A stretch of DNA of 64,000 nt, taken from contig JADGBR010000013.1 in NCBI GenBank assembly GCA_015231405.1, positions 7,222 through 71,221 of the forward strand, written 5' to 3'. Under the pieces are notes generated by a model that worked only from the letters and a program-made list of their open reading frames with translations, ran no database searches and had not been told where the DNA came from. The position numbers were made by a program, and so were the translations under genes. Below are positions 1 through 64,000 of the stretch, in pieces. The stretch is from Candidatus Omnitrophota bacterium (lineage in GTDB: Bacteria > Omnitrophota > Gorgyraeia > Tantalellales > Tantalellaceae). How positions within the stretch are numbered: position 1 is the stretch's first letter; the number at the start of each line of letters is the position of its first letter.

Positions 1-756
1 CTGCTGGAGGAAAGGCTGAAGGAAGTGTTCGAGAAGAAGCTGGTGAGAGGCAAGGTCTTTGTGCGTATCACCAGGGACGGCGGGAACGAGACCGGGACGC
101 TTCGGAACATAAGCATTAACGAGAAAGTTATCAAAGACTATCTGGGACGCTTTAAGAATCTCCAGAAAAAACTGGCTATCCCGGGAAGTCTGGAGATCAG
201 GGACATCATCCATTTACCCGGCGTAATGGAGCAGACGGCCGATAAGAGGGAGGAAAAACTTTGGCCCGTGATACACGAGGCTACCGAAAAAGCCGTGGAT
301 GATCTCATGAAATTCAGGATAGCGGAAGGCGCGAACCTGGCCAAGGACCTGGTCAAAAGGCTCGTGAAGATAGAGAAGAACATCAGGGAGATAACGAAAG
401 AAGAACAGGCGAGCATAGACGAATACAGGACGAGGCTGACCGAGAAGATAACCGACGCGACGAAGACGAAGGAGATCGACAAGATCAAGCTCGAGGAGGA
501 GGTAGCCGCGTTCGCGCGGAACTGCGATATCGCGGAAGAGCTCCTCAGGCTGGGAAATCACGTGGAAGTCTCGCTTTCGGTGCTGAAGAACCCTATCTCG
601 GACGTTGGAAAAAAACTCGATTTCATAGCCCAGGAAATGCACCGGGAGATCAACACCATCGGGGCCAAGGCCGGCGGATACAGCATCTCCAACCTGGTGA
701 TAGACATAAAGAGCGAAATAGAAAAGATACGCGAACAACTGAGCAACATAGAGTGA
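1..756 (+). CDS. yicC: YicC family protein (N-terminus outside window)
   Basis: Reading frame open to base 1; C-terminal DUF1732-like motif (QEMHREINTIGAKA); typical yicC-gmk-rpoZ gene order. Confidence 0.7.
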   Translation: MLEERLKEVFEKKLVRGKVFVRITRDGGNETGTLRNISINEKVIKDYLGRFKNLQKKLAIPGSLEIRDIIHLPGVMEQTADKREEKLWPVIHEATEKAVDDLMKFRIAEGANLAKDLVKRLVKIEKNIREITKEEQASIDEYRTRLTEKITDATKTKEIDKIKLEEEVAAFARNCDIAEELLRLGNHVEVSLSVLKNPISDVGKKLDFIAQEMHREINTIGAKAGGYSISNLVIDIKSEIEKIREQLSNIE

Positions 757-1388
757 CCGGCGGACAAATGGAAATAAACGGACAAAATACCGGGATAAGC
801 GGCGAAAGGCTGGTATTGGTCGTGTCTTCCCCGAGCGGCGGGGGAAAGACGACGATCGTGAGCCGCGTTCTTTGCGAAATAGGCAGGATCGCGAGATCCG
901 TTTCCTACACTACAAGGCCGCCCAGGAAAGGCGAAGTCGACAAGGAAGATTACTATTTCATTTCCGGTGAAGCGTTCCGGAAAAGGATAGATTCCGGCGA
1001 CCTTCTGGAATGGGAAGAACTGTTCGGGCATTACTACGGCACATCGAAGGAACAGGTCGAAAAGGTGCTTATGGGCGGGGACGATATAATCCTTTCCATC
1101 GACGTCAACGGCGCGAGGTCCGTAAGGGAAAAGGTGCCCGACTGCGTGAGCGTTTTCATAATGCCGCCATCCAGGGAAACGCTCGCCAAGAGGCTTCTGT
1201 CGAGGAACACGGAAGAGAGGGAGGATCTGGCGAAGAGGCTCGCGGAATCGGAAAAGGAGATATCCTCTTCGGAGGAGTACGACTATCTCATAGTGAACGA
1301 TGACCTCGATAAGGCCGTCGTCGAGCTCAAGACCATAATCGAGACGGAAAGGAAGAACCGCAGGGGAAAGAAAAAAGGGTATCTATAG
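753..1388 (+). CDS. gmk: guanylate kinase
   Basis: P-loop SSPSGGGKTT, guanylate kinase fold motifs, ATGA overlap with yicC stop. Confidence 0.85.
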   Translation: MTGGQMEINGQNTGISGERLVLVVSSPSGGGKTTIVSRVLCEIGRIARSVSYTTRPPRKGEVDKEDYYFISGEAFRKRIDSGDLLEWEELFGHYYGTSKEQVEKVLMGGDDIILSIDVNGARSVREKVPDCVSVFIMPPSRETLAKRLLSRNTEEREDLAKRLAESEKEISSSEEYDYLIVNDDLDKAVVELKTIIETERKNRRGKKKGYL

Positions 1389-1412
1389 AGAAGGCGAAAG
1401 CCGGGGGGCAAG

Positions 1413-1625
1413 ATGAAGCCAAAAGATAATATGTCTATCGAGTATTTGCTGCAGCGGGTACCGAGCATTTTCAAACTGACGAATATGGCCTCGATGAGGG
1501 CGATGGAGCTTAATTCCGGGATGAAAAAACTTGTGGAATCGGAACCGAAGACGAAATGTACGACCATAGCCATAAAAGAGATATTGGAAGGCAAGGTCAC
1601 GCTTAAAGAGAAAAAGGATGACTAA
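1413..1625 (+). CDS. rpoZ: DNA-directed RNA polymerase subunit omega
   Basis: Small ORF after gmk; MSIEYLLQRVPSIFKL...MRAMELN omega-like sequence; alternative start at 1431. Confidence 0.7.
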   Translation: MKPKDNMSIEYLLQRVPSIFKLTNMASMRAMELNSGMKKLVESEPKTKCTTIAIKEILEGKVTLKEKKDD

Positions 1626-2157
1626 GAAAGACATGATCATTGGGGTTACGGCGAGCATCGCGGCCTACAAGGCGTGCGAACTTGTCCGTATCCTCATGAA
1701 AAAGGGGTTCAACGTACGGTGCGTCATGACGGAGGGAGCGAAGAAGTTCGTTACGACGCTTACTTTTGAGGCCCTTTCAGGAAATAAAGTAGCGAGCGAG
1801 ATGTTCCCTCACGAACGCGCGACCTCGGCGGAGCATGTATCGCTTGCGGACTCGGCCGAAATAATGCTGGTAGCTCCGGCCACGGCGGATTTTATCGCTA
1901 AAGCGGCCGCGGGAATATCGGACGACATCCTTTTATGCACGCTCGTCGCGTTCCGGAAGCCGGTCGTGATAGCTCCGGCGATGAACGACGGCATGTTCAT
2001 GAACCCGATCATCCGGGAAAAGATCGATTATCTGAGGAAAAAAGGGTACCATTTTGTCGATCCCGTGGCAGGAGAACTTGTCTGCGGGAGGGAGGGGATG
2101 GGTCACCTGGCTCCGGTGGATAAGATCGTCGAAAAGGTCCTCGAGGTGTCGGGCTGA
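1618..2157 (+). CDS. coaC: phosphopantothenoylcysteine decarboxylase (flavoprotein, CoaC domain only)
   Basis: IIGVTASIAAYKACELVRIL flavoprotein N-terminus; ends at TGA 2155-2157 exactly at CoaC/CoaB domain boundary. Confidence 0.8.
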   Translation: MTKKDMIIGVTASIAAYKACELVRILMKKGFNVRCVMTEGAKKFVTTLTFEALSGNKVASEMFPHERATSAEHVSLADSAEIMLVAPATADFIAKAAAGISDDILLCTLVAFRKPVVIAPAMNDGMFMNPIIREKIDYLRKKGYHFVDPVAGELVCGREGMGHLAPVDKIVEKVLEVSG

Positions 2158-2164
2158 AAAGCTT

Positions 2165-2818
2165 ATGAAGAACCGCAAAAAAGTCCTTATAACCGCGGGT
2201 CCGACGGTCGAAGAGTTGGATCCGGTCAGATACATATCCAACTATTCCACCGGAACGATGGGATATTCTCTGGCCAGGGAGGCCGTAAATCGGGGGTATG
2301 AAGTGGCGCTCATATCCGGCCCGGTATCGATACCGGCGCCTCATGGGGCAAAGCTGGTAAAGGTGACCACCGCAAGGGAGATGCTGGGCGCGGTAAAAAA
2401 ACATATCGGCGGAAGCTCATGTCTGGTCATGGCGGCCGCGGTGTGCGATTTCGCTCCGGCGAAAAGAAGCGCTACGAAGATAAAGAAAAGAGCGAGGCTC
2501 GTTATCCAGTTCACCCCGAACCCGGATATCCTGGGCGAGGTAAAGGATGTTCCTGGCGTTTTTAAAGTGGGGTTCGCGTTGGAGACCGGTGGGCTCTTCG
2601 GAAAGGCCCTATGCAAGCTGAAGGCCAAAGGGCTGGACCTTATCGTTGCAAATAAGGCGGGGAGAGGGAGAAAGGATGGCGGGCCATTCGGCGCGGGCAA
2701 GAAGGATTTCATGGTCATATCGAGGGATGGACGGAAAAGGACCCGGATGGGAGTGACCAAGGAAAAGATGGCCGGCTACATTTTCGATGACATCGAAAAA
2801 GCGGCGGAGGCGGCGTGA
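2165..2818 (+). CDS. coaB: phosphopantothenate--cysteine ligase (CoaB domain as separate ORF)
   Basis: ATG 7 nt after coaC stop in a different frame; KKVLITAGPTVEELDPVRYISNYSTGTMG motif of CoaB. Confidence 0.8.
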   Translation: MKNRKKVLITAGPTVEELDPVRYISNYSTGTMGYSLAREAVNRGYEVALISGPVSIPAPHGAKLVKVTTAREMLGAVKKHIGGSSCLVMAAAVCDFAPAKRSATKIKKRARLVIQFTPNPDILGEVKDVPGVFKVGFALETGGLFGKALCKLKAKGLDLIVANKAGRGRKDGGPFGAGKKDFMVISRDGRKRTRMGVTKEKMAGYIFDDIEKAAEAA

Positions 2819-3231
2819 AGGGGTTCACCGTAAAGGAGCTCCTGTTCGTCATAGTGCTGGTATTTATTGCGGCGTACCTGTCCCAGCCTGCTTTCGAGAT
2901 GGTACAGCTGAAAAAGGCCAGGACGGTATGCGCGGTGAATATCCAGAAAATAACCAAGGCACTGTATATTTACGCGAAAGAACACGGCGGGGATTTTCCG
3001 CCTGTGCTAAAAACGCTCTACGACGAGGAATATGTGTCGGACAGGGACATCTTGGATTGTCCCGGGTCAGGGCATAATGGAACGCCGGAAGAGCCGGATT
3101 ACTTTTACACGCCGGGGCTGTCTGTAGGGGCGGATTCCTCGGCGACGCTCGTCAGGGATGATAAGGACAACCATCCAGGGGGGATGAATATAGTGACGGT
3201 TAACGGGACGGTGCTATGGAAAAAAATTTGA
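2815..3231 (+). CDS. prepilin-type N-terminal cleavage/methylation domain protein (pseudopilin-like)
   Basis: N-terminus KGFTVKELLFVIVLVFIAAY matches type IV pilin class III signal; C-terminal ..NIVTVNGTV.. resembles PVC DUF1559-type tails. Confidence 0.6.
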   Translation: MKGFTVKELLFVIVLVFIAAYLSQPAFEMVQLKKARTVCAVNIQKITKALYIYAKEHGGDFPPVLKTLYDEEYVSDRDILDCPGSGHNGTPEEPDYFYTPGLSVGADSSATLVRDDKDNHPGGMNIVTVNGTVLWKKI

Positions 3232-3581
3232 TAAGAGCGTATAATATCCGGCAAACGGGAACTGTTCTGGCTTTGTTGTCGATATCTTTATTGTTTTGTG
3301 TTCCGGTCCATCCCCAGGAAAACGACCTGGAAAGCCCCGGGGCCGCGGTGGCCGGGCTGATAGATCCTGGGACGAGGGATAATTTCAGGAAGGCTTATCG
3401 CGGGAGCTACATTTTGGGCGCGGTAGACTCGGCCAGGCGCCTGGTGCCCGAAAAGATGGAGGCGCTATATCCGGGGAAAGACAGCGCCCAGATAAAAGAA
3501 GCCGTGATCGACTATCTGGACAGGAACCCCGGGGAAGCGAAAAAACCCGTGATCGAAGTTATCCTGGCCGGGGTGAGGTAA
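3216..3581 (+). CDS. hypothetical secreted protein
   Basis: ORF with N-terminal hydrophobic signal-like segment; no recognisable motifs. Confidence 0.4.
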   Translation: MEKNLIRAYNIRQTGTVLALLSISLLFCVPVHPQENDLESPGAAVAGLIDPGTRDNFRKAYRGSYILGAVDSARRLVPEKMEALYPGKDSAQIKEAVIDYLDRNPGEAKKPVIEVILAGVR

Positions 3582-3582
3582 T

Positions 3583-4116
3583 ATGAAAAAAATGGCTTTA
3601 AAGAGAATACTCTCGGCTGGCTCGGCAATGGCGTTGGCTTATGCCACATACTGCGGAGCTTATACTTTAATGGACTATAGCTGGGGGGCACCCTTCGAAA
3701 GCATTCAGAAAGAACTCGAACTCGCCGGAAAGAAAGCCGTTTTCGATGTCAAGAATTTCACTCTTGTCTATGAGGAACCCTGGTTGGAGGGAGAGTGCAA
3801 GGTCTCCCTGGTATTTACCCCTAAAACGAGGCTTCTTGCCGGTATCGCCTGCGTATGGCCATCGGAAGAGGTCATAGACAACGCCATGAAGTTTGTCAGG
3901 GATAAATACGGCGACCCGGTAGCTTTCGACAGGCCGGACCAGATGCGAAAGATCTATATCTGGTCGGACCCGACCACGAGGGACAATAAGATAATACTGA
4001 TCAAGGGCCCTTCTTCCGTGATCCTGAGCTATTACGGCGGCGAATTTTACAGGAATTACCTGGAAGAGTCCAAAGAGCTGAGGGAACGCGCCAAAGAGAA
4101 CGGCCTTCTCCAATGA
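3583..4116 (+). CDS. hypothetical secreted protein / lipoprotein
   Basis: Signal peptide MKKMALKRILSAGSAMALAYATYCGAY; good ORF length, translationally coupled. Confidence 0.45.
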   Translation: MKKMALKRILSAGSAMALAYATYCGAYTLMDYSWGAPFESIQKELELAGKKAVFDVKNFTLVYEEPWLEGECKVSLVFTPKTRLLAGIACVWPSEEVIDNAMKFVRDKYGDPVAFDRPDQMRKIYIWSDPTTRDNKIILIKGPSSVILSYYGGEFYRNYLEESKELRERAKENGLLQ

Positions 4117-5246
4117 GCTTCACAAAAACCGCTTTATTTTTCCTGTACATCCTCTTATTAGCCGCGGTCTTTTATTTCGCTTTCATATGTTACAGGGCCG
4201 CGGGGCTTTACCATTTCGTGAAGGACACGACGAAAGGGTGGGAGGGGCAGCTTCACCGGATCGACGGGATCCTTGGATACGCGCCTATACCCGGGACCGG
4301 GGGCATAGAGACGGTCCCGGGAGGGGAAAAGGTTCCCGTATGGTATAACTCCGACGGGTTCCGGACCCCGCCCGGGGATAAGGACTCCGGTTCCGGAAAA
4401 AAACCCAGGATGCTTTTCCTGGGATGTTCTTTCACCTTCGGGTCAGGGTGCCGCGCGGAGAAAACTTTTCCGTTCCTCATCGGGGAAAAAATGGACGGAT
4501 CAGTGATCAATGCCGGAGTTAACAGCTACGGGTTCTCTAATATGGTGCTCCGAGCGAGGGAGCTGGTGCCGAAATACAAGCCCGATATCGTTTTCTTCCA
4601 GGTATCGCCTTGGCTTTTCGAAAGGGCCGTAGCTATGTACAGGCCGACGCCGTACTGGACGCTGCCGATGCCGTATTATGCCATGGTGAACGGCAGGAAC
4701 GAGATACAGCCTCCTCCGTTCATGACAGGTATATTCGACGTCCCGATCGCGGGGTTTAGGAAAACGCCGGCCGGTTTATCGGATTTCCTCCAGTTCGCCG
4801 TTAAGGTGGCGGTGCCGCTTTATCTCAGGGACGACTTCTCCCGGTGCTGGACCGGGATCCGTATGGCCGTGGGACTTATTCCCCGGCCTAATACGTCGAA
4901 GAACGGCCTGATACGCGATGTCATCCTGGAAATGAACGCGATATGCAAAGAGAACGGCGCGAAACTGGCCGTTATTTTCCTGGGAGACAGGGATATCTCG
5001 AAAAAGATAAATATCAGCCATGAGAACCGGGATGTTATCATGATAGACGCGGAAAAACCGCTTTGGGACGCGCTTCAGATGAAGACCATGACCGATTACA
5101 GTATGGCTTACCAGCATATCGCAGGGGACCCACCGAAGGTCGTCGACCGTCACCCCAACGATAAAGCGCACGCTATAATAGCTGACGCCGTGTACCGGGC
5201 GCTGCAGGAATATATGTTAAAGATGAAGGCGAAGAAGCAGACTTGA
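4113..5246 (+). CDS. membrane-anchored SGNH/GDSL-like hydrolase
   Basis: N-terminal TM helix; block LFLGCSFTFGSG resembles SGNH block I; ATGA overlap with upstream stop. Confidence 0.5.
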   Translation: MSFTKTALFFLYILLLAAVFYFAFICYRAAGLYHFVKDTTKGWEGQLHRIDGILGYAPIPGTGGIETVPGGEKVPVWYNSDGFRTPPGDKDSGSGKKPRMLFLGCSFTFGSGCRAEKTFPFLIGEKMDGSVINAGVNSYGFSNMVLRARELVPKYKPDIVFFQVSPWLFERAVAMYRPTPYWTLPMPYYAMVNGRNEIQPPPFMTGIFDVPIAGFRKTPAGLSDFLQFAVKVAVPLYLRDDFSRCWTGIRMAVGLIPRPNTSKNGLIRDVILEMNAICKENGAKLAVIFLGDRDISKKINISHENRDVIMIDAEKPLWDALQMKTMTDYSMAYQHIAGDPPKVVDRHPNDKAHAIIADAVYRALQEYMLKMKAKKQT

Positions 5247-5258
5247 GAGAAAAAGAGC

Positions 5259-5352
5259 AGAATACAGAATAACGGATCCAGAATACGGGATATCAACATC
5301 CGGGGAAACAGCATTCTGGATCCTGGATCCTGAGTTCTGTATTCTGTATTCC
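5259..5352. terminator. long imperfect palindrome / terminator-like hairpin between SGNH hydrolase gene and pyk
   Basis: cagaatacagaata...ggatccagaat mirrored by attctggatcctggatcc...tattctgtattctg; no clear T-tract, so terminator function is inferred. Confidence 0.4.
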
Positions 5353-5383
5353 GAACTAAGTATACTAAAATGCAGCATTTTTT

Positions 5384-5413
5384 TGTTTATTATTACGGGT
5401 TTTGTTCTATAAT
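5384..5413 (+). promoter_or_regulatory. sigma70-like promoter candidate for pyk (TTGTTT-18-TATAAT)
   Basis: TATAAT at 5408-5413 with TTGTTT 18 nt upstream in AT-rich intergenic region. Confidence 0.3.
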
Positions 5414-5452
5414 AATTAAATTCAGCCGGCAAGGCTGAAAGCGGGATGCAGT

Positions 5453-6502
5453 ATGTATAAAACCAGGATAGTCGCTACGTTGGGTCCGGCCAGCGCGGAT
5501 TATTCCGTCATCCGGAAAATGACGCTTGCCGGCATGGATGTGGCGAGGCTTAATTTCTCGCACGGCAAAGAGATCGAACACGAGAATAAGATACGGATCA
5601 TCCGTAAGATAAATGATAAATATCGACGGCATATACGCATACTGGGTGATCTTGAAGGCTTTCGCATAAGGATAGGATATCTGAAAGAGCCCGGTTTCAG
5701 GGTTCTTAGGAGATCGGAGCGGGTAACGTTCTTTTTCGGGGAGGACAAAGGATCTCGGTGCGAAATACCGTTCGACTATGACGGGGATTTTAGGACTATT
5801 GCCGCCGGAAAAATGATATACGCGGATGACGGGAACATTGTTTTCAAGGTGCTTAAGAGTTCCGCAAAAAAAGTTATCGCGGAAACCGTAGTTGGCGGGA
5901 CGCTTAAAGAGAGAAAAGGGATCAATATCCCGGAAGCGAAGTTCCCGGGTTCCGGGGTAACGGAAAAGGACGCAAAGGATATAGAGTTCTCTCTGAGGCA
6001 CGGTGTCGATCATATAGCCCAGTCCTTCGTGAGGAGCAAAAAAGATATATTGCGTGTTAGGGAGCTTTTTGGAGGCCGCGGACCCGGTAAAGGCCTTGTG
6101 GCGAAGATAGAGACAAGAGAGGCCATCCGGGATATAGACGGGATAATCGAAGTTTCCGACGGGATAATGATAGCGCGCGGAGATATGGGCGTAGCGGTCC
6201 CGATAAGCATGGTGCCGGTGATACAAAAAGAGATCATCAGGAAATGTAATTACCGCAAGAGATATGTTATAACCGCGACCCAGATGCTGGAGAGTATGAC
6301 GGAACATAGCCGCCCAACGAGGGCCGAAGTAACGGACGTGGCGAACGCGATATTGGACGGGACCGACATGGTCATGTTGTCGGGAGAAACGGCGGTCGGG
6401 AAATACCCGGTCGAGGCGATAAGGACAATGAACGATATTATCGGCGTAGCCGAGGGATATAAAAAAAACAGGGCCGAGACGGTAAAAAGGATATTGGCCT
6501 AA
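5453..6502 (+). CDS. pyk: pyruvate kinase, short form lacking C-terminal regulatory domain
   Basis: [11 protein letters not shown]...LNFSHG start and [16 protein letters not shown] motif; only 349 aa. Confidence 0.8.
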
Positions 6503-6521
6503 AAAAAAGAGGAGAGGGGAT

Positions 6522-6959
6522 ATGATAATGAGATATTTGTTAGTCGCGGTACTTGTTCTAAGCGTTGCGGGGTGCGCCACTCCCAGGAAAAAAGAGACGC
6601 CTAAGTCGGACGTCCAGGTCCTGAAGGAAGAGGTCGGCTCGCTCAAGCAGGAAATGGCTGAAAAGGAAAAAAGGATACAGGAGCTCGAGACCACTAAAGG
6701 TGCCGGGTATTCCGATTACAGCGCCGGCTCAGAAGAGACAAGGACGAGGTCCTATGGTTCAGGTTCCAGCCAGGCTCCGCAGACTGCCAAGAACATCCAG
6801 AAAGCGCTTAAGAATGCGGGTTTTTACAGTGGCGAGATAGACGGTAAGATCGGCAAAGGGACGAGGAAAGCCGTACGGGAATTCCAGGGGTCAGAGGGAT
6901 TAAAAGTCGACGGTATCGTCGGAAAAAAGACCTGGTCCAGACTCCAGTCGTATTTATAA
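6522..6959 (+). CDS. lipoprotein with C-terminal peptidoglycan-binding domain
   Basis: Lipobox LSVAGC; coiled-coil middle; C-terminal PG_binding_1-like LKNAGFYSGEIDGKIGKGTRKAVREFQ. Confidence 0.6.
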   Translation: MIMRYLLVAVLVLSVAGCATPRKKETPKSDVQVLKEEVGSLKQEMAEKEKRIQELETTKGAGYSDYSAGSEETRTRSYGSGSSQAPQTAKNIQKALKNAGFYSGEIDGKIGKGTRKAVREFQGSEGLKVDGIVGKKTWSRLQSYL

Positions 6960-6981
6960 AGGGTCATTGCATTGATCATGA

Positions 6982-7024
6982 GGGTGGGGATGAGTTGTGG
7001 CGAACAACTCATCCCGGTCCCCAC
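6982..7024. terminator. hairpin (terminator-like) downstream of lipoprotein gene
   Basis: ggtggggatgagttg..caactcatcccggtccccac imperfect stem-loop; no U-tract. Confidence 0.35.
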
Positions 7025-7031
7025 AACATGA

Positions 7032-7661
7032 GTGGGGAATAAAATGGGAATCATATCTCTTCTTTTCCACGATCCGGCGGCGTTCCTCATACTTGTGATA
7101 CCGCTTCTGTATTCCGTGATAGCCCACGAAACGGCGCATGGATGGGCGGCGTATCTTTTCGGCGACGATACGGCGAAACGCTCCGGGAGGCTGTCGATCA
7201 ACCCTCTCAGGCACATCGATCCCGTCGGGACAATGGCGCTTGTATTCGTAGGATTCGGTTGGGCCCGCCCCGTGCCGGTCGATTACTCAAAGCTAAGGCC
7301 TTTCAGGCTGGGGCTCATCTGCGTTTCCTCGGCGGGAATATTCGCCAACATACTTATAGCTGCCGGAGCTTTGTACGTTATAAAACTCGAACCCTTGTGG
7401 ATGACGAAAACGCCGGCCGTCATTTTGTCGGTCATGGCAAGGATAAACATTGTACTTGGGGCGTTTAACCTGATACCCATACCTCCGCTCGACGGATCAA
7501 AGATCCTTTTCGGTTTTCTTCCGTCCGCGGCGCAGGATAAATTCATGAGACTGGAACGGTACGGTTTTCCGCTGCTCTTAGTCTTGCTTATCACGGGGGC
7601 TATTGAGCCCCTCATCAAAGTGATTGAGAACGTGATCCTTCATATGTTGCTCGTAAGGTAG
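7032..7661 (+). CDS. M50 family (site-2 protease-like) zinc metalloprotease
   Basis: HETAH zinc motif in TM helix, LSINPLRHIDPVGT motif, multiple TM segments. Confidence 0.7.
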   Translation: MGNKMGIISLLFHDPAAFLILVIPLLYSVIAHETAHGWAAYLFGDDTAKRSGRLSINPLRHIDPVGTMALVFVGFGWARPVPVDYSKLRPFRLGLICVSSAGIFANILIAAGALYVIKLEPLWMTKTPAVILSVMARINIVLGAFNLIPIPPLDGSKILFGFLPSAAQDKFMRLERYGFPLLLVLLITGAIEPLIKVIENVILHMLLVR

Positions 7662-7702
7662 TGCTACTCCCTTTCGGCTGTAGCCGATGACGAATACTAA
7701 AA

Positions 7703-7814
7703 GTGTCAGGCCTCCCCATTGGACATTTTGAGTTAAAGATTAACGCTAATTTGAATATCGGGGTGTAAAAGAGGGACATTAACTCTGGATTTGTCCAATG
7801 GGGAGGCCTGACAC
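7703..7814. repeat. perfect 23-bp inverted repeat with 66-nt AT-rich spacer
   Basis: gtgtcaggcctccccattggaca (7703-7725) is the exact reverse complement of 7792-7814. Confidence 0.6.
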
Positions 7815-7852
7815 CGTTGCTTCTTTTGCCCGGTATGTCTTACTACGCCGCA

Positions 7853-7963
7853 ATGACGAGCCGCCAGGCGTTGGATATCAGGACGGGGAGATCTTCGGTC
7901 AGGAGGTCCATGGCGGGTATGGCAAGCTGGGACTTAGCGCCTGTTCTGAATGAAGCAGCCTAA
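7853..7963 (-). pseudogene. orphan diverged copy of the 3' end (last ~36 codons) of the giant gene 8801-14806
   Basis: About 85% nt identity to 8815-8910; minus strand encodes AASFRTGAKSQLAIPAMDLLTEDLPVLISNAWRLVIAA* versus giant C-terminus ..RTGSKSQLALPAMALLSEDLPGLISAAWRLLISA*; in-frame TAG immediately upstream. Confidence 0.55.
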
Positions 7964-8067
7964 AATAATGGTACATGAGACGCAGCGAGGTGTGGCATAA
8001 TGTTGATCGGGTTATTTAAATGTTTATTGATACGAGATCTTCTCCCGGGAAGCAAGGAGGATGCGAT

Positions 8068-8784
8068 ATGGAATTATTTCGGAACATTTGTGGCTTAGCT
8101 ACTAAAACAATTTCTGATAGATATGATATTTCTATGTTGCAGCAGTTGGAGAAAGTACTGAATCGATCCGGTGTTAGTTTTTTCGGGTCGCGCGAATTCC
8201 TTGATTTTGGATGCGGTACGGGCAGGCTCGCGCAGCTTTTTAGCGGATATATGCCTGACGCGAAATTATACGGTTGTGACGTGAAATCATATCTTGTTAA
8301 ACGGTGCGCGCGCCTGGTCCCGAGGGGCAACTTCTTCGTTAATGGTGTCGTTCCTCCGCTCGACTTGGAGGATGGGAGTGTTGATATGGTCTTTGCGTAT
8401 AGTGTATTTACTCATTTGAAGGAAGACGCGCATATTCAATGGCTGAGGGAGTTTTCCCGAGTATTAAAAAAAGGCGGGTATGCCGTTTTAACCACTCATG
8501 GATATGAGTGTCTTAAACGCATGCGGAAATTCAGCCCCGAAAAGCTGAAGAAATATCAAATAGAGGACTTGGATAATTTCATGGTGCGCAAAGAGCAATA
8601 TTACTGGGTACAGAATCTCCGGAAGGAACCGGATTACGGTCTGGCTGTGATCACTGACAAATATATCAGAGATAATTGGATGAAAGTGTCCGGGATGGAA
8701 TTAAAGGGGTATGAACCCGCCGCGGTAGAGGCATATCCTGAGGGATGCCAGGACTTGGTGATATTGATCAAGGGCAATGGTTAA
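8068..8784 (+). CDS. class I SAM-dependent methyltransferase
   Basis: Motif I LDFGCGTGRL; AT-rich relative to flanks; RBS ggagga before ATG 8068 (ORF also open from 8020). Confidence 0.7.
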   Translation: MELFRNICGLATKTISDRYDISMLQQLEKVLNRSGVSFFGSREFLDFGCGTGRLAQLFSGYMPDAKLYGCDVKSYLVKRCARLVPRGNFFVNGVVPPLDLEDGSVDMVFAYSVFTHLKEDAHIQWLREFSRVLKKGGYAVLTTHGYECLKRMRKFSPEKLKKYQIEDLDNFMVRKEQYYWVQNLRKEPDYGLAVITDKYIRDNWMKVSGMELKGYEPAAVEAYPEGCQDLVILIKGNG

Positions 8785-8800
8785 GCGTGGCCCGGTACCA

Positions 8801-11800
8801 TTAAGCTGAGATAAGCAGGCGCCAGGCGGCGGATATCAGGCCGGGGAGGTCTTCGGATAGGAGGGCCATGGCGGGCAGGGCCAACTGGGACTTCGAGCCT
8901 GTCCGGATGTTATTCAGCCATATTTTCATGATCCCGCAAAGGGTCCACATATCGCGTCCGGGTGTCTTTTCGACCGGGACAGAAAAAGATATTTTATCGT
9001 TGGCTTCATTCCGCAAGCCGTCCCGAAGGTCCTCTGCGGCGCCCGCTTCCAGGGTATCAGTAACGACCAGCAGGTATTCGTTCATTTGCGGATCCATTCC
9101 CGCACAAGCCATCTCGCGCATTACCACCGCCCTGTGAAGTTTGTTGCCCGGGTCAAGCGTTATCCCCTGTCGAGACATGAAAGCCATGACCTCGGCTATT
9201 CTGCCATCGGTGATCGAGAGATCGATCTTTATCCCGTCAAGCCCCAAAGCAAGCCGAAGGCGGTCTTTATCGAGCGCTGTTAAGGGCAGGAGATCGTCCT
9301 CTTGGCCGACGACAAATATCTGCAGGGATATGGGGACCCGAGATCGCGCGAAATATTTTTTGACGGCGCCCAGGGCCAGGGGGATATCCGGCATGGTCTT
9401 AAAAACGGAGACAGGGAGGCATAGACGTAATTTAACCGGGTGTTTTCTTTCCAGATCTTCAGAGAAATCCTGTTTCTGTTCGATTATGGAGCTTTCCAGT
9501 TCCGTTTTACGCGCCGCTTCCGCGAAAGCGTCCGCGGCTTTACCGAAAGCATCGGTCTCGCGGGCATCGACCGTAGCGCGGAATAGCGCCGCTTCGTGAG
9601 TTCCGGACGGAGTAACAATGCCCGGGCCTGGGACTCCCGGTGTTGTGTCCGGGGGTTGTTCCGTTACCGGCCTAAGTGACCGTGTTCCCGCGTGCGGTCT
9701 TCGTGTGCCGGGGATGTCGAATTGTGTCAGGCGGGAACGCCCGGTTCTTTCTCTCTCCATTGGCGGGTTAACGCCAGCGGTTTTTTCGCTTGGAGCCTCT
9801 CCGGATAAGGCGGGTTGAGCGTCGGATATCGCCGGGGCTACTTTTTTAACTGCTTCTTCGGCGAGTTGTTCCAGTGCTTCCATGGAATCCGTGTCTAACA
9901 CCGGTTTACCGTTGACCACATGGATGGCGTACCCTTTTTCCTCGGTAAGCTGTTTTTCGAGCAATTCGTCAAGAGATGTGAACCTGGAGCGGGCGATCTC
10001 GGACAGTAAGTGGTCGACTGCAGCGGCGGATCCGCCCGGCAAAGCCGATAATATACCCTTTAGCTCGCCGGCTATTGTTCCCAGATCTTCGAAAAGTATC
10101 CCGTCCTCGCGTAGAGGATAGAGCCAGCCTTTTTCCCGCATGACGCCGTAAACCTGGCTTGGATCGAGACCGGTTCGGGCGAAAATATCCTTCGGTATGA
10201 CTTTCAGCCTCTCGGAAGACGACACAAGGGTTATGAGCTCGACGTCCCTGGTCTGGCCTATTCCTATCAGGCGGTCGGCGTCGTCAAAATTCATCCAGGG
10301 TCTCGATAGTCTTACCATTGTGGATATATGGAAATCAGCGCCCGGAGCCTGGAATAGGTTCAGCGACTGGCCGAGGAGCCATGTTGTCCCGATAAGGATC
10401 TTCGGAGACATGTCCTTGCGGAAGGCGTCTATGCCCGAGAGGCGGTCCCCTAGCGAAACAGCTTGATTGAGCCCGATAGCCGCGCTGGAACCTGATCTGT
10501 CCAGGTATTTACGATTGTACCTCTCGACGAGTATCTCTATTTCCTCGACGAAATCAACAAGCACAACGACCTTGCCGTTATCTGCGAGACGGTCCTCGAT
10601 TATTTTGTCGAGTTCAAGCACTTTCGGGCAGATTTCCTCCTCGTCCGGGGACCCGTCGGCTTTTTTCGGCAATTTCCCTTCGGGGAGGATAAGCCTTAAG
10701 TCGACGTTCGCTCGGCGCTCGAGGTCGAAACGCCTGAAAATATGAGCGGCAATTTCGGCCTTGTCTTCCCGGGCTTCGCTAGCTTTCCAGGCCGGGAAAT
10801 CGCTGCGCTGCATGGCGATAGTCCTTTCCTGGGCTCTTGACATTGATACGAAACGGGTCTCGGAGATAACGTCGGTAAGCTCCGGGAGTACCTGTTTTCG
10901 TGTCCAGCGGACCATGACGGGCTCGATCGCGAGGAAAAGACGGTCGTTATCCATGCGCTCGAGATATTCGCGCCTGACGTTGTCCGGTGGGACTGTTTCC
11001 CGGGAAGGCGACGGCCCGGCGGTTGGGTGCTCCCGGGGATCATAATCTTTCCGCATCCATAAGAGCGGCTCTATTACATCCGTAGGCCTTTTTACGACCG
11101 GACGCGCGCTGACGCCGATCCGGTATTTTGACGGGATGCCGACAATAACGGGCGCGCGGACAGTCTTATCGCCTTTACGAAGATTTTCCACTTCGTCTAT
11201 TATGTGAGCGTCCGGGGCGAATCGTTTGATGCCGTCTTCTGCGGCGACGATGGCTTCGTAATTGGCGATGAGGATGACCTTCTGGCCGGAAGCGGCAAGG
11301 TTCGCGGCGCGGGACGCCTGCTCGGCGATATTCCCCAGGGAGCTGTCTATAACGTATATTTGATATCCGAGAGCAGGGTCCAGCCTGTCCGCCAGCTCGT
11401 TCGCCCATTCGTATTTGGCCTGGTTCGGCACGGTGACCAGAAGACGGCTGACGTCGTAGGCGCCGTCTTCGGATCTTACATTGAGGGCGGAGAGAGCCGC
11501 GGTTATGGTCTTTCCGGTACGGGCGTCGCTCGCGAACCAGGCGCATCGTTCTTTGGGATCTTCCAGTGTATTTACCGCCTGGGCGACGCTGTAGCGTTGG
11601 TAGGGCATTAGCGGTGCGACTTTGCCGTTATAGCCGCGCGGAACAAAGCCGTGCCATAGCTCGAATTCTTTAAGGATCTCATCCAGTATCTTTTTGGTGA
11701 GCGAGTTCCTGCCGGCAGAGACGGACTCGCGGCTTAACGGCGATAAAGCAGTATTTGCGGAACTGGTCCCGGCTTTCAGCAGAGCGCCGTAGAAGAGGCC

Positions 11801-14800
11801 CCGCCAAAACCGTTTAAGCGCTTTTTCCTTCCGGAGGGCGCTGGAGAGGCCCAGCTCTTCCACTATCCCGGCAAGCATTTTTGATAGGCTGCCGGAAAAT
11901 TCGTCGGACGATATCACCGGGCTTGTAATTTTAGCCTGGTCGGCGATTTCGCGGTAACTGACGGTGAGGATATCGTTAATAGCCTTCTTAGTGAAACGGT
12001 CCCCGAAAAAATAGATGAGCATTTCTCCGAGGGTGCCCTTATCGCACGCGGTCATTTTAATGAAGTCGATGAGGCCGACGCGGCGCATGATCCTGCCAAG
12101 TTCGCCTTCCGCGGCGACGGCCCTGAGGCGGTCTTTTATGACGTTGTCCGGAGCGAGGCTCGAGAAGACCCCGAGAGTGAACCACATCCTCAGTTTTGAA
12201 AGCAGCTTTTTCCGCGCGGTCGATACCGTTTTTAACCGCTCTTCCCAGAGCACGCGGACCGGTTTGTCGGCGTCCGGACCGGGGGCGGACGACTCGTAAT
12301 AAGAGCCGGTGATACCAGCTACATCTTTACCGTTAAGCACATCGGAGAGGATAGCCCTTTGCATGGGATCCTTGAGCCTTATCGCCAGCCATGAATCCAG
12401 CTTAAGGTCTATGACCCGTTCGGGCCTCGGATGGGAACGCCCCGGCCTGTAAGGTTCCGGCAAAAGATCGCTCGTGGATCTGCCCGTGGTAGCAGGGGAT
12501 AATTCCTCTGCGAGGCTGTCCTTATCGGGAAACCCCGCCGTCCTCCGTATTCTTTGCTTAAGTTCCGGGGCTCCGTTCGGTATCGCTTTAAAAAACTCAA
12601 CTGCCTTTATAAGAGCGGTTCGCTCAAGCTTCAGGACATCATCTTCGGGGATCATTAGTAGAGAGCTTATCTCGCCGGACGTCATGAAAGACATATAACT
12701 TCCGGTCTCGATAGGGCCGTATCTAAGGAAAAGTACGCGGGCTTCGGCCGCGGTGAGTTCACGGCATAGACGAGTGAGTTCAAGAGATGTTGCTCTGCTC
12801 GTTACAACGTTTGACGGTATGGGCGCCGAGTCGAGTTCCTGAAGGTCCGCAAAGAGTTCCGCTAAAGCGGCCTCGTTGTGGGGCTTTCTGAGTGCCGCTT
12901 CGGCCTTGAGCTTTATCTGGCTGACACGGGTGGCGGATACGTCTTTGGCAAACTTTTTGCCGATGGTGTCCTGGGGCAACACCTCGAAAGCATCCAGCCC
13001 ATAAGAATGCCGTATCGTTACCCGCTGCTGATAGGTCAATGTTTTGAGGAGCGAGGAGATGCGGGCCGATGTCTTTTCCAGGAGCTTGTCGCGTTCCAGG
13101 GATGCTTGTATGTTATGACCCGAAAGGGAAGCGAGATCCGGGTCGTTCGCGAAGGCATCTTCCAAAGATCCGGCCGAGCGATCAAGGATAATATTTACGA
13201 CAGCCAAAATCTCGGGCGTGGTTTTTAGGAGAGTTTCCCGAATGGCTTCTTCGGGGATTTTGTCGCTTTCGGATAGTTTCAGAGCGATAGGGCCTTCGTA
13301 ATAATCGCCGGGTTCCCTTGTGAGCCTGAGGATCGATGCGAGGATCGTCCCCCAGAGCCTCCCCGAGATATCGCGGGAGCCATCGTCGGCTAAATGATGC
13401 GGGAAGCTTGCCCATTTGGAGGCGATAAGCTTTTCTATGAGTCCGCTCCAAATTTTTCCGTTGTAATACTGGCCGAATGACTTAGGGTTTGGGTCTTTCG
13501 GGTCCGTAATCATCGCATCAAGAGTCCGATATCCTTCAAGGATAGCCTCATCGCGGAAATCGTCTATCGAGTGGTCGGTGTATTTTATCCCGACAAAGGT
13601 ATTGAAAAAATACCGGACCGCGTAGTATGCATCCTCTCCGATCCGAGTGAACGCGGGGGCCGATCTTTCCCCGAGGACCTTAATGGCCTTTTTCCTTATG
13701 ATGACGTGGGAGGAGCGGACAAGCTTAAGGAGGGCCTGATGGCTGAGCCTGCTAAAGTCCTTTTCAAGGAGGCGTTCGCTCTTTCCGGCTTCGACCAGGC
13801 GCGGCGAGTGTTTGATAAGCCGCCGCTGAATGGCATCCACGGTTTTTCTGCGCGCGATGTCCTCGAAGAAAGACCTGCCGAAATAACTGTTAGAACTTTT
13901 GGAGGAGTGCGGCCGGGTTATCATGTAAGTGACGGAGAGGAACCTTTGCTCGGCCGGGCGCAAATTCCGCGCTGAGACGTATTTCCGGTCGACCAGATAT
14001 TTAAGGGTGAACGCCGTCGCGGCTATTTTTCTTACCAGGAGTTTTTCTGCTTCACCGCCGGCTTTAAGCCCGAAAAATTTATCTTGCGGAGCCATGTCCT
14101 CTCCGGGGAATTTGATATTCCCGGCGAGGCCCGATCTTATCTTTTCGTCTTCCGTAAGGTCCGCGAGGAGAGTCGAGGCCGCGCCGCTATTATTATAGGC
14201 GCCACGCGCTATCAAGAGGTCCTTGTATGCCCGGAGCATCCAGGGGATCAGGATACGTTTACTGAGCCTGACGTAATTAGTCCCGTTCTTTTCTTCCATC
14301 CCAATGAGAAGCGTTACAAAATCCGCATAGGTTACTTCACTGACAAGGCCTAAAGGATCGAGGTCGAGATCGGGCACGGTTATGTATTCCGGGGTGTCTT
14401 TACCGGGAACGATAAAGACCTTGACGCCGTTCTTTACCATAAATTCATGATATAAGCCCAGAGGGTTGGCATAGCTGACATGTTTTCTGAGCATGGAATA
14501 GCGAAGGTCCAGATCACGCCCCGGATCATCGATACCCGACCAGACTGCCAAAGTAGCATTATTCGCAGTTTGAGCCAGCCCGGGACCTCCGGAAAACCCA
14601 TCCAAAATATAAACCGCGGCAATGATCGTAGGAAGGAGCCTTCTAAATAACATCGTGGTCTGAAAAAACATAAGCGGTATTGTATCAGAAAGCAGGGATA
14701 AACCAAACTTTATTACGCTTAACGTATTGACTACGCCGAGAATCAGCAGTAGCCTGCGACAGCGCAGAGAGTACGGCAGAATGATCGCGGGGAAAATATT

Positions 14801-14806
14801 TATCAA
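8801..14806 (-). CDS. giant multidomain protein: SNF2-family (SF2) ATPase core preceded by two sigma-70 region-4-like HTH modules
   Basis: 2001-codon ORF. SNF2 motifs LMPYQRY..ASDARTGKTITAALSAL (I), HIIDEVENLRKG (II), GVSARPVVKRPTDVIEPL (III), ..LGQSLNLFQA..GIGQTRDVELITL (V/VI). Sigma r4-like LTYQQRVTIRHSYGLD...ATRVSQIKLKAEAALRK and LTAAEARVLFLRYGP...LKLERTALIKAV. Start uncertain (TTG at 14806; ATGs at codons 46 and 52). Confidence 0.75.
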   Translation of the reverse strand: MINIFPAIILPYSLRCRRLLLILGVVNTLSVIKFGLSLLSDTIPLMFFQTTMLFRRLLPTIIAAVYILDGFSGGPGLAQTANNATLAVWSGIDDPGRDLDLRYSMLRKHVSYANPLGLYHEFMVKNGVKVFIVPGKDTPEYITVPDLDLDPLGLVSEVTYADFVTLLIGMEEKNGTNYVRLSKRILIPWMLRAYKDLLIARGAYNNSGAASTLLADLTEDEKIRSGLAGNIKFPGEDMAPQDKFFGLKAGGEAEKLLVRKIAATAFTLKYLVDRKYVSARNLRPAEQRFLSVTYMITRPHSSKSSNSYFGRSFFEDIARRKTVDAIQRRLIKHSPRLVEAGKSERLLEKDFSRLSHQALLKLVRSSHVIIRKKAIKVLGERSAPAFTRIGEDAYYAVRYFFNTFVGIKYTDHSIDDFRDEAILEGYRTLDAMITDPKDPNPKSFGQYYNGKIWSGLIEKLIASKWASFPHHLADDGSRDISGRLWGTILASILRLTREPGDYYEGPIALKLSESDKIPEEAIRETLLKTTPEILAVVNIILDRSAGSLEDAFANDPDLASLSGHNIQASLERDKLLEKTSARISSLLKTLTYQQRVTIRHSYGLDAFEVLPQDTIGKKFAKDVSATRVSQIKLKAEAALRKPHNEAALAELFADLQELDSAPIPSNVVTSRATSLELTRLCRELTAAEARVLFLRYGPIETGSYMSFMTSGEISSLLMIPEDDVLKLERTALIKAVEFFKAIPNGAPELKQRIRRTAGFPDKDSLAEELSPATTGRSTSDLLPEPYRPGRSHPRPERVIDLKLDSWLAIRLKDPMQRAILSDVLNGKDVAGITGSYYESSAPGPDADKPVRVLWEERLKTVSTARKKLLSKLRMWFTLGVFSSLAPDNVIKDRLRAVAAEGELGRIMRRVGLIDFIKMTACDKGTLGEMLIYFFGDRFTKKAINDILTVSYREIADQAKITSPVISSDEFSGSLSKMLAGIVEELGLSSALRKEKALKRFWRGLFYGALLKAGTSSANTALSPLSRESVSAGRNSLTKKILDEILKEFELWHGFVPRGYNGKVAPLMPYQRYSVAQAVNTLEDPKERCAWFASDARTGKTITAALSALNVRSEDGAYDVSRLLVTVPNQAKYEWANELADRLDPALGYQIYVIDSSLGNIAEQASRAANLAASGQKVILIANYEAIVAAEDGIKRFAPDAHIIDEVENLRKGDKTVRAPVIVGIPSKYRIGVSARPVVKRPTDVIEPLLWMRKDYDPREHPTAGPSPSRETVPPDNVRREYLERMDNDRLFLAIEPVMVRWTRKQVLPELTDVISETRFVSMSRAQERTIAMQRSDFPAWKASEAREDKAEIAAHIFRRFDLERRANVDLRLILPEGKLPKKADGSPDEEEICPKVLELDKIIEDRLADNGKVVVLVDFVEEIEILVERYNRKYLDRSGSSAAIGLNQAVSLGDRLSGIDAFRKDMSPKILIGTTWLLGQSLNLFQAPGADFHISTMVRLSRPWMNFDDADRLIGIGQTRDVELITLVSSSERLKVIPKDIFARTGLDPSQVYGVMREKGWLYPLREDGILFEDLGTIAGELKGILSALPGGSAAAVDHLLSEIARSRFTSLDELLEKQLTEEKGYAIHVVNGKPVLDTDSMEALEQLAEEAVKKVAPAISDAQPALSGEAPSEKTAGVNPPMERERTGRSRLTQFDIPGTRRPHAGTRSLRPVTEQPPDTTPGVPGPGIVTPSGTHEAALFRATVDARETDAFGKAADAFAEAARKTELESSIIEQKQDFSEDLERKHPVKLRLCLPVSVFKTMPDIPLALGAVKKYFARSRVPISLQIFVVGQEDDLLPLTALDKDRLRLALGLDGIKIDLSITDGRIAEVMAFMSRQGITLDPGNKLHRAVVMREMACAGMDPQMNEYLLVVTDTLEAGAAEDLRDGLRNEANDKISFSVPVEKTPGRDMWTLCGIMKIWLNNIRTGSKSQLALPAMALLSEDLPGLISAAWRLLISA

Positions 14807-14937
14807 TTCACTGATTTTTTATGTTGAAGAGTGTCCCTTTTGGGACTGTCCCCTTGGCACCTTCAAGAAACGGTAACAGGTTGCGGCATCGGCGCAAGGC
14901 GTACGGTAAATGAGTATGGCAGTATTCCTGTATTAAG

Positions 14938-14966
14938 TTGACAAACCAGCCGAGTGCATGCATACT
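14938..14966 (+). promoter_or_regulatory. sigma70-like promoter candidate (TTGACA-17-CATACT) for the PC4-like gene, divergent from giant gene
   Basis: TTGACA at 14938-14943, CATACT 17 nt downstream, strong RBS aaggagga before ATG 15012. Confidence 0.35.
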
Positions 14967-15011
14967 TTGAGAGTGAAACTGGAGGGTAAATACTAACTTT
15001 AAGGAGGAGAA

Positions 15012-15245
15012 ATGCCTTACAATGCGGAACTTGATGAAAACATGTTCTCAAAAAGCTGGGAATCGGAAACCGACAGACTGACTGTCAGTATCTACTCATA
15101 CAATCACGGCCAGAAAAAACTTCAGATATCCCGGGAAAGCAAATCCCCTCAGGGCGACCTCAAATTCGCCAAGCTCGGAAGGATGACGAAGGATGAGATA
15201 ACAGCGATCATTCCACTCATACAGGAAGCGATCGGTAATATGTGA
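15012..15245 (+). CDS. PC4-like / YdbC-like ssDNA-binding small protein
   Basis: 77 aa; SKSWESETDRLTVSIYSYNHGQKKLQISRE...LKFAKLGRMTKDE resembles bacterial PC4 (transcriptional coactivator p15) fold family; strong RBS. Confidence 0.45.
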   Translation: MPYNAELDENMFSKSWESETDRLTVSIYSYNHGQKKLQISRESKSPQGDLKFAKLGRMTKDEITAIIPLIQEAIGNM

Positions 15246-15259
15246 GACGCGCTGACAAA

Positions 15260-15988
15260 ATGAGTTCCGTCGCGGACGAAGTCAGGGGAGAATTAAGACT
15301 CCACGCCAGCGAGGAAAAAGCGACGTTGCTCGGAAGGTTCTTCAAAACTGGTCCGGGCGATTACGGTGAGGGGGACGTTTTCATAGGCGTTAAAGTCCCC
15401 GAAACAAGGCGGATAGCCAAGAGATATTTTAAGGCGATCAGGCAGGGCGGGGTCCGGGCGCTCCTCGCCTCGCGCATCCACGAAGAGAGGCTTGCGGCCC
15501 TTATCATGATGGTCCTGCAATTCGAGAAGGGAAGCCCCGAGGGAAAAGAGGATATATACCGTCTATACCTGGCAAGTACCCGCCGCATAAACAATTGGGA
15601 CCTGGTCGACATTTCAGCGGGACAGATCGTCGGGGGATATCTGTTCGACAGGGATCGGGAGATCCTTTATAGATTGGCCTCCTCGGATAATTTATGGGAG
15701 CGCAGAATAGCGGTCATCGCCACTTTTTACTTTATCAGGAAGGGTCAGTACGGCGATACGCTTGGGATATCCGAAAAGCTTCTCGGCGACAGAGAGGACC
15801 TGATACACAAAGCCACCGGGTGGATGCTTCGCGAAACCGGCAAAAGGGATAAGGGAACCCTCGTAAAGTTCATCAAAAAAAACTATAAACAAATGCCGCG
15901 AACAATGCTAAGATATGCGATAGAACTGTTCCCGGAGAAAGAACGACAGATGTATCTTCGCGGGAGATTTGGACCTAAAGGATCATAA
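15260..15988 (+). CDS. DNA alkylation repair protein (AlkD-like HEAT-repeat glycosylase family)
   Basis: FGVKVPETRRIAKRYF...NNWDLVDIS..WMLRE pattern typical of pfam DNA_alkylation; alternative GTG start 15242. Confidence 0.7.
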   Translation: MSSVADEVRGELRLHASEEKATLLGRFFKTGPGDYGEGDVFIGVKVPETRRIAKRYFKAIRQGGVRALLASRIHEERLAALIMMVLQFEKGSPEGKEDIYRLYLASTRRINNWDLVDISAGQIVGGYLFDRDREILYRLASSDNLWERRIAVIATFYFIRKGQYGDTLGISEKLLGDREDLIHKATGWMLRETGKRDKGTLVKFIKKNYKQMPRTMLRYAIELFPEKERQMYLRGRFGPKGS

Positions 15989-16004
15989 ACCCAGGAGAAG
16001 AATC

Positions 16005-16388
16005 GTGAAAAAGCTCATATTTTGTTTTTTTCTTTGTTTTGCGGGGTTCGTCCCGAACGCGATGCCGGAGATGCTTAGCCAGGGAATGAGCCAGGCTGCC
16101 GTCAATGAGATGAGGACCAAGGCTACTGACAATCTGACCCTGGCCAGGGAGTTCACCGGCCGCGGACAGGAGTTATTAAAGACAGGATTGACCAGGGACA
16201 ACCTCAAGATAGCGGGGTATCTCTATATGGAAGCCGGTAAGTTGTACGAACAGTCGAACTTCATATACCAGAAAGTACTCGATAAGGGCTCAGCGCAGAT
16301 GTGCGAGAGCTCCCTGAAGACATGCATAGACGTCGTAAGGCAGTGCAAGCAGAAAGAGATGGAGCTGACGCAGAAAAAACGGCAATGA
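16005..16388 (+). CDS. hypothetical secreted protein
   Basis: GTG start giving signal peptide VKKLIFCFFLCFAGFVPNA; ORF open from 15969. Confidence 0.4.
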   Translation: MKKLIFCFFLCFAGFVPNAMPEMLSQGMSQAAVNEMRTKATDNLTLAREFTGRGQELLKTGLTRDNLKIAGYLYMEAGKLYEQSNFIYQKVLDKGSAQMCESSLKTCIDVVRQCKQKEMELTQKKRQ

Positions 16389-16481
16389 ACGGGGCAGTGA
16401 CAGACCGAATACTCCCATGGCAAATGCCCTGATCTTATTCGTAGCCGGCCTCGCGGCGGGGAAAGAAAGCGAAGGTGAAAG

Positions 16482-17486
16482 ATGAAGCTGGATGTCGGCA
16501 GGGATATCGACAAAGAGATAAAGGAATTCCTCGGGGAGATCAGGGAAAACCCTTACCGCGTCTTCAATGTAGCTTTTTTTCTCATAGGGATCGTTCCTTT
16601 TTCGGTGCTGGTCTTTTTTTTCGCGCGAAACGTGCTCGCCACAGGCGATCTTCCCAAAGGAACGGCTCTTGCCGTCGGCCTTGCCATGATCCTGATGCTC
16701 GCGGGCTATCACACGGGCTATTCGATGCTCCGGAGGATGCTCGCCAAGATAATAGCTTATGGCCTCGTGACTACGAGGAGAGAGAAACAGAAGGCACTGG
16801 CTATACTCGCGGCCTCCCACGAGCTGGGCAACCCGCTTACCAGCATACGGCTCAGCCTCGCGAACATCCTTGACGGTCTTGTCGGCAAGGTGTCCGAGGA
16901 GCAGAAGAATGTCATTTCCATGTGCCACAACGCCGCGGAGAGGATGACGCGGATAACAAAGGTTCTTCTGGATATCATCAAGATAGAGGCCGGGATCATG
17001 GCCCCCGATAGGGGGGCGATAGATATCGCCGGCATAATGAGACAGCAGGCGGTGGAATTCGCAGGCCTTATTGACGGGAAGAAGATCGTTTTTTCGGCGA
17101 ATATACCCGCGGAAGCGTGTACTCTCTGGGCCGACCGCGATATGATAACGCAGGTCGTAAATAACCTTTTCAGCAACGCCGTGAAGTTCACGCCTGAGCG
17201 CGGTCGAATAGACGTGTCCCTGACCCGGAACGAAAAAATGGCCAGGATAGAGGTTGCCGATACCGGTCCGGGCATAGCGCCCGATAAAATGGAGAACATC
17301 TTCGACAAATTCGTTCGGCTGGATAAAACAATACCGGGGAGCGGGCTCGGGCTCGCCATCACCAAGGATATCATAGATCTTCATAAAGGCAAGATAGTCG
17401 TCGTGAGCGAGCCGGGGAAGGGCAGCAGGTTCATTGTTTGTCTGCCGGTGGATATTCGGGATGCAGGCAAGGCGCATGGAGCATAG
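16482..17486 (+). CDS. sensor histidine kinase (2 TM, HisKA + HATPase_c)
   Basis: H-box ASHELGNPLTSI, N/G1/G2 boxes NLFSNAVKFT..DTGPGI..GSGLGLAI; no adjacent response regulator. Confidence 0.8.
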   Translation: MKLDVGRDIDKEIKEFLGEIRENPYRVFNVAFFLIGIVPFSVLVFFFARNVLATGDLPKGTALAVGLAMILMLAGYHTGYSMLRRMLAKIIAYGLVTTRREKQKALAILAASHELGNPLTSIRLSLANILDGLVGKVSEEQKNVISMCHNAAERMTRITKVLLDIIKIEAGIMAPDRGAIDIAGIMRQQAVEFAGLIDGKKIVFSANIPAEACTLWADRDMITQVVNNLFSNAVKFTPERGRIDVSLTRNEKMARIEVADTGPGIAPDKMENIFDKFVRLDKTIPGSGLGLAITKDIIDLHKGKIVVVSEPGKGSRFIVCLPVDIRDAGKAHGA

Positions 17487-17536
17487 AGCACGGAAATAAA
17501 AATTTTATCAGGGATACAGGTCTGCTCCTTGCCAGG

Positions 17537-19075
17537 TTATTTATTGACCGGAGTGATACCCCTCTGTAGAAGCTCTATTATCTTCCCTCTCACGTCACCC
17601 CTGTCGTTAGGGTCCGGCGCCTGGACGTTCGATAGGAAAACACCATAAGCAGATAAAGTGTCGTGATCTAGCTCAGCGGCTTTAGTGTAGTCTGCCATGG
17701 AATTTACGTAGTCCCCGGCCAGGTATCGCGCGAGGCCCCGGGTATAATAAGGTGTGGCTTTCGCGGGATCCAACTCTATGGCTTTATCCGAGTCCGCGAT
17801 GGAATTCTTGAGATCCCCTTTCAGGAAATACGCCCATGCCCTGAAAGCATGAGCTTCCGAGGTGGCCGGGTCTTTCGATATGAGGATATCGTAGTCCGAT
17901 AAAGCCTCGCTAGTCCGGCCCATCGATAAAGATATTTCCGCCCTATATCGGTACGCGGGAACATAATCCGGGTAGAACGATATCGCCTTGCCGCAATAAT
18001 CCAGGGCTTTTTCCATAAGTCCGGCCTCGGTGTATATGTACGCCAGTTTCATATAAACAACGTGGGAGAAAATGAAATTCGGGTCGATTTCAACGGCTCT
18101 TTCGAGATCCTTAATGGCTTTGTCGGTCTCGTTCATGTGGAGATAGGTGACGGCGCGCCCCATATGGTACATCGGGTCGTTCGGGGAGAGCTCTAAGGCT
18201 TTATCAAGATCAGATAAAGCTTTATCGTAAAGCTCAAGCCCGTTAAGAACTGTTCCGCGGGCATAGTAGGATTCGGCCATTAAGGGGTTTTCCGTAACGG
18301 CTCCGGTATACACCTCGACCGCCGAAACGGTATCGCCTTCGCGCTCGAGGATATTGCCAATGGAATAAAGGAAATCGGCCTTTCTGGTCGGGTTCAGGAT
18401 AAGCGCCTTTTTAAGGTCGGCTTTAGCGCTGTCGTATTTTTCTAGTTCGGCTCGGGCCATGGCCCTTTGCCCGAAGAGCTCGAATGAATAAGGATTTTTT
18501 CCTAGGCCGTCCGAAAATTCGCTTTCAGCTAACCCGTACTCTCCGCGTGAGAGAAAGATCCCGCCGCGACCGAGGTATATCTCTTTGTCGATGGATCCGA
18601 GTTCAAGTGCTTTACGGTAATCCTCAAGCGCGGCGTCAAAGTTCAAGAGGCGGGAGTAAGAATAGGCGCGAGAAATGAATGTGGAGGGGTTCCTTGCGTC
18701 CTTGGCGATAGAAAAAGAAAGCTCGTCTATAGCGTTAACATGGTCCCCGGTGATACCGAGTATCTCCCCTATCATTTTGTGGACTCGAGCGTTGTTAGGC
18801 GCGAGGTCCAGGTATCGTTTGAGATCCCGGAGGGCGTTTTGGTACTGGCCGGTCACGCTGTAAGCCGTTCCTCTGAGAAAAAAGGCCCGGGCGTTATTCG
18901 GATCCTTTTCGAGCGCTTTCGATAATATCTTAATGGCCGGTGTCTTGTAGCGGGTGAATTTGGTCAAAATAAAGCCTTCCGCTGTAAGGAAAGGAGAATA
19001 GGCCAGGGAAGCGTATAGGAATAGGCAGGCGAGCAGTATAGAAGCAATAGTGGCGGCGCTCTTCTTGGTTACCAT
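17537..19075 (-). CDS. tetratricopeptide-repeat protein with N-terminal signal/anchor
   Basis: Multiple TPR units (AxxYxxLGxxyxxxGxxxxAIxxyxKALELDP pattern repeated >8 times). Confidence 0.8.
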   Translation of the reverse strand: MVTKKSAATIASILLACLFLYASLAYSPFLTAEGFILTKFTRYKTPAIKILSKALEKDPNNARAFFLRGTAYSVTGQYQNALRDLKRYLDLAPNNARVHKMIGEILGITGDHVNAIDELSFSIAKDARNPSTFISRAYSYSRLLNFDAALEDYRKALELGSIDKEIYLGRGGIFLSRGEYGLAESEFSDGLGKNPYSFELFGQRAMARAELEKYDSAKADLKKALILNPTRKADFLYSIGNILEREGDTVSAVEVYTGAVTENPLMAESYYARGTVLNGLELYDKALSDLDKALELSPNDPMYHMGRAVTYLHMNETDKAIKDLERAVEIDPNFIFSHVVYMKLAYIYTEAGLMEKALDYCGKAISFYPDYVPAYRYRAEISLSMGRTSEALSDYDILISKDPATSEAHAFRAWAYFLKGDLKNSIADSDKAIELDPAKATPYYTRGLARYLAGDYVNSMADYTKAAELDHDTLSAYGVFLSNVQAPDPNDRGDVRGKIIELLQRGITPVNK

Positions 19076-19377
19076 GATAGTAATATAGCACGAAAAAAGC
19101 GACCTGGCAGATAAAATATTGTTTTATTGGATGTCTTTTATCCAGACCTCAAGGACAAAGGGAAGCCTTCTTACCGAATGAAGTTCTTAGAGATAATGGA
19201 ACAGCTCTAGGACGGTAAGCCCGTCGAGACGGCCGACCTCGAGGCGGTGTACGCGTCGTTGCGGGGAAGCTACGCTTTTCAATGGATAAAATAATTACAA
19301 TTTATTAGGCCATTGAGCATAGCCGATCGCAGGATCGTTTGATCTATATTGACGGATAAATTCCGATCACGATTATG

Positions 19378-20787
19378 TTATTCAACGTCCTTGAACTTAA
19401 CGGATCCGATCATGTCAACAGCAAGCTTTTCCTCTTCGGCCAAATTGCCTTTGGGCACTTCCGGATCCGGCGTCTCTCCAATGGGAAAAGTATAACCGAA
19501 ATCCGCAATCAACATTTTATCCTTAACCGGGGTGTAATAAATTTTCCACACGTAACCTTCATTTTTGACAGATGATACCGGATCACTCGCGACAAGAACA
19601 CACTCACCCCATGAATGATCTCTTAAGTTTACGACCTTGATCGATCTTGTCTCAAAAACGCCGTGTTCTTGTTCCAATGACTTCCTGATCAATTCGTTTT
19701 TTTCAAGATTCTCATAACGAATTTTCTTGCCGATATTCTGGTCTGATAGATCTACAGCGCTGAGCTCAAGGCCCAGATCTTTTAGGGGGTGTGAATACAA
19801 TCTCACGGCTATAGTCTGCCCTTTTTGCCTTTTAAAATGAACTAGCGTGTACTCTAATCGCGGAGTTGTTTGCTTGAGCACCCATCTTCCGCTAGGCCTA
19901 TCAAGAGTCACTCCTTCAGGAAAAACTATGGGCGGGCTTATCGTTGCCAGTACCTTTTGGGCAAAAGAATATCCTGTTTTGGAATAAATAAATCTGCCGA
20001 TCTGCGAGATCCAAATACCGCTTAGGGCAATAATCGCTATTATCAAGGCCGCTGCTAATAAGCACCCGGAACGGGATCTGTTGATCGCTTCCGGATCATT
20101 ACCTGGTTCTGTTGCTTTGATCTCCTTTAGCTTGTGATACAACAACACTTGTCCCGCAATTAAAAATGGCATAACAAGCGCCTGAAAGACATTGACTAAA
20201 AATCCGGCTAACTTAGGATGTGTCTTGGTTAATGCTAAAGCTGGAATTGGCGGCAGGAGAAAAGGGAACGAAATGATGGCAAGAAAGCAGCACGTTTTCC
20301 AGAAAAAACCCTTTATGAGTTGACTGCTCATTTTTAATGAGCCGTTCCCTTTACGCCCCTCGATAATTACCGCCAAATCCGACAAACAAAAGATTATTCC
20401 CCAATAAATGCCGGGGATAACAAAAAGCAGCAGACCTGCCAACGATATAAGAAAACAGATAGAAACTACCCCGATCACTCGCCAATATTTCCCCTTAGTT
20501 GCCGTAAAACAATCGGCTACAGCTGTCTCTTCGTTGCGGTATCTCTTTGATGCCGCAATAACCAAAGCGATATAAGCCCATATTCCGATAAAAAGGCTTG
20601 CAGAAGATAAAATAACGCTCAAACTATTGGGAGAGATAGTTTCAAGTAATGCAGGTATTACACCGAGAAGGGAGATCCCAAGAAAAAGACGAAGGTTATT
20701 CCTGAATAGCGTGATCGTTCCTATCAAAAAAACTCTTACATTAAATTTCTGATCGGCCGGCTGACGAGGACCAATGTCTGTATTCAT
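19378..20787 (-). CDS. hypothetical polytopic membrane protein with C-terminal soluble domain (AT-rich gene)
   Basis: About 8 predicted TM helices; GC clearly below flanks; no recognisable catalytic motif. Confidence 0.5.
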   Translation of the reverse strand: MNTDIGPRQPADQKFNVRVFLIGTITLFRNNLRLFLGISLLGVIPALLETISPNSLSVILSSASLFIGIWAYIALVIAASKRYRNEETAVADCFTATKGKYWRVIGVVSICFLISLAGLLLFVIPGIYWGIIFCLSDLAVIIEGRKGNGSLKMSSQLIKGFFWKTCCFLAIISFPFLLPPIPALALTKTHPKLAGFLVNVFQALVMPFLIAGQVLLYHKLKEIKATEPGNDPEAINRSRSGCLLAAALIIAIIALSGIWISQIGRFIYSKTGYSFAQKVLATISPPIVFPEGVTLDRPSGRWVLKQTTPRLEYTLVHFKRQKGQTIAVRLYSHPLKDLGLELSAVDLSDQNIGKKIRYENLEKNELIRKSLEQEHGVFETRSIKVVNLRDHSWGECVLVASDPVSSVKNEGYVWKIYYTPVKDKMLIADFGYTFPIGETPDPEVPKGNLAEEEKLAVDMIGSVKFKDVE

Positions 20788-20833
20788 TCCGTAACCTTTC
20801 CAGGGTTCGCGTCCACAATTAGGGTGGGTAATG

Positions 20834-21019
20834 TTAGATGGAACGCTTTTTTAAAAATGCGAAGCCCGATCCTGATTTTAGGTATATCTCAAATTCAACA
20901 CCCTTATTCTTTTGATCGAAAGTAATGTATGCCGCTGATTCCCAAGGTCCATATTTACGGCTATACGATGACTTGTCGGCATTATTTTCATCTACCGGAC
21001 GGGAAATATCCTCTGTCAA
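20834..21019 (-). CDS. small hypothetical ORF
   Basis: 61-aa ORF in AT-rich segment; weak support. Confidence 0.2.
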   Translation of the reverse strand: MTEDISRPVDENNADKSSYSRKYGPWESAAYITFDQKNKGVEFEIYLKSGSGFAFLKKRSI

Positions 21020-21218
21020 TCCGATATATATTCTATCGGGTAATTTTTTGCTGATAAGGATGTGAACTATTATCGTATTTGTTATGGTCCTCCTTCGCCA
21101 AATTATTTCATATCACTTGGCTACGGAGGACAACCTTCCGCCTTTTCTAGATTAATATTTGGCTTGTAACGTCGAAGCCAACCGAAGCCAAATAATACAT
21201 AAATAGTTTGGCGAAGGT

Positions 21219-21308
<90 letters not shown>

Positions 21309-21465
21309 CGCGGGGTATTCTATCAAAAAACCGGATGGATTACCAGACGCGTTTAAAGGGTTGTCGAAAAACGCAGACTATGAGTGCATATAACGCGTTC
21401 GTTGTTGCTGTGGATGTTCAGGTTGCGGCTTGATTTTGGAGAAACACCCGCACCATGAATTTTCA

Positions 21466-21493
21466 TTGATTATTACTCACCACGTGATAAGAT
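21466..21493 (+). promoter_or_regulatory. promoter candidate (TTGATT-16-TAAGAT) at head of glycan locus
   Basis: Hexamers in AT-rich region upstream of first locus gene. Confidence 0.3.
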
Positions 21494-22556
21494 GCTACAT
21501 ATCATGTTTTACCCGTTAAACCAAGGACATACCGTGTCTGGCGGGGGACGGTTTCAGCAGAAAAAGGAGAATATATTGAAGATATTCATAACAGGAGTGG
21601 CGGGTTTCGTCGGGTCGCATTTAGCCGACTATTTTCTGACCAGGGGGCATGAGGTCATCGGCCTTGACATGGTCGATTCGACAAGGACCATGAACATAAG
21701 ACACATACTTGATAACCCGCGGTTCAATTACATACATGATACTATTTTGAGCAACAATACCGTTAAAGGCCTGGTCGAACAAGCTGATGTCATATACCAT
21801 CTGGCCGCGGCTGTCGGCGTGGAGAACGTTCTGGGTGATATCCTCAACGTTATACGGGTAAATGTCATGGGGACAGAGATGATATTTCGCTTCGCCGCCG
21901 ATTTTAAGAAAAAGGTGATCTTCACCTCTACTTCAGAAATATACGGTAAAAGCTCGAAAGTGCCGTTCGCGGAGGACGATGACAGCCTTTTCGGGCCTAC
22001 CAGCGTTGACAGGTGGGTTTATGCCTATTCCAAAGCCCTGGGCGAATATATTTCGTTCGGTTATTGGAAAGAAGGGATGCCAAGCAGTGTAATAAGGATA
22101 TTCAACGCGTACGGCCCGCGGCTTGACGTGGAAGGGAGCGGCAGGGTGCTTTCACGTTTTATAAAGCAGCTTATCAACGATGAGCCGATCACGATAGTAG
22201 GGGATGGTACGCAGACCAGATGTTTTACATACATCGACGATATAATCAAAGGGCTCGTTCTGGCCGGCGAAAATGAGAAAGCGCTCGGTAATGTGTTCAA
22301 TATCGGGAATCCCGTTGAAATAGATATCAGGAAATTGGCAGATATGCTCATAGATATCTCTGGCAAAAAAGCGAAGATAGTTCATATCGATCCAAAAGTG
22401 CTTTACGGCCAGGGGTATGAAGATATACCCAGGAGGGCGCCTGATGTCAGGAAAGCGAAAAGGGTCCTGGGCTATGAAGCAACGACGCCGCTCCGGGACG
22501 GGATGGAACGGACGTACAAGTGGTTTTTGTCCCAGACGAACGGAGGCGGTGCTTGA
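21492..22556 (+). CDS. NAD-dependent epimerase/dehydratase (extended SDR; UDP-glucuronate decarboxylase/ArnA-C-like)
   Basis: KIFITGVAGFVGSHL Rossmann motif, YHLAAAVGV, YAYSKALGE (YxxxK); true start probably TTG about 21576. Confidence 0.75.
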   Translation: MLHIMFYPLNQGHTVSGGGRFQQKKENILKIFITGVAGFVGSHLADYFLTRGHEVIGLDMVDSTRTMNIRHILDNPRFNYIHDTILSNNTVKGLVEQADVIYHLAAAVGVENVLGDILNVIRVNVMGTEMIFRFAADFKKKVIFTSTSEIYGKSSKVPFAEDDDSLFGPTSVDRWVYAYSKALGEYISFGYWKEGMPSSVIRIFNAYGPRLDVEGSGRVLSRFIKQLINDEPITIVGDGTQTRCFTYIDDIIKGLVLAGENEKALGNVFNIGNPVEIDIRKLADMLIDISGKKAKIVHIDPKVLYGQGYEDIPRRAPDVRKAKRVLGYEATTPLRDGMERTYKWFLSQTNGGGA

Positions 22557-23521
22557 AGAGGACGGGCTGTATCGGTAAAGGGTTCACTGAGGGAAAAGCT
22601 TTTCGGGATTTTATTAACGCTCTCTTGAAGGCCCGGTACGCCGGAACGAAGGGGCTCCTCCGCAAGAACGAGCCGGAGATCATCGCAGGAAATATAACCG
22701 CGCTAATGGAAGACAAGGATAATTTCGGGTTTTTTACCAGTAACGGTAAAGGCCGGATCGACGGGGTCATTGTTGTGTCGGTCCTGAAATGGGATAACGC
22801 GATCCTCGGAAGGGTCATGGCCAAGGCGGTCCTGTGGGGCGATATTTCCGCGGGCGGGAACAAAGCCGCTAGCCTTCTTTCACTGGCTGAGGAAGAGGCC
22901 GGGAGAAGGGGTGTCGGGTATTTTTCCCTGGACGCGTACGCGACGGAAGGGTATGCCCTGGGCGCTTTAGCCCGGAGGGGATATATCCTGGAAGAAAGCA
23001 AATGGAAGATGACGCGCGATATGGCGGCATATAAGACTAACGGACGCGTTCCGGGGGTGAGGGAGTATGCTCCGGGCGACAAGAAAAGCGTGGCGAAGAT
23101 CGCGTATTCGGACTATTCCAACCGGTATCTGGACAATCCGTTCCTCGAAAGCGGAAAGGTGCGGACATTGTATGCCGAATGGGCCGGCAACTGCTGTTCC
23201 GGAAGGTCCGATAAGGTTTTTGTCTCAAGTTCGGGGGGCGGTATCACAGGATTTATCGCGTGCAATCTGGATAAGAGGGGTAGCCGGGCGCCGGGAGAAA
23301 GGACCGGGATTATCGACCTTATCGTTTTGGACAGGTGTTCCCGGGGAAAAAAGACAGGGCAGGCGCTTATTAAGAAGGGGCTTGACTGGTTCAAGGAAAA
23401 CGCTGATATCGTGAAACTTGAAGTTGCTGTCAATAAGTTTCCCGCGGCGGCAATCTACATCAAGCACGGGTTCCGTCCGCAGGCCTTATTTCACGTGTTT
23501 TCCAGGCGGGTAAGACGATAA
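22552..23521 (+). CDS. GNAT family N-acetyltransferase (tandem GNAT-like, sugar N-acetyltransferase candidate)
   Basis: GNAT motif A-like RGVGYFSLDA and GKKTGQALIKKGLDWF..; TTG start overlapping upstream stop. Confidence 0.6.
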
Positions 23522-23569
23522 GGGGAAGATATCGTTCTAAGGCTTTTAGGATACGCCGGTCCGCGGCTA

Positions 23570-25006
23570 ATGGGAGACGGAAGGATGGGAATAGCAGATA
23601 TAGCGGTTCTTGCGGCCATAGCCGCCGGGAACTGGTTCTTGAAGACATTACCCAGGCGGGGGATCCCTCTATACGGCGCGGATAGCTGGATAATGCTGTG
23701 CTGGGCCCGCAAATTCAGGGAGAAAGCGCCTAAGAGCGAGTTCTCTGACCATTTGGTCCATAACGAACGGCATGATTATCCGGACCTCTTCCCCAAAATG
23801 CTCTCTTTTCTTGATGATAAAGCCGCGCTTAAATTCAATAGTATCATACCGGTTTTTTTTGACTTATGTAATCTCCTGATAGTTTTTGGCATTAGCTATT
23901 ATGTTTTCCGAGAAACCTTTCCCGCGGCCGTCTCGGGGGTCGTTTACTCGCTTTTCCCGCCGTTATTGACACAGCACGCTTGTTTGAACTCAAGGTTCCC
24001 GGGATATCTGTTCGTCAATCTCAGCATCGGCTTATTGATCATAGGCAGGGCCGAGGGGGTATTGCCCGCGACGATCGCCGGGATAGCCGCGGGGGGGTTA
24101 GTGCTCAACACCCACAGGTTCTCGGCACAGGCTTTTTTCGCGGCGCTGGCGGGGATGTCTGTTTTTGAGGGGACATGGTATTACGCTCTGGCGCTCGCAG
24201 GGTCGATATTAGCGGCGATCGCTTTTTCGGGGGGATTTTACCTCATTGTCTTGTCGGGACACGCCAAGATCATCCGGCTCCATTATACCAAGTTCAGGAC
24301 AACGCCGTACGAAAAGATCCGGTTCAAAGGATCTATGCTGAAAACGGTCCTGTGGGGATCGATGCTCCTCATTGGAGTATTTGGCGCCGATATGGCAGGT
24401 GCTCATATCCCCGGGATGTATGTCTCCACCGTCAACTGGGCGGTATCCCTGTTCGCGGCTTTTATCCTCACGACTTTCATTATATACCTCCATCCGTTCG
24501 GGCAGGGATACAGATATCTCGAATATTGCATCATGCCTCTTTCCGTGCTGTTCGGGAGCGCCGTCGCGATCCGAGGTCCCTTATGGCCTGTTGCCGCCGG
24601 CCTGTTCGCAGTGTACGCGGCGGTTTCGGCGCGGAAAATATCGGTCCATGCCCGCGAGATCCGGGCAGATTATGAGAACATAGTGGATAAGGACAGGCTG
24701 AGGATATTCGAGATCATAAAAAAGTCCGGCATACGGAATATTCTTTGCGTGCCTAACGCGCTCGCGCAGTCGGCGGCGTATTTCACAGGTAAAAAGGTAT
24801 TGTGGACCTATAACGCGTGGGAAAGGTATCCCTGGATGTTCCCGAAGATAACCATGCCCCTAAAGTTCGAACTCGCGGAGGTCATCAAGGAGCATGATAT
24901 AGACGCCGTGCTGCTTCACGAAAAGTTCGCTGCCCGGGGCGACCTTAAAGCTCGGACAGAGTTGATAGCCGCTGAAGGCCGGTATTTACTGCTGAGGTTG
25001 ATATGA
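23570..25006 (+). CDS. polytopic membrane protein (possible glycan polymerase/GT-C-like)
   Basis: About 10 TM helices and C-terminal cytoplasmic domain; no firm family assignment. Confidence 0.5.
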   Translation: MGDGRMGIADIAVLAAIAAGNWFLKTLPRRGIPLYGADSWIMLCWARKFREKAPKSEFSDHLVHNERHDYPDLFPKMLSFLDDKAALKFNSIIPVFFDLCNLLIVFGISYYVFRETFPAAVSGVVYSLFPPLLTQHACLNSRFPGYLFVNLSIGLLIIGRAEGVLPATIAGIAAGGLVLNTHRFSAQAFFAALAGMSVFEGTWYYALALAGSILAAIAFSGGFYLIVLSGHAKIIRLHYTKFRTTPYEKIRFKGSMLKTVLWGSMLLIGVFGADMAGAHIPGMYVSTVNWAVSLFAAFILTTFIIYLHPFGQGYRYLEYCIMPLSVLFGSAVAIRGPLWPVAAGLFAVYAAVSARKISVHAREIRADYENIVDKDRLRIFEIIKKSGIRNILCVPNALAQSAAYFTGKKVLWTYNAWERYPWMFPKITMPLKFELAEVIKEHDIDAVLLHEKFAARGDLKARTELIAAEGRYLLLRLI

Positions 25007-26040
25007 CGATGCTGAGGCGAACAACGAAAGCGGCTAAACTTCTGGTTATCCGTCCAAGGGGGTGGAAGAGCGCTATTACCAACCAGCTCGCGGCTTATAT
25101 GGGAAGGACCCGGGCGCCGTTCGCGCCTACCCTTGCCGTTATAGAGGTATCGGCCTTATGTTCGCTCGCATGCCCCGTTTGCGAGACCGGGGCCGGGAAA
25201 CTGGGCAGAGAGCAATCTCTTATGTCGCTAGAGGTTTTCCGTACGGTCATAGACAGGATATCGCGGCATATCAACACAGTCTTTTTATACTGGATGGGGG
25301 AACCTTTTCTGAACCCTGAGATATACGGTATGATATCTTACGCCAGGAGTAAGAACATATACGTGGCGGTATGTACGAACGGGGAACAGATGGATACGGA
25401 AGCTCTTTTGGAAGCCGGGCCCGATGAGGTCCAGTTCCAGGTGGCGGGGACAAGCCAAAAGGCCCATGAGAGATACAGGGTCGGGAGCACCCTCCGTAAC
25501 GTCGAGACCAATATCGGTCGCCTGGCCGGAGGTAAAAAAGAACATGGCAAAAAACGCCCCAGGATACTGGCCGGCCTCATAGTCACAAAGTACAGCGAAA
25601 AAGAAGCGCACGCTTTCGACGGCTGGGCGAGAGCCCTCGGCGCGGACGGCAGCATGCTTATAGATCTCTGGGTGCGAGACTATGATCAGGCCGTTGAGTT
25701 TTTACCCGAAGACAGGAAATACTGGCTTTATGATCCCCTGGCGTTCGAGGCGAAAGAGCTGAAGCTGAAGGACGGGACGGGAGGGAAGTGTTATTCAGTA
25801 TGGCACATGGTGACCGTTAACTGGAAAGGCGAAGTCTTTCCATGCTGCAGGGATACGGCTAACCGATACCGGATGGGAGATCTTCTGAAAGACCCGCTGG
25901 AAAAGATATGGAACAGCCGTGAATATATGGAGTTCAGGAGGAAAGTATTGCCTGGCCATTTTGGGCCCGATCTTTGCCGGCTTTGCCCCAGTTTCGGTGT
26001 TCCGAACCTGGGGAGTGTCGATACGGGAGACGGGAAATGA
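25003..26040 (+). CDS. radical SAM/SPASM domain protein
   Basis: CSLACPVC (Cx3Cx2C) and C-terminal Cys-rich SPASM region ..FPCCRD..CRLCPS; ATGA coupling. Confidence 0.75.
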   Translation: MTMLRRTTKAAKLLVIRPRGWKSAITNQLAAYMGRTRAPFAPTLAVIEVSALCSLACPVCETGAGKLGREQSLMSLEVFRTVIDRISRHINTVFLYWMGEPFLNPEIYGMISYARSKNIYVAVCTNGEQMDTEALLEAGPDEVQFQVAGTSQKAHERYRVGSTLRNVETNIGRLAGGKKEHGKKRPRILAGLIVTKYSEKEAHAFDGWARALGADGSMLIDLWVRDYDQAVEFLPEDRKYWLYDPLAFEAKELKLKDGTGGKCYSVWHMVTVNWKGEVFPCCRDTANRYRMGDLLKDPLEKIWNSREYMEFRRKVLPGHFGPDLCRLCPSFGVPNLGSVDTGDGK

Positions 26041-27227
26041 GTAAAATATTATTCCTTTGCTCGTTCTCGCTTGAGGCTGCCCGGAAGAAAGGCATGCCGA
26101 CGGAAGGTATCGCAGCTGAAAGGGATTATACGGGGTATTTCGAGCATGTGCATACGGTCCATTTCCCCGTCGAACCGGAAATGTCCGTAATGATAGGGCC
26201 CAGGCACACGGTGCATGAATTTTCGAAGGGAAGGTTCGGTCCGTTTGCCGGGGTAAAGCTTGTCAATAATTTCTTAAGCGTGGCGGTATTCCTTTTTAAA
26301 GTGCGTCGGCTCCTGATCCGTGAGAGGATAGACATTATTAGGGCCATAGACCCCGGAGAGCAGGGGGCGTACGCTTATATCCTTTCAAAATTGACGGGGG
26401 TCCCCTGGTGCGTTTCCGTCCACGCGGACAGGGACCTTTATCACGATATGGCGGGGACTTTCCTGCTTTTCGGGTCGCGGAAAATATCAAGGGCGGTAGA
26501 GAAGTTCGTGCTCAGAAGAGCGCCGCTGGTGCTGGCGATCAGCAGGTACATAGCGGATTGGGTTATCTCCATGGGCGCGGACCCCGACAGGGTAAGGATC
26601 ATTTACCACGGGATAGACGTTTCCGGGGACGAAGGGCCCGGGGCCGATCCAGGCGTAGGTTTTAAAGTCCCGGAAGGGAAAAAGGTCGTTTCGTTCGTCG
26701 GCCGGCTCAGCAGGGAGAAATACGTTCACGATGTCGTGCTGATAGCGGAAGAACTTTCAAAGAAAAGGAAAGATGCTGTCTTTCTTATCGTGGGAGAAGG
26801 TCCCGAGAAAGAAGATCTTAAAAATATGATATCTGCGCGCGGTCTGGCTGGGACAGTGATCCTTCTTGGCGCGAGGCCCAACGCCGAAGTTAACCGGATA
26901 CGGAAGATATCGGATGTCAATTTCTGCCCTCTTTCGGGGTTCAGCCTTCTCGAAGCCGCGCTTTCAGGTAAACCTGTTGTAGCTTATGACGTGGAATGGC
27001 ACAAGGAGCTGATAGAGAACGGCAAGACAGGCATGCTGGTACCGAAGGGGGATACGGCCGCGGCTGTCGCTGCGATGGACAAACTGCTGAGCGATCCCGC
27101 GCTGGGAGCGGAACTCGGGAAAAATGCCAGAGATACCGTTAAAAACCGACATTCCTTGGAAAAGGTATCGCGCGCCAAATTGGATTGTTATCGGGAATTG
27201 TTAGGTATAAATTCGCGTCGTCTCTAG
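26037..27227 (+). CDS. glycosyltransferase family 4
   Basis: GT4 C-terminal domain FVGRLSREK...LEAALSGKPVVAYDV..ELIENGKTG (EX7E-type). Confidence 0.8.
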   Translation: MSKILFLCSFSLEAARKKGMPTEGIAAERDYTGYFEHVHTVHFPVEPEMSVMIGPRHTVHEFSKGRFGPFAGVKLVNNFLSVAVFLFKVRRLLIRERIDIIRAIDPGEQGAYAYILSKLTGVPWCVSVHADRDLYHDMAGTFLLFGSRKISRAVEKFVLRRAPLVLAISRYIADWVISMGADPDRVRIIYHGIDVSGDEGPGADPGVGFKVPEGKKVVSFVGRLSREKYVHDVVLIAEELSKKRKDAVFLIVGEGPEKEDLKNMISARGLAGTVILLGARPNAEVNRIRKISDVNFCPLSGFSLLEAALSGKPVVAYDVEWHKELIENGKTGMLVPKGDTAAAVAAMDKLLSDPALGAELGKNARDTVKNRHSLEKVSRAKLDCYRELLGINSRRL

Positions 27228-27373
27228 CGGGATGACATAGGATCATGGTATTGGTTTTGCCAAATGGAGACGTTAGACCTTGTTTATCAGGGAGTCCTGA
27301 CAACTTGAGAAAGTATGGATACGATATCGATGATGTGTGTTGTTTTGCGAGCGAGCAATATGGGGGGGTATTT

Positions 27374-27970
27374 ATGGATGCCGTTAATAAAATGGGAATG
27401 AAATATTTTGTCCACCATACAGCCGTCATAGACGATGAAGTCGTGATAGGAGACGGCACTAAAATATGGTTTTTTTCGCATATACTAAAAGGTTCGAGGA
27501 TAGGGGAAAACTGTATTCTTGGTCAGAACGTCGCGATAGGGCCTAATGTAACGGTTGGCTCAGGATGCAAGATCCAGAATAACGTTTCGCTTTATCCGGG
27601 AACGGTCTTGGAAGATAACGTTTTCATCGGGCCTTCGGCGGTATTTACGAACGTGCTGACCCCGAGGGCGTTCATCGAACGGAAAGACGAGTTCAAGCAA
27701 ACGATAGTTAAACAGGGTGCCGCGATAGGGGCCAATGCTACGATAGTATGCGGTGTGACGATAGGTGAATATGCCTTTGTCGGTGCGGGTGCGGTGGTCA
27801 CAAAAGATGTCGCTCCATACGCTTTGGTAGTCGGCGTGCCTGCGAGACAAAAAGGGTGGGCTTGCAAATGCGGAGTTCCGCTGGAAGAGGAAGATGATCG
27901 TTGCGCTTGTCGACGCTGCGGTGCCGAATATGTCATCGAGGCCTCAGCGTTGAAAGTAAAATCTGTTTAA
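27374..27970 (+). CDS. hexapeptide-repeat sugar N-acetyltransferase (WbpD/PglD-like)
   Basis: Left-handed beta-helix repeats IGDGTKIWFFSHI..IGENCILGQNVAIGPNV..; ORF open from 27245 but homology begins near ATG 27374. Confidence 0.7.
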   Translation: MDAVNKMGMKYFVHHTAVIDDEVVIGDGTKIWFFSHILKGSRIGENCILGQNVAIGPNVTVGSGCKIQNNVSLYPGTVLEDNVFIGPSAVFTNVLTPRAFIERKDEFKQTIVKQGAAIGANATIVCGVTIGEYAFVGAGAVVTKDVAPYALVVGVPARQKGWACKCGVPLEEEDDRCACRRCGAEYVIEASALKVKSV

Positions 27971-28000
27971 TTTGCGACAAATAGTACAAGGGGATAATAT

Positions 28001-29060
28001 GGGCAGCAGAATAAAAAGATTCGCCCTTATCGGGTGCGGCCGGATAGCTAAAAAGCACGCCGAAGTCATAAAACATCTTCAGGGGGCTTCTCTGGCCGCC
28101 GTAGCTGATATCGTTCCCGGGAAAGCGGAACATTTCGGGAAGACGTACGGCGTCAAGTGGTATACGGATTATATGAAGATGTTGGAAAGCGAGGATATCG
28201 ATATCGTGAACATCCTAACCCCGTCCGGGGCGCATATTTCGGTCGGAATGGATGTAGTAAAAAAGAAAAAGCACATTATTATCGAGAAACCCCTGTCCCT
28301 GAACGTCAAGGACGCCGATAAGATCATACACCTGGCAAGGGAGAACAACGTAAGCCTCTTTGTAGTCAAGCAGAACAGGTACAACCTTCCGGTGGTCAAG
28401 CTCAAGGAAGCGCTGGACGCCGGACGGTTCGGCAAACTGGTCTTGGGCGCCGTCAGGGTCAGGTGGTGCAGGAAACAGGATTATTACGACCTGGATCCGT
28501 GGCGAGGGACGAAGGCGATGGACGGGGGAGTGTTGACCAACCAGGCAAGCCATCACATAGATCTTTTACAGTGGTTATTGGGACCGGTCGACAGCGTTAT
28601 CGCTAAAACGGCTACGATGCTCGCCCGGATCGAAACGGAAGATACGGGGGTGGTGATCGTAAAGTTCAGGAATGGAGCCTTGGGAGTGATCGAGGCGACA
28701 ACCTGCGCTAGGCCGGTAGACCTGGAAGGGTCGATAAGTGTTCTCGGTGAAAAAGGTTCAGTGGAGATCGGAGGGTTCGCCGTGAACGAGATGAAAACAT
28801 GGATATTCGATAAATTCATCCCCGGAGACGACGATATGGGGAAATATTCACAGAACCCGCCCAATGTTTACGGGTTCGGGCATTACAGGTTCATGGAGGA
28901 AGCCCTCGAGTGTATCAATACCGGCAGAAAATTTTTGGTCGACGGGATAGAGGGGAAGAAAAGCGTCGAGCTTATCAACGCTATTTACAAGTCGGCCGAG
29001 ACGGGGAAAGAAGTTTTTATTGGAAAGAAAGGACATTTTATGGAAGAGGAGATCTGTTAA
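28001..29060 (+). CDS. Gfo/Idh/MocA family sugar dehydrogenase (WbpB-like)
   Basis: FALIGCGRIAKKH Rossmann N-terminus, EKPLSLNVKDADKII motif. Confidence 0.75.
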
Positions 29061-29061
29061 G

Positions 29062-30438
29062 GTGAAAGAACATCCGACGCATAAAGTGCTGCTCTCGGCT
29101 CGCGGCTTCCTCGCGACCAATTCCAGCGAGGATCTGGTGATGTGCATATACCGGTTCGCGAGGGCCAGGATCAGCGGCGAATACCGGGTAGTTGTAGAAG
29201 AAGAAAGGCTGGAACGGTTCGCGCGGTTCATTACAGGCCTTGACGATGTTAAATATGCCGCATCAGGCGGGATAGAGGCGATGCTGAAAAAAGATAAGTT
29301 CGATACGGTAATATCGGCCGTTCCCGTGACACTCAGGCAAGCTCTTATCAATTGTTCGGTTTTTATCGCGAAGGGTAAAGCGCGGTTCTTAAGGGCCGAT
29401 CTTGAAAAACGGCTCATAAGCGAAACGGGTTTCGCGGATATAGTGAGGGACATCGCGAAGAACATGTTCTCACGCCCGGCGCTGAATTCGGTGCTTGCCG
29501 CTCTGTCCCGCCGTCTGAGGCTCGAGAAACCTTTGGGCACGCCTCGGTCGTTGATCATCGAAACCGTGAACATGTGCAACCTTAAGTGCCCGTTGTGCCC
29601 TACCGGTACCGGGTCGCTTGGAAGGACCGGAGCTCGGATGGAGCTCTCTGTATTCAAAAAACTCGTTGATTCCAATCTCGGGGTTTTTTTGAATACAGAG
29701 AGCATTTACATGGATTTTTACGGCGACCCCCTGATGAACAGGGATATTTTCGGCATGATAAAATATCTTAAGGATAAAGGCGCCGGGCACGTCGAAATAA
29801 GTACTAACGCCAGTTTCCCGTTGGACGAGCGGAAGGCGCGGGAGATCGTTATGTCAGGTGTGGACCTGATCCTTTTCGCCGTTGACGGGGCCGACCAGGA
29901 AACGTACTCCAGATACAGGAAAGGAGGGGATCTTTCCGCCGTAAAGGAGTTCATCAAAGGTCTGGTCCGGATGAAAAAAATCCTTGGCGCGGTCAAACCG
30001 TATCTTGTCCTGCAGTTCATACTCATGAAACATAACGCGCATCAGCTGCAGGCGGCCAAAGAGATGGCCGTTGTGCTTGGGGCCGACAGTTTCAAAATAA
30101 AATTTCTTGACGTTTTCCGTTCAGACGGAGGCGATGTCGAAGAGTTCATACCCGACGATCCAGGGAGCGCGCAGTACGTTAAAAAGGCGGATGGGTACGA
30201 ACACAAGAGATCCACAGGGAACAATACGTGCGGGTTGCTATGGTCTTCGGCGGTTATCATGGTCGACGGCTCGGTCGTCCCGTGCTGTACCGACGCCAGA
30301 GGCAGGGTGGTATTGGGCAACGTTTTCAAGCGCGGTATCGAACATATCTGGAAAGGGGAAAAGTACAGGGATCTCAGGCGCGAGATCCACAGGGATAAAA
30401 AAGCGATACCGCTTTGCCGGGATTGCCCGAGCCAATGA
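29062..30438 (+). CDS. radical SAM/SPASM domain protein with ~180-aa N-terminal extension of unknown function
   Basis: CNLKCPLC cluster and C-terminal SPASM cysteines (VVPCCTD...PLCRDCPS); GTG start after upstream stop. Confidence 0.7.
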   Translation: MKEHPTHKVLLSARGFLATNSSEDLVMCIYRFARARISGEYRVVVEEERLERFARFITGLDDVKYAASGGIEAMLKKDKFDTVISAVPVTLRQALINCSVFIAKGKARFLRADLEKRLISETGFADIVRDIAKNMFSRPALNSVLAALSRRLRLEKPLGTPRSLIIETVNMCNLKCPLCPTGTGSLGRTGARMELSVFKKLVDSNLGVFLNTESIYMDFYGDPLMNRDIFGMIKYLKDKGAGHVEISTNASFPLDERKAREIVMSGVDLILFAVDGADQETYSRYRKGGDLSAVKEFIKGLVRMKKILGAVKPYLVLQFILMKHNAHQLQAAKEMAVVLGADSFKIKFLDVFRSDGGDVEEFIPDDPGSAQYVKKADGYEHKRSTGNNTCGLLWSSAVIMVDGSVVPCCTDARGRVVLGNVFKRGIEHIWKGEKYRDLRREIHRDKKAIPLCRDCPSQ

Positions 30439-31187
30439 TTATGGAACTACTGAAAAAAATATTATCCAGGATAAACCCTTTTGGCTTGTATGAAACATAT
30501 CGGGGCGAAAGGTATAAGGAGATGGCCGCTACGGACCCCAAGGGCCCTGAATGGCTGTACAGGGCGTTCTTTCCAGGGGATATCATCCCGGGCCGGGAGG
30601 CGCATATCCTGGATATCGGGTGCGCCGGGGGTCGAATCACCGCTTTTTTCGCCCAGGACCGGCCGAATGTCATAGGAATGGACCTGAAACCGGACGTTGG
30701 GTGGAAAAGGGCGGCTAAAGCGCGTTTTATCCTGGCCGATTCCGAAGCAATACCGTTCGGGAACTGCACTTTTGACATATGTTCCTTGATACAGGTATTG
30801 GAGTATGTGGACGGCGACAGGGCGGCGCTCTCCGAAATTTACAGGGTACTTAAACCCGGCGGCAGGCTGGTGCTGCAAGCCGCAAACAGGGACGGCATAT
30901 ATTCGCTCATCACGGGAAAAAAGATAGATGCAAGGCACAGGCATTGGTACACAAGAGACGGTATAACCACGATACTTATTGAGGCGGGGTTCAGGGTGCT
31001 GTCGGTCAAAGGGTTCGGCGCGAGGATACCGGTCATCTCGAGGCTTATCTTCATGGCGAGGCCGTACCCTTATCCCGAACTTTATCCTGACCTTTTTCTC
31101 TCGAAGCTGGTCCCGGAGAAGAACAGGCCGTTCTTCAATATTGTCTGCGAAAAATTGTCCGGTACGCGTTCCGGGAGGCAGGCATGA
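30435..31187 (+). CDS. class I SAM-dependent methyltransferase
   Basis: ILDIGCAGGRITAFF motif I; VLKPGGRLVL post II. Confidence 0.75.
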   Translation: MIMELLKKILSRINPFGLYETYRGERYKEMAATDPKGPEWLYRAFFPGDIIPGREAHILDIGCAGGRITAFFAQDRPNVIGMDLKPDVGWKRAAKARFILADSEAIPFGNCTFDICSLIQVLEYVDGDRAALSEIYRVLKPGGRLVLQAANRDGIYSLITGKKIDARHRHWYTRDGITTILIEAGFRVLSVKGFGARIPVISRLIFMARPYPYPELYPDLFLSKLVPEKNRPFFNIVCEKLSGTRSGRQA

Positions 31188-32179
31188 ACGACATGAGAGG
31201 GATGATCTGCCTCGATTGCGGAGGTGCGCTGCAACCCGGCGGGAAGGACAGCGGGGTCATATGCGCTTCATGCGGCAAAAATTATCAAGTCCGGGAAGGG
31301 ATCCCGTTCATCCCGGGAAAGAAAGATCTTTCGGGATATGATACCGGGATCGCCGGCGAGAATGCCCGCATCTATGATTCGTTGGCCGACCTCGGAACTC
31401 AGGTAAAAGGCGTCAACCTGCTTTTATCGGAATACTATACCGACAGGATCAGGGATATACATATCGAACTTCTATCGCCGTCGCTTTCACCTTCGGCGAA
31501 AGTGCTGGAGGCCGGATGCGGGCTGGGAAAGATTTCCAGGGCGCTCACCGGCATCACGGCCGGGTACCACGGGTTCGACATCTCTTACGCCAGCGTGAAA
31601 AAAGCCAGGGACATATGCATGCCGGGAAACTCCAGGTTCTTTGTTGGCAATGTCCTGGCGATACCGTTCCCCGAGGGGTATTTCGACGCCGTGGTCAGCT
31701 CCGAGATGCTGGAGCATGTCCCCGCCGATAAAGCGGCCATCGCCGAGATGAAAAGGGTGCTGAAGCCGAAAGGCCTTTTGAGCGTTTCCGTGCCGAATTC
31801 CATGATGGCTTTTTATCCGCTGGAATTCTTTTCCATGGTTAGGCATTACGGCCTTAAAAAATTCCGAAACCTTATCAGAAGGGAACTTGACTGGGCCGCG
31901 GACGAGGCATATGACAGGCCTTATATGCCGGGGCAGTTCAGAAAGCTATTCACCGAAGAGGGCTTGTCGATAGCGGCTCACAGGACGGCGCTGTGTTATC
32001 TGTGGCGAAGGCCTTATTCCGACGTTATCGAATGGCTTGAAAAAAAGAAGTGGTTCGACCCCGCGGGGTTCGTCGAAAGGTATTTTCGAGTTGACTCTTT
32101 CATGACAGGAAACAGGCTGCCGGTTTTGGGAATGATGGGGACCAGACAGTTCATACTCGCTCGTAAGGATAGATCATGA
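31184..32179 (+). CDS. class I SAM-dependent methyltransferase with N-terminal Trm112-like zinc ribbon
   Basis: CLDCGG...CASCG Cys4 ribbon then VLEAGCGLGKISRAL and VLKPKGLLSVSVPN. Confidence 0.7.
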   Translation: MNDMRGMICLDCGGALQPGGKDSGVICASCGKNYQVREGIPFIPGKKDLSGYDTGIAGENARIYDSLADLGTQVKGVNLLLSEYYTDRIRDIHIELLSPSLSPSAKVLEAGCGLGKISRALTGITAGYHGFDISYASVKKARDICMPGNSRFFVGNVLAIPFPEGYFDAVVSSEMLEHVPADKAAIAEMKRVLKPKGLLSVSVPNSMMAFYPLEFFSMVRHYGLKKFRNLIRRELDWAADEAYDRPYMPGQFRKLFTEEGLSIAAHRTALCYLWRRPYSDVIEWLEKKKWFDPAGFVERYFRVDSFMTGNRLPVLGMMGTRQFILARKDRS

Positions 32180-34143
32180 GGCTGACGGTTAAATCGGCAG
32201 CGCTGGCTTCATTCGCGGCCGTATCCTCCGCCGGGGGATATTTCCTGGTTACCGGCAAATACGGGGCCGGGGGCATATTGTTCATTGCCGGGGTATATTT
32301 TTTCTTTCTCTGCTTTCCGTTGTCCATACGGATGCAACAGGATAAGGGCAGCGGGAAGGCATTATTCAGGGACGCCGATTCGGATTATCTGGTTGTGGTC
32401 GATCCCGAGAAAATAGCCGCGGACGCCGCGCTCAACGATTTTTCGGGGAATGACTGGAGTTATGCCTGGTGCAACACCCTCATGCAGGAAACGGGATGGT
32501 TTGCGGTATGCCGCGCAAAAGAGGTCTCGAGGTGTATCCCGAAGAGGAGAGCTATCATCGTGACGAAAAGCGCCGCCGGGACAATGCCGGGCGGAACCGA
32601 ACAGGAACTGTCGGATTTCGTGTCGTCCGGAGGTGTTCTGGTCCTGGAAGACCCGGATAATTCGTGGCGCGGTCTGACAGGCTTGACTTTGGGCGACGGT
32701 AAGGTAAGCCCCACTCGGGTATCGTATGTGGACGGCGATATCGCGGCAAAACCATACGATGAAATTATAATGGGGTTACCGCTTAACACGGACATGAGAA
32801 CCGTTTCCTGCGTCGAAGGGGATACGCGCGTTGTCATGAAAATGGACGATATCCCGGCGGTTTGCCTGAGGGAATACGGGAAAGGCGGGGTAGTGACCGT
32901 CAATTTCAATTACGGCCTTGAGCTGGTGTCGCTTCAGCAGGGTATCCCGTCCACTTCCGATTACGCGGTCAAAGGCAAGATCGGGCAGCCGCAGGACATG
33001 ATTTCGTTTGAAAAGATGATCGATAATAGTGTACCATATGCGGATATCCTCGAACGGATAATCGCCGGGGCGGTCAACAAGCTTTCCCCCATACCGTCCT
33101 GGTGGTATTTTCCAGCGGAATACAAAGGGGTGAACCTTGTCACGCATGACTGCGAAATGATGGGCGACGACCTGATCGATACGGCGCTCACCGAAGATCG
33201 GATGGGGGTAAAAAGCACATTTTTCATTATCTGGAACAGTCCCGTCGGCCTTGAGACACTGTCCCGGATAGGCAGGCTCGGGACGGATATAGAATTGCAC
33301 TGGGACAGGGCGTATTTACGCAGGCTTGGGGTCAATGTCCTGGGTTTCATGAAAAAAGCCCCGGGTAATATCAAACAATGGTTTTATCGTCTCGGCGACA
33401 GGTGCCGCGCGGTACCGGCGGCGTCCGAGGTCGGGTTGTCTGAGCAAAAAGGGTCTCTCCGGGATAAATGCGGAACGGATATATCCCTTAACAGGCTCCA
33501 TGGACTTCGCTGGGGGAGGCACTATACGGAACCTTTTGGGATAATGGAAAGGGCGGGTATAACCGCGGATTCAAGTTTCGGTCCGAACGACAACGCCAAG
33601 GGATATCTTTTCGGGACGGCTCTCCCGTTCCATCCCATAGACGTGAACGGGTACCCTTTCGAGATACTTGAACTCCCGTTCCAGACGCTTGAAGCCCGCA
33701 GGGGCGCCGATATAGGGTTCATACGCAAGCTTTTCGAGGAAAGCGGGGACCTGTATAATCAGGCTATAGTGACCAATTACCATCCGGACAGGAGTTTCAA
33801 AGGGAGCGATATAGAACGGCAGTGGAAAGAGACATTTGAGGAAGCCGCGAGGAACGGGCATTGGACGACAACGATGAAAGAATATATCGGATTTTTTTCA
33901 GGGCGTTCCTCGAGCCCGATATGTTCCGGGCTGAAAGGCGGAAAGATCGATATTCAGGCGGAATCCCGGGTGCCCGGGATGTGCCTCAGGTTCCCCGCAG
34001 ATATCCTCGAGGAAGGGTCGGGGATCTTTTTAGACGGCGCTGAGGTAAAGCCTGTCTTTGCCCGCGACCTCGGGATAAGGACGGTCCTCGTCGGCATACC
34101 CGAAGGCAGGCACCGCGTAGAACTGACGATAAAGGCAAGATGA
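32176..34143 (+). CDS. large membrane-anchored hypothetical protein (possible carbohydrate esterase/deacetylase-like domain)
   Basis: N-terminal TM pair; 655 aa; weak NodB-like hints only. Confidence 0.45.
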   Translation: MRLTVKSAALASFAAVSSAGGYFLVTGKYGAGGILFIAGVYFFFLCFPLSIRMQQDKGSGKALFRDADSDYLVVVDPEKIAADAALNDFSGNDWSYAWCNTLMQETGWFAVCRAKEVSRCIPKRRAIIVTKSAAGTMPGGTEQELSDFVSSGGVLVLEDPDNSWRGLTGLTLGDGKVSPTRVSYVDGDIAAKPYDEIIMGLPLNTDMRTVSCVEGDTRVVMKMDDIPAVCLREYGKGGVVTVNFNYGLELVSLQQGIPSTSDYAVKGKIGQPQDMISFEKMIDNSVPYADILERIIAGAVNKLSPIPSWWYFPAEYKGVNLVTHDCEMMGDDLIDTALTEDRMGVKSTFFIIWNSPVGLETLSRIGRLGTDIELHWDRAYLRRLGVNVLGFMKKAPGNIKQWFYRLGDRCRAVPAASEVGLSEQKGSLRDKCGTDISLNRLHGLRWGRHYTEPFGIMERAGITADSSFGPNDNAKGYLFGTALPFHPIDVNGYPFEILELPFQTLEARRGADIGFIRKLFEESGDLYNQAIVTNYHPDRSFKGSDIERQWKETFEEAARNGHWTTTMKEYIGFFSGRSSSPICSGLKGGKIDIQAESRVPGMCLRFPADILEEGSGIFLDGAEVKPVFARDLGIRTVLVGIPEGRHRVELTIKAR

Positions 34144-35630
34144 TAAAGGACGTAAAAGATTTTTTCTGCAATTACATGTTCCAGATCGCCGGGTTCGCCG
34201 CGCGGGTGATCATCGGCGCGGCCACGTTATGGCTCCTGACGAATGTTCTGGGCCCCGGTGGATACGGAACTTATACCGTTTTCCTTATGGTCGTTTCGGT
34301 CGGGCTCGCTTTCACGTCTAACTTTACTCACGCCGCGGTAGATATTACCGGCAGGGACGAATATATACGGGCGGGGCATATACGCGGGACATTCTGGGCG
34401 GAATCCGCGCTTTTAGGGGTACTTCTCACCGGGATATGCATAGCGGGGTATTTTTACAGGGATGTTCTATCCGGGTACATAGGTATCGTGCCTGGCATGT
34501 GCGGTCTGGTCCTTTTGTACCTTATCGTTTCGGCGCTTGCCCAGTTCCTTCAGGATTGTTTCCAGATAACGAGCAGGATGAGGAAATTCGCGCTCGTGCC
34601 TCTTTCCGTGCCGGCGGTCTTTGCGGCGCTCCTGGCATGGTCATATCTTTCGGGACGGGGATTGAACGTGGAACTGGCGATAACTTTCGGGGTGATAGCG
34701 GCGGTGGCAGGGATGGCCGCCGGGCTCCTGTTCCTTGACAAGGAACTGATATGGCCGGCTGTTTTCGATCCCGGGAAGGCGGGGGAGCTGATCCTTTTAT
34801 CCCTGCCGTTCGTTTTTTCCGGGGTGGCGGGCTATGTGTTTGATTGGGTGGACCTTGTGGTGATAAAACGGTTCCTGACAAGCGCGGATGTCGGTATATA
34901 CGCCCTCGCTTACCAGATGACGGCTTTCCTGATAATTTTCACTAGGCTCACCACGAACCTCAATGTTTCGATAATAACGAACTGGAAGATACAAGGCAGG
35001 GACGATCTCGTCAGGTTCTTTGTGGAAAGGACGGTGCCGCAGGTAACGTTCGTTTTTTCGCTTGTTCTGGTCGTGTGCATGACGCTGGCGGGTGCCATCT
35101 TTAAGATATTCAGGCCGGAGTATTTGCCGGGCGTTCCGGTATTCGTTATCCTTATTTCCAGCGTATGCTTCAGGAACCTGCACGCGTTACAGGCTCCGGT
35201 GCTGACCGCGTACAGGATAATAGTACCGTGCTCGGTGGTGAGCGTTTTAGCGGTCCTCGTCAATTTCGCAGCGGATATGGCGATGGTCCCGGTGATCGGA
35301 ATAATCGGTCCGGCCATAGCGACGTTCCTGGCGGTGCTTTTTTCCGCCCTTTTCCAGACATTGTTCATAGACCGTCGTTTGGGGACGAATTCGGCGTCGC
35401 ATTACTTATGTTCGGCCCCGGCGCTGGCCGCTTTGCCGGTATGCTTTTTCCCGGGCATTCCCCAGGCTGTCAGGCTTGTTCTGGGGGCGCTGATAATAGT
35501 TATATCCGTTATGGCCGCGAGGCGGGCCGCTCTTCTGAAGAGTTCAGATATGGAACTGTATAATTCTATGGACCTCCCCGGGTTCATATCCTCGGGGTTG
35601 GGTAAGATAAGCAGGGTGTTGATAGCATGA
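34140..35630 (+). CDS. wzx: Wzx-type oligosaccharide flippase (MOP superfamily)
   Basis: 12-14 TM helices, N-terminal LLTNVLGPGGYGTYTVFLMV signature of polysaccharide biosynthesis flippases. Confidence 0.7.
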   Translation: MIKDVKDFFCNYMFQIAGFAARVIIGAATLWLLTNVLGPGGYGTYTVFLMVVSVGLAFTSNFTHAAVDITGRDEYIRAGHIRGTFWAESALLGVLLTGICIAGYFYRDVLSGYIGIVPGMCGLVLLYLIVSALAQFLQDCFQITSRMRKFALVPLSVPAVFAALLAWSYLSGRGLNVELAITFGVIAAVAGMAAGLLFLDKELIWPAVFDPGKAGELILLSLPFVFSGVAGYVFDWVDLVVIKRFLTSADVGIYALAYQMTAFLIIFTRLTTNLNVSIITNWKIQGRDDLVRFFVERTVPQVTFVFSLVLVVCMTLAGAIFKIFRPEYLPGVPVFVILISSVCFRNLHALQAPVLTAYRIIVPCSVVSVLAVLVNFAADMAMVPVIGIIGPAIATFLAVLFSALFQTLFIDRRLGTNSASHYLCSAPALAALPVCFFPGIPQAVRLVLGALIIVISVMAARRAALLKSSDMELYNSMDLPGFISSGLGKISRVLIA

Positions 35631-37198
35631 TCACTAAAAGGTCCGGCAGGAAAAAAGTCATTCTCGTAAAACCACATTACGCGCATAAATGGGATTACAG
35701 GGACAGGGACCCTGACGTCCAGGTTCCCACGGGGCTCCTGTACGTCGGAACGACGCTTAAGGCCAACGGGTACGATGTGAAGATAATCGACGCTACGGCA
35801 GATAAAGACTATAAGCGGACGGCGGTCGCAAATCTCGACGGCGCGGTCTATGTGGGTATAACCGCGATGACCGCGCAGCTTGCATCGGCTATAGATATCG
35901 CCGGCGAGATAAGGAAAGCGGATCCCGAAGTCCCTCTGGTGTGGGGCGGTAACCACCCGTCGCTTTATCCCGAACAGACATGCCTCGACGAACTCTGCGA
36001 CATAGCGGTAATTGGCGAGGGGGACATGACAGCCGTCGAGCTGGCGGGCGCTTTAGAGGCTGACGGGGATCCCCGGGGCGTGAAAGGGATCTGTTTCCGG
36101 AGGGGAGGGGAAGTGGTCACTACCGGCGGGAGGGGGCTGGTGGATGTCGAAGCCCTTCCGGAACCGGATTACGGCCTTCTCGGCGATGTCGAGAAATACA
36201 TATGGGGGTATTTCCCGGCGTACAGCGATAAACCTTACAGGTTCCTGCCGGTACACGCCGGCAGGGGATGTTTTTACAGATGCAGTTTCTGCATGGAGAA
36301 CGTCGAGAAAAAACACAGGTCCCGGACCGCGAGGCAGATAGCCGATCAGATAAAACGTCTAATGGAGAAATACCGGATAGAGGCCATAACTACGATAGAC
36401 TCCGATTTCTACGCGGACAAAAAACGGGTCAAGGAATTCGTCGACATCGTAATTAACGAGCGTATCGGGATCAAGTGGATGGGGAACTCGCGCGCTAATT
36501 ATTTCAGGGATGATTATATCGACCGGGAATTCGCCGAAAAACTAGAGATCTCGGGCTGTTTCAGGGCCGGACTGGGTGTCGAGACGGGGTCGACAAGGAT
36601 CCTGGAGTATATCCGTAAGGACATAACCCATGATCAGGTCAGGCGTGCGGTAGATGTCCTGAACACCACGGGAATAATCGTCGCCTGTTCGTTCATGATA
36701 GGGATCCCGGGTGAGACCAAGGATGATATGGTTGCGACTTTCAGGTTCATACGCGAACTCTACAAGAAGGCAAAAAAGATCTATATCATCGGCCCGGCCG
36801 AATACAGGCCTTATCCGGGATGCGACCTTTTCGAGGAAGCGACAAAACAGGGGCTTCTTGTTCCGGACAGCCTCAGGGGATGGGGCGAAGCCATGAATTC
36901 GTTCTGGGGCTATCTCGGTTCCGAGAGGTTCCCGTGGGTGGAAGACCACAGGTTCATCAAGTATGCGACAACGGTGATCCCGTTCCTCTACACCACAAAT
37001 TGTGTGCCTAAGCGCCGGGCCGTATGGCCGCTGTATCTCATTGTCCGAGCCATCGTAGAGGTCCGGGTCAGGTTCGACCTCTGGGGCATACTTTTTGAGG
37101 ACAGGCTGATACTGAAAGCGGCCTCTATCTGGCAGGCGGCGAAGCCTGTTCCCGGTAAGATAAAGGAGATCATATGGAAGAGACCTTTTTGTCGATAG
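35627..37198 (+). CDS. B12-binding domain radical SAM protein
   Basis: N-terminal cobalamin-binding Rossmann-like region, CFYRCSFC radical SAM cluster. Confidence 0.75.
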   Translation: MITKRSGRKKVILVKPHYAHKWDYRDRDPDVQVPTGLLYVGTTLKANGYDVKIIDATADKDYKRTAVANLDGAVYVGITAMTAQLASAIDIAGEIRKADPEVPLVWGGNHPSLYPEQTCLDELCDIAVIGEGDMTAVELAGALEADGDPRGVKGICFRRGGEVVTTGGRGLVDVEALPEPDYGLLGDVEKYIWGYFPAYSDKPYRFLPVHAGRGCFYRCSFCMENVEKKHRSRTARQIADQIKRLMEKYRIEAITTIDSDFYADKKRVKEFVDIVINERIGIKWMGNSRANYFRDDYIDREFAEKLEISGCFRAGLGVETGSTRILEYIRKDITHDQVRRAVDVLNTTGIIVACSFMIGIPGETKDDMVATFRFIRELYKKAKKIYIIGPAEYRPYPGCDLFEEATKQGLLVPDSLRGWGEAMNSFWGYLGSERFPWVEDHRFIKYATTVIPFLYTTNCVPKRRAVWPLYLIVRAIVEVRVRFDLWGILFEDRLILKAASIWQAAKPVPGKIKEIIWKRPFCR

Positions 37199-37905
37199 TG
37201 ATACCGGCGTACAACGAGTCTCACAGGATAGCAAAAAGCCTGGAGGAGATAATCGAATACCTCGAAAAGAAGATATTCTCCAGCGAGATAATAGTCGTTG
37301 ACGACGGCAGTACCGACGATACCGTGAGGATCGTAGAGGAAAAGTTCCGGGGGAACAACGTGAGGGTCATCCGGAACGGACGGAACCGAGGCAAAGGCTA
37401 TACTGTGAGGAACGGGATGCTGGCGGCAAAGGGTAAGTATATACTCTTCGCGGACGCGGATAACGCCACCCCCATAAATGAGCTTAACAGGCTTCTCCGG
37501 GAGCTTGAAGAGGAAGACATCGATTTCGTCTATGGCATAAGGCTTATACGCCGCGAAGGCGGGTTCTTGAAGAACCTGATCCGGAAATTTATCGGCAGAG
37601 GTTTTCTGTTCCTTGCGCATGCGATAGTTCTCAGGGAGTTCGTTTATGACACGCAGTGCGGGTTCAAATGTTTCAGGCGGGAAGCCGCCCGGAAAATATT
37701 CGAAAGGGCTCTCATAGAAAGCGGGGTGTTCGACGTGGAGATATTCTTTCTGGCCGAGAAACTCGCTCTAAAAGGGACGCCTGTCCCGGTGCACTGGAGG
37801 CATATGCCGGGATCAACAATAAACATCTACAAATGTATTATCGGCGACCCGTTCTCCATGATGCGGATCAAAATGAACGATATGACGGGGAAATATGAAA
37901 GGTAA
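37174..37905 (+). CDS. GT2 polyprenyl-phosphate glycosyltransferase (ArnC/Dpm1-like)
   Basis: LSIVIPAYNES..IIVVDDGSTDDT, DAD motif FADADNATP. Confidence 0.75.
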   Translation: MEETFLSIVIPAYNESHRIAKSLEEIIEYLEKKIFSSEIIVVDDGSTDDTVRIVEEKFRGNNVRVIRNGRNRGKGYTVRNGMLAAKGKYILFADADNATPINELNRLLRELEEEDIDFVYGIRLIRREGGFLKNLIRKFIGRGFLFLAHAIVLREFVYDTQCGFKCFRREAARKIFERALIESGVFDVEIFFLAEKLALKGTPVPVHWRHMPGSTINIYKCIIGDPFSMMRIKMNDMTGKYER

Positions 37906-38980
37906 AGTTTATTCGATAGGCATGATAGGGTGCGGCGTTCACGCTCGCACGCGGCTTTTACCGGCGCTTAAATATTGCCGTAAAGCCAGGATCGCGGCCC
38001 TTGCCGACCCGGCGAGGGACCTTTCGGCAGAAAGGGCTGTCTGGGGCGGTCCGAAGACATACTCGGATCACAGGGCTATGCTCGATGACAGGTCTATTTC
38101 GCTGGACGCGGTGATCGTAGCCACTCCTCCGGATTCGCACAGGGAGATAGCGACCTTCTGCATGGGGAAAGGCAAACATGTCCTTCTAGAGAAACCTGTG
38201 GCGCTTACGCTCCGGGACGCGCGGGCGCTGGTCGAGGCCAGGGACCGTACGGGGGTAAAGGTGATGGTGGGCCACCAGAGAAGGTTCAGCCCCATGGATA
38301 ACAGCGTCAGGGACCTTTACGGGAAAGGGCTGATAGGCAAGACCGTCGCGATAAACGCGGTACATGAGTTCTCTTCGGATTCAAGAGGGGCGGCGACGGG
38401 ATACCTGAAAAAGAGGGAGCTCTCCGGAGGCGTGATCATGGAATATGCCTGCCACGACATCGATTTCTTCAGGTATCTTCTCGGGGCCGAGGCGGTCGAG
38501 GTGTACGCGAGGGTGAGCTCGACGCATGCGGACGACGACACCGCGGCCCTGGTCGTTACCTTTTCGAACGGGGTCATAGCGAATCTGACGCTTTCGAGCT
38601 GTACGGTGGACGAGGAACATCTCGAGATCTTCGGGACCGAAGGAATAATAAGGAGCGACAGGTACAGGACCGTAAAGGCGGAAATAGACCTTATTAAAGG
38701 GCTTAAGGACAGGAAAATGCGCGCGTTAAAGACTTTCGCGAGGGGTTTCAAAAGCCTTATGCTCTTGAAATACGCCTTCAAGCGGAATATCCTGGCCGCG
38801 TATATTTCCGAGATAGGCCATTTTATCGATTCGATCGAGGAAGGGAAAGACCCGGTCCCCGGGCTCGAGGACGGCATAAAGGCCATGGAAGCGGCTGACG
38901 CGGCGATAAGGTCCGGAATATCGGGAAAACCCGTCAGGGTATGCGGACCGGAAGAGTGTAAGGGGGGGGCGAATGACTGA
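37895..38980 (+). CDS. Gfo/Idh/MocA family oxidoreductase
   Basis: IGMIGCGVHARTRLLPAL, EKPVALTLRDA. Confidence 0.75.
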   Translation: MKGKVYSIGMIGCGVHARTRLLPALKYCRKARIAALADPARDLSAERAVWGGPKTYSDHRAMLDDRSISLDAVIVATPPDSHREIATFCMGKGKHVLLEKPVALTLRDARALVEARDRTGVKVMVGHQRRFSPMDNSVRDLYGKGLIGKTVAINAVHEFSSDSRGAATGYLKKRELSGGVIMEYACHDIDFFRYLLGAEAVEVYARVSSTHADDDTAALVVTFSNGVIANLTLSSCTVDEEHLEIFGTEGIIRSDRYRTVKAEIDLIKGLKDRKMRALKTFARGFKSLMLLKYAFKRNILAAYISEIGHFIDSIEEGKDPVPGLEDGIKAMEAADAAIRSGISGKPVRVCGPEECKGGAND

Positions 38981-39668
38981 ATGGGAAGATCTGCATAACG
39001 CGAATTCGTCCTGGAGGAAAACCCTCGTGGGCCAGATATCGGATCTATATACCGTTCCGAAATATCTGGGACTGTTCAGGGAATATTTCGGCAGGGAAAA
39101 AGGCCTTGATACGCTGGAGCTGGGCGCCGGCAACGGCGACCTCAGCATGCGGCTTGTTTCGGAGAACAAAGGAGGTATTATAGGCAGTTATACGGTGTCC
39201 GAGAATTATGAGGAAGGGGTCAGGAACCTCAGGGCCCGGGGGATGGAGGCGAAACTTATCAACGCGGAAAATACGGGTCTCGGGCCAGGCTCTTACGACC
39301 TCGTGTGCGCGTTTGACATAATGCACCATGTGAAAGACCCTCGCGCGATGGCTCGGGAAATGGCGAGGATCAGCAGGAAATACATTTTCCTCACCGAGGC
39401 TAATGGTCTCAGCCTCGGGAGAAAGCTCTTTGAGCGTAAAAAGATGTACCGGGACGCCGGCGAAAGGTCGTACCTGCCGCGGGTGTACAGGTCGTTCTTC
39501 GACGCCGGGGTTTTCAAGGAACTCGGGATCGAGCCGTTCCTTTTCGTATTCAAGACGCCTGAAAGGTTCATAAAACACGTCATAGCGTTCAGCGAAGCGA
39601 TCGAGAAGATACCGGTCCTCCGATGGCAGTGCGCGTCGCTGGTGATCTTCGGGGAGAAAAGAACATGA
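38973..39668 (+). CDS. class I SAM-dependent methyltransferase
   Basis: LELGAGNGDLSMRL motif I; type-11-like. Confidence 0.7.
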   Translation: MTEWEDLHNANSSWRKTLVGQISDLYTVPKYLGLFREYFGREKGLDTLELGAGNGDLSMRLVSENKGGIIGSYTVSENYEEGVRNLRARGMEAKLINAENTGLGPGSYDLVCAFDIMHHVKDPRAMAREMARISRKYIFLTEANGLSLGRKLFERKKMYRDAGERSYLPRVYRSFFDAGVFKELGIEPFLFVFKTPERFIKHVIAFSEAIEKIPVLRWQCASLVIFGEKRT

Positions 39669-40390
39669 AAGCGGTCATACTTGCCGCGGGAAAGGGAGTC
39701 AGGTTGGGAGAGCTGGTGAAGGATAGGCCTAAACCCATGCTGGAGGTGGGAGGTGAACCGGTGTTAAAATATTCCATTGAGGCGCTGGCGGCCCAGGGCA
39801 TACGGGAAATATATATTAACCTGTTCTATCTTGGCGAAGTGATCAGGGACTATTTCGGGGACGGCTCCGGGCTGGGCGTTAAGATCGAATACTCTTCGGA
39901 GAAAACGCTTCTCGGGACCGCGGGCGGCGTAAAAAAGATAGCCGGAGGGTTTAAAGAGCCGTTCATTGTTCTTTACGGGGATTCTTTCCGGACGGTTGAC
40001 CATAAAAAAATGGAGGCTTTACACCGGAAGACGGCGAGCATGGCGACGATAGCGGTATACAGGACGCCGACGCTGGAAAGATGCGGGATCGTGGAATTCG
40101 GGGACGATATGAGGATAACGGGTTTTTTGGAAAAACCGCTGAACTATGCGGGAAAGAGCGGGTATGCTAATGCCGGGGCGTATTGCCTAGACCCGCGGGC
40201 GCTTGAGCTGATCCCTGACGGCGTGGAGTACGATTTTGCCTCCCAGCTTTTTCCGTGTATCCTGTCAAGAGGCGGTAAGCTGTCGGCATTTATACTTGAA
40301 GAGCCGGTGTACGACATAGGAGTGCCTGAAGACCTGGAGAAGATAAGGAGCATGATGGGATCCGTTGGAAAGAAAGGATCTTTGAGATGA
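39665..40390 (+). CDS. sugar-1-phosphate nucleotidyltransferase (HddC-like heptose-1-P guanylyltransferase candidate)
   Basis: MKAVILAAGKGVRLGELVKDRPKPML NTP_transferase signature; context with GmhA/GmhB/GHMP kinase. Confidence 0.75.
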   Translation: MKAVILAAGKGVRLGELVKDRPKPMLEVGGEPVLKYSIEALAAQGIREIYINLFYLGEVIRDYFGDGSGLGVKIEYSSEKTLLGTAGGVKKIAGGFKEPFIVLYGDSFRTVDHKKMEALHRKTASMATIAVYRTPTLERCGIVEFGDDMRITGFLEKPLNYAGKSGYANAGAYCLDPRALELIPDGVEYDFASQLFPCILSRGGKLSAFILEEPVYDIGVPEDLEKIRSMMGSVGKKGSLR

Positions 40391-40995
40391 TAAAAGGATT
40401 TATTTCCCGGCTGGGGGACCATCCCCTGTGGAACTACTACATGCAGATCGCGGCGCATATGGGGGATTTCACATATTCCGACAGGATAAAAACGGCCCTC
40501 GCCCCCGAAAAGGGGGATAAGGTCCTGGACGCGGGTTGCGGGCTGGGGCTGTACAATATGCTTGCCGATTTTTACGTGGGGGTCGACAGCAACAAAGACC
40601 ATCTTGCCTGGGCGCGGAAACGGTTCGTGAAAGGAGAGAATAAATATTTTGTGGCGGGCGACCTCACGGAGGTCGAGTTCTCGTTCAAGGCTTTCGACAG
40701 GGCCATATGCAGCCGGGTGCTGCATCACCTGAGCGACGCGGGATCGGCGGCGCTCATAAAAAAACTGGCCAGGCTGACAAAAAAACGCGTCCTGTTCGTG
40801 GACCGCATACCCCCGGGCGAAAAAGCGACTGCCGGGGAAAAGTTTTTTTTAAAGCTCGAGAAAGGTCATTTCGTTAGGCCGCTCGAGGATACCATCAGGC
40901 TCATAGAGGAAGATTTTATTATAGAGAACGTAAGCAGGTTCATGAACAGGACAAGGACGGGTGAATGCGCCGTTATCCCGGCCGCGCCCAGATAG
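40387..40995 (+). CDS. class I SAM-dependent methyltransferase
   Basis: VLDAGCGLGLY motif I. Confidence 0.7.
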   Translation: MIKGFISRLGDHPLWNYYMQIAAHMGDFTYSDRIKTALAPEKGDKVLDAGCGLGLYNMLADFYVGVDSNKDHLAWARKRFVKGENKYFVAGDLTEVEFSFKAFDRAICSRVLHHLSDAGSAALIKKLARLTKKRVLFVDRIPPGEKATAGEKFFLKLEKGHFVRPLEDTIRLIEEDFIIENVSRFMNRTRTGECAVIPAAPR

Positions 40996-41003
40996 GAGAG
41001 AAA

Positions 41004-41993
41004 ATGATAATAACGCAGACCCCTTTCAGGATAACCCTTGGCGGAGGCGGGACAGATCTCCCGGCTTTTTATTCGAAGCACGGCGGTTTCCTGGTGACAT
41101 CCGCCATCAATAAATACGTTTACATAACAATAAACAGGCGGACCATAGACGATACTATATGGCTCTCATACTCGAAGATAGAGAAAAGGAAAAAGGTCGA
41201 CTCAATAAAACACGAGCTCATCCGCGAGGCCTTGAAAATGACAGGCATAAAGAACGGGATAGAGATACATTCAGTGACGGAGCTTTCCAGCGGGACGGGG
41301 CTCGGCTCATCGGGAAGTTTTACCGTGGGGCTTCTGAACGCTCTTCACACGTTCAAGAGGGAATACGCCCCGCACGCCCAGCTCGCGGAAGAGGCCTCAG
41401 GGATCGAGATAGGCACGCTGGGTAAACCCGTCGGCAAACAGGACCAGTATATCGCGGCGTTCGGAGGCATAATTTCGTTGGAGATTGACCGTAAAGGGGC
41501 CGTGACCGTAAAACCGCTGAATATCCAAGAGGCTGTGATAGAAGAGCTCGAGCGGCGGGTCATGCTGTTCTATACAGGAGTCACAAGGGAGTCCGCCTAT
41601 GTCCTTGCGGACCAGACGAAAGCCTGCGAAAGGGACGACAAAAAAGTGGTCGCTAACATGCGGAGGATCAAAGAGATAGGGTTGCTTTCGAAAAAGGCCC
41701 TGGAGGACGGAGACCTGGACGGGTTTGGCGCGTTATTACACGAGCATTGGGAGGTTAAAAAAGGCATATCGAACAAGGTGAGCTTTACCAAAGCCGACGA
41801 ACTTTACGAGTCTGCCAGGAAGAAAGGCGCTCTCGGCGGCAAGGTGATCGGCGCAGGCGGCGGGGGCTTCCTCATGGTCTTTTCCGGGGATAACCCGGCG
41901 GGATTGAGAGAAAGCCTCAAGACCATGGGGCTTAAAGAGATGAGGTTCCGATTTGATTTCGGCGGGACGAAAGTTATAGCCAATTTCTTTTGA
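41004..41993 (+). CDS. GHMP kinase (HddA-like D-glycero-D-manno-heptose 7-phosphate kinase candidate)
   Basis: TPFRITLGGGGTDLP and SGTGLGSSGSFTVGLL GHMP motifs. Confidence 0.75.
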   Translation: MIITQTPFRITLGGGGTDLPAFYSKHGGFLVTSAINKYVYITINRRTIDDTIWLSYSKIEKRKKVDSIKHELIREALKMTGIKNGIEIHSVTELSSGTGLGSSGSFTVGLLNALHTFKREYAPHAQLAEEASGIEIGTLGKPVGKQDQYIAAFGGIISLEIDRKGAVTVKPLNIQEAVIEELERRVMLFYTGVTRESAYVLADQTKACERDDKKVVANMRRIKEIGLLSKKALEDGDLDGFGALLHEHWEVKKGISNKVSFTKADELYESARKKGALGGKVIGAGGGGFLMVFSGDNPAGLRESLKTMGLKEMRFRFDFGGTKVIANFF

Positions 41994-42020
41994 AGGTCTT
42001 TTACCGGGCAAGGGGGGAAC

Positions 42021-42620
42021 GTGGACAATAAGGCGTACATCGACAACTATTTCGACGAAATGAAAGAGATCATAGAGAGGATCTCTCGGGAGGATATCGC
42101 GAGGTGCATCGAACTTCTCTTTAAGGCATGGTCCGATGGCCGGACAGTTTTCATAATGGGTAACGGCGGGTCGGCTTCCACGGCGACCCACTTCGTTTGC
42201 GACCTTGCGAAATGCACGGCAGTTGAGGGGAAAAAGAGGTTCAGGGTTATAGGGCTTACGGACAACATACCATGGGTGAGCGCTTTAACGAACGATAACG
42301 GGTTCGGGTCGATCTTCGAAGAGCAGCTGAAGAACCTCATGAATGACGGGGATGTGCTTATTGGAATAAGCGTTCACGGCGGAAGCGGTTCGGACAAGGC
42401 CGGGCTCTGGTCGCAGAATCTCATAAGGGCAATGCGCTACGTTAAGTCCCGCGGCGGCGTGAATATAGGTTTCAGCGGGTTCGACGGCGGGGCCATGAAA
42501 CAGGAGGCGGACCTTTCGCTGGTGGTCCCCTTTAATTCCACGCCTCAGGTGGAATCGTTCCACGTGGCGCTCGAGCATCTTATCTGTAACCGCTTGCGCG
42601 AAAGGATACAGGCGTCATGA
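42021..42620 (+). CDS. gmhA: phosphoheptose isomerase (SIS domain)
   Basis: GRTVFIMGNGGSASTATHFVCDL SIS motif; GTG start with RBS aagggggg. Confidence 0.8.
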   Translation: MDNKAYIDNYFDEMKEIIERISREDIARCIELLFKAWSDGRTVFIMGNGGSASTATHFVCDLAKCTAVEGKKRFRVIGLTDNIPWVSALTNDNGFGSIFEEQLKNLMNDGDVLIGISVHGGSGSDKAGLWSQNLIRAMRYVKSRGGVNIGFSGFDGGAMKQEADLSLVVPFNSTPQVESFHVALEHLICNRLRERIQAS

Positions 42621-43204
42621 ATAGAGCCGTATTTCTCGACAGGGACGGGGTGGTCAACCGGCTTGTGTACGACAGGGAACTGATGGATTATGACAGCCCG
42701 GTCAACGCGAGCCAGTTCCGGATCATATCGGGTGTCCCCGAAGCGGTAAAAAAGCTGAATGACGCCGGTTACAAGGTCATAATCGTTTCGAACCAGCCGG
42801 TGATAGCCAAAAGGAAAGCGACCCTGAAAGACCTCGATGGGATCAACGCGCGGATGGAAAGGGAGTTGCGGCGGAAACGCGCATTTTTGGACGATATCCG
42901 GTATTGCTATCATCACCCGGATATGGGAGCCAGGCCTTACAGGAGGAAATGCCGCTGCAGAAAACCCGCGCCGGGCCTAATTACGGGCGCCATGAAGGAA
43001 CACGGGATCGCTAAAAAAGGGTCTTTTCTGGTGGGCGACAATCTTACGGATATACTCGCCGGGAAAAGGGCCGGCGTTGAGACTATACTCATTACCGCGA
43101 TGAAATGCGAGCTGTGCGCTTTGATGGAGAAAATGGGCGCGAGGCCGGGCCATATAGTCAGTGACCTGGGTGAGGCGGTCAGGGTTATATTGAGGGGGGC
43201 ATAG
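42617..43204 (+). CDS. gmhB: D,D-heptose 1,7-bisphosphate phosphatase (HAD-IIIA)
   Basis: FLDRDGVVN HAD motif I, SNQP motif, Cys-rich zinc loop CYHHPD...CRCRKP. Confidence 0.75.
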   Translation: MNRAVFLDRDGVVNRLVYDRELMDYDSPVNASQFRIISGVPEAVKKLNDAGYKVIIVSNQPVIAKRKATLKDLDGINARMERELRRKRAFLDDIRYCYHHPDMGARPYRRKCRCRKPAPGLITGAMKEHGIAKKGSFLVGDNLTDILAGKRAGVETILITAMKCELCALMEKMGARPGHIVSDLGEAVRVILRGA

Positions 43205-43210
43205 GGCAGA

Positions 43211-43273
43211 GCGCATGGCGCATGGGGCATGGTGTAAGTTGTATTACCATGCTCCATGCGCCATGCTCCATGC
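43211..43273. terminator. strong hairpin (21-bp stem, 12-nt loop) after gmhB, built from GCATGG repeats
   Basis: gcgcatggcgcatggggcatggt / accatgctccatgcgccatgc; no U-tract so terminator role is inferred. Confidence 0.4.
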
Positions 43274-43303
43274 CGGAATCTAACAGAGAAGGAGAAGTGA
43301 CGG

Positions 43304-43984
43304 ATGAGCATGTTTATTGATACAGTTGATGTGAACGAGGTTGAGGAAATATCCGGGTGGGGGGTAGTATCGGGGTGCACGACCAATCCGCTCATTGTCG
43401 CGAACAATGCCTCGATCGGAGGGAAGCTGGACCTCAAAAAGCGTGTCATGTCCATCGTCGACGCTCTTAAAAAACCTGTCAGCGTCGAGCTCCTCTCCGA
43501 GAAGGCCGGCGAGATGGTAGAAGAGGCCAGGAAATACCATTCGTGGAACAGGGAATACATCAATATAAAGGTCCCGTTCAGCGCCGACGGGCTCAAGGTC
43601 ATAAATGTTCTGGAGCGGAAGGAAAATATCAGGACGAACGCCACGTGTATAATGTCTTTCAACCAGGCTCTTTTAGCGGCGCTCGCCGGGGCCACGTATG
43701 TCAGCATATTCGCGGGAAGGATCAGGGATATGGGATATGACCCGGCGCCCGTCATAAGCGATACGGCGGAGTTCATCTCATCGAGAGGGCTTTCGTCGAG
43801 CATTATCGTCGGCAGCGTCAGGCATATCATGGACGTGAACGATGCGTTCAAGGCAGGCGCTCACATAGTCACGGTAACGCCCGATATCCTCAGGAAGATG
43901 CTCCGTAACCCGAGGACGGAAGAGACCATAAAGGAATTCAACGATAAGTTCCATAGCGCGAGAGAAAAAGGCATGATAAGCTGA
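43304..43984 (+). CDS. transaldolase/fructose-6-phosphate aldolase family protein
   Basis: FIDTVDVNEVEE..GCTTNPLIV N-terminus typical of Tal/FSA subfamily. Confidence 0.7.
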   Translation: MSMFIDTVDVNEVEEISGWGVVSGCTTNPLIVANNASIGGKLDLKKRVMSIVDALKKPVSVELLSEKAGEMVEEARKYHSWNREYINIKVPFSADGLKVINVLERKENIRTNATCIMSFNQALLAALAGATYVSIFAGRIRDMGYDPAPVISDTAEFISSRGLSSSIIVGSVRHIMDVNDAFKAGAHIVTVTPDILRKMLRNPRTEETIKEFNDKFHSAREKGMIS

Positions 43985-43985
43985 T

Positions 43986-45245
43986 ATGACAAAGAGAACC
44001 ACTCTCATCATTTCGATGATGCTGGGCGCGTTCCTCATGGGAACGGTGTTCATTTTCGCGGTCAAGCCCTATCCGGGAGCGGATTTCGCCGTATACCAGA
44101 GGCTGGGGCATAATATCGCCGCCGGGCGGGGATATTCCCAGGAGATATCGGCGCCTTTCATCCCCGACGGCATGAGGGAGCCGCTTTACCCCATGTTCCT
44201 CGCGGTCGTCTACCGCCTGTTCGGCTTTAATGACGTCGCTGTGTATCTCATTCAGGCTCTTCTATATTCGCTCAGCGCGTTCATCCTTTACCGCGCTTCT
44301 TTGGAGATCGCGGACGAAAGGACATCTATCCTTGCCGGGTTCATATTCGCGCTTTGCCCTTTCACGGCGTATTATTGCGGCATGATATACGCCGAGATAC
44401 TCGCTACCTTTCTACTCGTAACGGTAACGTATCTTCTCACGCGTTATGTAAGAACGGGAGGGGTTTTAGCCCTCGTTATCGCGGGGCTGCTTACGGGATG
44501 TCTCATCCTGACTAAAAGGATGTATGTGTTCTACCCTTTCGCCGTAGCCGGTGCTCTTTTTCTGAGGAGGAGGCCGAATATCCGGCGTAAGGCCCTCGAG
44601 ATCATCGTTATTATTTTCACTATGGCAGCGGTTATGGCCCCATGGGCAATGAGGAATTACGCCACTTTCGGGAGGTTCATCCCGCTTGTCAACGGGTATG
44701 GGCCAGGGGTGTTTTTTTACATATCGACGGTACAGTTCAAGGGAAACCTGACCGGGGTGGGCTATGAAAATAATCCTCTTGTCCTGGAACAGTTCGAGCA
44801 GATGTTCCAGGAAGGAGGGTTCTCCCCTGCCGAAAAAGAGAGTTTCCCTTTTGTGCCGGGCTCGAGCGCCATATGTTTCAAATACGCCATTAAGAACATA
44901 CAGGACGACCCGGCGGATTATGTAGCGGGGCTTATAAAGAAGATCCCGAGGCTTTTTGTGCACGTTTATTCTCCGGGGCATGAACAGGGCCCGGTCTATA
45001 TTACCTCCGCCATCGCCCTCGCGATCTATGCGATAGGCTTATACGGCATTTGGGTTGCAAGGGCCAGTTGGAGAAAAATGGCGTTCTTTCTGCTGCCCAT
45101 AGTGTATCTGTCACTTACGGCCTTATTGACGGTCATGACCTCGAGGTACACCGTTCCGGCCAGGCCTCATCTCATGTTCTTCGCGGCCGCGGCGCTGATG
45201 TCGGCGTTAAACAGGAGGCGTGGTCCTTTTGAAAAAAAACTCTGA
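43986..45245 (+). CDS. GT-C fold membrane glycosyltransferase (ArnT/PMT_2-like)
   Basis: Multi-TM, N-terminal periplasmic-loop pattern ..GRGYS...REPLYPMFLAVVY..LLYSLSAFILY typical of family 39/83. Confidence 0.6.
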   Translation: MTKRTTLIISMMLGAFLMGTVFIFAVKPYPGADFAVYQRLGHNIAAGRGYSQEISAPFIPDGMREPLYPMFLAVVYRLFGFNDVAVYLIQALLYSLSAFILYRASLEIADERTSILAGFIFALCPFTAYYCGMIYAEILATFLLVTVTYLLTRYVRTGGVLALVIAGLLTGCLILTKRMYVFYPFAVAGALFLRRRPNIRRKALEIIVIIFTMAAVMAPWAMRNYATFGRFIPLVNGYGPGVFFYISTVQFKGNLTGVGYENNPLVLEQFEQMFQEGGFSPAEKESFPFVPGSSAICFKYAIKNIQDDPADYVAGLIKKIPRLFVHVYSPGHEQGPVYITSAIALAIYAIGLYGIWVARASWRKMAFFLLPIVYLSLTALLTVMTSRYTVPARPHLMFFAAAALMSALNRRRGPFEKKL

Positions 45246-46575
45246 AACGGGCCTTACGGTGTTTGTCGCCTCCGGGTGCCTCATCGGCGCGCTTTACTTC
45301 AGGTCGCCCGTAACGTTCGCCATGGCGCTCGTAACGGGCATAATATCGTGGGCGATAACGAAGTTGCCGTATGAACCGCGCGAAAAAACTTTTCTTGTGA
45401 GGATCTTCGCAGTTTCGGTACTGTCGAGGCTGGCAATATGTCTTTTAATATATTTCGAGTCGATACTCCGGGGCGGCGAGGGGAGTGTGTTCGACGATGA
45501 CGTCCTGTGGCCGCGCGCGGCGTGGATACTCTTCCGGTCATGGACCGGAGGACAGGCTTTCGCCGCCTGGAACGCCGGGAACGACCCCGCCCTTAATTCC
45601 GGCGAGTATTACTTAAGGTGTATCGCCGCACTTTATTCCGTTTTCGGATATTACTCTCCGCTTATCGCCAAATATTTCAATATAATCCAGGGATCGCTGG
45701 TCGCTCTCATGGTTTACGGCATAGCAAGGACGGTTTCAGGCCGTCCCGTAGCGCGGCTCAGCGCCGTTCTTACGGCGTTCCACCCGTCCCTGGTACTCTG
45801 GTCGGTCGTATCGCTCAAGGATATGAGCTGTATTTTTCTTTTGCTCCTTTCGGTATGGCTGTTCTACCGGTATCTTAACGGCGGGAAGAGATGGTCCGTC
45901 GCTTTTCCGCTCATACCGTTAGCCGCGCTTTTTACCGTAAGGCCGTTCATTGCCGTTATCGGCGCGTCGGCTTTAGCGACGGCTTATCTCGTTTCCCTGG
46001 AACGTCCGGTTAAGATCGCCGCGGCCGTTCTGGGAGGATACATTGTTCTTTTACTGGCATTAATGCCGGGGCCCGGAGTTAAAACGGCCGTGGAACGGGG
46101 TATGCAGGATGTAAATATGTCGAAGCTGCTCAGATATCATCGGGAGTATGTAAGGACGGGAGGAAATATTTACAGGATATTGCCCGCCGGATCATATCGC
46201 GTCAACACAGTTGAGTTCGGGTTCCCGGAGATCCTGATCGTTGAGGCAAAAGGGGTCTTTTATCTCCTCTCCGTGCCTTTCCCCTGGGCAGCCATGAACT
46301 GGTTCCAGCTGATCTCATCGCCACAGATGTTATGGTGGTACCTGGTCCTTTTCTTCTCAATAGCCGGTGTTTGTTCGATATCCGGGGATAGGTTCAGGCT
46401 GTTCTCCCCGATAATATTGGTTGGCGCCTCTCTTATTCTCGCGATGGCCATTTTCGAGGGGAATATCGGAACTGCCGCCAGGCACAGGGACGTGATAACG
46501 CCTTACGTTATTTTATTCGCTTCAATAGGCATGGTGAATTTTTTATACGGTCATGGGAAAAATATTACGGGATAA
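45220..46575 (+). CDS. polytopic membrane protein, tandem paralog A (GT-C/polymerase candidate)
   Basis: Shares GGEGSVFDDDV.WPR..W, ..SLKD.SCIF.. and EGNIGT..RHRD..TPY blocks with next ORF. Confidence 0.5.
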   Translation: MVLLKKNSETGLTVFVASGCLIGALYFRSPVTFAMALVTGIISWAITKLPYEPREKTFLVRIFAVSVLSRLAICLLIYFESILRGGEGSVFDDDVLWPRAAWILFRSWTGGQAFAAWNAGNDPALNSGEYYLRCIAALYSVFGYYSPLIAKYFNIIQGSLVALMVYGIARTVSGRPVARLSAVLTAFHPSLVLWSVVSLKDMSCIFLLLLSVWLFYRYLNGGKRWSVAFPLIPLAALFTVRPFIAVIGASALATAYLVSLERPVKIAAAVLGGYIVLLLALMPGPGVKTAVERGMQDVNMSKLLRYHREYVRTGGNIYRILPAGSYRVNTVEFGFPEILIVEAKGVFYLLSVPFPWAAMNWFQLISSPQMLWWYLVLFFSIAGVCSISGDRFRLFSPIILVGASLILAMAIFEGNIGTAARHRDVITPYVILFASIGMVNFLYGHGKNITG

Positions 46576-47902
46576 CACATTAAAAGTACCGGTAATGGCC
46601 GGGATGCTGGCGGGGTTATTGCTCTTTTTCTCGCCGTCCGCGTTCCTTTTACTTTCGGCCGCGGCTGTCGCGCTTGTAATTTTGGCAAGGATGGACATCC
46701 CTTTAAAGGAAAAACAATTCGTTACATATCTATTTCTGGCCGTATTGTTCATAAGGATGTTCTTGTCGGCTTCGGTCTACTCATTCATGCTGACCAAAGG
46801 AGGGGAAGGCAGCGTTTTCGACGACGATGTGGGATGGCCGCGTCTCGGGTGGGCGCTCTACGGGACTGTGACCGGGGAAGTGGATTATACGAAGCTCAAG
46901 AACTGCGAAATGCTCTCGGTCAACGAGCAGCGGCTTAAAGAAGGGTACCTTATCCTCATCGCTTCAGCTTACGGCGTCATAAGAAGTTATTCCCCGCTTT
47001 CGGCGAAATACATCAATGTCTTTCTTGGCGCGCTCAGCGTGGTCTTTTTATATGGCCTTGCGAGGAGGATGCTCGGCGAGAGAACGGCAAAATATACCGC
47101 GGTATGCGCGGCGTTTTTTCCGTCCATGACATTCTGGTCAATTGTGTCGCTCAAGGACACTTCATGCATTTTCGCGATCGTTCTTTTGTTCTGGTGCGTC
47201 GACAGGTACGCCAGGGAAAAGGTCTGGAAAGCGTTCTTTATCGCTCCTCTTCCGCTCATATTCCTCTTTACCATAAGGAAACAGCTGATGTATCTGGTTT
47301 TGTTTTCCGTGCTGACATCATGTTTTGTGAACCTGAGAATGAGATATAAAGTTGCCTGGCTTATCGCAGGACTCGTGGCGGCGGTCCTCTTTCTGCCGGC
47401 ACCCGTCAAGGCCAAAGCCTGGGGGTTCATTGAGGGGCAGATATCGCCCCGGGCTTGTTGGGTCGCGCAGAAAGGTTTTGTCGATTCCGGAGGCAATACG
47501 TACCGGATATTTCCGGATAAGTATTATGAATTCCTTTACCCGGGACCTATCGAGACCCTGGAAACGGCAAAAGCTTTATTCAAAGGCCTTTGGTACTTCC
47601 TGCTGGCGCCTTTCCCATGGGCGGTATGCAATAAGAGCCAGCTGGCAATAATGCCGCAGATGATGTTATGGTACCTCATGCTTCCCCTTGCGCTAAAGGG
47701 CATCATATTCGTGATGAGGACAAGGTTCAAAAGAAGCGTGATTGTTATATCTTTTGTCGGGGCAATGACGCTGTTCCTCGCCATGAGGGAAGGCAATATC
47801 GGGACGCTCGTCCGGCACAGGGACCAGATGACGCCGTATATTATAATGTTCGCCGCGGCAGGGTTCATAAAGCTCGGCACACGTTCCGGTGACGAGCTAT
47901 GA
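46553..47902 (+). CDS. polytopic membrane protein, tandem paralog B
   Basis: Paralog of 45220-46575 (same conserved blocks, same length). Confidence 0.5.
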   Translation: MGKILRDNTLKVPVMAGMLAGLLLFFSPSAFLLLSAAAVALVILARMDIPLKEKQFVTYLFLAVLFIRMFLSASVYSFMLTKGGEGSVFDDDVGWPRLGWALYGTVTGEVDYTKLKNCEMLSVNEQRLKEGYLILIASAYGVIRSYSPLSAKYINVFLGALSVVFLYGLARRMLGERTAKYTAVCAAFFPSMTFWSIVSLKDTSCIFAIVLLFWCVDRYAREKVWKAFFIAPLPLIFLFTIRKQLMYLVLFSVLTSCFVNLRMRYKVAWLIAGLVAAVLFLPAPVKAKAWGFIEGQISPRACWVAQKGFVDSGGNTYRIFPDKYYEFLYPGPIETLETAKALFKGLWYFLLAPFPWAVCNKSQLAIMPQMMLWYLMLPLALKGIIFVMRTRFKRSVIVISFVGAMTLFLAMREGNIGTLVRHRDQMTPYIIMFAAAGFIKLGTRSGDEL

Positions 47903-47933
47903 CCGGCTCGGCCGGAGGGAGAAGCAGGCAATA

Positions 47934-49175
47934 ATGCGGTTCAATAAACTATTACAGGTAAACCCAAGGGACCATTTTTATCGTGACGGGGCCGATAACG
48001 GGAAAAAGATCCGGGTGTGCCTGATAATGTCAACTTATTTGCCGGTATGGGGCGGTGTGCAGAGGCAGCTCGCCAGGCTAGCCGGATATTTCCCGCGTGA
48101 CAGGTTCGAGCTGGTATTATTAACGCGGAGTGTCCCCGGGGCGGCATCTTGCGAATTTTCAGACAATATGAAAATAATCAGGCTATTTGTGACTAACCGG
48201 ATAAAAGCTCTGGATCCGCTGTTATTCACTGCTTTTTCGCTTTGGTGGCTGATATGCAACAGATCGAAATTCGACGTGCTCCACTGTTTTCAGATCTATT
48301 CCCCGGCCATGATAGGCGTCATCGCCAGGAAGATACTCCGGGATAAGAAGGTCCTGGTCAAGGTCACGGCGTCCTGTGAGTTCGGCGAAGCAAGGGAGAT
48401 TAAAAGACTTCCTCTTTCCGGTTTAAGGATCAGGCTCCTTAAAGAGGTTGACTTGTTCGCTGTCATGAGCGGTAAGATGGCCGATGAGATCGCGGAACTT
48501 GGTATAGACCGTTCGAAGATAAAATACATCCCGAACGGCGTTATTTGCCCGGGAGAAAGCGCGTTCGACGCCGTTGTCAAAGAGAAGCGAAGAGCCATTC
48601 TCGGGATCAAAGGGGACGTGGTCGGCATATTCACCGGGAGGCTTTCGGCTGAAAAAAATATCGATAAATTGCTTTTTGCCTGGGATAAGGTAAGGGAGGA
48701 AAGAGAAGGCGCGGTACTTCTCATTCTTGGCGAAGGCGGGAATTACCGGAACGTAGAGAAGGAACTTTTAAAGATAAGCGGCGATCTCGGGCTGGGTGAC
48801 AGCGTCCTATTCCTGGGGCGGGTGGACAATGTGTACGACCACCTTCTCGCCTCCGATATATTTTTCCTGCCGTCGGTCTCCGAAGGGATGAGTAATTCTC
48901 TTCTTGAGGCCATGGCATGCGGCCTTGGCGTGATAGCCGGGGACAATGACGGGAACAGGACCCTTATCCGCGACGGGGTGAACGGGCTTATCGTCAACGG
49001 TAATGACGCCTGTGAAATAGCCGGCGCCGCGAAAAGGCTTATCGGGGACGCGAGCTTGAGGATATCGCTCGGGAAAGCGGCGAAACAAACCGTGATCGAA
49101 GCTTTTTCTATGCAAAAAGTCGCCGAAAGTTATGAAAACATTTACCGCGGGATGACGGCGAGGGCTGTCAGATGA
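47934..49175 (+). CDS. glycosyltransferase family 4
   Basis: GIFTGRLSAEKN...LEAMACGLGVIAGDNDG..LIRDGVNG; start uncertain (ORF open from 47889). Confidence 0.75.
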   Translation: MRFNKLLQVNPRDHFYRDGADNGKKIRVCLIMSTYLPVWGGVQRQLARLAGYFPRDRFELVLLTRSVPGAASCEFSDNMKIIRLFVTNRIKALDPLLFTAFSLWWLICNRSKFDVLHCFQIYSPAMIGVIARKILRDKKVLVKVTASCEFGEAREIKRLPLSGLRIRLLKEVDLFAVMSGKMADEIAELGIDRSKIKYIPNGVICPGESAFDAVVKEKRRAILGIKGDVVGIFTGRLSAEKNIDKLLFAWDKVREEREGAVLLILGEGGNYRNVEKELLKISGDLGLGDSVLFLGRVDNVYDHLLASDIFFLPSVSEGMSNSLLEAMACGLGVIAGDNDGNRTLIRDGVNGLIVNGNDACEIAGAAKRLIGDASLRISLGKAAKQTVIEAFSMQKVAESYENIYRGMTARAVR

Positions 49176-50302
49176 CGAACATACTCCATATTACGACAGA
49201 TTCGGCTATAGGCGGCGCCGAGAACCTGCTCCTCGGGATAGCCAGGGGCTATGACAGGTCAAAGTTCCGCCATTTTTTCGCGACGCTGAAACCGGAAGGA
49301 AGGTTCCACAAATGCCTGAGACAAGAGAACGCGGAGGCGTTCGCTCTCGGTTGCGTGCGCGTCACCGATATACCGCGGGCGTTCGTCCGGCTAGCTTCTC
49401 TTATCCGGGAGAAAAACGTCCACATATTGCATACTCATCTTTTCCATGCGGGTGTGCTGGGACTTATAACTAAAAAGTTCATGCCGGGTGTGAATGTCGT
49501 ACTGACAAGACATTATTCGGACCTCATTTATATTTACGGCAGCCTTGCGGAAAAAATAGCCGACAGGGCCGTATCGAGGGACTTGGAGGCCATAATAGCG
49601 GTATCCGAAGCCGTTAAACGCGTTATGGTGGAGTACGACAAAATAGATCCCTTCAAGATAACCGTGATACATAACGGCGTCGATCCGGCCGCTCTGTCCA
49701 TGATCGATATGTCCAGGGTGAAAGAAGTCCGGGATGAATGCGGTCTCGGCAATTCGGTAGTCGTAGGTACGGTCGGGAGTTTGCACCCACGGAAAGGACA
49801 CAGGTATTTCCTTGAAGCCGCTTCCATGATAGCGCGTTCGGACGACAGGGTCAAATTTCTTATCGTCGGCGGAGGTGAGCTCGGGCGTGAGCTTCAGGAA
49901 CTCGCCTCGGGTCTGGGGATAGGGGACCGTGTGTTCTTTGCCGGATATCGCTCCAGGGTCAACGAATATGTCGCGAATATGGATGTTTTCGTCCAGCCTT
50001 CGGTAGAGGAGGGGTTCGGTATAACCATACTCGAAGCCATGGCGATGGGTAAACCCGTTATCGGTACCAGGATCGGCGGTATACCTGAGATAATAAAGGA
50101 CGGGACCAGCGGGATACTCGTTACTCCGAAAGATCCCGTGGCTATGAGTGAAGCGGTGCTATCGATGCTCGGGGATCCCGCCACGGCCGTAAGGATGGGC
50201 GAATCCGGGAGGGAACGAGTGAAGAAAGAATTCACTCTGGCCGGTATGATAAAGAAATACGAAAGATTCTACGATGGGATAAGCGGGAGGGTGAAAGGAT
50301 AG
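49172..50302 (+). CDS. glycosyltransferase family 4
   Basis: ILHITTDSAIGGAE N-terminus; TVGSLHPRKG...ILEAMAMGKPVIGTRIGGIPEII. Confidence 0.8.
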   Translation: MTNILHITTDSAIGGAENLLLGIARGYDRSKFRHFFATLKPEGRFHKCLRQENAEAFALGCVRVTDIPRAFVRLASLIREKNVHILHTHLFHAGVLGLITKKFMPGVNVVLTRHYSDLIYIYGSLAEKIADRAVSRDLEAIIAVSEAVKRVMVEYDKIDPFKITVIHNGVDPAALSMIDMSRVKEVRDECGLGNSVVVGTVGSLHPRKGHRYFLEAASMIARSDDRVKFLIVGGGELGRELQELASGLGIGDRVFFAGYRSRVNEYVANMDVFVQPSVEEGFGITILEAMAMGKPVIGTRIGGIPEIIKDGTSGILVTPKDPVAMSEAVLSMLGDPATAVRMGESGRERVKKEFTLAGMIKKYERFYDGISGRVKG

Positions 50303-50305
50303 AAT

Positions 50306-52204
50306 ATGTGCGGTATATGCGGGTTCGTACTAGGGCGCTTCGGAGCTTACGACACTAAGGTCCTCGAGGCCATGTGCGATAATATGCGGCATCGCGGACC
50401 GGACGATGCGGGCTACTTCCTTTCGAAAGGGCGGGTACTGGCAGGTCTCGGTCACAGGAGGCTTAGCATAATAGACCTGTCGGAATCCGCCAGGCAGCCT
50501 ATGGGCAACGAGGACGGGACTGTTATGTCGGTAGTGAACGGCGAAATATACAACTACACCGATCTTAGGAGGATATTGACGGAGAAAGGGCATTTCTTTC
50601 GATCGGGATCGGACAGCGAAGTGATACCTCATCTTTATGAGGAATACGGCGACTCTTTCGCTACGCATCTTCGGGGGATGTTCGCGGCGGCGGTGTGGGA
50701 CGTTAAAGAGGATAAGCTCGTTCTTGTACGCGACAGGATGGGGAAAAAACCTCTTGTTTATGCGGTGTTCGAAGGGAATATTGTTTTCGCTTCGGAGTTC
50801 AGAGCGCTTCTCGCTTTTCCCGGCATAGAGCGGTCGGTCGATAGAGACGCTATAGCGTGGTATCTTAGATATGGCTATATCCCTTCCCCGATGACGGCTT
50901 TCAGGGGCTTAAAGAAGCTGGAACATGCCAGTTATCTCGTATATAGGCGCGGGCAGATCGCGATAAATAAATACTGGAAAAGGGATCTCTCGGTACAGAG
51001 GAAGATAGGGTTAGACGAGGCGGCGGAAGAGCTATATGAAAAGCTTAACGATTCCGTCAGGGTAAGGATGATGAGCGACGTCCCTCTCGGGGCTTTCTTA
51101 AGCGGAGGCGTGGATTCAAGCGCGGTAGTTGCTATGATGGCCCGCAACTCGCAAGGGAAGGTAAGGACTTTCTCGATTGGGTTCAGGGAAAACGCGTATA
51201 ACGAGCTGGGATATGCCCGGGCGGTTTCCGAATACGTGGGCACGGAGCATAGCGAGTTCATAGTCGAAGAGGACGCCGCGTCTATCCTCCCGGCCCTTGT
51301 CGAAGCTTACGGCGAACCTTTCGCCGATTCGTCGTCCGTTCCGACTTTCTACGTGGCGAAAATGACGGCAAAAAGCGTCAAAGTGGCTCTTTCCGGCGAC
51401 GGAGGGGACGAGAATTTCGCCGGATATGACAGGATATTCGCGAACCGGTGGGCCGAGATCTACCGATCTTTCCCCGGCCCGTTTAAAGCCTTGGCCGAAG
51501 CTTGTCTGGGAAAAGCCGCAGCGAGGCACGCCGATATTAAAAACAAGGCCGAAAGGGTTCGGAGATTCCTTCGTGCTTCGGGCCTGCCCATAGCTGAAAG
51601 ATACGAATACTGGCTCAGCATCGCTGACCGCTCGTTTGAGAGAGAACTTTACACGCCTGATTTTTTACGGGCGGCTTCCGGTATTGATACGGCTTCTCTT
51701 ATGCGCGCGGCTTTTCTCGCTTCGGGGACACGGGATATAGTGAACGCCTCTCTTTATGCCGAACAGGAACTGACGCTCCCTAACGATTATCTCGTCAAAG
51801 TGGACATAGCGAGCATGCTGAATTCCCTGGAGGTGAGGAGCCCGTTCCTTGACCAGGCGATGATAGAGTTCTCTTCCGGGCTTCCTTCATCGCTCAAGCA
51901 GAGGGGAACGACCGGCAAGATCGTCCTTAAGCACATGATAAGGAAATATCGTCTCCTGCCGGAGTGTGTTCTAACTAGGGGCAAGATGGGTTTCGCCATA
52001 CCCGTGTCGAAATGGTTAAGGGAAGGACTTTCGGGCCTTTTATCGGACGCTCTCCTTTCGACGGAAAGCCTCCGGAGGGGATATTTTGCAGCTTCTAAGC
52101 TTAAAGAGATGCTGAGCGCGCACATGAGCGGAAAAAAAGATTATGGCCCGCAGCTATGGGCCTTACTTGTCCTTGAGCTCTGGCACAGGAGGTACATTGA
52201 CTAA
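50306..52204 (+). CDS. asnB: asparagine synthase (glutamine-hydrolysing) family amidotransferase
   Basis: MCGICGF N-terminal nucleophile, SGGVDSS PP-loop. Confidence 0.85.
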   Translation: MCGICGFVLGRFGAYDTKVLEAMCDNMRHRGPDDAGYFLSKGRVLAGLGHRRLSIIDLSESARQPMGNEDGTVMSVVNGEIYNYTDLRRILTEKGHFFRSGSDSEVIPHLYEEYGDSFATHLRGMFAAAVWDVKEDKLVLVRDRMGKKPLVYAVFEGNIVFASEFRALLAFPGIERSVDRDAIAWYLRYGYIPSPMTAFRGLKKLEHASYLVYRRGQIAINKYWKRDLSVQRKIGLDEAAEELYEKLNDSVRVRMMSDVPLGAFLSGGVDSSAVVAMMARNSQGKVRTFSIGFRENAYNELGYARAVSEYVGTEHSEFIVEEDAASILPALVEAYGEPFADSSSVPTFYVAKMTAKSVKVALSGDGGDENFAGYDRIFANRWAEIYRSFPGPFKALAEACLGKAAARHADIKNKAERVRRFLRASGLPIAERYEYWLSIADRSFERELYTPDFLRAASGIDTASLMRAAFLASGTRDIVNASLYAEQELTLPNDYLVKVDIASMLNSLEVRSPFLDQAMIEFSSGLPSSLKQRGTTGKIVLKHMIRKYRLLPECVLTRGKMGFAIPVSKWLREGLSGLLSDALLSTESLRRGYFAASKLKEMLSAHMSGKKDYGPQLWALLVLELWHRRYID

Positions 52205-52937
52205 CCTGTCATGGAAGAAAACCTGGAAAGCCTTATTTATTGGGGCGGCCGCGGCAGTTGTCATAATGGCATTTAACGCGAAAGTCGGCACTAAGCAGGG
52301 GATAGATTTCAAGGTCACGGAAAAGAAGATACCGCTTTATCTGAAAACCCTGGATTTTATCGACCGGCACTATAATTATTCGAACCTCGTTAGCGGGATA
52401 ACGAAGCCGGGCGGGACGGTCGACGAAAAGGTCATGGATATTTTTAAATGGACTTTCGTTAATATACGCAGGCAGCCGACTTCGCTTCCGACCGTCGATG
52501 ACCATCCCTGGCATATTATAGTAAGAGGGTATGGGGCGGGTGAGCAGTATTCCGATGTCTTTACTACACTATGTACATATGCAGGGGCGCCGGCTTATTT
52601 CATTCTCGTGAAGAGCCGTGACGGTTCAAGGAGATATCCTTTTTCGGTTGTCAGGATGAACGGCAGGGAAAGGGTATTCGACCCGTATAACGGAGTTTAT
52701 TTCGTTTCAGGGAACGGCGAACAAGCCGGTATAGAAGATGTGGCGGCTATGCGGGCACAAAAAATATGCCTCTCCGGCGAACCGGACGTAGATTACGGCG
52801 AGTACCTGCCGGATCTGATGTCTCCGAAAAACACCGTAATAAGAAGAGCCTCGGCCCAGGACCCGCTGGGGAGGATGAAAGCGGCAATAGCCGGCGCCGT
52901 TAAAATGTCGGGCCTTTGGGGTGGAAAGAAAAAATGA
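52143..52937 (+). CDS. hypothetical membrane-anchored protein (weak transglutaminase-like hints)
   Basis: ORF overlapping asnB 3' end by 62 nt; signal/anchor KKTWKALFIGAAAAVVIMAF; start ambiguous. Confidence 0.4.
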   Translation: MARSYGPYLSLSSGTGGTLTNLSWKKTWKALFIGAAAAVVIMAFNAKVGTKQGIDFKVTEKKIPLYLKTLDFIDRHYNYSNLVSGITKPGGTVDEKVMDIFKWTFVNIRRQPTSLPTVDDHPWHIIVRGYGAGEQYSDVFTTLCTYAGAPAYFILVKSRDGSRRYPFSVVRMNGRERVFDPYNGVYFVSGNGEQAGIEDVAAMRAQKICLSGEPDVDYGEYLPDLMSPKNTVIRRASAQDPLGRMKAAIAGAVKMSGLWGGKKK

Positions 52938-54787
52938 TCAAGAACGGTAACGTGATCTGCATATCTTCGATAGACTGGGATTTCGTCTGGCAGGGGCATC
53001 AGGAAATAATGTCGATACTCGCCGCAAACGGCAATAAGGTCCTTTTTATCGAGAACACAGGTGTCAGGATACCCAACCTCAGGGATATCGGCAGGCTTAA
53101 AAAACGGCTTAAGAACTGGTATTCCGGTATATTAGGCATCAGGAAGGAAAAAGATAACCTTTATATCTACTCGCCCCTGATCCTTCCATTTCCGCATCTT
53201 GGCCTGGCGCGGTGGCTCAATAAATACATAGCGCTTTTCAGCATAAAACAATGGATGAGGATCATGGATTTCAGCGATCCGGTCATATGGACGTTCCTGC
53301 CGACGGGGTTCACTCTGGACCTGGCCGATAAGATACCGCATAAGGCGCTGATCTATTACTGCATAGATAATTTTCTCGCCAGTTCCCCCCAGGCTTCGGG
53401 TGTACGGGATACGGAAATAGAGCTTTTTAAACGCGCTGATCTCGTATTCGTTACGGCCATGGAGCTTTACGTCTACTCGAAAAAGTACCGCGACGAAGTG
53501 AGCATATTCCCCTTCGGCGTTAATTTGGACAAGTTCGAGCGATACCGGGAAAGAAAAGAACGGGTTGTTCCGGAAGACATGCTAGGACTACCGCGCCCCA
53601 TTATCGGATACCAGGGAGGTATACATAAATGGGTCGACCTGGAACTTGTAGGGAAAATGGCCGGGATATTTCCCGCGTGGTCATTCGTCATGGTTGGGCC
53701 CAGGCAGGTAGACGTATCCGGGCTGTTAAACATTGGGAATGTCCATTTTCTCGGGAAGAAATCGCATGACGAACTGGTCGGATACATAGATAATTTCGAC
53801 GTCTGTACGATACCGTATCTGATCACGGATTATACCAGGAACGTTTATCCTACTAAACTCAACGAATATCTGGCCCTGGGGAAGACGATCGTCTCTACCG
53901 CACTTCCCGAGGTCCTCTCTTTCAATGATAAATACCACGGGTTAGTGCGTGTCGCCGATGACCATGCGGGATTCGCCGCGCATCTCATGGAGGCAGTTTC
54001 ACGGCCTGAGGCCCCTCCAGCAGCCCTGGCTGAAAGATACAGCGCAGCGGGCGACAACTCATGGCAGAAAAGGGTCGAGGAGATGAGCGTTCTTATTGAA
54101 AAGGCCATGGAAAAGAAAAAAACGGATATCGACACGCGCTGGAACCAGAGCCTGAAAAAAATTTACCGCTCCGCTTCGCGGAAAACACTTATTTTAGCGG
54201 CTGCGGTGTTTTTCTCGTATTTTGCGATATTTAAAACTCCGCTTATATGGTTCCTCGCGGAACCTCTCAGGGTATCGGATGAGCCCCGTAAAGCCGACGT
54301 GATCGTCGTTTTCGGCGGAGGGGTCGGCGAGACCGGCGAGGCAGGGCAGGGATACGAGGAAAGGGTGCTTAAAGCCGTTAACCTCTACAGGAAAGGGTAT
54401 GCCGGGAAGATCATATTTTCAACGGGTTATGTTTATGCCATTAATGAGGCCGATATCATGTGGGCGCTGGCGGTGTCGTTCGGCGTTCCGCCCGAAGATA
54501 TAATACTCGAGAAAAAAGCCGCGACGACATACCAGAATGTAATATTCACGTCACGTATCATCGAGGAAAAAAACTGGAGAACGGCACTTATAGTCACCTC
54601 GCCTTATCATATGAGACGCGTCAGGATGGTCTATGCCACGAATTTTCCGGATATAAATGCGATATCGACGCCGGTCGAGCCATGCAGCTTTTTCGGGAAT
54701 AAGAAAGAGATCAGCTTGCGCCAGATAAGGGCGCTTATCCATGAAATAGCCGCTATCGCGGATTACAAATACAAAGGGTACATTTGA
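52934..54787 (+). CDS. fusion protein: glycosyltransferase-like N-domain + C-terminal DUF218 (YdcF/ElyC-like) domain
   Basis: N-domain ICISSIDWDFVWQGHQEI..; C-domain ADVIVVFGGG...YQNVIFTSRI..ALIVTSPYHMRR. Confidence 0.6.
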   Translation: MIKNGNVICISSIDWDFVWQGHQEIMSILAANGNKVLFIENTGVRIPNLRDIGRLKKRLKNWYSGILGIRKEKDNLYIYSPLILPFPHLGLARWLNKYIALFSIKQWMRIMDFSDPVIWTFLPTGFTLDLADKIPHKALIYYCIDNFLASSPQASGVRDTEIELFKRADLVFVTAMELYVYSKKYRDEVSIFPFGVNLDKFERYRERKERVVPEDMLGLPRPIIGYQGGIHKWVDLELVGKMAGIFPAWSFVMVGPRQVDVSGLLNIGNVHFLGKKSHDELVGYIDNFDVCTIPYLITDYTRNVYPTKLNEYLALGKTIVSTALPEVLSFNDKYHGLVRVADDHAGFAAHLMEAVSRPEAPPAALAERYSAAGDNSWQKRVEEMSVLIEKAMEKKKTDIDTRWNQSLKKIYRSASRKTLILAAAVFFSYFAIFKTPLIWFLAEPLRVSDEPRKADVIVVFGGGVGETGEAGQGYEERVLKAVNLYRKGYAGKIIFSTGYVYAINEADIMWALAVSFGVPPEDIILEKKAATTYQNVIFTSRIIEEKNWRTALIVTSPYHMRRVRMVYATNFPDINAISTPVEPCSFFGNKKEISLRQIRALIHEIAAIADYKYKGYI

Positions 54788-54896
54788 CGTCCAGACTGTG
54801 CCATAATGCGTTATAGCAGGACACAATCCTACTTGTACCAAGCTGAAGTATTACGCCTAATTTGAAGATCGTTCGGGTGAGTCTTCTTTAATCCCC

Positions 54897-54925
54897 TTTT
54901 TAATGTCTGAATTATGTGGTAAAAT
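54897..54925 (+). promoter_or_regulatory. extended -10 promoter candidate (TGgTAAAAT) with RBS aggagggggg
   Basis: TGn-TAAAAT at 54917-54925 in AT-rich gap; ATG 54951 26 nt downstream. Confidence 0.4.
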
Positions 54926-54950
54926 CATAGTCTAGCCAAGGAGGGGGGAA

Positions 54951-55526
54951 ATGCAGTTTATTGACGAAAAAGGAAGAATTTTTGGCAAGATAAATATTAT
55001 CGATCTAATGGTTTTGACAGCTTTTCTGGTGGTCATGCCTATGGCATATGTCAGCTATAATATTACTGTTAAAAAACCCGAACAGTTCGTAAATTTAACA
55101 AATAAGACGAAATTACTGGTACGTATTAAATTTGACGGGGTACCTACGGAGATCGCGGATCAGGTCAAAGAGGGAGATTCAAATTATACCGCGCCTTTTG
55201 GTATGAAACCAAGCCAGCTTGAGCCTGAACCGAGGAGAATTACGGCTGTAGTTAAAAAGATCGTTTACAGGGAGAATGTTAAAACCACAGCGATAGAAAA
55301 AACGGGCCCGTCTTCCCAGATGGAAAAGGCCGTTAATGTCAATGAATGTCTCGGAGAAAAATGCGTTGTAATCGACCTTGAGCTTTCCTGCGATTATGAC
55401 CCAGTGGAGGGATGTTATTCGTATAACGGCGATAAGATCAAGGCGGGTCTCAATTTTAGCTTATTTACATCGTCGTATTACCTCAGGGGTATGATCCTCA
55501 GTTTTAAGCCTGCCGCCGGGGAATGA
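54951..55526 (+). CDS. DUF4330-like membrane-anchored hypothetical protein (very AT-rich gene)
   Basis: N-terminus MQFIDEKGRIFGKINIIDLMVLTAFLVV matches DUF4330-type starts; GC far below flanks. Confidence 0.45.
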   Translation: MQFIDEKGRIFGKINIIDLMVLTAFLVVMPMAYVSYNITVKKPEQFVNLTNKTKLLVRIKFDGVPTEIADQVKEGDSNYTAPFGMKPSQLEPEPRRITAVVKKIVYRENVKTTAIEKTGPSSQMEKAVNVNECLGEKCVVIDLELSCDYDPVEGCYSYNGDKIKAGLNFSLFTSSYYLRGMILSFKPAAGE

Positions 55527-56098
55527 CCATGAGAATGCCGAACATATTTTCAGGGTCGAATACAGTAAGGGCTATAAACTCAGCCAGGCGTTTTTGGGGG
55601 TCTTTTGCGGAGGCTGCCGTTAACTATGCCCGTTCGAGTTATATAAATTCCTTGACCGGAAGGATAGTTCTGGTTTTCCGGACGGCATGGGAGAATAGTT
55701 CTATTGTCAGATCTCTGGACCTTGACGGGCGGGGTATGACCATGGCTGAAAACTCAGTTTTTATAAGGGCAGTTTTAGCGGCATGGGACCGGACCCTAAG
55801 AACGATGAAAGCTGCCAGCGAATGGAGCGTAACCGTCAGGGTTTCTCAAGGTGCCGCTAAAGATATCGGAGACCGTTTTTTACGTAAGATCGGGATAGTG
55901 GTCGTTATCGCCGTTACGACCGAATCGATCCTTATCTTACTTTGCAACAGGGAGATGGATGTCCCAGGATGGTGTATAAGGGCGGCTTTTTTTGCGGAAG
56001 GTATCCTCGCCATACTATGCGGGGCGGACCTGGAACAGGTGAAAGAGGGCAGTTTTGTCCTTCGAAAACTCAGATTGTTTGGAATGAATGAACGGTAA
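55523..56098 (+). CDS. hypothetical protein with C-terminal TM helices
   Basis: ATGA-coupled ORF; no recognisable motifs. Confidence 0.35.
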   Translation: MTMRMPNIFSGSNTVRAINSARRFWGSFAEAAVNYARSSYINSLTGRIVLVFRTAWENSSIVRSLDLDGRGMTMAENSVFIRAVLAAWDRTLRTMKAASEWSVTVRVSQGAAKDIGDRFLRKIGIVVVIAVTTESILILLCNREMDVPGWCIRAAFFAEGILAILCGADLEQVKEGSFVLRKLRLFGMNER

Positions 56099-57242
56099 AA
56101 AAAAAATAATGAGGATCATTACAAGGCTTAATATCGGCGGGCCGGCCATACACGCGGTATTACTTGCTTCCGGCCTCGAGAGGGAAAGGTTCGAGACGGT
56201 GCTGGTCTCCGGGAGTATAGGCCATGGCGAAGGCGATATGGCCTATTTTGCCCGCAATAATGGCGTTAAACCCGTGATAATACCGGAGATGAAAAGGGAA
56301 ATTGACCCGCTGGGCGACATCGCGGCTTTTTTTAAGATCCTCCGTTTGATGTTCGTCGAAAGGCCAATGGTCATCCATACCCATACTGCCAAAGCGGGGA
56401 CCCTGGGGCGGCTCGCGAGTATCGTTTTCAAGGTCGTCGCTTTCGGCCGGGGAGTGAGGATCTACCACACTTTTCACGGGCATGTGTTCCACAGTTATTT
56501 CGGGACTTTTTCGACGCGGTTCTATATAGCGGTTGAAAGGTTCCTGGCATTCTTTACGACCGGGATAATCGCGATCAGCCGGAAACAGCGAGATGAGCTT
56601 GTCAAACTCGGTATAGCCCCGCGCGGCAGGATAGGTATCATACCGCTCGGGCTAGACCTGGAAATGTGCCTGGACTTAGGGATCAGGAAAGGTTCCGACT
56701 CGGACATTGTCACCGTGGGCATAGTCGGCAGGCTCGTTCCCGTGAAGAACCACAGGATGTTCCTCAATGTGGTCAAAAGGATAAGCGGCGGGAGCGCGGT
56801 ACGTCCCGGGATAAGGTTCCGCGTGATCGGTGACGGGCCGATGAGAGAGGAACTCGAGGGATATGCCGGAGAACTCGGTGTGAAAGATATGGTGTCCTTT
56901 GAAGGATGGCTTAAGGATCCCGTCCGGATCTACGGGGAACTCGATATAGTCGCGCTGACGTCGCTGAACGAGGGTACGCCCGTAGCCGTTATCGAGGCGC
57001 TGGCTTCGGGACGGCCATGTGTAGCGACCGATGTCGGCGGGGTAAGCGACGTAATAGAGAACGGGAGGAGCGGGTATCTTATCCCCTCGTTCGACGAGGA
57101 CGCGTTCGCGAAAGCCATCCTGGACCTGATCTCGGACGCCGGGAAGAGGGAGAGTTTCGGTTCATACGGACGACATTCTGTGAGAAGCAGGTTCTCGCAT
57201 AAAAGACTGATCCGGGATATTGAAAAACTTTATACAAGTTGA
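56088..57242 (+). CDS. glycosyltransferase family 4
   Basis: RIITRLNIGGPAIH N-terminus; GRLVPVKNH..LNEGTPVAVIEALASGRPCVATDVGG; start may be ATG 56109. Confidence 0.8.
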   Translation: MNGKKKIMRIITRLNIGGPAIHAVLLASGLERERFETVLVSGSIGHGEGDMAYFARNNGVKPVIIPEMKREIDPLGDIAAFFKILRLMFVERPMVIHTHTAKAGTLGRLASIVFKVVAFGRGVRIYHTFHGHVFHSYFGTFSTRFYIAVERFLAFFTTGIIAISRKQRDELVKLGIAPRGRIGIIPLGLDLEMCLDLGIRKGSDSDIVTVGIVGRLVPVKNHRMFLNVVKRISGGSAVRPGIRFRVIGDGPMREELEGYAGELGVKDMVSFEGWLKDPVRIYGELDIVALTSLNEGTPVAVIEALASGRPCVATDVGGVSDVIENGRSGYLIPSFDEDAFAKAILDLISDAGKRESFGSYGRHSVRSRFSHKRLIRDIEKLYTS

Positions 57243-57251
57243 GGGGGAAAG

Positions 57252-58211
57252 ATGAAGTATCTGATAACCGGCGGGGCGGGGTTCATAGGCTCGCACCTTG
57301 CGGAAAAACTGCTTGGGTCAGGGCACGATGTTAACATCATAGACGACCTTTCCACCGGAAGCCTTGAGAATATAAGCGGTATACGGAACAGCAAAAAGTT
57401 CCATTGTACGATCAACTCTATAATGAACCCCGACGTAATGGAAGACCTGGTCGCGAAGACGGACTATGTAGTGCATCTCGCCGCGGCCGTAGGCGTGAAG
57501 TATGTAATAGATAATCCGCTCCTTGCGCTCGAGACCAATATCAACGGGACGGGCTTGGTCCTCTCGATATGCAATAAATTCAAAAAACCGGTCTTTATCG
57601 CCTCTACGTCCGAGGTATACGGCAAGAACGATAAGGACGCCCTGAAGGAAGACGACGACAGGCTCCTCGGATCGACCCATATCTCCAGGTGGGGATATGC
57701 CGCCAGCAAAGCCGTCGACGAATTCCTGGGTCTCGCTTATTTCAGGGAGAAGAAACTTGATGTCACCATCGGCCGGTTTTTCAATATCGTCGGGCCGAGA
57801 CAGTCCGCAAGGTACGGTATGGTAATACCGCGAATGGTAAAACAGGCTCTTTTGGGGAACCCTATCACCGTTTACGGCGACGGGAAACAGAAAAGATGTT
57901 TTACATACATAGACGACGCGCTTGAAGGTGTGGTAGGGCTCATGAACTCTGAAACAGCCCCGGGAGAGATATTCAATATCGGGAATACCGCGGAAGTGAC
58001 CATCGAAGAGCTCGCCGGGAGGATAAAGAAACTGGCCAATTCCCGGTCGAAAATAGTCTATGTACCCTACGAGAAAGCCTATGAAAAAGGTTTTGAGGAT
58101 ATGAAACGCAGGAAACCGGATCTCGGCAAGATAAAAAAGTTCACAGGGTATCATCCGAAACATGGATTGAACGATATATTGACGAAGACTATAGAGTATT
58201 TCGAGGCGTAA
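57252..58211 (+). CDS. NAD-dependent epimerase/dehydratase (paralog of 21492-22556)
   Basis: KYLITGGAGFIGSHL, VHLAAAVGV, YAASKAVDE (YxxxK). Confidence 0.8.
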   Translation: MKYLITGGAGFIGSHLAEKLLGSGHDVNIIDDLSTGSLENISGIRNSKKFHCTINSIMNPDVMEDLVAKTDYVVHLAAAVGVKYVIDNPLLALETNINGTGLVLSICNKFKKPVFIASTSEVYGKNDKDALKEDDDRLLGSTHISRWGYAASKAVDEFLGLAYFREKKLDVTIGRFFNIVGPRQSARYGMVIPRMVKQALLGNPITVYGDGKQKRCFTYIDDALEGVVGLMNSETAPGEIFNIGNTAEVTIEELAGRIKKLANSRSKIVYVPYEKAYEKGFEDMKRRKPDLGKIKKFTGYHPKHGLNDILTKTIEYFEA

Positions 58212-58244
58212 AGTGGCGGACGGCTGAGAGATAAAGGTTAAAAA

Positions 58245-59438
58245 ATGGGGATGAACAGAGATAAGGCATTGGCCTGGCTTGATACGATAACCGAAGCGGG
58301 TATCTGGATGTTCTTTTTCGGATTGCCTTTTTCCAAATCATGCGTCGAGATATCGTTCGGCGTGATAATGATACCGTGGCTCATCCGTAGAATTATCATA
58401 TACGGGGTCAAAAACCCGCTTTGCGTCATGAGGACGGTCTCTACGGGGTTGAACCCGGCCATAGCCTGTTATGCCGCCGCATGCGCGCTGTCTCTCCTGG
58501 GTACAGCATCCGTCAAACTGACGGCCGTCGGCCTGTTATGCAAACTGTTCCAACAGGTCTACACCTTTTTTATAATAGCTGAAAGGGTGAACACCCGGGA
58601 CAAGCTTCTCCGCGTAACAGGCGTGCTATTCCTATCCATGGCGCTCATTTCGGCTGACGCCATATTCCAGAAGATCACCGGACGGGATTTTATCAGGGGA
58701 TACGGGCTTTTCGGCGACGAGGGGAGCGTCCAGGCTTCGTTCGGAAATCCCAACAGCCTTGGGAGCTGGATCTCCATGGTATTCCCCCTAGCGGCCTGTT
58801 TCGCTTTTTTCCCGTGGCCGGACCACGCATTACTGTCCCGGATATCCGGCCGGATTAGGGTGTTCGGCAAGGTGCTATTATGTGTCCTGACGGTCGCGCT
58901 TTTTGTGTCACTTCTCTTTACGGCGTCCAGAGGCGCCTGGGCGGCGGTCTTCATAGCTATTCTCATCATCGCGTCAAAAATAAGCAAAGCCCCGTTACTG
59001 TGCGCCAGATCCTTTACGGCTTCAAGGAAGCCGTTCTCGGGCTCTCTGATACCTGCCGGTTCCATAATGACACAGGCTATCTCCCCCTTATTCTCCCGGA
59101 ATATCTTTTCAAGTGTTTCGACCCTGTTGTACTCGAAAGGGATCGTCAGTTCCCTTACCGCCTTCGGCACGCCGTCGTTCCTCGCGGTAGTCCCTATGAA
59201 CCAGTCCTGCCAGCCGTGGTATCCCGAACAGGCTATCTTGTCCTTCCCCGTGTACGCCCTGGCGGCGCGGACGGCGCCGGATGTGGCATCCGACCCGTTC
59301 TTGCCGAACCTGACCATCTCAGCGGACGGGACCGTTTCCGAGATCAGCCCGGCGAGCTCGCCTTCAAGCCTGTGCGGCAAAGTAAAAGTCGTCCCTTTTC
59401 TGATCGTCTCTATCACGCTGTTCTCGACGGCGGGATAA
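58245..59438 (+). CDS. O-antigen ligase/Wzy_C family membrane protein, apparently truncated (homology ends near 59000)
   Basis: Multi-TM with TASRGAWAAV motif; after about codon 252 the frame becomes S/P/T-rich and is antisense to the convergent gene. Confidence 0.5.
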   Translation: MGMNRDKALAWLDTITEAGIWMFFFGLPFSKSCVEISFGVIMIPWLIRRIIIYGVKNPLCVMRTVSTGLNPAIACYAAACALSLLGTASVKLTAVGLLCKLFQQVYTFFIIAERVNTRDKLLRVTGVLFLSMALISADAIFQKITGRDFIRGYGLFGDEGSVQASFGNPNSLGSWISMVFPLAACFAFFPWPDHALLSRISGRIRVFGKVLLCVLTVALFVSLLFTASRGAWAAVFIAILIIASKISKAPLLCARSFTASRKPFSGSLIPAGSIMTQAISPLFSRNIFSSVSTLLYSKGIVSSLTAFGTPSFLAVVPMNQSCQPWYPEQAILSFPVYALAARTAPDVASDPFLPNLTISADGTVSEISPASSPSSLCGKVKVVPFLIVSITLFSTAG

Positions 59439-60418
59439 GCATGCCCCAGTATAACGGCTCCCAGGGCCATGGAGTAATCTATAAATTCGTTATTATCGAC
59501 GTCCCATATCCTGCACCCGCTGGCCTTTTCGGCAAAAACCGGGGCTACGCCCTGGACGAATTGCGTCGGCCCTTTACTGAAAGTCTGGCTCATCCCAGGT
59601 ATGAGTCCGGCGACCTTGCCGGCGAGTTTTTGTGACACGCTTATATCTATCCTTCGCGGCTCAACGTCTCCTGAATCGATAAAACTTTTATAATACCCTT
59701 CGTTTATCACGGGGGGATCCGTTTTGACCGATATACCGGGTTTTTCCCTTAGAAGATCGAGAACATCGTCCGCCGTGAACACCTCTCCCGCGGCATAAAG
59801 GCGTTTATAAACTCCCCGCACAAAAATAAGATCGTCCATGGTATCCACGGACCATTTGTGCTTATTCACGTCCACGGGTATATCGCTTTGTACGTTCTTT
59901 ATCCTGAATTTCCGCTCATCCCTTAAATAAGGCGTAACATGTTCCCTGAAATATTTTTCCTTTGTTACCTTCCAGGCCTCCTCCAGCGCGCCAAAAGAGA
60001 ACACTTCCACATCAGTGCCTTCCGGGTATGAATAGACCAGGGTATTGGCGGTATAATCGTAGCCGCCTTCGAGATGGACCTTCATGACCTTTTCAATTAT
60101 GTCCGGCGAGCACAAAGGGCAGTCTGAAGTGACCCTGACCACGGTATCGGCTTTATTTTCAAGCGCCGCCGTGTAAAACCGGTCTAGGACGTCGTCCGCG
60201 TCACCCCTAAAGAACACTATCCCGTTCTCCAGAGCGAACCGGACTATGACCGAGTCCTCGTCTTTCACCGTGGTGGCTATTACCACTCTGTCTATGGACC
60301 TGACCCGTCTCAGCCTGTCCACCACATGCCACAGCATGGGTTTCCCCTCTATTTCCATGAGAGTCTTCCCGGGGAACCGGGAAGATCCCATCCGGGCCTG
60401 GACTATTCCCACTATCAT
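58559..60418 (-). CDS. fusion: acylneuraminate/sugar cytidylyltransferase (SpsF/NeuA-like) + class III aminotransferase (GSA-aminomutase-like), 3' end apparently degenerate
   Basis: IVQARMGSSRFPGKTL (CTP-transferase); MVRFGKNGSDATSGAVRAARAYTGKDKI...ALLIFDAMM aligns to HemL-type up to the LxFDEVMTGFR block, then homology is lost for the last ~134 codons. Confidence 0.6.
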   Translation of the reverse strand: MIVGIVQARMGSSRFPGKTLMEIEGKPMLWHVVDRLRRVRSIDRVVIATTVKDEDSVIVRFALENGIVFFRGDADDVLDRFYTAALENKADTVVRVTSDCPLCSPDIIEKVMKVHLEGGYDYTANTLVYSYPEGTDVEVFSFGALEEAWKVTKEKYFREHVTPYLRDERKFRIKNVQSDIPVDVNKHKWSVDTMDDLIFVRGVYKRLYAAGEVFTADDVLDLLREKPGISVKTDPPVINEGYYKSFIDSGDVEPRRIDISVSQKLAGKVAGLIPGMSQTFSKGPTQFVQGVAPVFAEKASGCRIWDVDNNEFIDYSMALGAVILGHAYPAVENSVIETIRKGTTFTLPHRLEGELAGLISETVPSAEMVRFGKNGSDATSGAVRAARAYTGKDKIACSGYHGWQDWFIGTTARNDGVPKAVRELTIPFEYNRVETLEKIFRENKGEIACVIMEPAGIREPENGFLEAVKDLAHSNGALLIFDAMMRIAMKTAAQAPLDAVKRSDTKSATVRTHNSTLPNTLIRPDIRDSNAWSGHGKKAKQAARGNTMEIQLPRLLGFPNEAWTLPSSPKSPYPLIKSRPVIFWNMASAEMSAMDRNSTPVTRRSLSRVFTLSAIIKKV

Positions 60419-61401
60419 ACTTTCACCGTCTTCCCTATGGAGGCGGACTTATGGCACGCCATGACCACCTTCAAGACACCTTGAGCTTCACCGATATCAT
60501 TCACGGTCTTTTTCCGGGTTTTAACGCATTCAATAAAGTGCGTGGCCTGATCGATGAACATCTGTTCCCTTTCGGTATTGATATTCTCCTCGAACACGGT
60601 ACTTTTTCGGGCATCCACGCCGAACAGTTCAACTTTTTGCGAAATGTAATCCCATGTCACGACCCCTTTATCCCCGATGAACTTGCAATGCCTCCTGTAG
60701 GTCCTTTGCAAATAATCCAGGTGCACCTGGGCGACTGTACCCTTTCTGAATACAAGCAGTATTTCCGCGAGATCCTCGGTGGAAATGTCAAGGCCGCTCA
60801 CTTTCCCGCAATAACAGAAAACCCGGTCAACTTTCCCGAACAGGCGGCACAAAAAATCTATTTCGTGGATTATATCAAGGATAACCCCGCCACCCAGCTC
60901 TTTCCGGGCGCTATACGCCGCCCGGTAATCGGTCCCCGGGCGCCAGTATGGCAGATAAAACCCCGCTTCGGCGCGCGCCGACAGCACCTTGCCTATTTTG
61001 CCGTTTTCTATGATGCTCGCGGCTTTTATGAAGCTCGGGAAAAACCTTGTATTGCACGCTACCATAGTTACGAGCTTGTGCCTGGCGACGGCCGCCTTTA
61101 GCCTGTCTATCCCGGAAAGGTCGTTCGAAAGCGGTTTCTCTATGAACAGATCGATCCCTTTCTCCGCGAATGCCAGGGCTGTTTTCACATGAGTCACCGT
61201 CGGCGTACAGATGAACGCCCCGTCATAGTTTTTTTTCATGGCCTCCGGCAGTGTGCCGTATACGTCTATCCCGAACGACCTCACGATATTGGCGCGGGCA
61301 CGTCTCGCCGGGTCTACCCCCGAGATCTCGTGACCCATGCGCAAAAGATTCCTGATATGCCTCTCGCCTATCGACCCGAGTCCCGCCACTAAAAATCGCA
61401 T
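60415..61401 (-). CDS. Gfo/Idh/MocA family oxidoreductase
   Basis: MRFLVAGLGSIGERHIRNL; EKPLSNDLSG. Confidence 0.75.
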   Translation of the reverse strand: MRFLVAGLGSIGERHIRNLLRMGHEISGVDPARRARANIVRSFGIDVYGTLPEAMKKNYDGAFICTPTVTHVKTALAFAEKGIDLFIEKPLSNDLSGIDRLKAAVARHKLVTMVACNTRFFPSFIKAASIIENGKIGKVLSARAEAGFYLPYWRPGTDYRAAYSARKELGGGVILDIIHEIDFLCRLFGKVDRVFCYCGKVSGLDISTEDLAEILLVFRKGTVAQVHLDYLQRTYRRHCKFIGDKGVVTWDYISQKVELFGVDARKSTVFEENINTEREQMFIDQATHFIECVKTRKKTVNDIGEAQGVLKVVMACHKSASIGKTVKV

Positions 61402-61413
61402 ATCGTCATCCCT

Positions 61414-62790
61414 TTAGTTGTGTTTCACCTTATTCCACGCGTTAAGCTCTTCCGCCATCTCTTTCTGCTTTTTCATAAGTGTCTCGTCCGAAAAACCTGT
61501 AAAATTGACGACTATCTTCTCTCCCTGTTCTCCGAGGCCCATGATATACCTTTCTTCGTCGCCTATAAGCCCGCGCTCCACGGCCATCTTGTAAAGTTCG
61601 GTCCCGGGATAAGGCGTCATGAAAAAAATCACCTCCGGAGCCAGCCCGAGTTCTTTACAGAAATCGGCTGTTTCGCTCAGCGACTCTTCATCTTCACCCG
61701 GATAACCTATCATGAAAGAACAGGCCGCCGATCCCAGATATTTCTGGGTCAACCTCACCGCCTCCTTAGCCTGTTCGACCGTGACGCCTTTCTTGATCAG
61801 GTCGAGCATCCTCTGGCTGCCGGACTCTATCCCGTAACCGATCCAAACACATCCCGAACCGGCCATCTTCCTTATCAGTTCTTCGGTCATCAGATTAGCC
61901 CTGCCTGAACATCCCCAGGTGATATTTTCGCCGACGCTTTTCGAGAAACGGGTTATCTCTTCGCAAAACCCGTGAACCTGCTCCCTGCTGACCACAAATT
62001 CGTCGTCAAAAAAATGAAAATATTTCACGCCGTATCTCTCGTAAAGGGCCTTGATCTCCCCGACTATGTTCCCGGGCGTCCTCATCCGGTATTTCTGGCC
62101 CATAAAATCGTGGTAACAATAAATGCAGGAATACGGACAGCCCCTCGACGCGAGCAGGTTCATGGACAAATTATTTTTCCCTTCGGCAGCTCCGTCCAGC
62201 CATTTGTTCTTATTCGGCGCCCCGACCGGATTAGACAGGTATATTTCCATGGGGAACAGGTCCCACGCGGGAAAAGGCTGCGCATCCAGGTCCGCTATCG
62301 GCGGGCGCGGCCCGGTACTAACTATACTCCCGCCGTCGTCCTTAAAACATATCCCTTTGACATCCCTTAGGGATATCCCTTTTCCCAGCGCGTCAAGCAG
62401 TTCGGCGATGGTCTCTTCCCCTTCCGACAGGCACACGATATCCACGGGATTATTCCGTAACATCAATTCGGGAACGGAAGTGCCCACGCTGCCGCCTATG
62501 ATTAGCGGTTTAAGCGGATGGTGCTTTTTGATCACCCCGGACAGCCACTTGATGTACTTATACGTCGTGATTATCCCGCCTATCCCGACAACGTCGAACT
62601 CGGCGTCTTTTACGCGCTGTTCGACGGATATTCTATCGGCCCTCAGCGCATTGATGTCATAAACCTCCGCGGTCCTCCCGGTCTGGCGGATAACCGCCGC
62701 TATCAAACCCAGTCCCAGAGGAAAACAATTCGGTTTTGACCACTCCCTGATCGGAGGATTGATCAACAATACTTTCTCAATGGACACCAA
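61414..62790 (-). CDS. B12-binding domain radical SAM protein
   Basis: N-terminal B12-binding-like region; CPYSCIYC cluster. Confidence 0.75.
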   Translation of the reverse strand: MVSIEKVLLINPPIREWSKPNCFPLGLGLIAAVIRQTGRTAEVYDINALRADRISVEQRVKDAEFDVVGIGGIITTYKYIKWLSGVIKKHHPLKPLIIGGSVGTSVPELMLRNNPVDIVCLSEGEETIAELLDALGKGISLRDVKGICFKDDGGSIVSTGPRPPIADLDAQPFPAWDLFPMEIYLSNPVGAPNKNKWLDGAAEGKNNLSMNLLASRGCPYSCIYCYHDFMGQKYRMRTPGNIVGEIKALYERYGVKYFHFFDDEFVVSREQVHGFCEEITRFSKSVGENITWGCSGRANLMTEELIRKMAGSGCVWIGYGIESGSQRMLDLIKKGVTVEQAKEAVRLTQKYLGSAACSFMIGYPGEDEESLSETADFCKELGLAPEVIFFMTPYPGTELYKMAVERGLIGDEERYIMGLGEQGEKIVVNFTGFSDETLMKKQKEMAEELNAWNKVKHN

Positions 62791-63913
62791 GCGCCCCCTT
62801 TAAGGCCTTAACAACGTATTTGATCTCCTTTTCCTTCATTTCGGGAAAAATAGGCAAAGTTATCGCCTGGCTGTAATACTTCTCGGCGACTGGACATGAG
62901 ACGTTCTTATATCCGGCGGACCTGTAGAACGGCTGAGTGTATACCGGGATGTAGTGTACGTTCACATTTATGCCTGCCCCGCGTAATCTGTCAAAGACAT
63001 TTTTCCGTCCAGTTCGCACCCTTATAACGTAAATGTGCCAGGCCGACTTCCCCAGCTCTCCGGCCCCGGGCAGTTTAAGACCGTCTATACCCGATAATTC
63101 TCGGGTATAGGTTTCGGCTATCTTCTCTCTTCTTTTAATGAAACCATCCAGCCTTCTCAGCTGGGAGAGCCCAAGCGCACACTGTATATCGGTTATCCTG
63201 TAGTTATACCCCAGCTCCCTCATCTCGTACTGCCATTCACCCTCCGGATGGGCGATATCCCGGGTTATCCCGTGATTTCTCAACAAAAGCAACCTCTTAT
63301 ACAACTCCTTGCTGTTAGTAGTCACCGCCCCGCCCTCACCGGTAGTGATGGATTTTACCGGATGAAAACTGAAGATCGTCATATCGGAATGCTCGCAGCA
63401 GCCTATCCTGCGCCCCTTATACTCGGCGCCGAGAGCGTGCGCCGCGTCTTCGATCACGATAAGCTTATTCCTCCGGGCTATTCTCCGGATATGTTCAAGG
63501 TCCGCCGGCCGGCCGGCGAAATGCACGGGGATCAGGGCACATGTCTTCTTCCTGATCTTTTTTTCCATGTCGGCGGGGTCGATATTCACGCTGTCTTCCA
63601 GGACGTCCGCGAAAACGGGTTTCCCGCCCGCGTACAGGACACAGTTCGCTGAAGCGACGAACGTTATCGCCGATGTTATCGCTTCTCTCCCGGGCTTTAT
63701 CCCGGCTGCTATCGCGGCTATGTGCAGCGCCGCCGTACCGCTTGAAACAACTACGGCGTATTTCGCCCCGGTATATGCCTGGAGGGCGTCCTCGAATTCT
63801 TTCACTTTAGGCCCTTGCGTTATGAAAGGTCCTTCTATAGCCCTCCTTACGGCTTCAATATCGGCCCGGGATATCGATTGTTTCCCATAGGGTATTACCA
63901 TTTTCCCGGGCAT
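62777..63913 (-). CDS. DegT/DnrJ/EryC1/StrS family PLP-dependent sugar aminotransferase
   Basis: ITQGPKVKEFE..YAVVVSSGTAALHIA..FSFHPVKSITTGEGG. Confidence 0.8.
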   Translation of the reverse strand: MPGKMVIPYGKQSISRADIEAVRRAIEGPFITQGPKVKEFEDALQAYTGAKYAVVVSSGTAALHIAAIAAGIKPGREAITSAITFVASANCVLYAGGKPVFADVLEDSVNIDPADMEKKIRKKTCALIPVHFAGRPADLEHIRRIARRNKLIVIEDAAHALGAEYKGRRIGCCEHSDMTIFSFHPVKSITTGEGGAVTTNSKELYKRLLLLRNHGITRDIAHPEGEWQYEMRELGYNYRITDIQCALGLSQLRRLDGFIKRREKIAETYTRELSGIDGLKLPGAGELGKSAWHIYVIRVRTGRKNVFDRLRGAGINVNVHYIPVYTQPFYRSAGYKNVSCPVAEKYYSQAITLPIFPEMKEKEIKYVVKALKGALGVH

Positions 63914-63917
63914 CTCA

Positions 63918-64000
63918 GGATCCTCCGTTTATGGTTCTACGCAATTCCCGTACGGTCAGGAATTCCGGGTTGTCCTGGCTTGTGTACCTGAAGCCGTCCT
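63918..64000 (-). CDS. 3' end of upstream gene (partial, function unknown)
   Basis: Open frame ..DGFRYTSQDNPEFLTVRELRRTINGGS* ending 4 nt before DegT start. Confidence 0.3.

Follow-up and report, generated by a model that had tools for sequence, protein, structure and literature searches.

The 3' end of a giant SNF2-type gene of Omnitrophota is present twice, once fused to the gene and once as an orphan fragment, and a single intact methyltransferase gene lies between the two copies. The arrangement is a clear scar of recombination, albeit of a rather ordinary kind. The favored explanation, with a probability of about 0.55, is that foreign DNA with its own version of the tail end was inserted by homology-guided recombination, which did not involve a dedicated recombinase. 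The features concerned lie in the window, i.e., the whole stretch of 64 kb that was analyzed:

7044-7661, plus strand: M50 peptidase gene (Pfam Peptidase_M50), a conserved neighbor that is convergent with the giant gene
7828-7949, minus strand: copy A, orphan tail end of 34-35 codons with the stop codon TAG at 7843-7845, followed by TAA
7950-8067, plus strand: leader of the cargo, 118 nt, with a ribosome binding site (AAGGAGG, 8054-8060); resembles neither the giant gene nor the relative L006
7958-7960, minus strand: TAG in frame upstream of the orphan, seen by translation, in the stretch upstream of 7949, which is not homologous to the giant gene
8068-8784, plus strand: intact gene for a class I SAM-dependent methyltransferase of 238 aa (Pfam Methyltransf_11 and related families)
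8790-8907, minus strand: copy B, tail end fused to the giant gene, last 34-35 codons with the stop codon TAA at 8801-8803
8801-14653, minus strand: giant gene, 1950 aa (NCBI annotation), with a head (about 13745-14563), an SNF2-related region (10763-11536) and a tail (8804-9505)

The repeat is direct, and copies A and B lie on either side of an insert of 840 nt. Each copy comprises the last 34-35 codons of the giant gene, the stop codon and a trailer of about 15 nt. A blastn comparison, which the sequence-only reading had proposed as a check, aligned 7859-7944 with 8817-8902 at 83.7% identity over 86 nt (E 2e-21), tblastn recovered 36 aa at 72% (E 2e-13), and the best ungapped window of 96 nt, at an offset of 958, had 77 matches, compared to 51 for the runner-up anywhere in 7000-15500. 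Thus, the similarity of the two copies is far above chance, and the repeat has only these two copies in the 64-kb window. The identity of about 85% that had been given for 7857-7952 versus 8815-8910 was too high; it is 78% (75/96), and 84% applies only to the core of 86 nt. At the protein level the earlier value of 76% was reproduced, but the 36-aa peptide was too long, because 26 identical residues are found in 34 truly aligned codons. The homology stops sharply at 7949/7950, with nothing upstream of 7949 that is detectably similar to the giant gene, and at the other side it runs about 15 nt beyond both stop codons. The trailers differ by 4 nt in length, and both contain GCCCGGTA (7828-7835 in A and 8790-8797 in B). 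No microhomology was evident upon inspection of the joint at 7949/7950. A second full-length paralog of the giant gene, the competing case named in the earlier reading, was not seen.

The arrangement before the insertion is represented by L006, a related metagenome contig (JGI sample 3300042261), which is the only close relative and spans just 119 codons of the giant gene. Genes for pyruvate kinase, a PG_binding protein and the M50 peptidase are shared with the window at 85-86% nucleotide identity and dS values of 0.58-0.68 (M50: 85.6% nucleotide and 88.6% amino acid identity). In L006 the tail of the giant gene converges directly on the M50 gene, and the last 14 nt of M50 overlap the end of the tail. 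The junction contains no methyltransferase gene, no orphan and no hairpin; L006 is the empty site that the sequence-only reading had proposed to look for in related genomes. In the window it is copy A that directly adjoins GTTGCTTCTT (7816-7825), a sequence with its counterpart at the junction of M50 and tail in L006, and therefore copy A is the displaced original 3' end. Scans based on M50 yielded 160 loci, of which about 100 look like Omnitrophota, with identities of 54-64%, and in none of the 160 was the tail, the giant gene or the methyltransferase gene found beside M50, so that the synteny is limited to the close relative L006.

One further feature of the intergenic region is absent from the L006 locus:

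7652-7815, no strand assigned: block with a perfect 23-nt inverted repeat (7703-7725 / 7792-7814) and a loop of 66 nt

The block is bracketed by GTTGCT at 7646-7651 and 7816-7821. The inverted repeat is unique in the window and is predicted to fold as RNA with -58.7 kcal/mol (z -7.3), and its only matches in an Rfam search were spurious ones to microRNA hairpins. The block is a second, separate insertion.

The two copies differ in their present state. Because of the TAG at 7958-7960 the orphan cannot belong to a longer open reading frame, it has no usable start, and it ends with its own stop codon; both stops had been recognized correctly before. The conserved tail domain has an invariant Trp and a terminal Ala; both are retained in copy B, and the giant protein therefore still has a correct end. 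The same two residues are present in the orphan, and the tail domain is a module that is found on many different long proteins of Omnitrophota. Both facts would suit a functional cassette, in which the orphan is a silent spare end for programmed recombination into the giant gene. The earlier reading had offered a remnant of such an alternative C-terminus as its second choice, but this is hardly credible. There is a single spare, and its differences from the live end are mainly conservative. Signals of recombination were not detected, an invertase or recombinase is lacking, inverted repeats are missing as well (the copies are direct), and a swap between direct repeats would just delete the methyltransferase gene. 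The close relative L006 has no spare, and no orphan tail was found beside another member of the tail family.

The divergence of the copies is considerable. They differ at 22% of their bases, with a dS of 0.65 and a dN/dS of 0.25, and the flanking genes of the window and of L006 are separated by about the same dS. Most differences are synonymous or conservative, including double synonymous changes (AGA/CGG for Arg, CTT/TTG for Leu), and the chance of such an amino acid identity under random substitution is 0.001. A and B thus look like two coding sequences that have diverged under selection, although 34 codons make for a weak test. This bears on the possibility that the last 120 bp or so of the resident gene were duplicated in place, by insertion of the methyltransferase fragment at a staggered break or by tandem duplication followed by deletion, and that initially identical copies diverged afterwards. 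Such a duplication would not need a donor in which a tail end was already linked to the methyltransferase gene, and A and B indeed share the GCCCGGTA trailer and six amino acid states that are absent in L006. In addition, roughly the observed number of eight amino acid differences would also result from about 11 random changes in the dead copy and about 12 changes in the live copy that are all synonymous, and such a mixture of neutral decay in A and silent change in B counts against import. Nevertheless, duplication in place is unlikely. With L006 as outgroup, copy A has four synonymous and two non-synonymous changes of its own (2/6), whereas copy B has two and six, respectively (6/8). The dead copy has thus acquired fewer non-synonymous changes than the live copy, which is the opposite of what decay in place predicts, again with the reservation that 34 codons are a weak basis for a polarity test. 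Despite the divergence of 22%, with a dS of 0.65 that is about as large as that of the flanking genes of the two species, the dead copy contains neither an indel nor an internal stop in its 34 codons. Furthermore, no common insertion mechanism is known to generate a target duplication of about 120 bp.

The window is part of a contig of a metagenome-assembled genome, and a distance of about species level between the two tail ends would also be expected if the assembly had fused two co-occurring congeneric populations. Such a chimera is very improbable. The copies share no exact run of more than 10 nt, too little for a k-mer assembler to have made a join there. Moreover, copy A breaks off at codon -36 next to unique sequence, and a simple mis-join between two intact loci would leave no such end.

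The insert consists almost completely of the methyltransferase gene. The protein scored 64.3 bits with Methyltransf_11 (cut-off 21.2; families Methyltransf_11/25/12), contains the glycine-rich SAM-binding motif LDFGCGTG, and can be aligned from end to end with its best homolog, P0003 (49% identity), including the motif. The start at 8068 is backed by this alignment and by the ribosome binding site. No match to the sigma-70 consensus was found in the leader (7950-8067). As had been stated before, the gene is intact and AT-rich; its GC content is 0.45 and its GC3 is 0.49, compared to about 0.60-0.70 in most genes. Its codon usage, which had been proposed as a further check, is the fourth most atypical among 49 genes and fits a foreign cargo. 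All four relatives that were looked up are encoded within clusters for sugar or glycan biosynthesis, which suggests that the substrate is a sugar or a small molecule rather than DNA. An origin from the glycan cluster of the window itself was rejected, the protein is not a paralog of the other methyltransferases in the window. Judged by composition, codon usage, the distance to its closest relative and the family context, the gene looks foreign. No record was found for the exact sequences of M50, of the giant protein or of the methyltransferase (looked up with 238 and with 216 aa), neither viral contigs nor plasmids were found to carry the methyltransferase cassette, and a search of a plasmid collection with 7662-8067 gave no match. 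An anti-phage pairing of SNF2 protein and methyltransferase (DISARM- or BREX-like) was also rejected. PADLOC gave no match for the giant gene, the methyltransferase matched no more than the general SAM-binding segment of a single model, and L006 has no methyltransferase gene.

The search for signals of mobile elements was negative in most respects. No Pfam domain of an integrase or transposase was detected in any open reading frame of at least 90 aa of the 64-kb window or in two shorter ones that were scanned, in agreement with the earlier statement that an integrase is lacking. The longest runs that are identical in A and B have 9-10 nt (GGATATCAGG, CCATGGCGGG, CGCCAGGCG, CTGGGACTT), and none is set off by dyad symmetry on its flanks. 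An inverted repeat of 9 nt is present near the ends of the cargo (TAATGGTAC at 7966-7974 and GTACCATTA at 8795-8803); at one end it lies 16 nt inside the insert, at the other it overlaps the stop codon of the giant gene. A transposon or MITE was rejected, because convincing terminal inverted repeats are missing and the flanking duplication is about 120 nt long and diverged. The insert resembles an integron cassette in being a single, tightly packed open reading frame of about 0.8-1 kb with repeats of about 120 nt at about 80% identity. In contrast to integron cassettes, the repeats are coding sequence of the neighboring gene with an ortholog in the empty site, and IntI is lacking. This candidate was also rejected, as DNA folding of both copies on both strands gave z values of -0.12 to +1.28 and no attC-like hairpin.

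The closest known architecture is that of the element e14 in the icd gene of Escherichia coli. According to a passage in PMC13626634, which cites Hill et al. 1989, the gene is completed by the slightly different end that the element brings in, and the original end persists as the C-terminal pseudogene icdC. The same passage describes that recombination between the copies deletes the insert and results in a chimeric but functional gene. The present locus shares this layout: a protein-coding gene carries an insert in its 3' end, an incoming end completes the gene, and the old end lies beyond the insert. In addition, direct repeats of the 3' end, a displaced C-terminal pseudogene with largely synonymous or conservative differences, the empty site in L006 and the 9-nt inverted repeat near the ends of the cargo would all be compatible with the remnant or a minimal version of a site-specific integrative element of the type of e14 or phage 21 at icd, with a surrogate 3' end in its attachment site. 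In such a case the integrase would have been lost or would act in trans, and the exchange would have occurred inside the last 36 codons. However, e14 is a prophage of 15 kb with its own integrase and excision system, in contrast to 840 nt, one gene, no recombinase and no recognizable core in the present case, and the copies are much more diverged here (22% of bases, dS 0.65). No excisionase domain was found in the 64-kb window, either. A deletion would have had to remove everything but one gene that nearly fills the cargo, while sparing both repeats, the identical runs are short and lack an outstanding dyad-symmetric core, and no viral contig or plasmid was found with the cassette. A site-specific element is thus improbable. 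Of the earlier proposal that an island had inserted into the 3' end of the giant gene, the insertion itself stands, based on the displaced old end and the empty site, but the island-like, site-specific mechanism is not supported, given the missing integrase, the identical runs of at most 10 nt and the single-gene cargo.

The favored explanation remains that the incoming DNA carried the methyltransferase gene linked to its own, diverged end of the giant gene. A unique repeat with sharp, in-register ends around a single-gene insert, an empty site with copy A at the ancestral position, the selection-like divergence of A and B at species-level distance, the foreign look of the methyltransferase gene, the absence of a recombinase and of a recognizable att-like core, and a history of the giant gene that is unlike that of its neighbors all lead to this view. 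From these observations we infer that copy B, i.e., 34-35 codons, stop codon and short trailer, was imported. The donor would have been about as diverged as different species of the same genus. The foreign gene would have been placed between the convergent giant and M50 genes, with the join falling within the last 120 bp or so of the giant gene; recombination would have connected the imported end B to the giant gene, and the resident end A would have been pushed about 960 bp downstream and become a dead fragment. A one-sided homologous crossover in the giant gene, together with an illegitimate joint at codon -36 in the resident copy, would be the route of first choice. Almost as likely would be a single crossover of a circle of about 1 kb that carried the tail end and the methyltransferase gene. 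A donor in which this methyltransferase gene directly follows the giant gene was found nowhere, and this counts against import.

The history of the giant gene itself complicates the picture. Over the 84 codons that precede copy B, L006 differs at 69% of the four-fold degenerate sites, compared to 35% in the flanking genes (P = 0.002), and by this measure the history of the giant gene appears to differ from that of its neighbors. If the whole 3' part had come from the donor, the distance between A and B should match that between the upstream region and L006. The four-fold differences are 0.25 and 0.69, respectively, which counts against such an origin. Yet the large synonymous divergence of the 3' region from L006, relative to that of the neighboring genes, would also fit a larger allelic replacement rather than a clean integration at codon -36. 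Inside the repeat, B-specific changes seem to lie towards the 5' part and A-specific changes towards the 3' part, but this mosaic pattern is not significant (rough Fisher P about 0.1).

The route of first choice resembles homology-facilitated illegitimate recombination as reportedly described by de Vries and Wackernagel for natural transformation, with one homologous anchor, one illegitimate joint and no mobile-element machinery. It is said to have been shown experimentally in Acinetobacter and Streptococcus and to be able to leave short duplications or deletions at the joint. The single-gene cargo and the lack of a recombinase are in accordance with this process, whereas it is reportedly not described as a natural scar of such a form, and microhomology is not evident here. 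Displaced 3' fragments are also present just downstream of the polymorphic toxin genes cdiA and rhs, where they are made when a new 3' module arrives by recombination. Again a 3' fragment of a very large gene lies directly downstream. However, what is displaced in cdiA and rhs is a variable toxin domain together with its immunity gene, with the homology located upstream of it, whereas here the conserved extreme end is repeated, and a convergent methyltransferase gene lies in between.

The giant protein contains an SNF2-related ATPase domain (PF00176, residues 1091-1348, 40.7 bits versus a cut-off of 24.9). Its SNF2 relatives are 35-49% identical over about 670 residues, and the contigs of the nearest ones, P0099 and P0100, end at the gene. 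When a word index was searched with the whole giant protein or its last 420 aa, only the protein itself or nothing was retrieved, and scans of genome, metagenome and viral collections for loci with the tail yielded nothing. The protein has both hallmarks of a provisional grouping of Omnitrophota proteins that is called head-cargo-tail here, namely an N-terminal head of about 300 aa (HMM E 1.8e-17) and a C-terminal tail of about 215 aa that ends with W..L..A-COOH (HMM E 3e-52). Head and tail frame many very different enzymes in long proteins of Omnitrophota. It is conceivable, but quite unlikely, that a minimal cassette without recombinase homes to the conserved end of Omnitrophota head-cargo-tail genes that encodes the tail, via a surrogate tail end, or, more broadly, that the conserved ends that encode head and tail serve as anchors for the capture of new DNA. 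If true, the role as anchors would help to explain why so many unrelated enzymes are found between the same two terminal domains.

Taken together, the locus is a clean natural case, with an empty site, in which a gene was gained inside the coding end of an essential-looking domain and the host gene was not destroyed, and no mobile-element machinery is visibly involved in this gain. The local geometry of expression was changed, as the transcript of the giant gene now faces the methyltransferase gene, with 16 nt between the two stop codons (8785-8800; 17 bp had been counted before), and 1 kb now separates the stop codon of the giant gene from the strong hairpin that immediately follows the original end, copy A. 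In Omnitrophota and other uncultivated phyla, scars of this type can serve to date horizontal transfers and to follow their course. Of more interest is a by-product, the duplicated piece itself: it represents the end of a C-terminal domain that is apparently undescribed and that, together with the N-terminal head, frames many enzymes.

The window originates from a metagenome-assembled Candidatus Omnitrophica genome. For the window's giant protein (1950 aa) there is an identical NCBI entry, encoded on a contig of 72.3 kb. An assembly chimera, i.e., an artificially joined locus, is regarded as highly improbable. The features of the locus are as follows.

Features around the 3' end of the giant gene (window positions)
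5453-6502, plus strand, pyruvate kinase gene
6522-6959, plus strand, PG_binding_1 protein gene
7044-7661, plus strand, M50 peptidase gene
between the M50 gene and the orphan fragment, non-coding, contains a perfect inverted repeat of 23 nt
between the inverted-repeat stretch and the methyltransferase gene, orphan fragment (copy A)
7828-7949, repeat unit, copy A
7950-8789, insert between the repeat units: leader of 118 nt that includes a good ribosome-binding site, then the methyltransferase gene and a final 5 nt
8068-8784, plus strand, class I SAM methyltransferase gene
8790-8907, repeat unit, copy B
8801-14653, minus strand, giant gene
15242-15988, plus strand, DNA alkylation repair gene

The direct repeat described in the sequence-only reading was confirmed. 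Blastn paired 7859-7944 with 8817-8902 (86 nt, 83.7% identity, E 2e-21), tblastn aligned 36 residues (72%, E 2e-13), and in an offset scan the offset of 958 yielded 77 matches in its best 96-nt window, far above the background (next best offset in 8.5 kb: 51). The claimed identity of about 85% was too high; over the very same bases it was 78%. A third copy was not found within the 64 kb. Translation of the minus strand gives, for the orphan, F and a stop codon, followed by AASFRTGAKSQLAIPAMDLLTEDLPVLISNAWRLVIAA and its own stop, and the giant gene ends with NNIRTGSKSQLALPAMALLSEDLPGLISAAWRLLISA and a stop. The homology extends beyond both stop codons to a common GCCCGGTA (7828-7835 and 8790-8797), and at the other side it has a sharp edge at 7949/7950, upstream of which local alignment gave no further similarity. 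Together these limits define the two repeat units.

It had been proposed to look for an empty site in related genomes lacking the methyltransferase, and such a site was indeed found. When the C-terminal 1200 residues of the giant protein were used in a full HMMER scan, P0119 was retrieved, a protein of 98 aa that is 58% identical to the giant protein's end. Its contig, L006 (1966 bp, JGI sample 3300042261), has the same neighbourhood as the window. The 3' part of the pyruvate kinase gene, the PG_binding gene and the M50 gene are 85-86% identical to window 6122-7651 at the DNA level (flanking genes: dS 0.58-0.68, dN 0.05), and the last 119 codons of the giant gene align codon for codon. In L006 the end of the giant gene converges on M50 with a 14-nt overlap, and the methyltransferase, the orphan and the hairpin are all absent. 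The L006 junction CATATGTTGCTTCTTACGCGG (window plus orientation) corresponds to GTTGCTTCTT at window 7816-7825, contiguous with the trailer of copy A, which indicates that copy A occupies the ancestral position and that the methyltransferase and copy B are the added part. Whatever the route, it is very probable that the methyltransferase was inserted and that copy A is the displaced former end of the gene. More distant Omnitrophota (M50 54-64% identical) lacked synteny and were uninformative.

The two copies differ at 23 bases in 34 codons, 12 at third and 3 at second positions, including double synonymous changes in Arg and Leu codons. The eight amino acid differences are A/S (twice), I/L, T/S, V/L, D/A, V/G and N/A. 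The Nei-Gojobori values were dS 0.65 and dN 0.16 (ratio 0.25), and at least 26 identical residues were reached in only 0.1% of random-substitution trials. With L006 as outgroup, copy A has four synonymous and two non-synonymous changes of its own, copy B two and six. This is the reverse of what is expected for a duplication in place followed by divergence and decay of the orphan, an explanation that is considered unlikely. The pattern favours a divergence of A and B in different lineages, each as functional coding sequence, and a later joining, albeit with small numbers that fall short of proof. The dS between the copies is similar to that between window and L006 in the flanking genes, which suggests that the donor was separated by about a species-to-genus distance.

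In line with the sequence-only reading, no integrase domain was detected in any window ORF of at least 90 aa, nor any transposase or other recombinase domain. Folding revealed no hairpin potential in the repeat units, identical runs between them do not exceed 10 nt, and terminal inverted repeats are missing from the ends of the insert. The sole candidate was an inverted match of 9 nt between TAATGGTAC (7966-7974) and GTACCATTA (8795-8803), with a chance probability estimated at about 0.01 and a position that does not suit the repeat geometry; its right copy contains the giant gene's stop codon. The cassette was not found in the viral contigs or plasmids searched. Taken together, these results favour a homology-guided insertion of foreign DNA that brought its own tail end, to which we assign a probability of about 0.55. 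It would have proceeded by a homologous crossover within the giant gene and an illegitimate joint at codon -36, or, as a close second, by a single crossover of a small circle. The interpretation in the sequence-only reading is partly supported: the insertion with a displaced end stands, and the island-type site-specific integration is not supported; an element of the integrase type that has since eroded is improbable, and a programmed cassette for alternative ends is hardly credible.

The closest described case is e14 in the icd gene of E. coli, with the icdC pseudogene (PMC13626634). Architecture and consequences are shared, but e14 spans 15 kb and encodes an integrase of its own. Thus, by analogy, the locus acts like e14/icd without belonging to that class. 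Mechanistic relatives are homology-facilitated illegitimate recombination and the orphan modules of polymorphic toxin loci, and the scar is a variation on an already known type.

Four-fold sites, restricted to codons for the same amino acid, revealed a further peculiarity of the giant gene. Between window and L006, 35% differed in M50 and pyruvate kinase, in contrast to 69% in the 84 codons immediately 5' of the repeat (8908-9157 versus L006 3-254; Fisher P 0.002), i.e., synonymous sites in this 3' region are near saturation. The gene body would thus have either a history unlike that of its neighbours or an unusually fast evolution; an allelic replacement, in either the lineage of the window or that of L006, would fit. 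For either copy versus L006 the value was 43-44%, and for A versus B 25%. The lack of the excess in the last 34 codons argues against a simple model with a single very distant donor for copy B and a long upstream stretch.

A second insertion, 7652-7815, is also absent from L006. It is flanked on both sides by GTTGCT (7646-7651 and 7816-7821) and contains the perfect inverted repeat, whose 23-nt arms enclose a loop of 66 nt (fold z -7.3); T-rich runs lie on either side. It changed the C-terminus of M50 from HMLLLTRI (L006) to HMLLVR. The inverted repeat occurs once in the window and was not found in the 168 loci searched; candidate explanations for the insertion are a mobile palindromic element of small size and an acquired terminator that works in both directions.

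The methyltransferase gene is intact (Pfam Methyltransf_11, 64 bits). Its best homologue is 49% identical from end to end, and about 50 relatives have 38-49% identity. All four relatives that were looked up lie within sugar or polysaccharide clusters, with a short-chain dehydrogenase on one side and a 2-hydroxyacid dehydrogenase or cytidylyltransferase on the other; in the window the gene is solitary. Its AT-richness was borne out by a GC3 of 0.49 (most genes: about 0.60-0.70), and only three of the 49 genes have a more atypical codon usage. A defence system of SNF2 protein and methyltransferase was not supported. A very large glycan-biosynthesis region (about 21500-63900) encodes epimerases, many glycosyltransferases, three PMT_2 paralogues, B12-radical SAM and SPASM enzymes, aminotransferases, asparagine synthase and four further class I methyltransferases; kinship of the latter with the inserted one was rejected. 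The ORF at 19378-20787 (469 aa, no Pfam match) has the lowest GC in the window (0.43) and the most atypical codon usage, and might represent a further insertion of foreign DNA. The window's single tRNA gene, tRNA-Ser (CGA) at 21219-21308, is about 430 nt away.

The C-terminal ~215 residues of the giant protein (8804-9505) constitute a domain of their own, the tail, which is found at the extreme C-terminus of about 50 otherwise different proteins of 218-5163 aa; all named ones are from Omnitrophota. About 25 of them share with the giant protein also an N-terminal head of ~300 aa (~13745-14563). The middles are mutually unrelated and include PEP/pyruvate-binding, glutamate dehydrogenase, histidine-kinase-type ATPase, methyltransferase and YcaO-like parts. 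Head and tail matched neither Pfam nor, by sequence, a solved structure; the confident tail model (pLDDT 84) is a generic alpha/beta sandwich, for which no specific structural neighbour was found. A text search of one recent study of long Omnitrophota proteins gave no description of the terminal domains, and the head-cargo-tail grouping (proteins P0123-P0224) appears to be undescribed. A weak sigma-70 region-4-like helix-turn-helix (residues 586-641, ~12884-13051; 18 bits, below threshold) and the same Pfam family on record for the SNF2-type relative P0099 suggest DNA-binding modules upstream of the SNF2 motor. P0099 and four further relatives of this type (P0104, P0105, P0108, P0109) lack the tail and end with small-residue motifs such as IQSA, AQSA, ASQA, AISA and ALSA, resembling the ISA/AAA of the tail; such endings could be a common C-terminal signal, e.g., a degradation or sorting tag.

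Directly 3' of P0232, a head-tail protein of 2323 aa, a toxin-antitoxin/abortive-infection array with AbiEii, MNT/HepT, ParE, BrnT (twice) and PemK is located (locus L171, 17274-22752; also L172 and L173); an orphan tail is absent there. The tail invariably ends with W..L..A-COOH, and these residues are kept in both A and B, so that an insertion at this point would have to supply a complete end to be tolerated. The region 3' of head-tail genes may in general be a site where accessory DNA inserts.

What the first reader, a model, noticed from the sequence alone, without database searches (positions are those of the whole stretch)
8801..14806. 2001-aa giant protein built around an SNF2-family ATPase
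A single 6-kb ORF carries a complete SNF2 motif set (LMPYQ..DARTGKT, IIDEVENLRK, the SARPVVKRP 'LTGTP-like' block, and GIGQTRDVELITL). These map to about 10.07-11.63 kb. About 1050 residues of unassigned sequence lie upstream of the ATPase and about 420 downstream. The extreme N-terminus has two hydrophobic segments, one of them signal-peptide-like (MLFRRLLPTIIAAVYIL..GLAQT). The annotated start is a TTG, so the true start is uncertain. SNF2 proteins of this size and context are not a described bacterial family. The neighbourhood also holds a PC4-like ssDNA binder and an AlkD-like glycosylase, which suggests a DNA/transcription-transaction role.
Basis: partly seen in the sequence, partly recalled or inferred. 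Interest (0 to 1): 0.8.

Follow-up and report, generated by a model that had tools for sequence, protein, structure and literature searches.

The report
Sigma factor fused to SNF2 motor
A real 2,000-residue gene of an uncultured Omnitrophota bacterium joins a sigma-factor-like module (the part that docks on RNA polymerase and reads promoters) to a very divergent SNF2 DNA-translocating ATPase; about two dozen relatives share this undescribed architecture, which points to ATP-driven remodelling of transcription complexes.

Summary
The ORF (8801-14806, minus strand) is real. It has uniform coding signal, and NCBI calls it as a 1950-aa hypothetical protein of a Candidatus Omnitrophica MAG. The SNF2 call holds: Pfam SNF2-rel_dom is above threshold, and a family profile aligns both ATPase lobes to Sulfolobus SNF2, Ino80 and ISWI. 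The ATPase is very divergent: Pfam Helicase_C does not hit, and the second arginine of motif VI is missing in all 12 aligned family members.

An exhaustive HMMER search found 27 relatives below 1e-10. The nine full-length ones are 1,403-7,647 aa, and every named source but one 6-kb contig is an Omnitrophota MAG. Most of them share the order sigma, HTH, SNF2. The N- and C-terminal parts vary; one relative carries a fused NAD-salvage pathway. Synteny is not conserved and no phage, plasmid or defence link was found.

Best reading: an RNA-polymerase-docking SNF2 remodeller, RapA-like in logic but not a RapA relative. The signal-peptide-like N-termini are unexplained. I rate it a new variant built from known domain kinds, with moderately high interest.

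The parts
8801..14806 (-). Whole ORF, 2001 codons from TTG plus stop. NCBI's model starts at ATG 14653 (M52).
14687..14758 (-). Hydrophobic segment aa 17-40. It is part of the protein only if translation starts at the TTG.
   Evidence: Kyte-Doolittle score 1.93; start unresolved
14567..14653 (-). Signal-peptide-like N-terminus aa 52-80: MLFRR, then LLPTIIAAVYIL, then ..GLA/QT.
   Evidence: Read from the sequence. Similar N-termini occur in P0002, P0006, P0010, P0011, P0053, L007 and L009. No signal-peptide predictor was available.
13745..14566 (-). Variable N-terminal region aa 81-354, unassigned.
   Evidence: No Pfam hit and no similarity to any relative
12857..13744 (-). Sigma-70-like module aa ~355-650. 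Region 2 includes DDFRDEA at 415-421, the position of DLIQEG. A region-3-like stretch follows, then region 4 at 573-650.
12587..12841 (-). Second sigma region-4-like HTH, aa 656-740.
   Evidence: NCBIfam SigD / cyanobacterial RpoD models match 656-734. Also present in P0002.
12152..12409 (-). Third probable HTH, LuxR/region-4-like by eye, plus the conserved 'LR.WFTLG' helix, aa 800-885.
   Evidence: Conserved in most aligned relatives. Helical with pLDDT 72-90 in the model. The HTH class was not tested separately.
11615..12151 (-). Conserved helical region aa 886-1064 preceding the ATPase, unassigned.
   Evidence: Aligned in 11 of 12 sequences of A1. No PDB match.
10214..11614 (-). Divergent SNF2 ATPase, both lobes, aa 1065-1531.
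   Evidence: Pfam PF00176 40.7 bits, threshold 24.9. phrog_62 E=1.5e-23. Profile A1 vs 1z63 E=3.3e-14 and vs 1z5z (second lobe alone) E=8.5e-9. Invariant K/T of GKT, DE of motif II and R of motif VI.
9827..10213 (-). Target-specific insertion aa 1532-1597, then conserved post-ATPase helices aa 1598-1660.
   Evidence: the alignment to 1z63 runs on into this segment
9440..9826 (-). Pro/Gly/Thr-rich, probably disordered linker aa 1661-1789.
   Evidence: Composition; lowest coding score along the ORF
8804..9439 (-). C-terminal alpha/beta domain aa 1790-2001, ending ...LLISA. Function unassigned.
   Evidence: Homologous only to the C-terminus of P0053 (E=1.8e-5). AF2 pLDDT 52 and non-specific Rossmann-like fold hits.

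Best explanation
The gene encodes a multidomain transcription-machinery protein. Its conserved core is a sigma-70-like module (regions 2, 3 and 4), one to two extra region-4/LuxR-type HTH domains, a helical connector and a divergent Swi2/Snf2 ATPase. Shown: the domain identities, their order, conservation of that order across most of the aligned family, and conservation of the ATP-binding and hydrolysis residues. Inferred: the sigma-like module docks the protein on core RNA polymerase, with region 2 on the beta-prime clamp helices and region 4 on the beta flap tip. The HTH domains hold duplex DNA. The SNF2 motor translocates on that DNA and uses ATP to remodel the polymerase-DNA complex. The most likely actions are dislodging or recycling stalled or post-termination polymerase, or helping DNA opening at sites the HTHs select. 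In logic this is RapA-like: RapA also sits on the flap tip and competes with sigma. Here the docking is achieved with a sigma domain, not RapA's own N-terminal domain. The N- and C-terminal parts are exchangeable accessory modules. The protein most likely acts in the producer's own cytoplasm, possibly tethered to the membrane by its N-terminal hydrophobic segment.
Against: No experiment exists and nothing shows binding to RNA polymerase. In the target itself Pfam Sigma70_r4 is below threshold (18 vs 24.1 bits) and Sigma70_r2 does not hit. The tryptophan pair of region 2.3 that wedges promoter DNA open is absent from every family member, so classical sigma function is doubtful. Motif VI lacks its second arginine, so ATPase activity could be weak. 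Signal-peptide-like N-termini with a positive charge on the N-side recur in the family; by the positive-inside rule these predict export, which does not fit a cytoplasmic ATP-dependent role. Because Omnitrophota fuse unrelated modules into long ORFs, physical linkage is weaker evidence of functional linkage here than in most bacteria.
Confidence: 0.5

Rival explanations
1. Exported effector. The Sec-type N-terminal signal is genuine and the protein is delivered out of the cell and into a prey or host cell. There its sigma-like module captures the victim's core RNA polymerase and the SNF2 motor strips it from DNA or redirects it.
For: Signal-peptide-like N-termini (positively charged start, 12-17 hydrophobic residues, small residues at the predicted cleavage site) occur in the target and in P0002, P0006, P0010, P0011, P0053, L007 and L009. 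Omnitrophota are described as ultra-small predatory bacteria whose long proteins almost all carry signal peptides or transmembrane helices and are read as extracellular effectors. Many relatives carry a recurrent C-terminal 'GGIDL...NLPxLLGL' tail, which unrelated neighbouring proteins also carry; this resembles a sorting tag.
Against: No signal-peptide predictor could be run. No secretion or injection genes lie nearby. A relative carries a whole NAD-salvage pathway on the same polypeptide, which a cell would be expected to keep. The authors of the giant-gene paper themselves call some predicted extracellular placements 'highly unlikely'.
Confidence: 0.17
2. Polyprotein or concatenated ORF. 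The sigma-like factor, the SNF2 ATPase and the terminal domains are functionally independent modules joined by the Omnitrophota tendency to fuse genes. They may be cleaved apart after translation, so the fusion implies no joint mechanism.
For: The terminal regions are interchangeable. Unrelated enzymes are fused to the core in relatives: NAD synthase, NAPRTase, NUDIX, inositol monophosphatase, a PEP-utilising domain and HAD. Long low-complexity linkers separate the modules (aa 741-799 and 1661-1789). Peptidase domains that might cleave giant proteins have been proposed in the literature.
Against: The sigma, HTH, helical connector and SNF2 parts stay adjacent and in the same order in the complete members examined, while everything around them changes. 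The exhaustive search found no stand-alone protein of this ATPase subfamily, apart from fragments from short contigs. This is the pattern of a co-evolving functional unit.
Confidence: 0.15
3. Anti-phage or anti-plasmid defence protein. SNF2-type ATPases occur in DISARM and BREX, and a sigma-70-family protein (MzaA) is associated with the MZA anti-phage system.
For: A weak NCBIfam hit to MzaA (E=0.02) and to an anti-phage phospholipase-D protein (E=0.065). The best ATPase match is a phage helicase family, phrog_62. The family is rapidly diverging and patchy in distribution.
Against: PADLOC gives no hit. No nuclease, methylase or partner genes are conserved nearby. No relatives occur in 2.9 million viral contigs. 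Phage and plasmid records give only ~24%-identical generic SNF2 hits. The window shows no mobile-element context around the gene.
Confidence: 0.06
4. Artefact: an assembly chimera or a pseudo-ORF joining two genes.
For: The source is a metagenome-assembled genome. The start codon is uncertain.
Against: The coding signal is uniform. The same order of sigma and SNF2 modules is seen in at least 10 independent assemblies from different studies. P0002 aligns continuously with target residues 371-1584.
Confidence: 0.02

Closest known systems
RapA/HepA (bacterial RNA-polymerase-associated Swi2/Snf2 ATPase)
   Same: It is an SNF2-family motor expected to work on RNA polymerase. RapA occupies the beta flap tip and competes with sigma (PMC8501970), which is the position a sigma region-4 tether would give this protein.
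   Different: It is not a RapA homologue beyond the shared superfamily. No RapA chain appeared in the family-profile PDB search at E<=1, while archaeal and eukaryotic SNF2s did. No NCBIfam RapA model hit. Docking would be through a sigma-like module, not RapA's N-terminal domain. It is 2-8 times larger.
Sigma-70 family, group 1/2 (SigA/RpoD, cyanobacterial SigD)
   Same: The family profile aligns colinearly from region 2.2 through region 3 to the end of region 4 (E=1.7e-22). The sigma-2 and sigma-4 folds are recovered. By my reading of the alignment, region 4.2 keeps the positions equivalent to E. coli R586 and Q589.
   Different: It is embedded in a 2001-aa protein. The region 2.3 tryptophan pair and most -10-reading residues are not conserved. 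Region 4 is duplicated. Pfam thresholds are not reached in the target itself.
Archaeal/eukaryotic SNF2 remodellers (Sulfolobus Sso1653 1z63, ISWI, Ino80, Mot1)
   Same: These are the best structural-sequence relatives of the ATPase, so it is expected to be a double-stranded-DNA translocase that displaces DNA-bound proteins. Mot1 removing TBP is the nearest functional analogy (from established knowledge).
   Different: Identity is very low. Pfam Helicase_C fails. The second motif VI arginine is missing. None of those proteins' accessory domains is present.
Omnitrophota giant proteins (West-Roberts et al. 2023 preprint; 2026 complete-genome preprint)
   Same: Same phylum, same modular build, and N-terminal signal-peptide-like segments. 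Relatives reach 7,647 aa and fuse metabolic enzymes.
   Different: Those papers treat proteins above 10,000-30,000 aa with many transmembrane helices and SecA-DEAD domains. Neither paper mentions SNF2 or sigma. The target is 2,001 aa and Pfam found no SecA domain in it.
Polyvalent proteins of phages and conjugative elements (Iyer et al. 2017, PMC5512222)
   Same: Large multidomain proteins; the paper's full text mentions SNF2 22 times.
   Different: The target sits in a chromosomal housekeeping context. No relatives were found in viral contigs, phages or plasmids. No methylase, nuclease or ParB-type modules were detected.

Membership tests
Swi2/Snf2 ATPases (Pfam PF00176 clan) | SNF2 N-terminal lobe profile above the curated threshold | tested here: met
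   40.7 bits against a cut-off of 24.9, aa 1091-1348. 7 of 13 sequence pieces from relatives also hit at E<=1e-4.
Swi2/Snf2 ATPases (Pfam PF00176 clan) | Walker A GKT and motif II DExx | tested here: met
   DARTGKT and IIDEVEN are present. K, T, D and E are invariant in 12 family sequences.
Swi2/Snf2 ATPases (Pfam PF00176 clan) | Second RecA-like lobe (Helicase_C) | tested here: inconclusive
   Pfam Helicase_C gives no hit at E<=10 on the isolated lobe. The family profile does align to the isolated second lobe of Sulfolobus SNF2 (1z5z, E=8.5e-9) and across both lobes of 1z63 (E=3.3e-14).
Swi2/Snf2 ATPases (Pfam PF00176 clan) | Motif VI with two arginines (DRAHRIGQ) | tested here: not met
   The family consensus is DRL.GIGQ. 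The first R is invariant. The second is G, M, Q, P or T in the 12 aligned members.
Swi2/Snf2 ATPases (Pfam PF00176 clan) | DNA-dependent ATPase and translocase activity | not testable with these tools
   Needs biochemistry.
Sigma-70 family | Region 4 HTH | tested here: met
Sigma-70 family | Region 2 (core-binding 2.1-2.2 helices) | tested here: met
Sigma-70 family | Region 2.3/2.4 promoter-melting and -10-reading residues (tryptophan pair) | tested here: not met
   The WW of STYATWWIRQ is GK in the target and non-aromatic in nearly all relatives. The residue equivalent to E. coli Y430 is kept (read by eye from the alignments).
Sigma-70 family | Binds core RNA polymerase and directs initiation | not testable with these tools
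   Needs pull-down and in-vitro transcription.
RapA/HepA | RapA-type sequence, including its N-terminal domains | tested here: not met
   No RapA chain among PDB profile hits at E<=1. No RapA model among NCBIfam hits at E<=1.
Known anti-phage defence systems (PADLOC-DB) | Match to any defence protein model | tested here: not met
   0 families at E<=1.
Polyvalent proteins of mobile elements | Encoded on a phage, plasmid or conjugative element | tested here: not met
   Housekeeping neighbours. No relatives in viral contigs, phages or plasmids.
Omnitrophota giant proteins (Archaeovorin/Dockerin types) | More than 10,000 aa, many transmembrane helices, SecA-DEAD domain | tested here: not met
   2,001 aa. 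At most one or two N-terminal hydrophobic segments. No SecA hit.

The most novel reading that the evidence does not exclude
This is an ATP-powered sigma factor. The sigma-like module has lost the tryptophan wedge that normally opens promoter DNA spontaneously, and the covalently attached SNF2 translocase supplies the opening force. That would be a bacterial counterpart of TFIIH/XPB-driven promoter melting in eukaryotes. Alternatively, if the signal peptide is real, it is an injected effector that takes over a prey cell's RNA polymerase.
Probability: 0.15. Interest if true: 0.9.

Novelty: new variant of a known kind. Interest (0 to 1): 0.65.

Why it matters
Among bacterial sigma factors only sigma-54, through its AAA+ activators, is known to need ATP to start transcription. 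The only well-studied bacterial SNF2 protein that acts on RNA polymerase, RapA, is a separate polypeptide that competes with sigma. A natural covalent fusion of a sigma-70-type module to an SNF2 motor, conserved across a lineage, would be a ready-made test case for two questions. Can a DNA translocase be coupled directly to promoter recognition or polymerase recycling? How do ultra-small, possibly predatory Omnitrophota organise transcription? It also shows that Omnitrophota long proteins include nucleic-acid machinery, not only the surface or cell-wall modules emphasised so far. Finally, it sharpens the unresolved paradox of signal-peptide-bearing proteins that are full of ATP-dependent cytoplasmic enzymes.

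Tried and rejected
- **Word-indexed homologue search.** All three searches failed: the full protein, core profile A1 and the C-terminal domain A3 returned only the query itself, P0005 and one distant SNF2. The exhaustive HMMER search was what revealed the family.
- **phmmer of the target against the PDB.** It gave only E~0.2 hits. Profiles were needed.
- **N-terminal region, aa 52-354.** No Pfam hit and no similarity to any relative.
- **C-terminal domain.** AlphaFold with two sequences gave pLDDT 52. Foldseek returned a mixture of Rossmann-like enzymes (NAD synthetase, OtsA, class I tRNA synthetases) at TM 0.3-0.4. I treat this as uninformative.
- **P0053 sigma-like stretch.** My by-eye idea that P0053, a canonical-SNF2 Omnitrophota giant sharing the target's C-terminal domain, has a sigma-like stretch after its ATPase was not confirmed by profile A2 or by the PDB search. 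I dropped it.
- **Conserved gene neighbourhood.** None was found in L002, L005, L006 or L010.
- **Promoter and terminator scan around the gene.** No more sites than in shuffled sequence.
- **Shine-Dalgarno analysis.** It could not choose among the three candidate starts.
- **Defence, phage and plasmid origin.** Rejected.
- **Literature.** No paper describing a sigma-SNF2 fusion or the GGIDL tail was found.
Full report
**Observation**

The window holds an uninterrupted ORF at 8801..14806 on the minus strand, 2001 aa when read from the first possible start, a TTG. NCBI annotated the same gene as a 1950-aa hypothetical protein (HQL30_06730) of a Candidatus Omnitrophica MAG, starting at M52. A codon-usage log-odds score trained on other genes of the window is positive in frame 0 in every 200-codon window. 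It is strongly negative in the other two frames. GC content is ordinary for the window.

Both N-terminal hydrophobic segments are real. The only in-frame starts are TTG1, ATG46 and ATG52. None has a Shine-Dalgarno motif, but about half of the window's genes lack one too, so the start stays open.

**The ATPase**

Pfam SNF2-rel_dom matches aa 1091-1348 above its curated threshold (40.7 vs 24.9 bits). phrog_62 matches aa 1037-1486 at 1.5e-23. The domain is nevertheless unusually divergent. Pfam Helicase_C does not hit, even on the isolated lobe. phmmer against the PDB gives only E~0.3 to ISWI.

I built profile A1 from 12 family sequences. It matches Sulfolobus SNF2 (1z63) at 3.3e-14 from motif II to the end of the ATPase. 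It matches the isolated second lobe (1z5z) at 8.5e-9. It also matches Ino80, ISWI, CHD1L and Fun30.

In A1 the Walker A K/T, the motif II D-E and the first motif VI arginine are invariant. The second motif VI arginine (DRAHRIGQ) is replaced in all 12 members (consensus DRL.GIGQ). I conclude it is a genuine but very divergent SNF2 branch that probably still hydrolyses ATP. No RapA chain or RapA model appears in these searches.

**The upstream 'unassigned' sequence**

NCBIfam sigma-factor models hit aa 573-650 and 656-734 (E 1e-7 to 2e-9). Pfam Sigma70_r4 hits 586-641 below threshold. An alignment of target aa 338-883 with seven relatives (A2) gives a profile that matches primary sigma factors at E=1.7e-22. 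The alignment is colinear from region 2.2 (DLIQEG aligned to DFxQEA) through region 3 to the C-terminal end of region 4.

Reading the alignments by eye:
- The tyrosine equivalent to E. coli Y430 is kept.
- The region 2.3 tryptophan pair is lost in every member.
- Region 4.2 keeps the equivalents of R586 and Q589 in the target.
- In P0002, region 4.2 keeps the equivalents of E585, R586, R588 and Q589.

Downstream lies a second region-4-like HTH (aa 656-740). A probable third HTH plus a conserved 'LR.WFTLG' helix (aa 800-885) follows, then a conserved helical connector (aa 886-1064) leading into the ATPase.

**Family**

The exhaustive HMMER search with aa 451-1650 found 95 proteins at E<=1e-3, 27 at <=1e-10 and 18 at <=1e-30. 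The strong hits include nine full-length proteins of 1,403-7,647 aa, plus fragments from short contigs. The weaker hits I scanned (573 aa and longer) are canonical SNF2-rel_dom + Helicase_C proteins.

BLAST mapping shows the conserved parts are target aa ~355-654, ~858-1531 and ~1598-1660. Residues 52-354 and ~1680-2001 are not shared. Eight relatives match the sigma profile strongly and P0011 weakly.

All ten clusters looked up are singletons. They are named hypothetical, SNF2-related or DEAD/DEAH helicase. Named sources are Omnitrophota MAGs, apart from one 6-kb contig binned as Myxococcaceae and one MAG labelled Elusimicrobia. Four more loci come from JGI metagenomes. No relative occurs in 2.9 million viral contigs. 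Phage and plasmid records give only generic ~24%-identical SNF2 hits. PADLOC is empty.

**Context**

The target's neighbours are YicC, Gmk, CoaBC, pyruvate kinase, a peptidoglycan-binding protein, an M50 peptidase, a small-molecule-type SAM methyltransferase, AlkD, a histidine kinase and a TPR protein. Neighbours in related loci are entirely different: amino-acid permease, GH18, UDP-glucose dehydrogenase, ribosomal protein S2 and others. Synteny therefore gives no functional clue.

**Accessory modules and the location problem**

The variable ends are modular. Many relatives end in a ~60-aa 'GGIDL...NLPxLLGL' tail, which an unrelated neighbouring protein also carries. Others, including the target, end in '...xSA'. 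The target's C-terminal alpha/beta domain is shared only with P0053, another Omnitrophota SNF2 giant, and could not be assigned.

In L007/L008 the sigma-SNF2 core lies inside an ORF of more than 6,106 aa. That ORF continues into CN_hydrolase + NAD synthase, a NadD-like cytidylyltransferase, NUDIX and NAPRTase domains.

Signal-peptide-like N-termini recur in the target and in P0002, P0006, P0010, P0011, P0053, L007 and L009. Some members also have internal transmembrane hairpins. Export is what the N-terminal sequences predict. However, ATP-dependent enzymes make sense only where ATP is available. The published work on Omnitrophota long proteins notes the same tension. I could not resolve it.

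**Mechanism**

Shown: the domain identities, their order, conservation of that order across most of the family, and retention of the catalytic residues.

Inferred: the sigma-like module docks on core RNA polymerase, the HTHs hold duplex DNA, and the SNF2 motor remodels the polymerase-DNA complex. RapA gives the precedent. It binds core but not holoenzyme because its site overlaps sigma's, and the flap-tip helix contacts both RapA's ATPase core and sigma region 4 (PMC8501970). A region-4 tether would place this motor in the same place.

Loss of the melting tryptophans allows the more novel idea of ATP-driven promoter opening. I rate the general RNA-polymerase-remodeller reading at about 0.5. 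The rivals are an exported effector (0.17), a polyprotein of independent modules (0.15), a defence protein (0.06) and an artefact (0.02).

**Novelty**

Neither paper on Omnitrophota giant proteins mentions SNF2 or sigma. Literature searches found no sigma-SNF2 fusion. The parts are known domain kinds, but their conserved fusion is undescribed. I classify it as a new variant of a known kind, of moderately high interest. All evidence is computational and the organisms are uncultured.

Noticed in passing
L007 3614-21931 (+), identical in L008: An ORF of more than 6,106 aa carries the sigma-SNF2 core at aa ~2088-2876. It continues into a fused NAD pathway: CN_hydrolase + NAD synthase (E=1.5e-63), a NadD-like cytidylyltransferase, NUDIX and NAPRTase. 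It ends in 'GLAMDYCVG', which looks nicotinamidase/isochorismatase-like by eye. It starts with a canonical-looking signal peptide.
   Followed up: partly
C-termini of P0004, P0005, P0009, P0010, P0015, P0017, P0020; also L005 5154-7637: A recurrent ~60-aa C-terminal tail, 'GGIDL...(I/V)xPVxNLPxLLGL', appears on family members and on an unrelated neighbouring protein. It resembles a sorting or anchoring tag. No literature hit was found.
   Followed up: partly
window 8804-8818 (C-terminal LLISA); C-termini of P0002, P0006, P0011, P0012, P0021: A second class of family members ends in '...xSA-COOH' (LLISA, LIQSA, FAQSA, IAISA, LALSA, LRSA). This may be a conserved C-terminal signal.
   Followed up: no
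L005 5154-7637 and 12314-13885: The genes on both sides of relative P0010 share its ~370-aa N-terminal domain (signal peptide + 'ELILPxPG...WVNLSPYEK') at 47-50% identity. This is a local paralogue expansion of an unannotated domain.
   Followed up: partly
window 7032-7661 (+): A small Peptidase_M50 (site-2-protease family) gene lies two genes from the target. Such proteases release membrane-tethered sigma or anti-sigma factors elsewhere. The link here is speculative, and the gene is not seen next to relatives.
   Followed up: no
window 15012-15245 (+): A 77-aa ORF with a strong Shine-Dalgarno motif is divergently transcribed from the target. It has no Pfam or PDB hit, so its identity is unverified.
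   Followed up: yes
window 3216-3581 (+): A 121-aa ORF gives a weak hit to Rap1a immunity proteins (E=2.5e-4, below threshold) inside a run of small unannotated genes.
   Followed up: no
window 21492-58211 (+): A long same-strand run of about 30 genes starts with a GDP-mannose dehydratase/epimerase and a GNAT acetyltransferase. It looks like a polysaccharide-type cluster by gene arrangement only; the genes beyond 25 kb were not annotated.
   Followed up: no
P0003 (= L001), C-terminal half: After its sigma-SNF2 core this relative has an internal twin-arginine-like hydrophobic segment (RREFLWGLVGGGLAAVGTGLGAGAL). It also has a lytic-transglycosylase-like motif (GESRQVEGEALGRFQIQ). Both were seen by eye only.
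   Followed up: no

Follow-up and report, generated by a model that had tools for sequence, protein, structure and literature searches.

Results

A giant minus-strand gene and its domains

The window, by which we mean the whole stretch of 64,000 nucleotides analysed here, carries on its minus strand a giant ORF that is annotated as 'hypothetical protein' in the record of a Candidatus Omnitrophica MAG (locus tag HQL30_06730). In the NCBI annotation, the start is placed at M52, at 14653, and ORF 8801-14806 thus yields a product of 1950 aa. The interval singled out in the initial annotation, 12574-13054, corresponds to aa 585-745 of this frame, and both of the peptides given there were located, LTYQQRV...AEAALRK at aa 590-641 and LTAAEARV...IKAVEFF at aa 684-739. 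The features of the gene are the following:

8801..14806, minus strand: giant ORF, 2001 codons from TTG at 14806
14570..14653, minus strand: N-terminal stretch similar to a signal peptide or a membrane anchor, aa 52-79 (MLFRR-LLPTIIAAVYIL-DGFSGGPGLA/QT)
13412..13705, minus strand: sigma-2-like domain, aa 368-465 (family motif YYxxRYxxExLAGxxF...DFxQEA)
13175..13363, minus strand: sigma-3-like helical domain, aa 482-544 (AF2 pLDDT 81-88)
12827..13054, minus strand: M1, sigma-4 domain (regions 4.1 and 4.2 and C-terminal tail), aa 585-660
12572..12814, minus strand: M2, second, degenerate sigma-4 copy, aa 665-745
12137..12424, minus strand: HTH3 (tentative), aa 795-890, preceding the motor
11627..12136, minus strand: pre-motor domain, fold without assignment, aa 891-1060, conserved and common to all family members
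10157..11626, minus strand: SNF2-type ATPase core, aa 1061-1550
9752..10009, minus strand: short conserved post-motor segment, aa ~1600-1685 (weak, recurrent phmmer matches in P0004, P0005, P0006, P0007 and P0009)
8804..9751, minus strand: variable C-terminal region, aa 1686-2001, ending in ...LLISA, with no family matches

We are highly confident that the N-terminal half of the protein holds a complete but degenerate sigma2-sigma3-linker-sigma4 unit (aa ~368-660) and that this unit lies ahead of the SNF2 ATPase. Piecewise scans with Pfam and NCBIfam gave no match for the N-terminal 300 aa, for aa 740-1070 or for the C-terminal 460 aa.

Two sigma-4 domains and a tentative third helix-turn-helix

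The initial annotation described two helix-turn-helix modules that resemble region 4 of sigma-70, and this description is borne out for each of them, since both match sigma C-termini only. With M1 alone as the query, NCBIfam returned 16 matches, all of them sigma-factor C-termini (E 1.8e-6). Against the Pfam model Sigma70_r4 (PF04545), M1 scores 25.7 bits on a 217-aa fragment (E 8e-6; gathering score 24.1) but only 18 bits within the whole protein, and its orthologues match the same model in five of seven members (best E 2e-16; the L005 member, E 1.3e-17). The C-terminal tail of M1, LRKPHNEAALAELF, corresponds to the LRHPSRS..L..FL of primary sigmas. M2 has no Pfam match; in NCBIfam it matches sigma models exclusively, with E 5e-5 to positions 233-304 of the 318 of SigD. 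Its region 4.1 is well preserved (LTAAEARVLFLRYG), its turn region carries a 4-residue insertion, and its 'recognition' helix, PEDDVLKLERTALIKAVE, is acidic. In a profile-profile comparison, hhalign aligned the M2 family profile with the M1/RpoD region-4 profile over 54 columns with a probability of 95.9% and an E of 6e-9. Shuffle controls (1000 shuffles) against region 4 of E. coli sigma-70 and of T. maritima RpoD gave scores of 76-77 for M1 versus a mean of 24 +/- 4.6, which none of the shuffles reached, and of 50-51 for M2 versus a mean of 23 +/- 4.2, which was reached by 0-1 of the 1000. Judged from these sequence comparisons, M1 and M2 are very probably genuine sigma-70 region-4 domains.

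The direct similarity of M1 and M2 is not significant (112 of 1000 shuffles attain the score), and therefore a recent tandem duplication of the two was rejected. M2, a counterpart of which was found in P0002 and P0004 and is repeated in P0004, is very probably an additional and further decayed sigma-4 copy that stands beside the unit to which M1 belongs. We also considered the identity of a LuxR/GerE-type HTH regulator, and it was rejected because the best matches are sigma factors and not the effector domains of the LuxR/NarL type.

HTH3 carries a motif, QxxxLPxxLxGxSxxEI..TG....V.....A...LRxWFTLG, that is kept in all 10 of the aligned family members, and the copy of the giant ORF has an insertion of ~18 residues ahead of the last helix (AF2 pLDDT 84-95). 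We did not accept it as a third sigma-4 copy, given weak hhalign results (E 4e-4 to 3e-3) and no Pfam match, and its assignment stays tentative. The net charge of the recognition helix is +4 in M1 and +6 in HTH3, which are basic, and -2 in M2.

A degenerate, probably complete sigma unit that begins upstream of the flagged interval

The picture of two modules requires one correction. Both are of the sigma-4 type, as had been claimed, but they are not free-standing inserts, because M1 very probably belongs to an entire sigma2-sigma3-sigma4 unit, the start of which, at aa ~368, precedes the reported interval by ~220 residues. The sigma-2-like domain has the motifs YYAVRY at aa 394 and DDFRDEA at aa 415, the latter aligned with DLIQEG of region 2.2 of sigma-70, and after the sigma-3-like domain comes a linker of low confidence (aa ~546-570), which is placed as region 3.2 would be. 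When the family profile A4 was compared with the PDB by HMMER, 58 matches fell below 1e-10, and they were sigma factors without exception. The best of them, B. subtilis SigA (E 2.4e-24), aligns in one collinear stretch, profile positions 61-271 to SigA 162-370, which spans region 2.2 to the end of region 4.2 and passes through regions 3.0 and 3.1. Moreover, full-length sigma chains score ~90 bits against this profile versus ~70 bits for chains that contain region 4 only, and the sole two non-self matches of the family profile in a word-indexed search of 5.8 billion proteins are RpoD proteins (E ~1e-12).

The AlphaFold model suggested in the initial annotation was built from the 10-sequence family alignment. 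It retrieves sigma factors only, including isolated sigma-2 and sigma-4 domains, and Foldseek aligns it with whole sigma chains over about 290-310 columns. A single-sequence AlphaFold prediction of aa 560-760 was uninformative (pLDDT 40). The assignment of sigma-2 and sigma-3 leans on the AF2 model, given that without region 4 the sequence evidence for these two domains is weak (E 0.06, with scattered NCBIfam matches) and that the Pfam models of regions 2 and 3 match neither the giant ORF nor the family members scanned. Taken as a whole, the sigma unit is in all likelihood most similar to sigmas of the primary type (group 1/2).

The SNF2 motor

The motor matches the Pfam model SNF2-rel_dom (PF00176) at aa 1091-1348 with 40.7 bits, versus a cut-off of 24.9, and with an E of 1e-11 on a fragment. 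Motif I (ARTGKT, aa 1095), motif II (IIDEVEN, aa 1202), a V-like motif (GQSLNL, aa 1479) and a VI-like motif (DRLIGIGQT, aa 1515) were recognised, and the SNF2 ATPase motifs thus appear intact. Among the matches listed for the family profile, the best solved SNF2 relative is the Sulfolobus SWI2/SNF2 core 1z63_A (E 3.5e-9), and the alignment to its residues 154-494 takes in both lobes. As a single sequence, the SNF2 core has no PDB match at E<0.01. Helicase_C was not matched in the giant ORF, and it was matched in one of seven family members (E 0.0014).

A small and divergent family

A word-indexed homologue search with the whole protein recovers the protein alone, and the family emerged only from an exhaustive HMMER search, which found about 11 relatives among 1.84 billion representative proteins. 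The family comprises P0002-P0012 plus L005. An exact look-up of contigs that encode the protein returned no record. The members are very divergent, with 14-25% identity over the aligned sigma-like region, and in every one of them the sigma unit is N-terminal to the same distinctive SNF2 motor; P0002 aligns in a single stretch from aa 371 to aa 1547 of the giant ORF. There is little doubt, in our judgement, that the sigma unit and this motor define a small family of giant proteins. The degree of preservation of sigma-4 differs widely, from L005n, in which it is nearly identical to region 4 of the housekeeping RpoD, to P0008, P0010 and P0011, in which it is barely recognisable and the sigma-2-like motif is still kept.

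The source of the sequence is a MAG, and a frameshift or an error in sequencing or assembly might have fused separate sigma and SNF2 genes. However, the frame runs through 2001 codons without interruption, and the identical domain order recurs in at least 10 homologues of 14-25% identity from independent assemblies. We therefore find an artefact scarcely credible.

Omnitrophota are the source of the named copies in which the sigma unit is present, and every named copy is annotated as 'hypothetical'. The initial annotation had called the architecture unusual, and its rarity, these annotations and the lack of a paper describing it agree with that judgement; our literature searches found no description of a sigma-SNF2 fusion. 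The family now has a testable annotation, namely, a pseudo-sigma unit joined to an SNF2 motor.

Residues of core binding and promoter reading

For the comparison of single residues, we used the established assignments of E. coli sigma-70: D403, L404, Q406 and E407 for core binding, Y430, W433, W434, Q437, T440 and R441 for reading and melting of the -10 element, and R584, E585, R588 and Q589 for contact with the -35 element. In region 2.2, all 11 members have an acidic residue at D403 and F in place of L404; Q406 is retained in five of the 11, as is E407, and the giant ORF has D at 406. The residues of -10 reading and melting are not conserved as a set. W433 is retained in one of 11 members and W434 in none, and Q437, T440 and R441 are not retained; the giant ORF keeps only Y430 and has G and K in place of the tryptophan dyad W433/W434 and S, I and K at 437, 440 and 441. 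At the -35 positions R584, E585, R588 and Q589, the residues are A, T, S and Q in M1 and E, D, L and K in M2. These contact residues are intact in L005n only (VTRERIRQIEAKALRKLR) and partly so in P0002. The scaffold of region 4.1 and the tail LR.PSR persist widely across the family.

Discussion

What the sigma unit has kept and lost

The initial annotation proposed that the modules could target the motor to promoters or, by a logic like that of RapA, to RNA polymerase. The first half of this proposal is weakened by the A, T and S at the -35 contacts of M1, the acidic helix of M2 and the missing tryptophan dyad of sigma-2. As far as sequence can tell, the second half is compatible with the conserved features. 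It seems that, in evolution, a primary-type sigma lost its promoter-reading residues and that the remainder was welded to an SNF2 translocase.

In common with primary sigmas (RpoD, SigA and RpoS), the unit has the order sigma2-sigma3-sigma4, a probable counterpart of the D-[LF]-x-Q-E of region 2.2, the 4.1/4.2 scaffold and the LR.PSR...L..FL tail. Unlike primary sigmas, it lies inside a protein of 2001 aa, has lost the -10 and -35 residues, is accompanied by a second sigma-4 copy, has a family-specific YYxxRY helix in place of region 2.1 and has no match to the Pfam models of regions 2 and 3.

A working sigma factor with a built-in motor would select unusual promoters and let the SF2 translocase replace melting by the tryptophan dyad. 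The complete sigma2-sigma3-linker-sigma4 order and the apparently intact SNF2 motifs speak for such a factor; without the melting residues, energy would have to come from outside, and the logic would resemble that of sigma-54 with its AAA+ activators or of TFIIH-XPB. However, the -10/-35 recognition positions are not conserved within the family, and therefore a shared promoter code is unlikely, and sigma-4 is strongly decayed in several members. We know of no precedent for a motorised sigma, our literature searches found none, and we consider this explanation very improbable.

The loss of the promoter-reading residues would also be expected of a sigma mimic that serves a partner other than polymerase, as in PhyR, where the mimic would bind an anti-sigma-type protein or regulator and would control the motor or sequester the partner. 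Nevertheless, neither the window nor locus L006 has an anti-sigma-like gene next to the gene, and the best matches are primary sigmas rather than domains of the ECF or PhyR type. PhyR itself differs in having an ECF-like domain (sigma2 and sigma4 only), a fused receiver domain, an anti-sigma partner and no motor. We hold this alternative to be highly improbable.

According to another explanation, the sigma-4 and HTH modules form an array that anchors or directs the SNF2 translocase to DNA, either site-specifically or non-specifically, and no contact with polymerase is involved. As an HTH, sigma-4 binds DNA; the recognition helix is basic in both M1 (+4) and HTH3 (+6); and L005n retains all of the residues that contact the -35 element. 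Furthermore, BrxL has been reported to possess an accessory DNA-binding domain of the sigma-HTH-like kind (PMC12839542). The N-terminus of BrxL is likewise a sigma-type tri-helical HTH on a large ATPase and a presumed DNA-binding accessory, but this type has a single HTH and no sigma-2 or sigma-3 part. Such an array would leave the sigma-2/sigma-3 portion, which lies upstream in all 11 members, without explanation. In addition, the base-contacting residues vary freely across the members, the M2 helix is acidic, and P0008, P0010 and P0011 have kept the sigma-2-like motif with a sigma-4 that is barely recognisable. We regard this explanation as unlikely.

Proposed docking of the motor on RNA polymerase

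Because the -10 and -35 residues have been lost in the giant ORF while the region 2.2 motif appears to persist, as does the sigma-4 scaffold, we believe that docking is the best reading of the sigma-derived unit. What we infer is that this unit may dock the SNF2 motor on RNA polymerase, a proposal to which we give somewhat less than even confidence. The unit would no longer be a promoter-reading initiation factor. In core, the beta' clamp helices would be the seat of sigma-2 region 2.2 and the beta flap-tip helix that of the sigma-4 scaffold, and the SNF2 motor, a translocase of dsDNA, would thereby be placed on or next to RNA polymerase, where ATP hydrolysis could dislodge, recycle or reposition the polymerase or proteins in its path. 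RapA performs this task by means of a different binding domain, one not derived from sigma. The basic helices of M1 and HTH3 may add a non-specific grip on DNA, and protein contacts would be more likely for the acidic M2. Against docking stands the conservation of Q406 and E407 in only about half of the members, together with the D at 406 in the giant ORF. As an overall explanation, the combination of a degenerate sigma unit with polymerase docking comes close to an even chance in our estimation and is the best that we can offer.

To our knowledge, one well-studied coupling of a bacterial SNF2 protein with RNA polymerase exists, that of RapA, which is achieved by a dedicated non-sigma domain. 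RapA is a cytoplasmic protein of about 970 aa, whereas the giant ORF has 2000 aa and a signal-like N-terminus. RapA binds core polymerase and not the holoenzyme because its site overlaps that of sigma, and one hydrophobic patch on the beta flap-tip helix binds RapA and region 4 of sigma-70 alike (PMC8501970). By analogy with RapA/HepA, the giant ORF would combine an SNF2-family motor with a module proposed to bind core polymerase at a site overlapping that of sigma. In contrast to what is proposed for the giant ORF, RapA binds by means of its own N-terminal domain and its ATPase lobes and not by a sigma-derived unit. No RapA model, RapA_C included, was among the Pfam and NCBIfam matches at E up to 1, and RapA was absent from the best 60 of the 83 PDB matches at E up to 0.1.

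Mfd/TRCF is an SF2 translocase of dsDNA that is held to RNA polymerase by an interaction domain and that pushes or displaces the polymerase. The giant ORF would share with it the pairing of a translocase with a polymerase tether. Mfd differs in being a RecG-like SF2 protein that lacks homology to sigma and binds beta by a Tudor-like RID.

A primary-type sigma is the canonical high-affinity ligand of core polymerase. If docking is true, then the family would represent a natural experiment on which parts of sigma suffice for core binding and a second, independent solution to motor-assisted recycling or eviction of polymerase. Omnitrophota have many giant proteins that lack an annotation, and the family would also give the first access to the function of one of them.

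The N-terminus and the possibility of export

Signal-peptide-like N-termini occur in six members, namely, the giant ORF, P0002, P0006 (when an upstream Met is used), P0010, P0011 and L005n, with a basic n-region, a hydrophobic h-region of 12-13 residues and small residues at -3 and -1. In the giant ORF, the N-terminal hydrophobicity on the Kyte-Doolittle scale has a maximum of 1.87 over 15 residues, at residue 6. If this segment is cleaved and the protein is exported, then it could not act on the polymerase of its own cell. These N-termini would fit an effector that is exported through a Sec signal or injected and that acts in prey or host, where the sigma mimic would capture foreign polymerase or promoter DNA and the motor would disrupt transcription or the nucleoid. 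The sigma-4 of L005n is almost identical to that of RpoD, as that of a mimic would be, and a C-terminal '-SA' or '-QA' end is common to five or six members, the '-SA' of the giant ORF being found in P0002, P0006, P0011 and P0012. Moreover, a published account presents Omnitrophota as predatory bacteria of ultra-small size whose giant proteins are largely extracellular (10.1101/2023.11.21.568195), which is in keeping with export. However, the start codon of the giant ORF may be M46, M52 or the TTG; P0008, P0009 and P0012 lack such an N-terminus; no secretion-system genes lie nearby; and Sec export of a cytoplasm-type ATPase of 2000 residues would be unusual. We therefore regard an exported effector as distinctly unlikely.

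More specifically, in a predatory or parasitic nanobacterium, the mimic, a primary-sigma-like unit together with the extra sigma-4 copies, could take the sigma site of the victim's core polymerase, or its promoter DNA, and the motor could strip or stall transcription complexes; in a cytoplasmic variant, a sigma-derived adaptor could couple an ATP-driven translocase to bacterial RNA polymerase by a logic analogous to that of TFIIH. Even taken jointly, these two proposals are improbable. If the signal peptide is real, then it would point to transcription-targeting effectors in predatory nanobacteria, and if the protein is indeed an exported effector, then it would represent a new inter-bacterial class aimed at the transcription machinery.

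Gene context

No conserved gene neighbours pointing to transcription were seen in the window or in locus L006. We considered a role in defence, with the known SNF2 or sigma proteins of DISARM, BREX-type and MZA systems in view, and rejected it, with no PADLOC match, no defence-island context, no relatives on viral contigs and no conserved neighbours; MzaA (MZA) was matched solely through the common region 4 (E 5e-4; 19 bits versus a cut-off of 800). A type II/IV-like secretion locus has been reported adjoining giant genes of Omnitrophota, and the operon at 23.5-58 kb was examined as such a candidate and rejected, being a polysaccharide and radical-SAM cluster instead. The neighbours of the giant gene are housekeeping genes, which encode a methyltransferase, an AlkD-like repair enzyme, TPR proteins and the polysaccharide cluster.

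Two sigma region 4 domains in a giant SNF2 protein

On the minus strand, the interval 12574-13054 falls within one open reading frame (ORF), 8801-14806 (-), of 2001 codons counted from TTG. In the database, the protein begins at M52, has 1950 aa and is entered as a "hypothetical protein" from a MAG of Candidatus Omnitrophica. Residues are numbered here in the 2001-codon frame, as in the initial annotation, which had proposed two sigma-70 region-4-like helix-turn-helix (HTH) modules in this protein. Both quoted segments are present in the ORF, in modules M1 (aa 585-660) and M2 (aa 665-745), and both match sigma-70 region 4 far beyond chance. Scanned alone in NCBIfam, M1 reaches E 1.8e-6, and M2 reaches E 5e-5 to the SigD C-terminus and matches sigma models only. 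Against Pfam Sigma70_r4 (gathering score 24.1), M1 passes only as a fragment, at 25.7 bits; within the complete protein it drops to 18 bits. M2 has no Pfam match. A PDB sequence search with the flagged region returned region 4 of RpoD or SigA as all of its best matches, and in shuffle tests of M1 and M2 against region 4 of E. coli sigma-70 and of T. maritima RpoD, 0-1 of 1000 shuffles reached the observed score. Moreover, in a profile-profile comparison (hhalign), the M2 family profile matched the M1/RpoD profile with a probability of 95.9% and E 6e-9. We consider M1 and M2 to be established as sigma-4 domains. Direct comparison of the two revealed no significant likeness; they are old copies that diverged separately.

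A narrow family of giant proteins

A word-indexed search with the window protein retrieved only itself. An exhaustive HMMER search with aa 441-1640 against 1.84 billion representatives yielded 99 matches, about ten of which, 1403-7647 aa long, are giant proteins with far more in common with the window protein than a generic SNF2 domain; P0002 (3387 aa), for example, aligns as a single block with aa 371-1547 of the window protein. When genome and metagenome contigs were scanned, four of these proteins were found in place, together with a new member at locus L005, and three of the four genome loci bear Omnitrophota titles. Viral contigs yielded no family member. The family clusters are all singletons, and wherever a name is given it reads "hypothetical protein". 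That the fusion of sigma and SNF2 parts is an assembly artefact is scarcely credible, being excluded by its recurrence in independent assemblies.

Certain relatives carry additional sequences. A block with the motif H-E-x-x-E-L-x-L-W-(W/F) is repeated three times in P0002 (aa ~170-330, ~1170-1330 and ~1690-1830), and long helical-repeat arrays, with repeats of ~50-90 aa, occupy aa ~480-1150 of P0002 and aa ~650-1600 of P0008; these repeats of the N-terminal half are absent from the window protein. At locus L004, the genes directly flanking P0010 (3106-5634 and 10296-11882, both +) encode paralogues of its N-terminal domain, matching it at 50% identity across 286 aa and 46% across 406 aa, a local expansion of a secreted-looking domain.

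A sigma-like unit upstream of the motor

Although the proposal of two HTH modules holds in that both are sigma region 4, they are not loose HTHs, and M1 probably belongs to a unit with the order sigma2-sigma3-linker-sigma4. All 11 members that have sequence upstream of the motor share the motif YYxxRYxxExLAGxxF...DFxQEA, located 250-580 residues ahead of the motor; between this motif and M1 lie a helical segment and then a variable linker. When A4, a family profile of this region, was compared with all PDB sequences, the 58 matches below 1e-10 were all sigma factors, and the top match, B. subtilis SigA (E 2.4e-24), aligned without a break, starting in region 2.2 (DLIQEG) and running through all of region 4.2. 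Complete sigma chains scored ~90 bits versus ~70 bits for region-4-only chains; therefore, the upstream part contributes roughly 20 bits. A second profile, A2, gave the same pattern. Without region 4, the match becomes marginal but stays in register: the top PDB match is FliA (E 0.064), comparison with an RpoD-like protein by hhalign yields E 0.056, and weak NCBIfam sigma matches occur in 3 of 10 members scanned. No Pfam region 2 or region 3 match was found in the window protein or the family members scanned. AlphaFold modelling of aa 355-900 from a 10-sequence family alignment gave a mean pLDDT of 72 (sigma-2-like part 80-90, sigma-3-like part 81-88, M1 64-87, M2 46-82), and each of the model's top 49 Foldseek hits in the PDB is a sigma factor, with ~290-310 columns aligned. 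Because the assignment rests partly on this shallow-alignment model, we regard sigma-2 and sigma-3 parts upstream of M1 as probable.

Loss of promoter-reading residues

Mapping onto E. coli numbering was used to compare residues with established roles in sigma-70, namely those that contact the -35 element (R584, E585 and R588) or serve in melting and reading (W433, W434, Q437, T440 and R441). The M1 orthologues range from nearly canonical to decayed. In the nearly canonical group, comparison with RpoD region 4 gives 40-45 bits for P0002, P0006 and P0009, and the sigma-4 of the L005 member, VTRERIRQIEAKALRKLRYPTR, reaches a Pfam E of 1.3e-17; the decayed group comprises the window protein, P0003, P0008, P0010 and P0011. 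Targeting of the motor to promoters, as first suggested, is made less likely by these positions: M1 has A, T and S at the three -35 contacts, the corresponding helix of M2 (PEDDVLKLE) has a net charge of -2, and the melting and reading residues are essentially lost, with W434 in 0 of 11 members. In sigma-2, position 403 is acidic and position 404 hydrophobic (F here) in all 11 members, and Q406 and E407 are each retained in 5 of 11. The most conserved part of M1 and M2 is the region-4.1 helix, L[TS]xRExxxIxxxxGL, and M1 also strongly keeps the primary-sigma tail, LR.P(S/H)...L..F. At the level of sequence, the promoter-reading residues are shown to be lost, and the pattern is that expected of a sigma that no longer reads promoters and has kept its scaffold and part of the core-binding surface.

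The window protein has a sigma-70-family unit but lacks the -10 and -35 determinants, two defining functional features of a sigma factor, and is better called a "pseudo-sigma". A working sigma whose lost melting function is supplied by the motor is highly improbable. Degenerate sigma domains can be reused for protein recognition, as in PhyR, and a comparable decoy for an anti-sigma partner has slender prospects here.

The SNF2 motor and a proposed mechanism

M2 is followed by a disordered linker and a tentative third HTH, HTH3 (aa ~795-890), a helical element of the whole family with a pLDDT of 84-95. Its pattern resembles ECF-type region 4 with weak statistics (hhalign E 4e-4 to 3e-3), and it has no match in Pfam. 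The remaining domains are as follows.

aa 891-1060, conserved pre-motor domain
aa 1061-1550, divergent SNF2 ATPase, motifs I, II and VI-like intact

According to its family profile, the closest solved relative of the motor is the Sulfolobus SWI2/SNF2 core (E 3.5e-9), and its more distant matches belong to ordinary SNF2 and Helicase_C proteins. In Pfam and NCBIfam, the first 300 and the last 460 residues of the window protein have no match. P0007 (729 aa, from a MAG labelled Myxococcaceae) starts directly at HTH3, without the sigma unit; therefore, the minimal conserved core is HTH3, the pre-motor domain and the SNF2 motor, and this core may extend beyond Omnitrophota.

The best-supported reading, which we hold tentatively, is that the sigma-derived unit docks the SNF2 motor onto core RNA polymerase. 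Sigma-2 would contact the beta' clamp helices, sigma-4 would contact the beta flap tip, and the SNF2 translocase could pull on DNA beside, or against, the polymerase; we infer the binding to polymerase, as well as the direction and outcome of translocation. A plain DNA-anchoring array formed by the sigma-4 and HTH modules is unlikely. By analogy, docking corresponds to the RapA logic raised in the initial annotation and appears better founded now. The RapA site on polymerase overlaps the sigma site, which is why RapA binds the core enzyme and not the holoenzyme, and one hydrophobic patch of the beta flap-tip helix contacts both RapA and sigma-70 region 4 (PMC8501970). The likeness to RapA lies in a hypothetical shared way of working; the window protein is not a RapA family member because no RapA model in Pfam or NCBIfam matches it. 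A sigma-like HTH is known as an accessory of a big ATPase in BrxL (PMC12839542). As the initial annotation supposed, the architecture is unusual: in our literature search, no publication described a complete sigma2-sigma3-sigma4 unit joined to an SNF2 motor, and the combination is rare and phylogenetically narrow. We consider the protein to be of good interest because direct and cheap experiments follow.

Genomic neighbourhood

The giant gene and its surroundings are arranged as follows.

Flank of the giant gene, convergent, class I methyltransferase gene
Other flank, divergent, small ORF followed by an AlkD-like repair gene
15012-15245 (+), 77-codon ORF divergent from the giant gene, with a strong ribosome-binding site, AAGGAGGAGAA, ahead
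21219-21308 (-), tRNA-Ser, anticodon CGA, the sole tRNA within the window
23570-58211 (+), run of ~30 co-oriented genes, apparent surface-polysaccharide cluster, ten sampled

The stop of the 77-codon ORF and the GTG with which the AlkD-like gene starts overlap (ATGTGA), and no significant Pfam match was found for this ORF. Farther away are TPR proteins, the tRNA-Ser and the large polysaccharide and radical-SAM cluster. The ten sampled genes of this cluster include two radical-SAM/SPASM enzymes, one B12-binding radical-SAM enzyme, glycosyltransferases, a Polysacc_synt flippase, a PMT_2 protein, an asparagine synthase and a DUF218 protein, and it appears to be a surface-polysaccharide locus unusually rich in radical-SAM enzymes. 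The genes around the homologue P0012 are unrelated to those around the window protein, and no defence-system model matches the latter. The giant gene appears to act on its own.

Unusual termini

The window protein and five relatives (P0002, P0010, P0011, L002 from an upstream Met of P0006, and L005 at 6588-6800) start with what resembles a Sec signal peptide, in which the n-region is basic, a run of ~12 residues is hydrophobic and positions -3 and -1 carry small residues. This start is MLFRR-LLPTIIAAVYIL-DGFSGGPGLA|QT in the window protein (14570-14653 (-)), and MKKDAIQK-AIVGILVCVFTL-QNSVFA|LA and MLKRK-VYTIILSITLSLL-QATSTLA|SV among the relatives. Such a start is odd for a protein combining sigma and a DNA motor. 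An exported effector aimed at the polymerase of a prey cell would account for it, and we judge this explanation rather improbable.

Five members end in '-SA' (LLISA, LIQSA, FAQSA, IAISA and LALSA), namely the window protein, at 8804-8818 (-), P0002, P0006, P0011 and P0012; a sixth, P0008, ends in '-SQA'. The C-terminal regions of the '-SA'/'-QA' members are otherwise not alignable, and this end may act as a signal for sorting or for degradation. P0004 (locus L003), P0005, P0009 and P0010 (L004) share another ending, GGIDL...(about 40-60 aa)...PV(I/L)xN(I/L)Px(L/F)LG(L/I).
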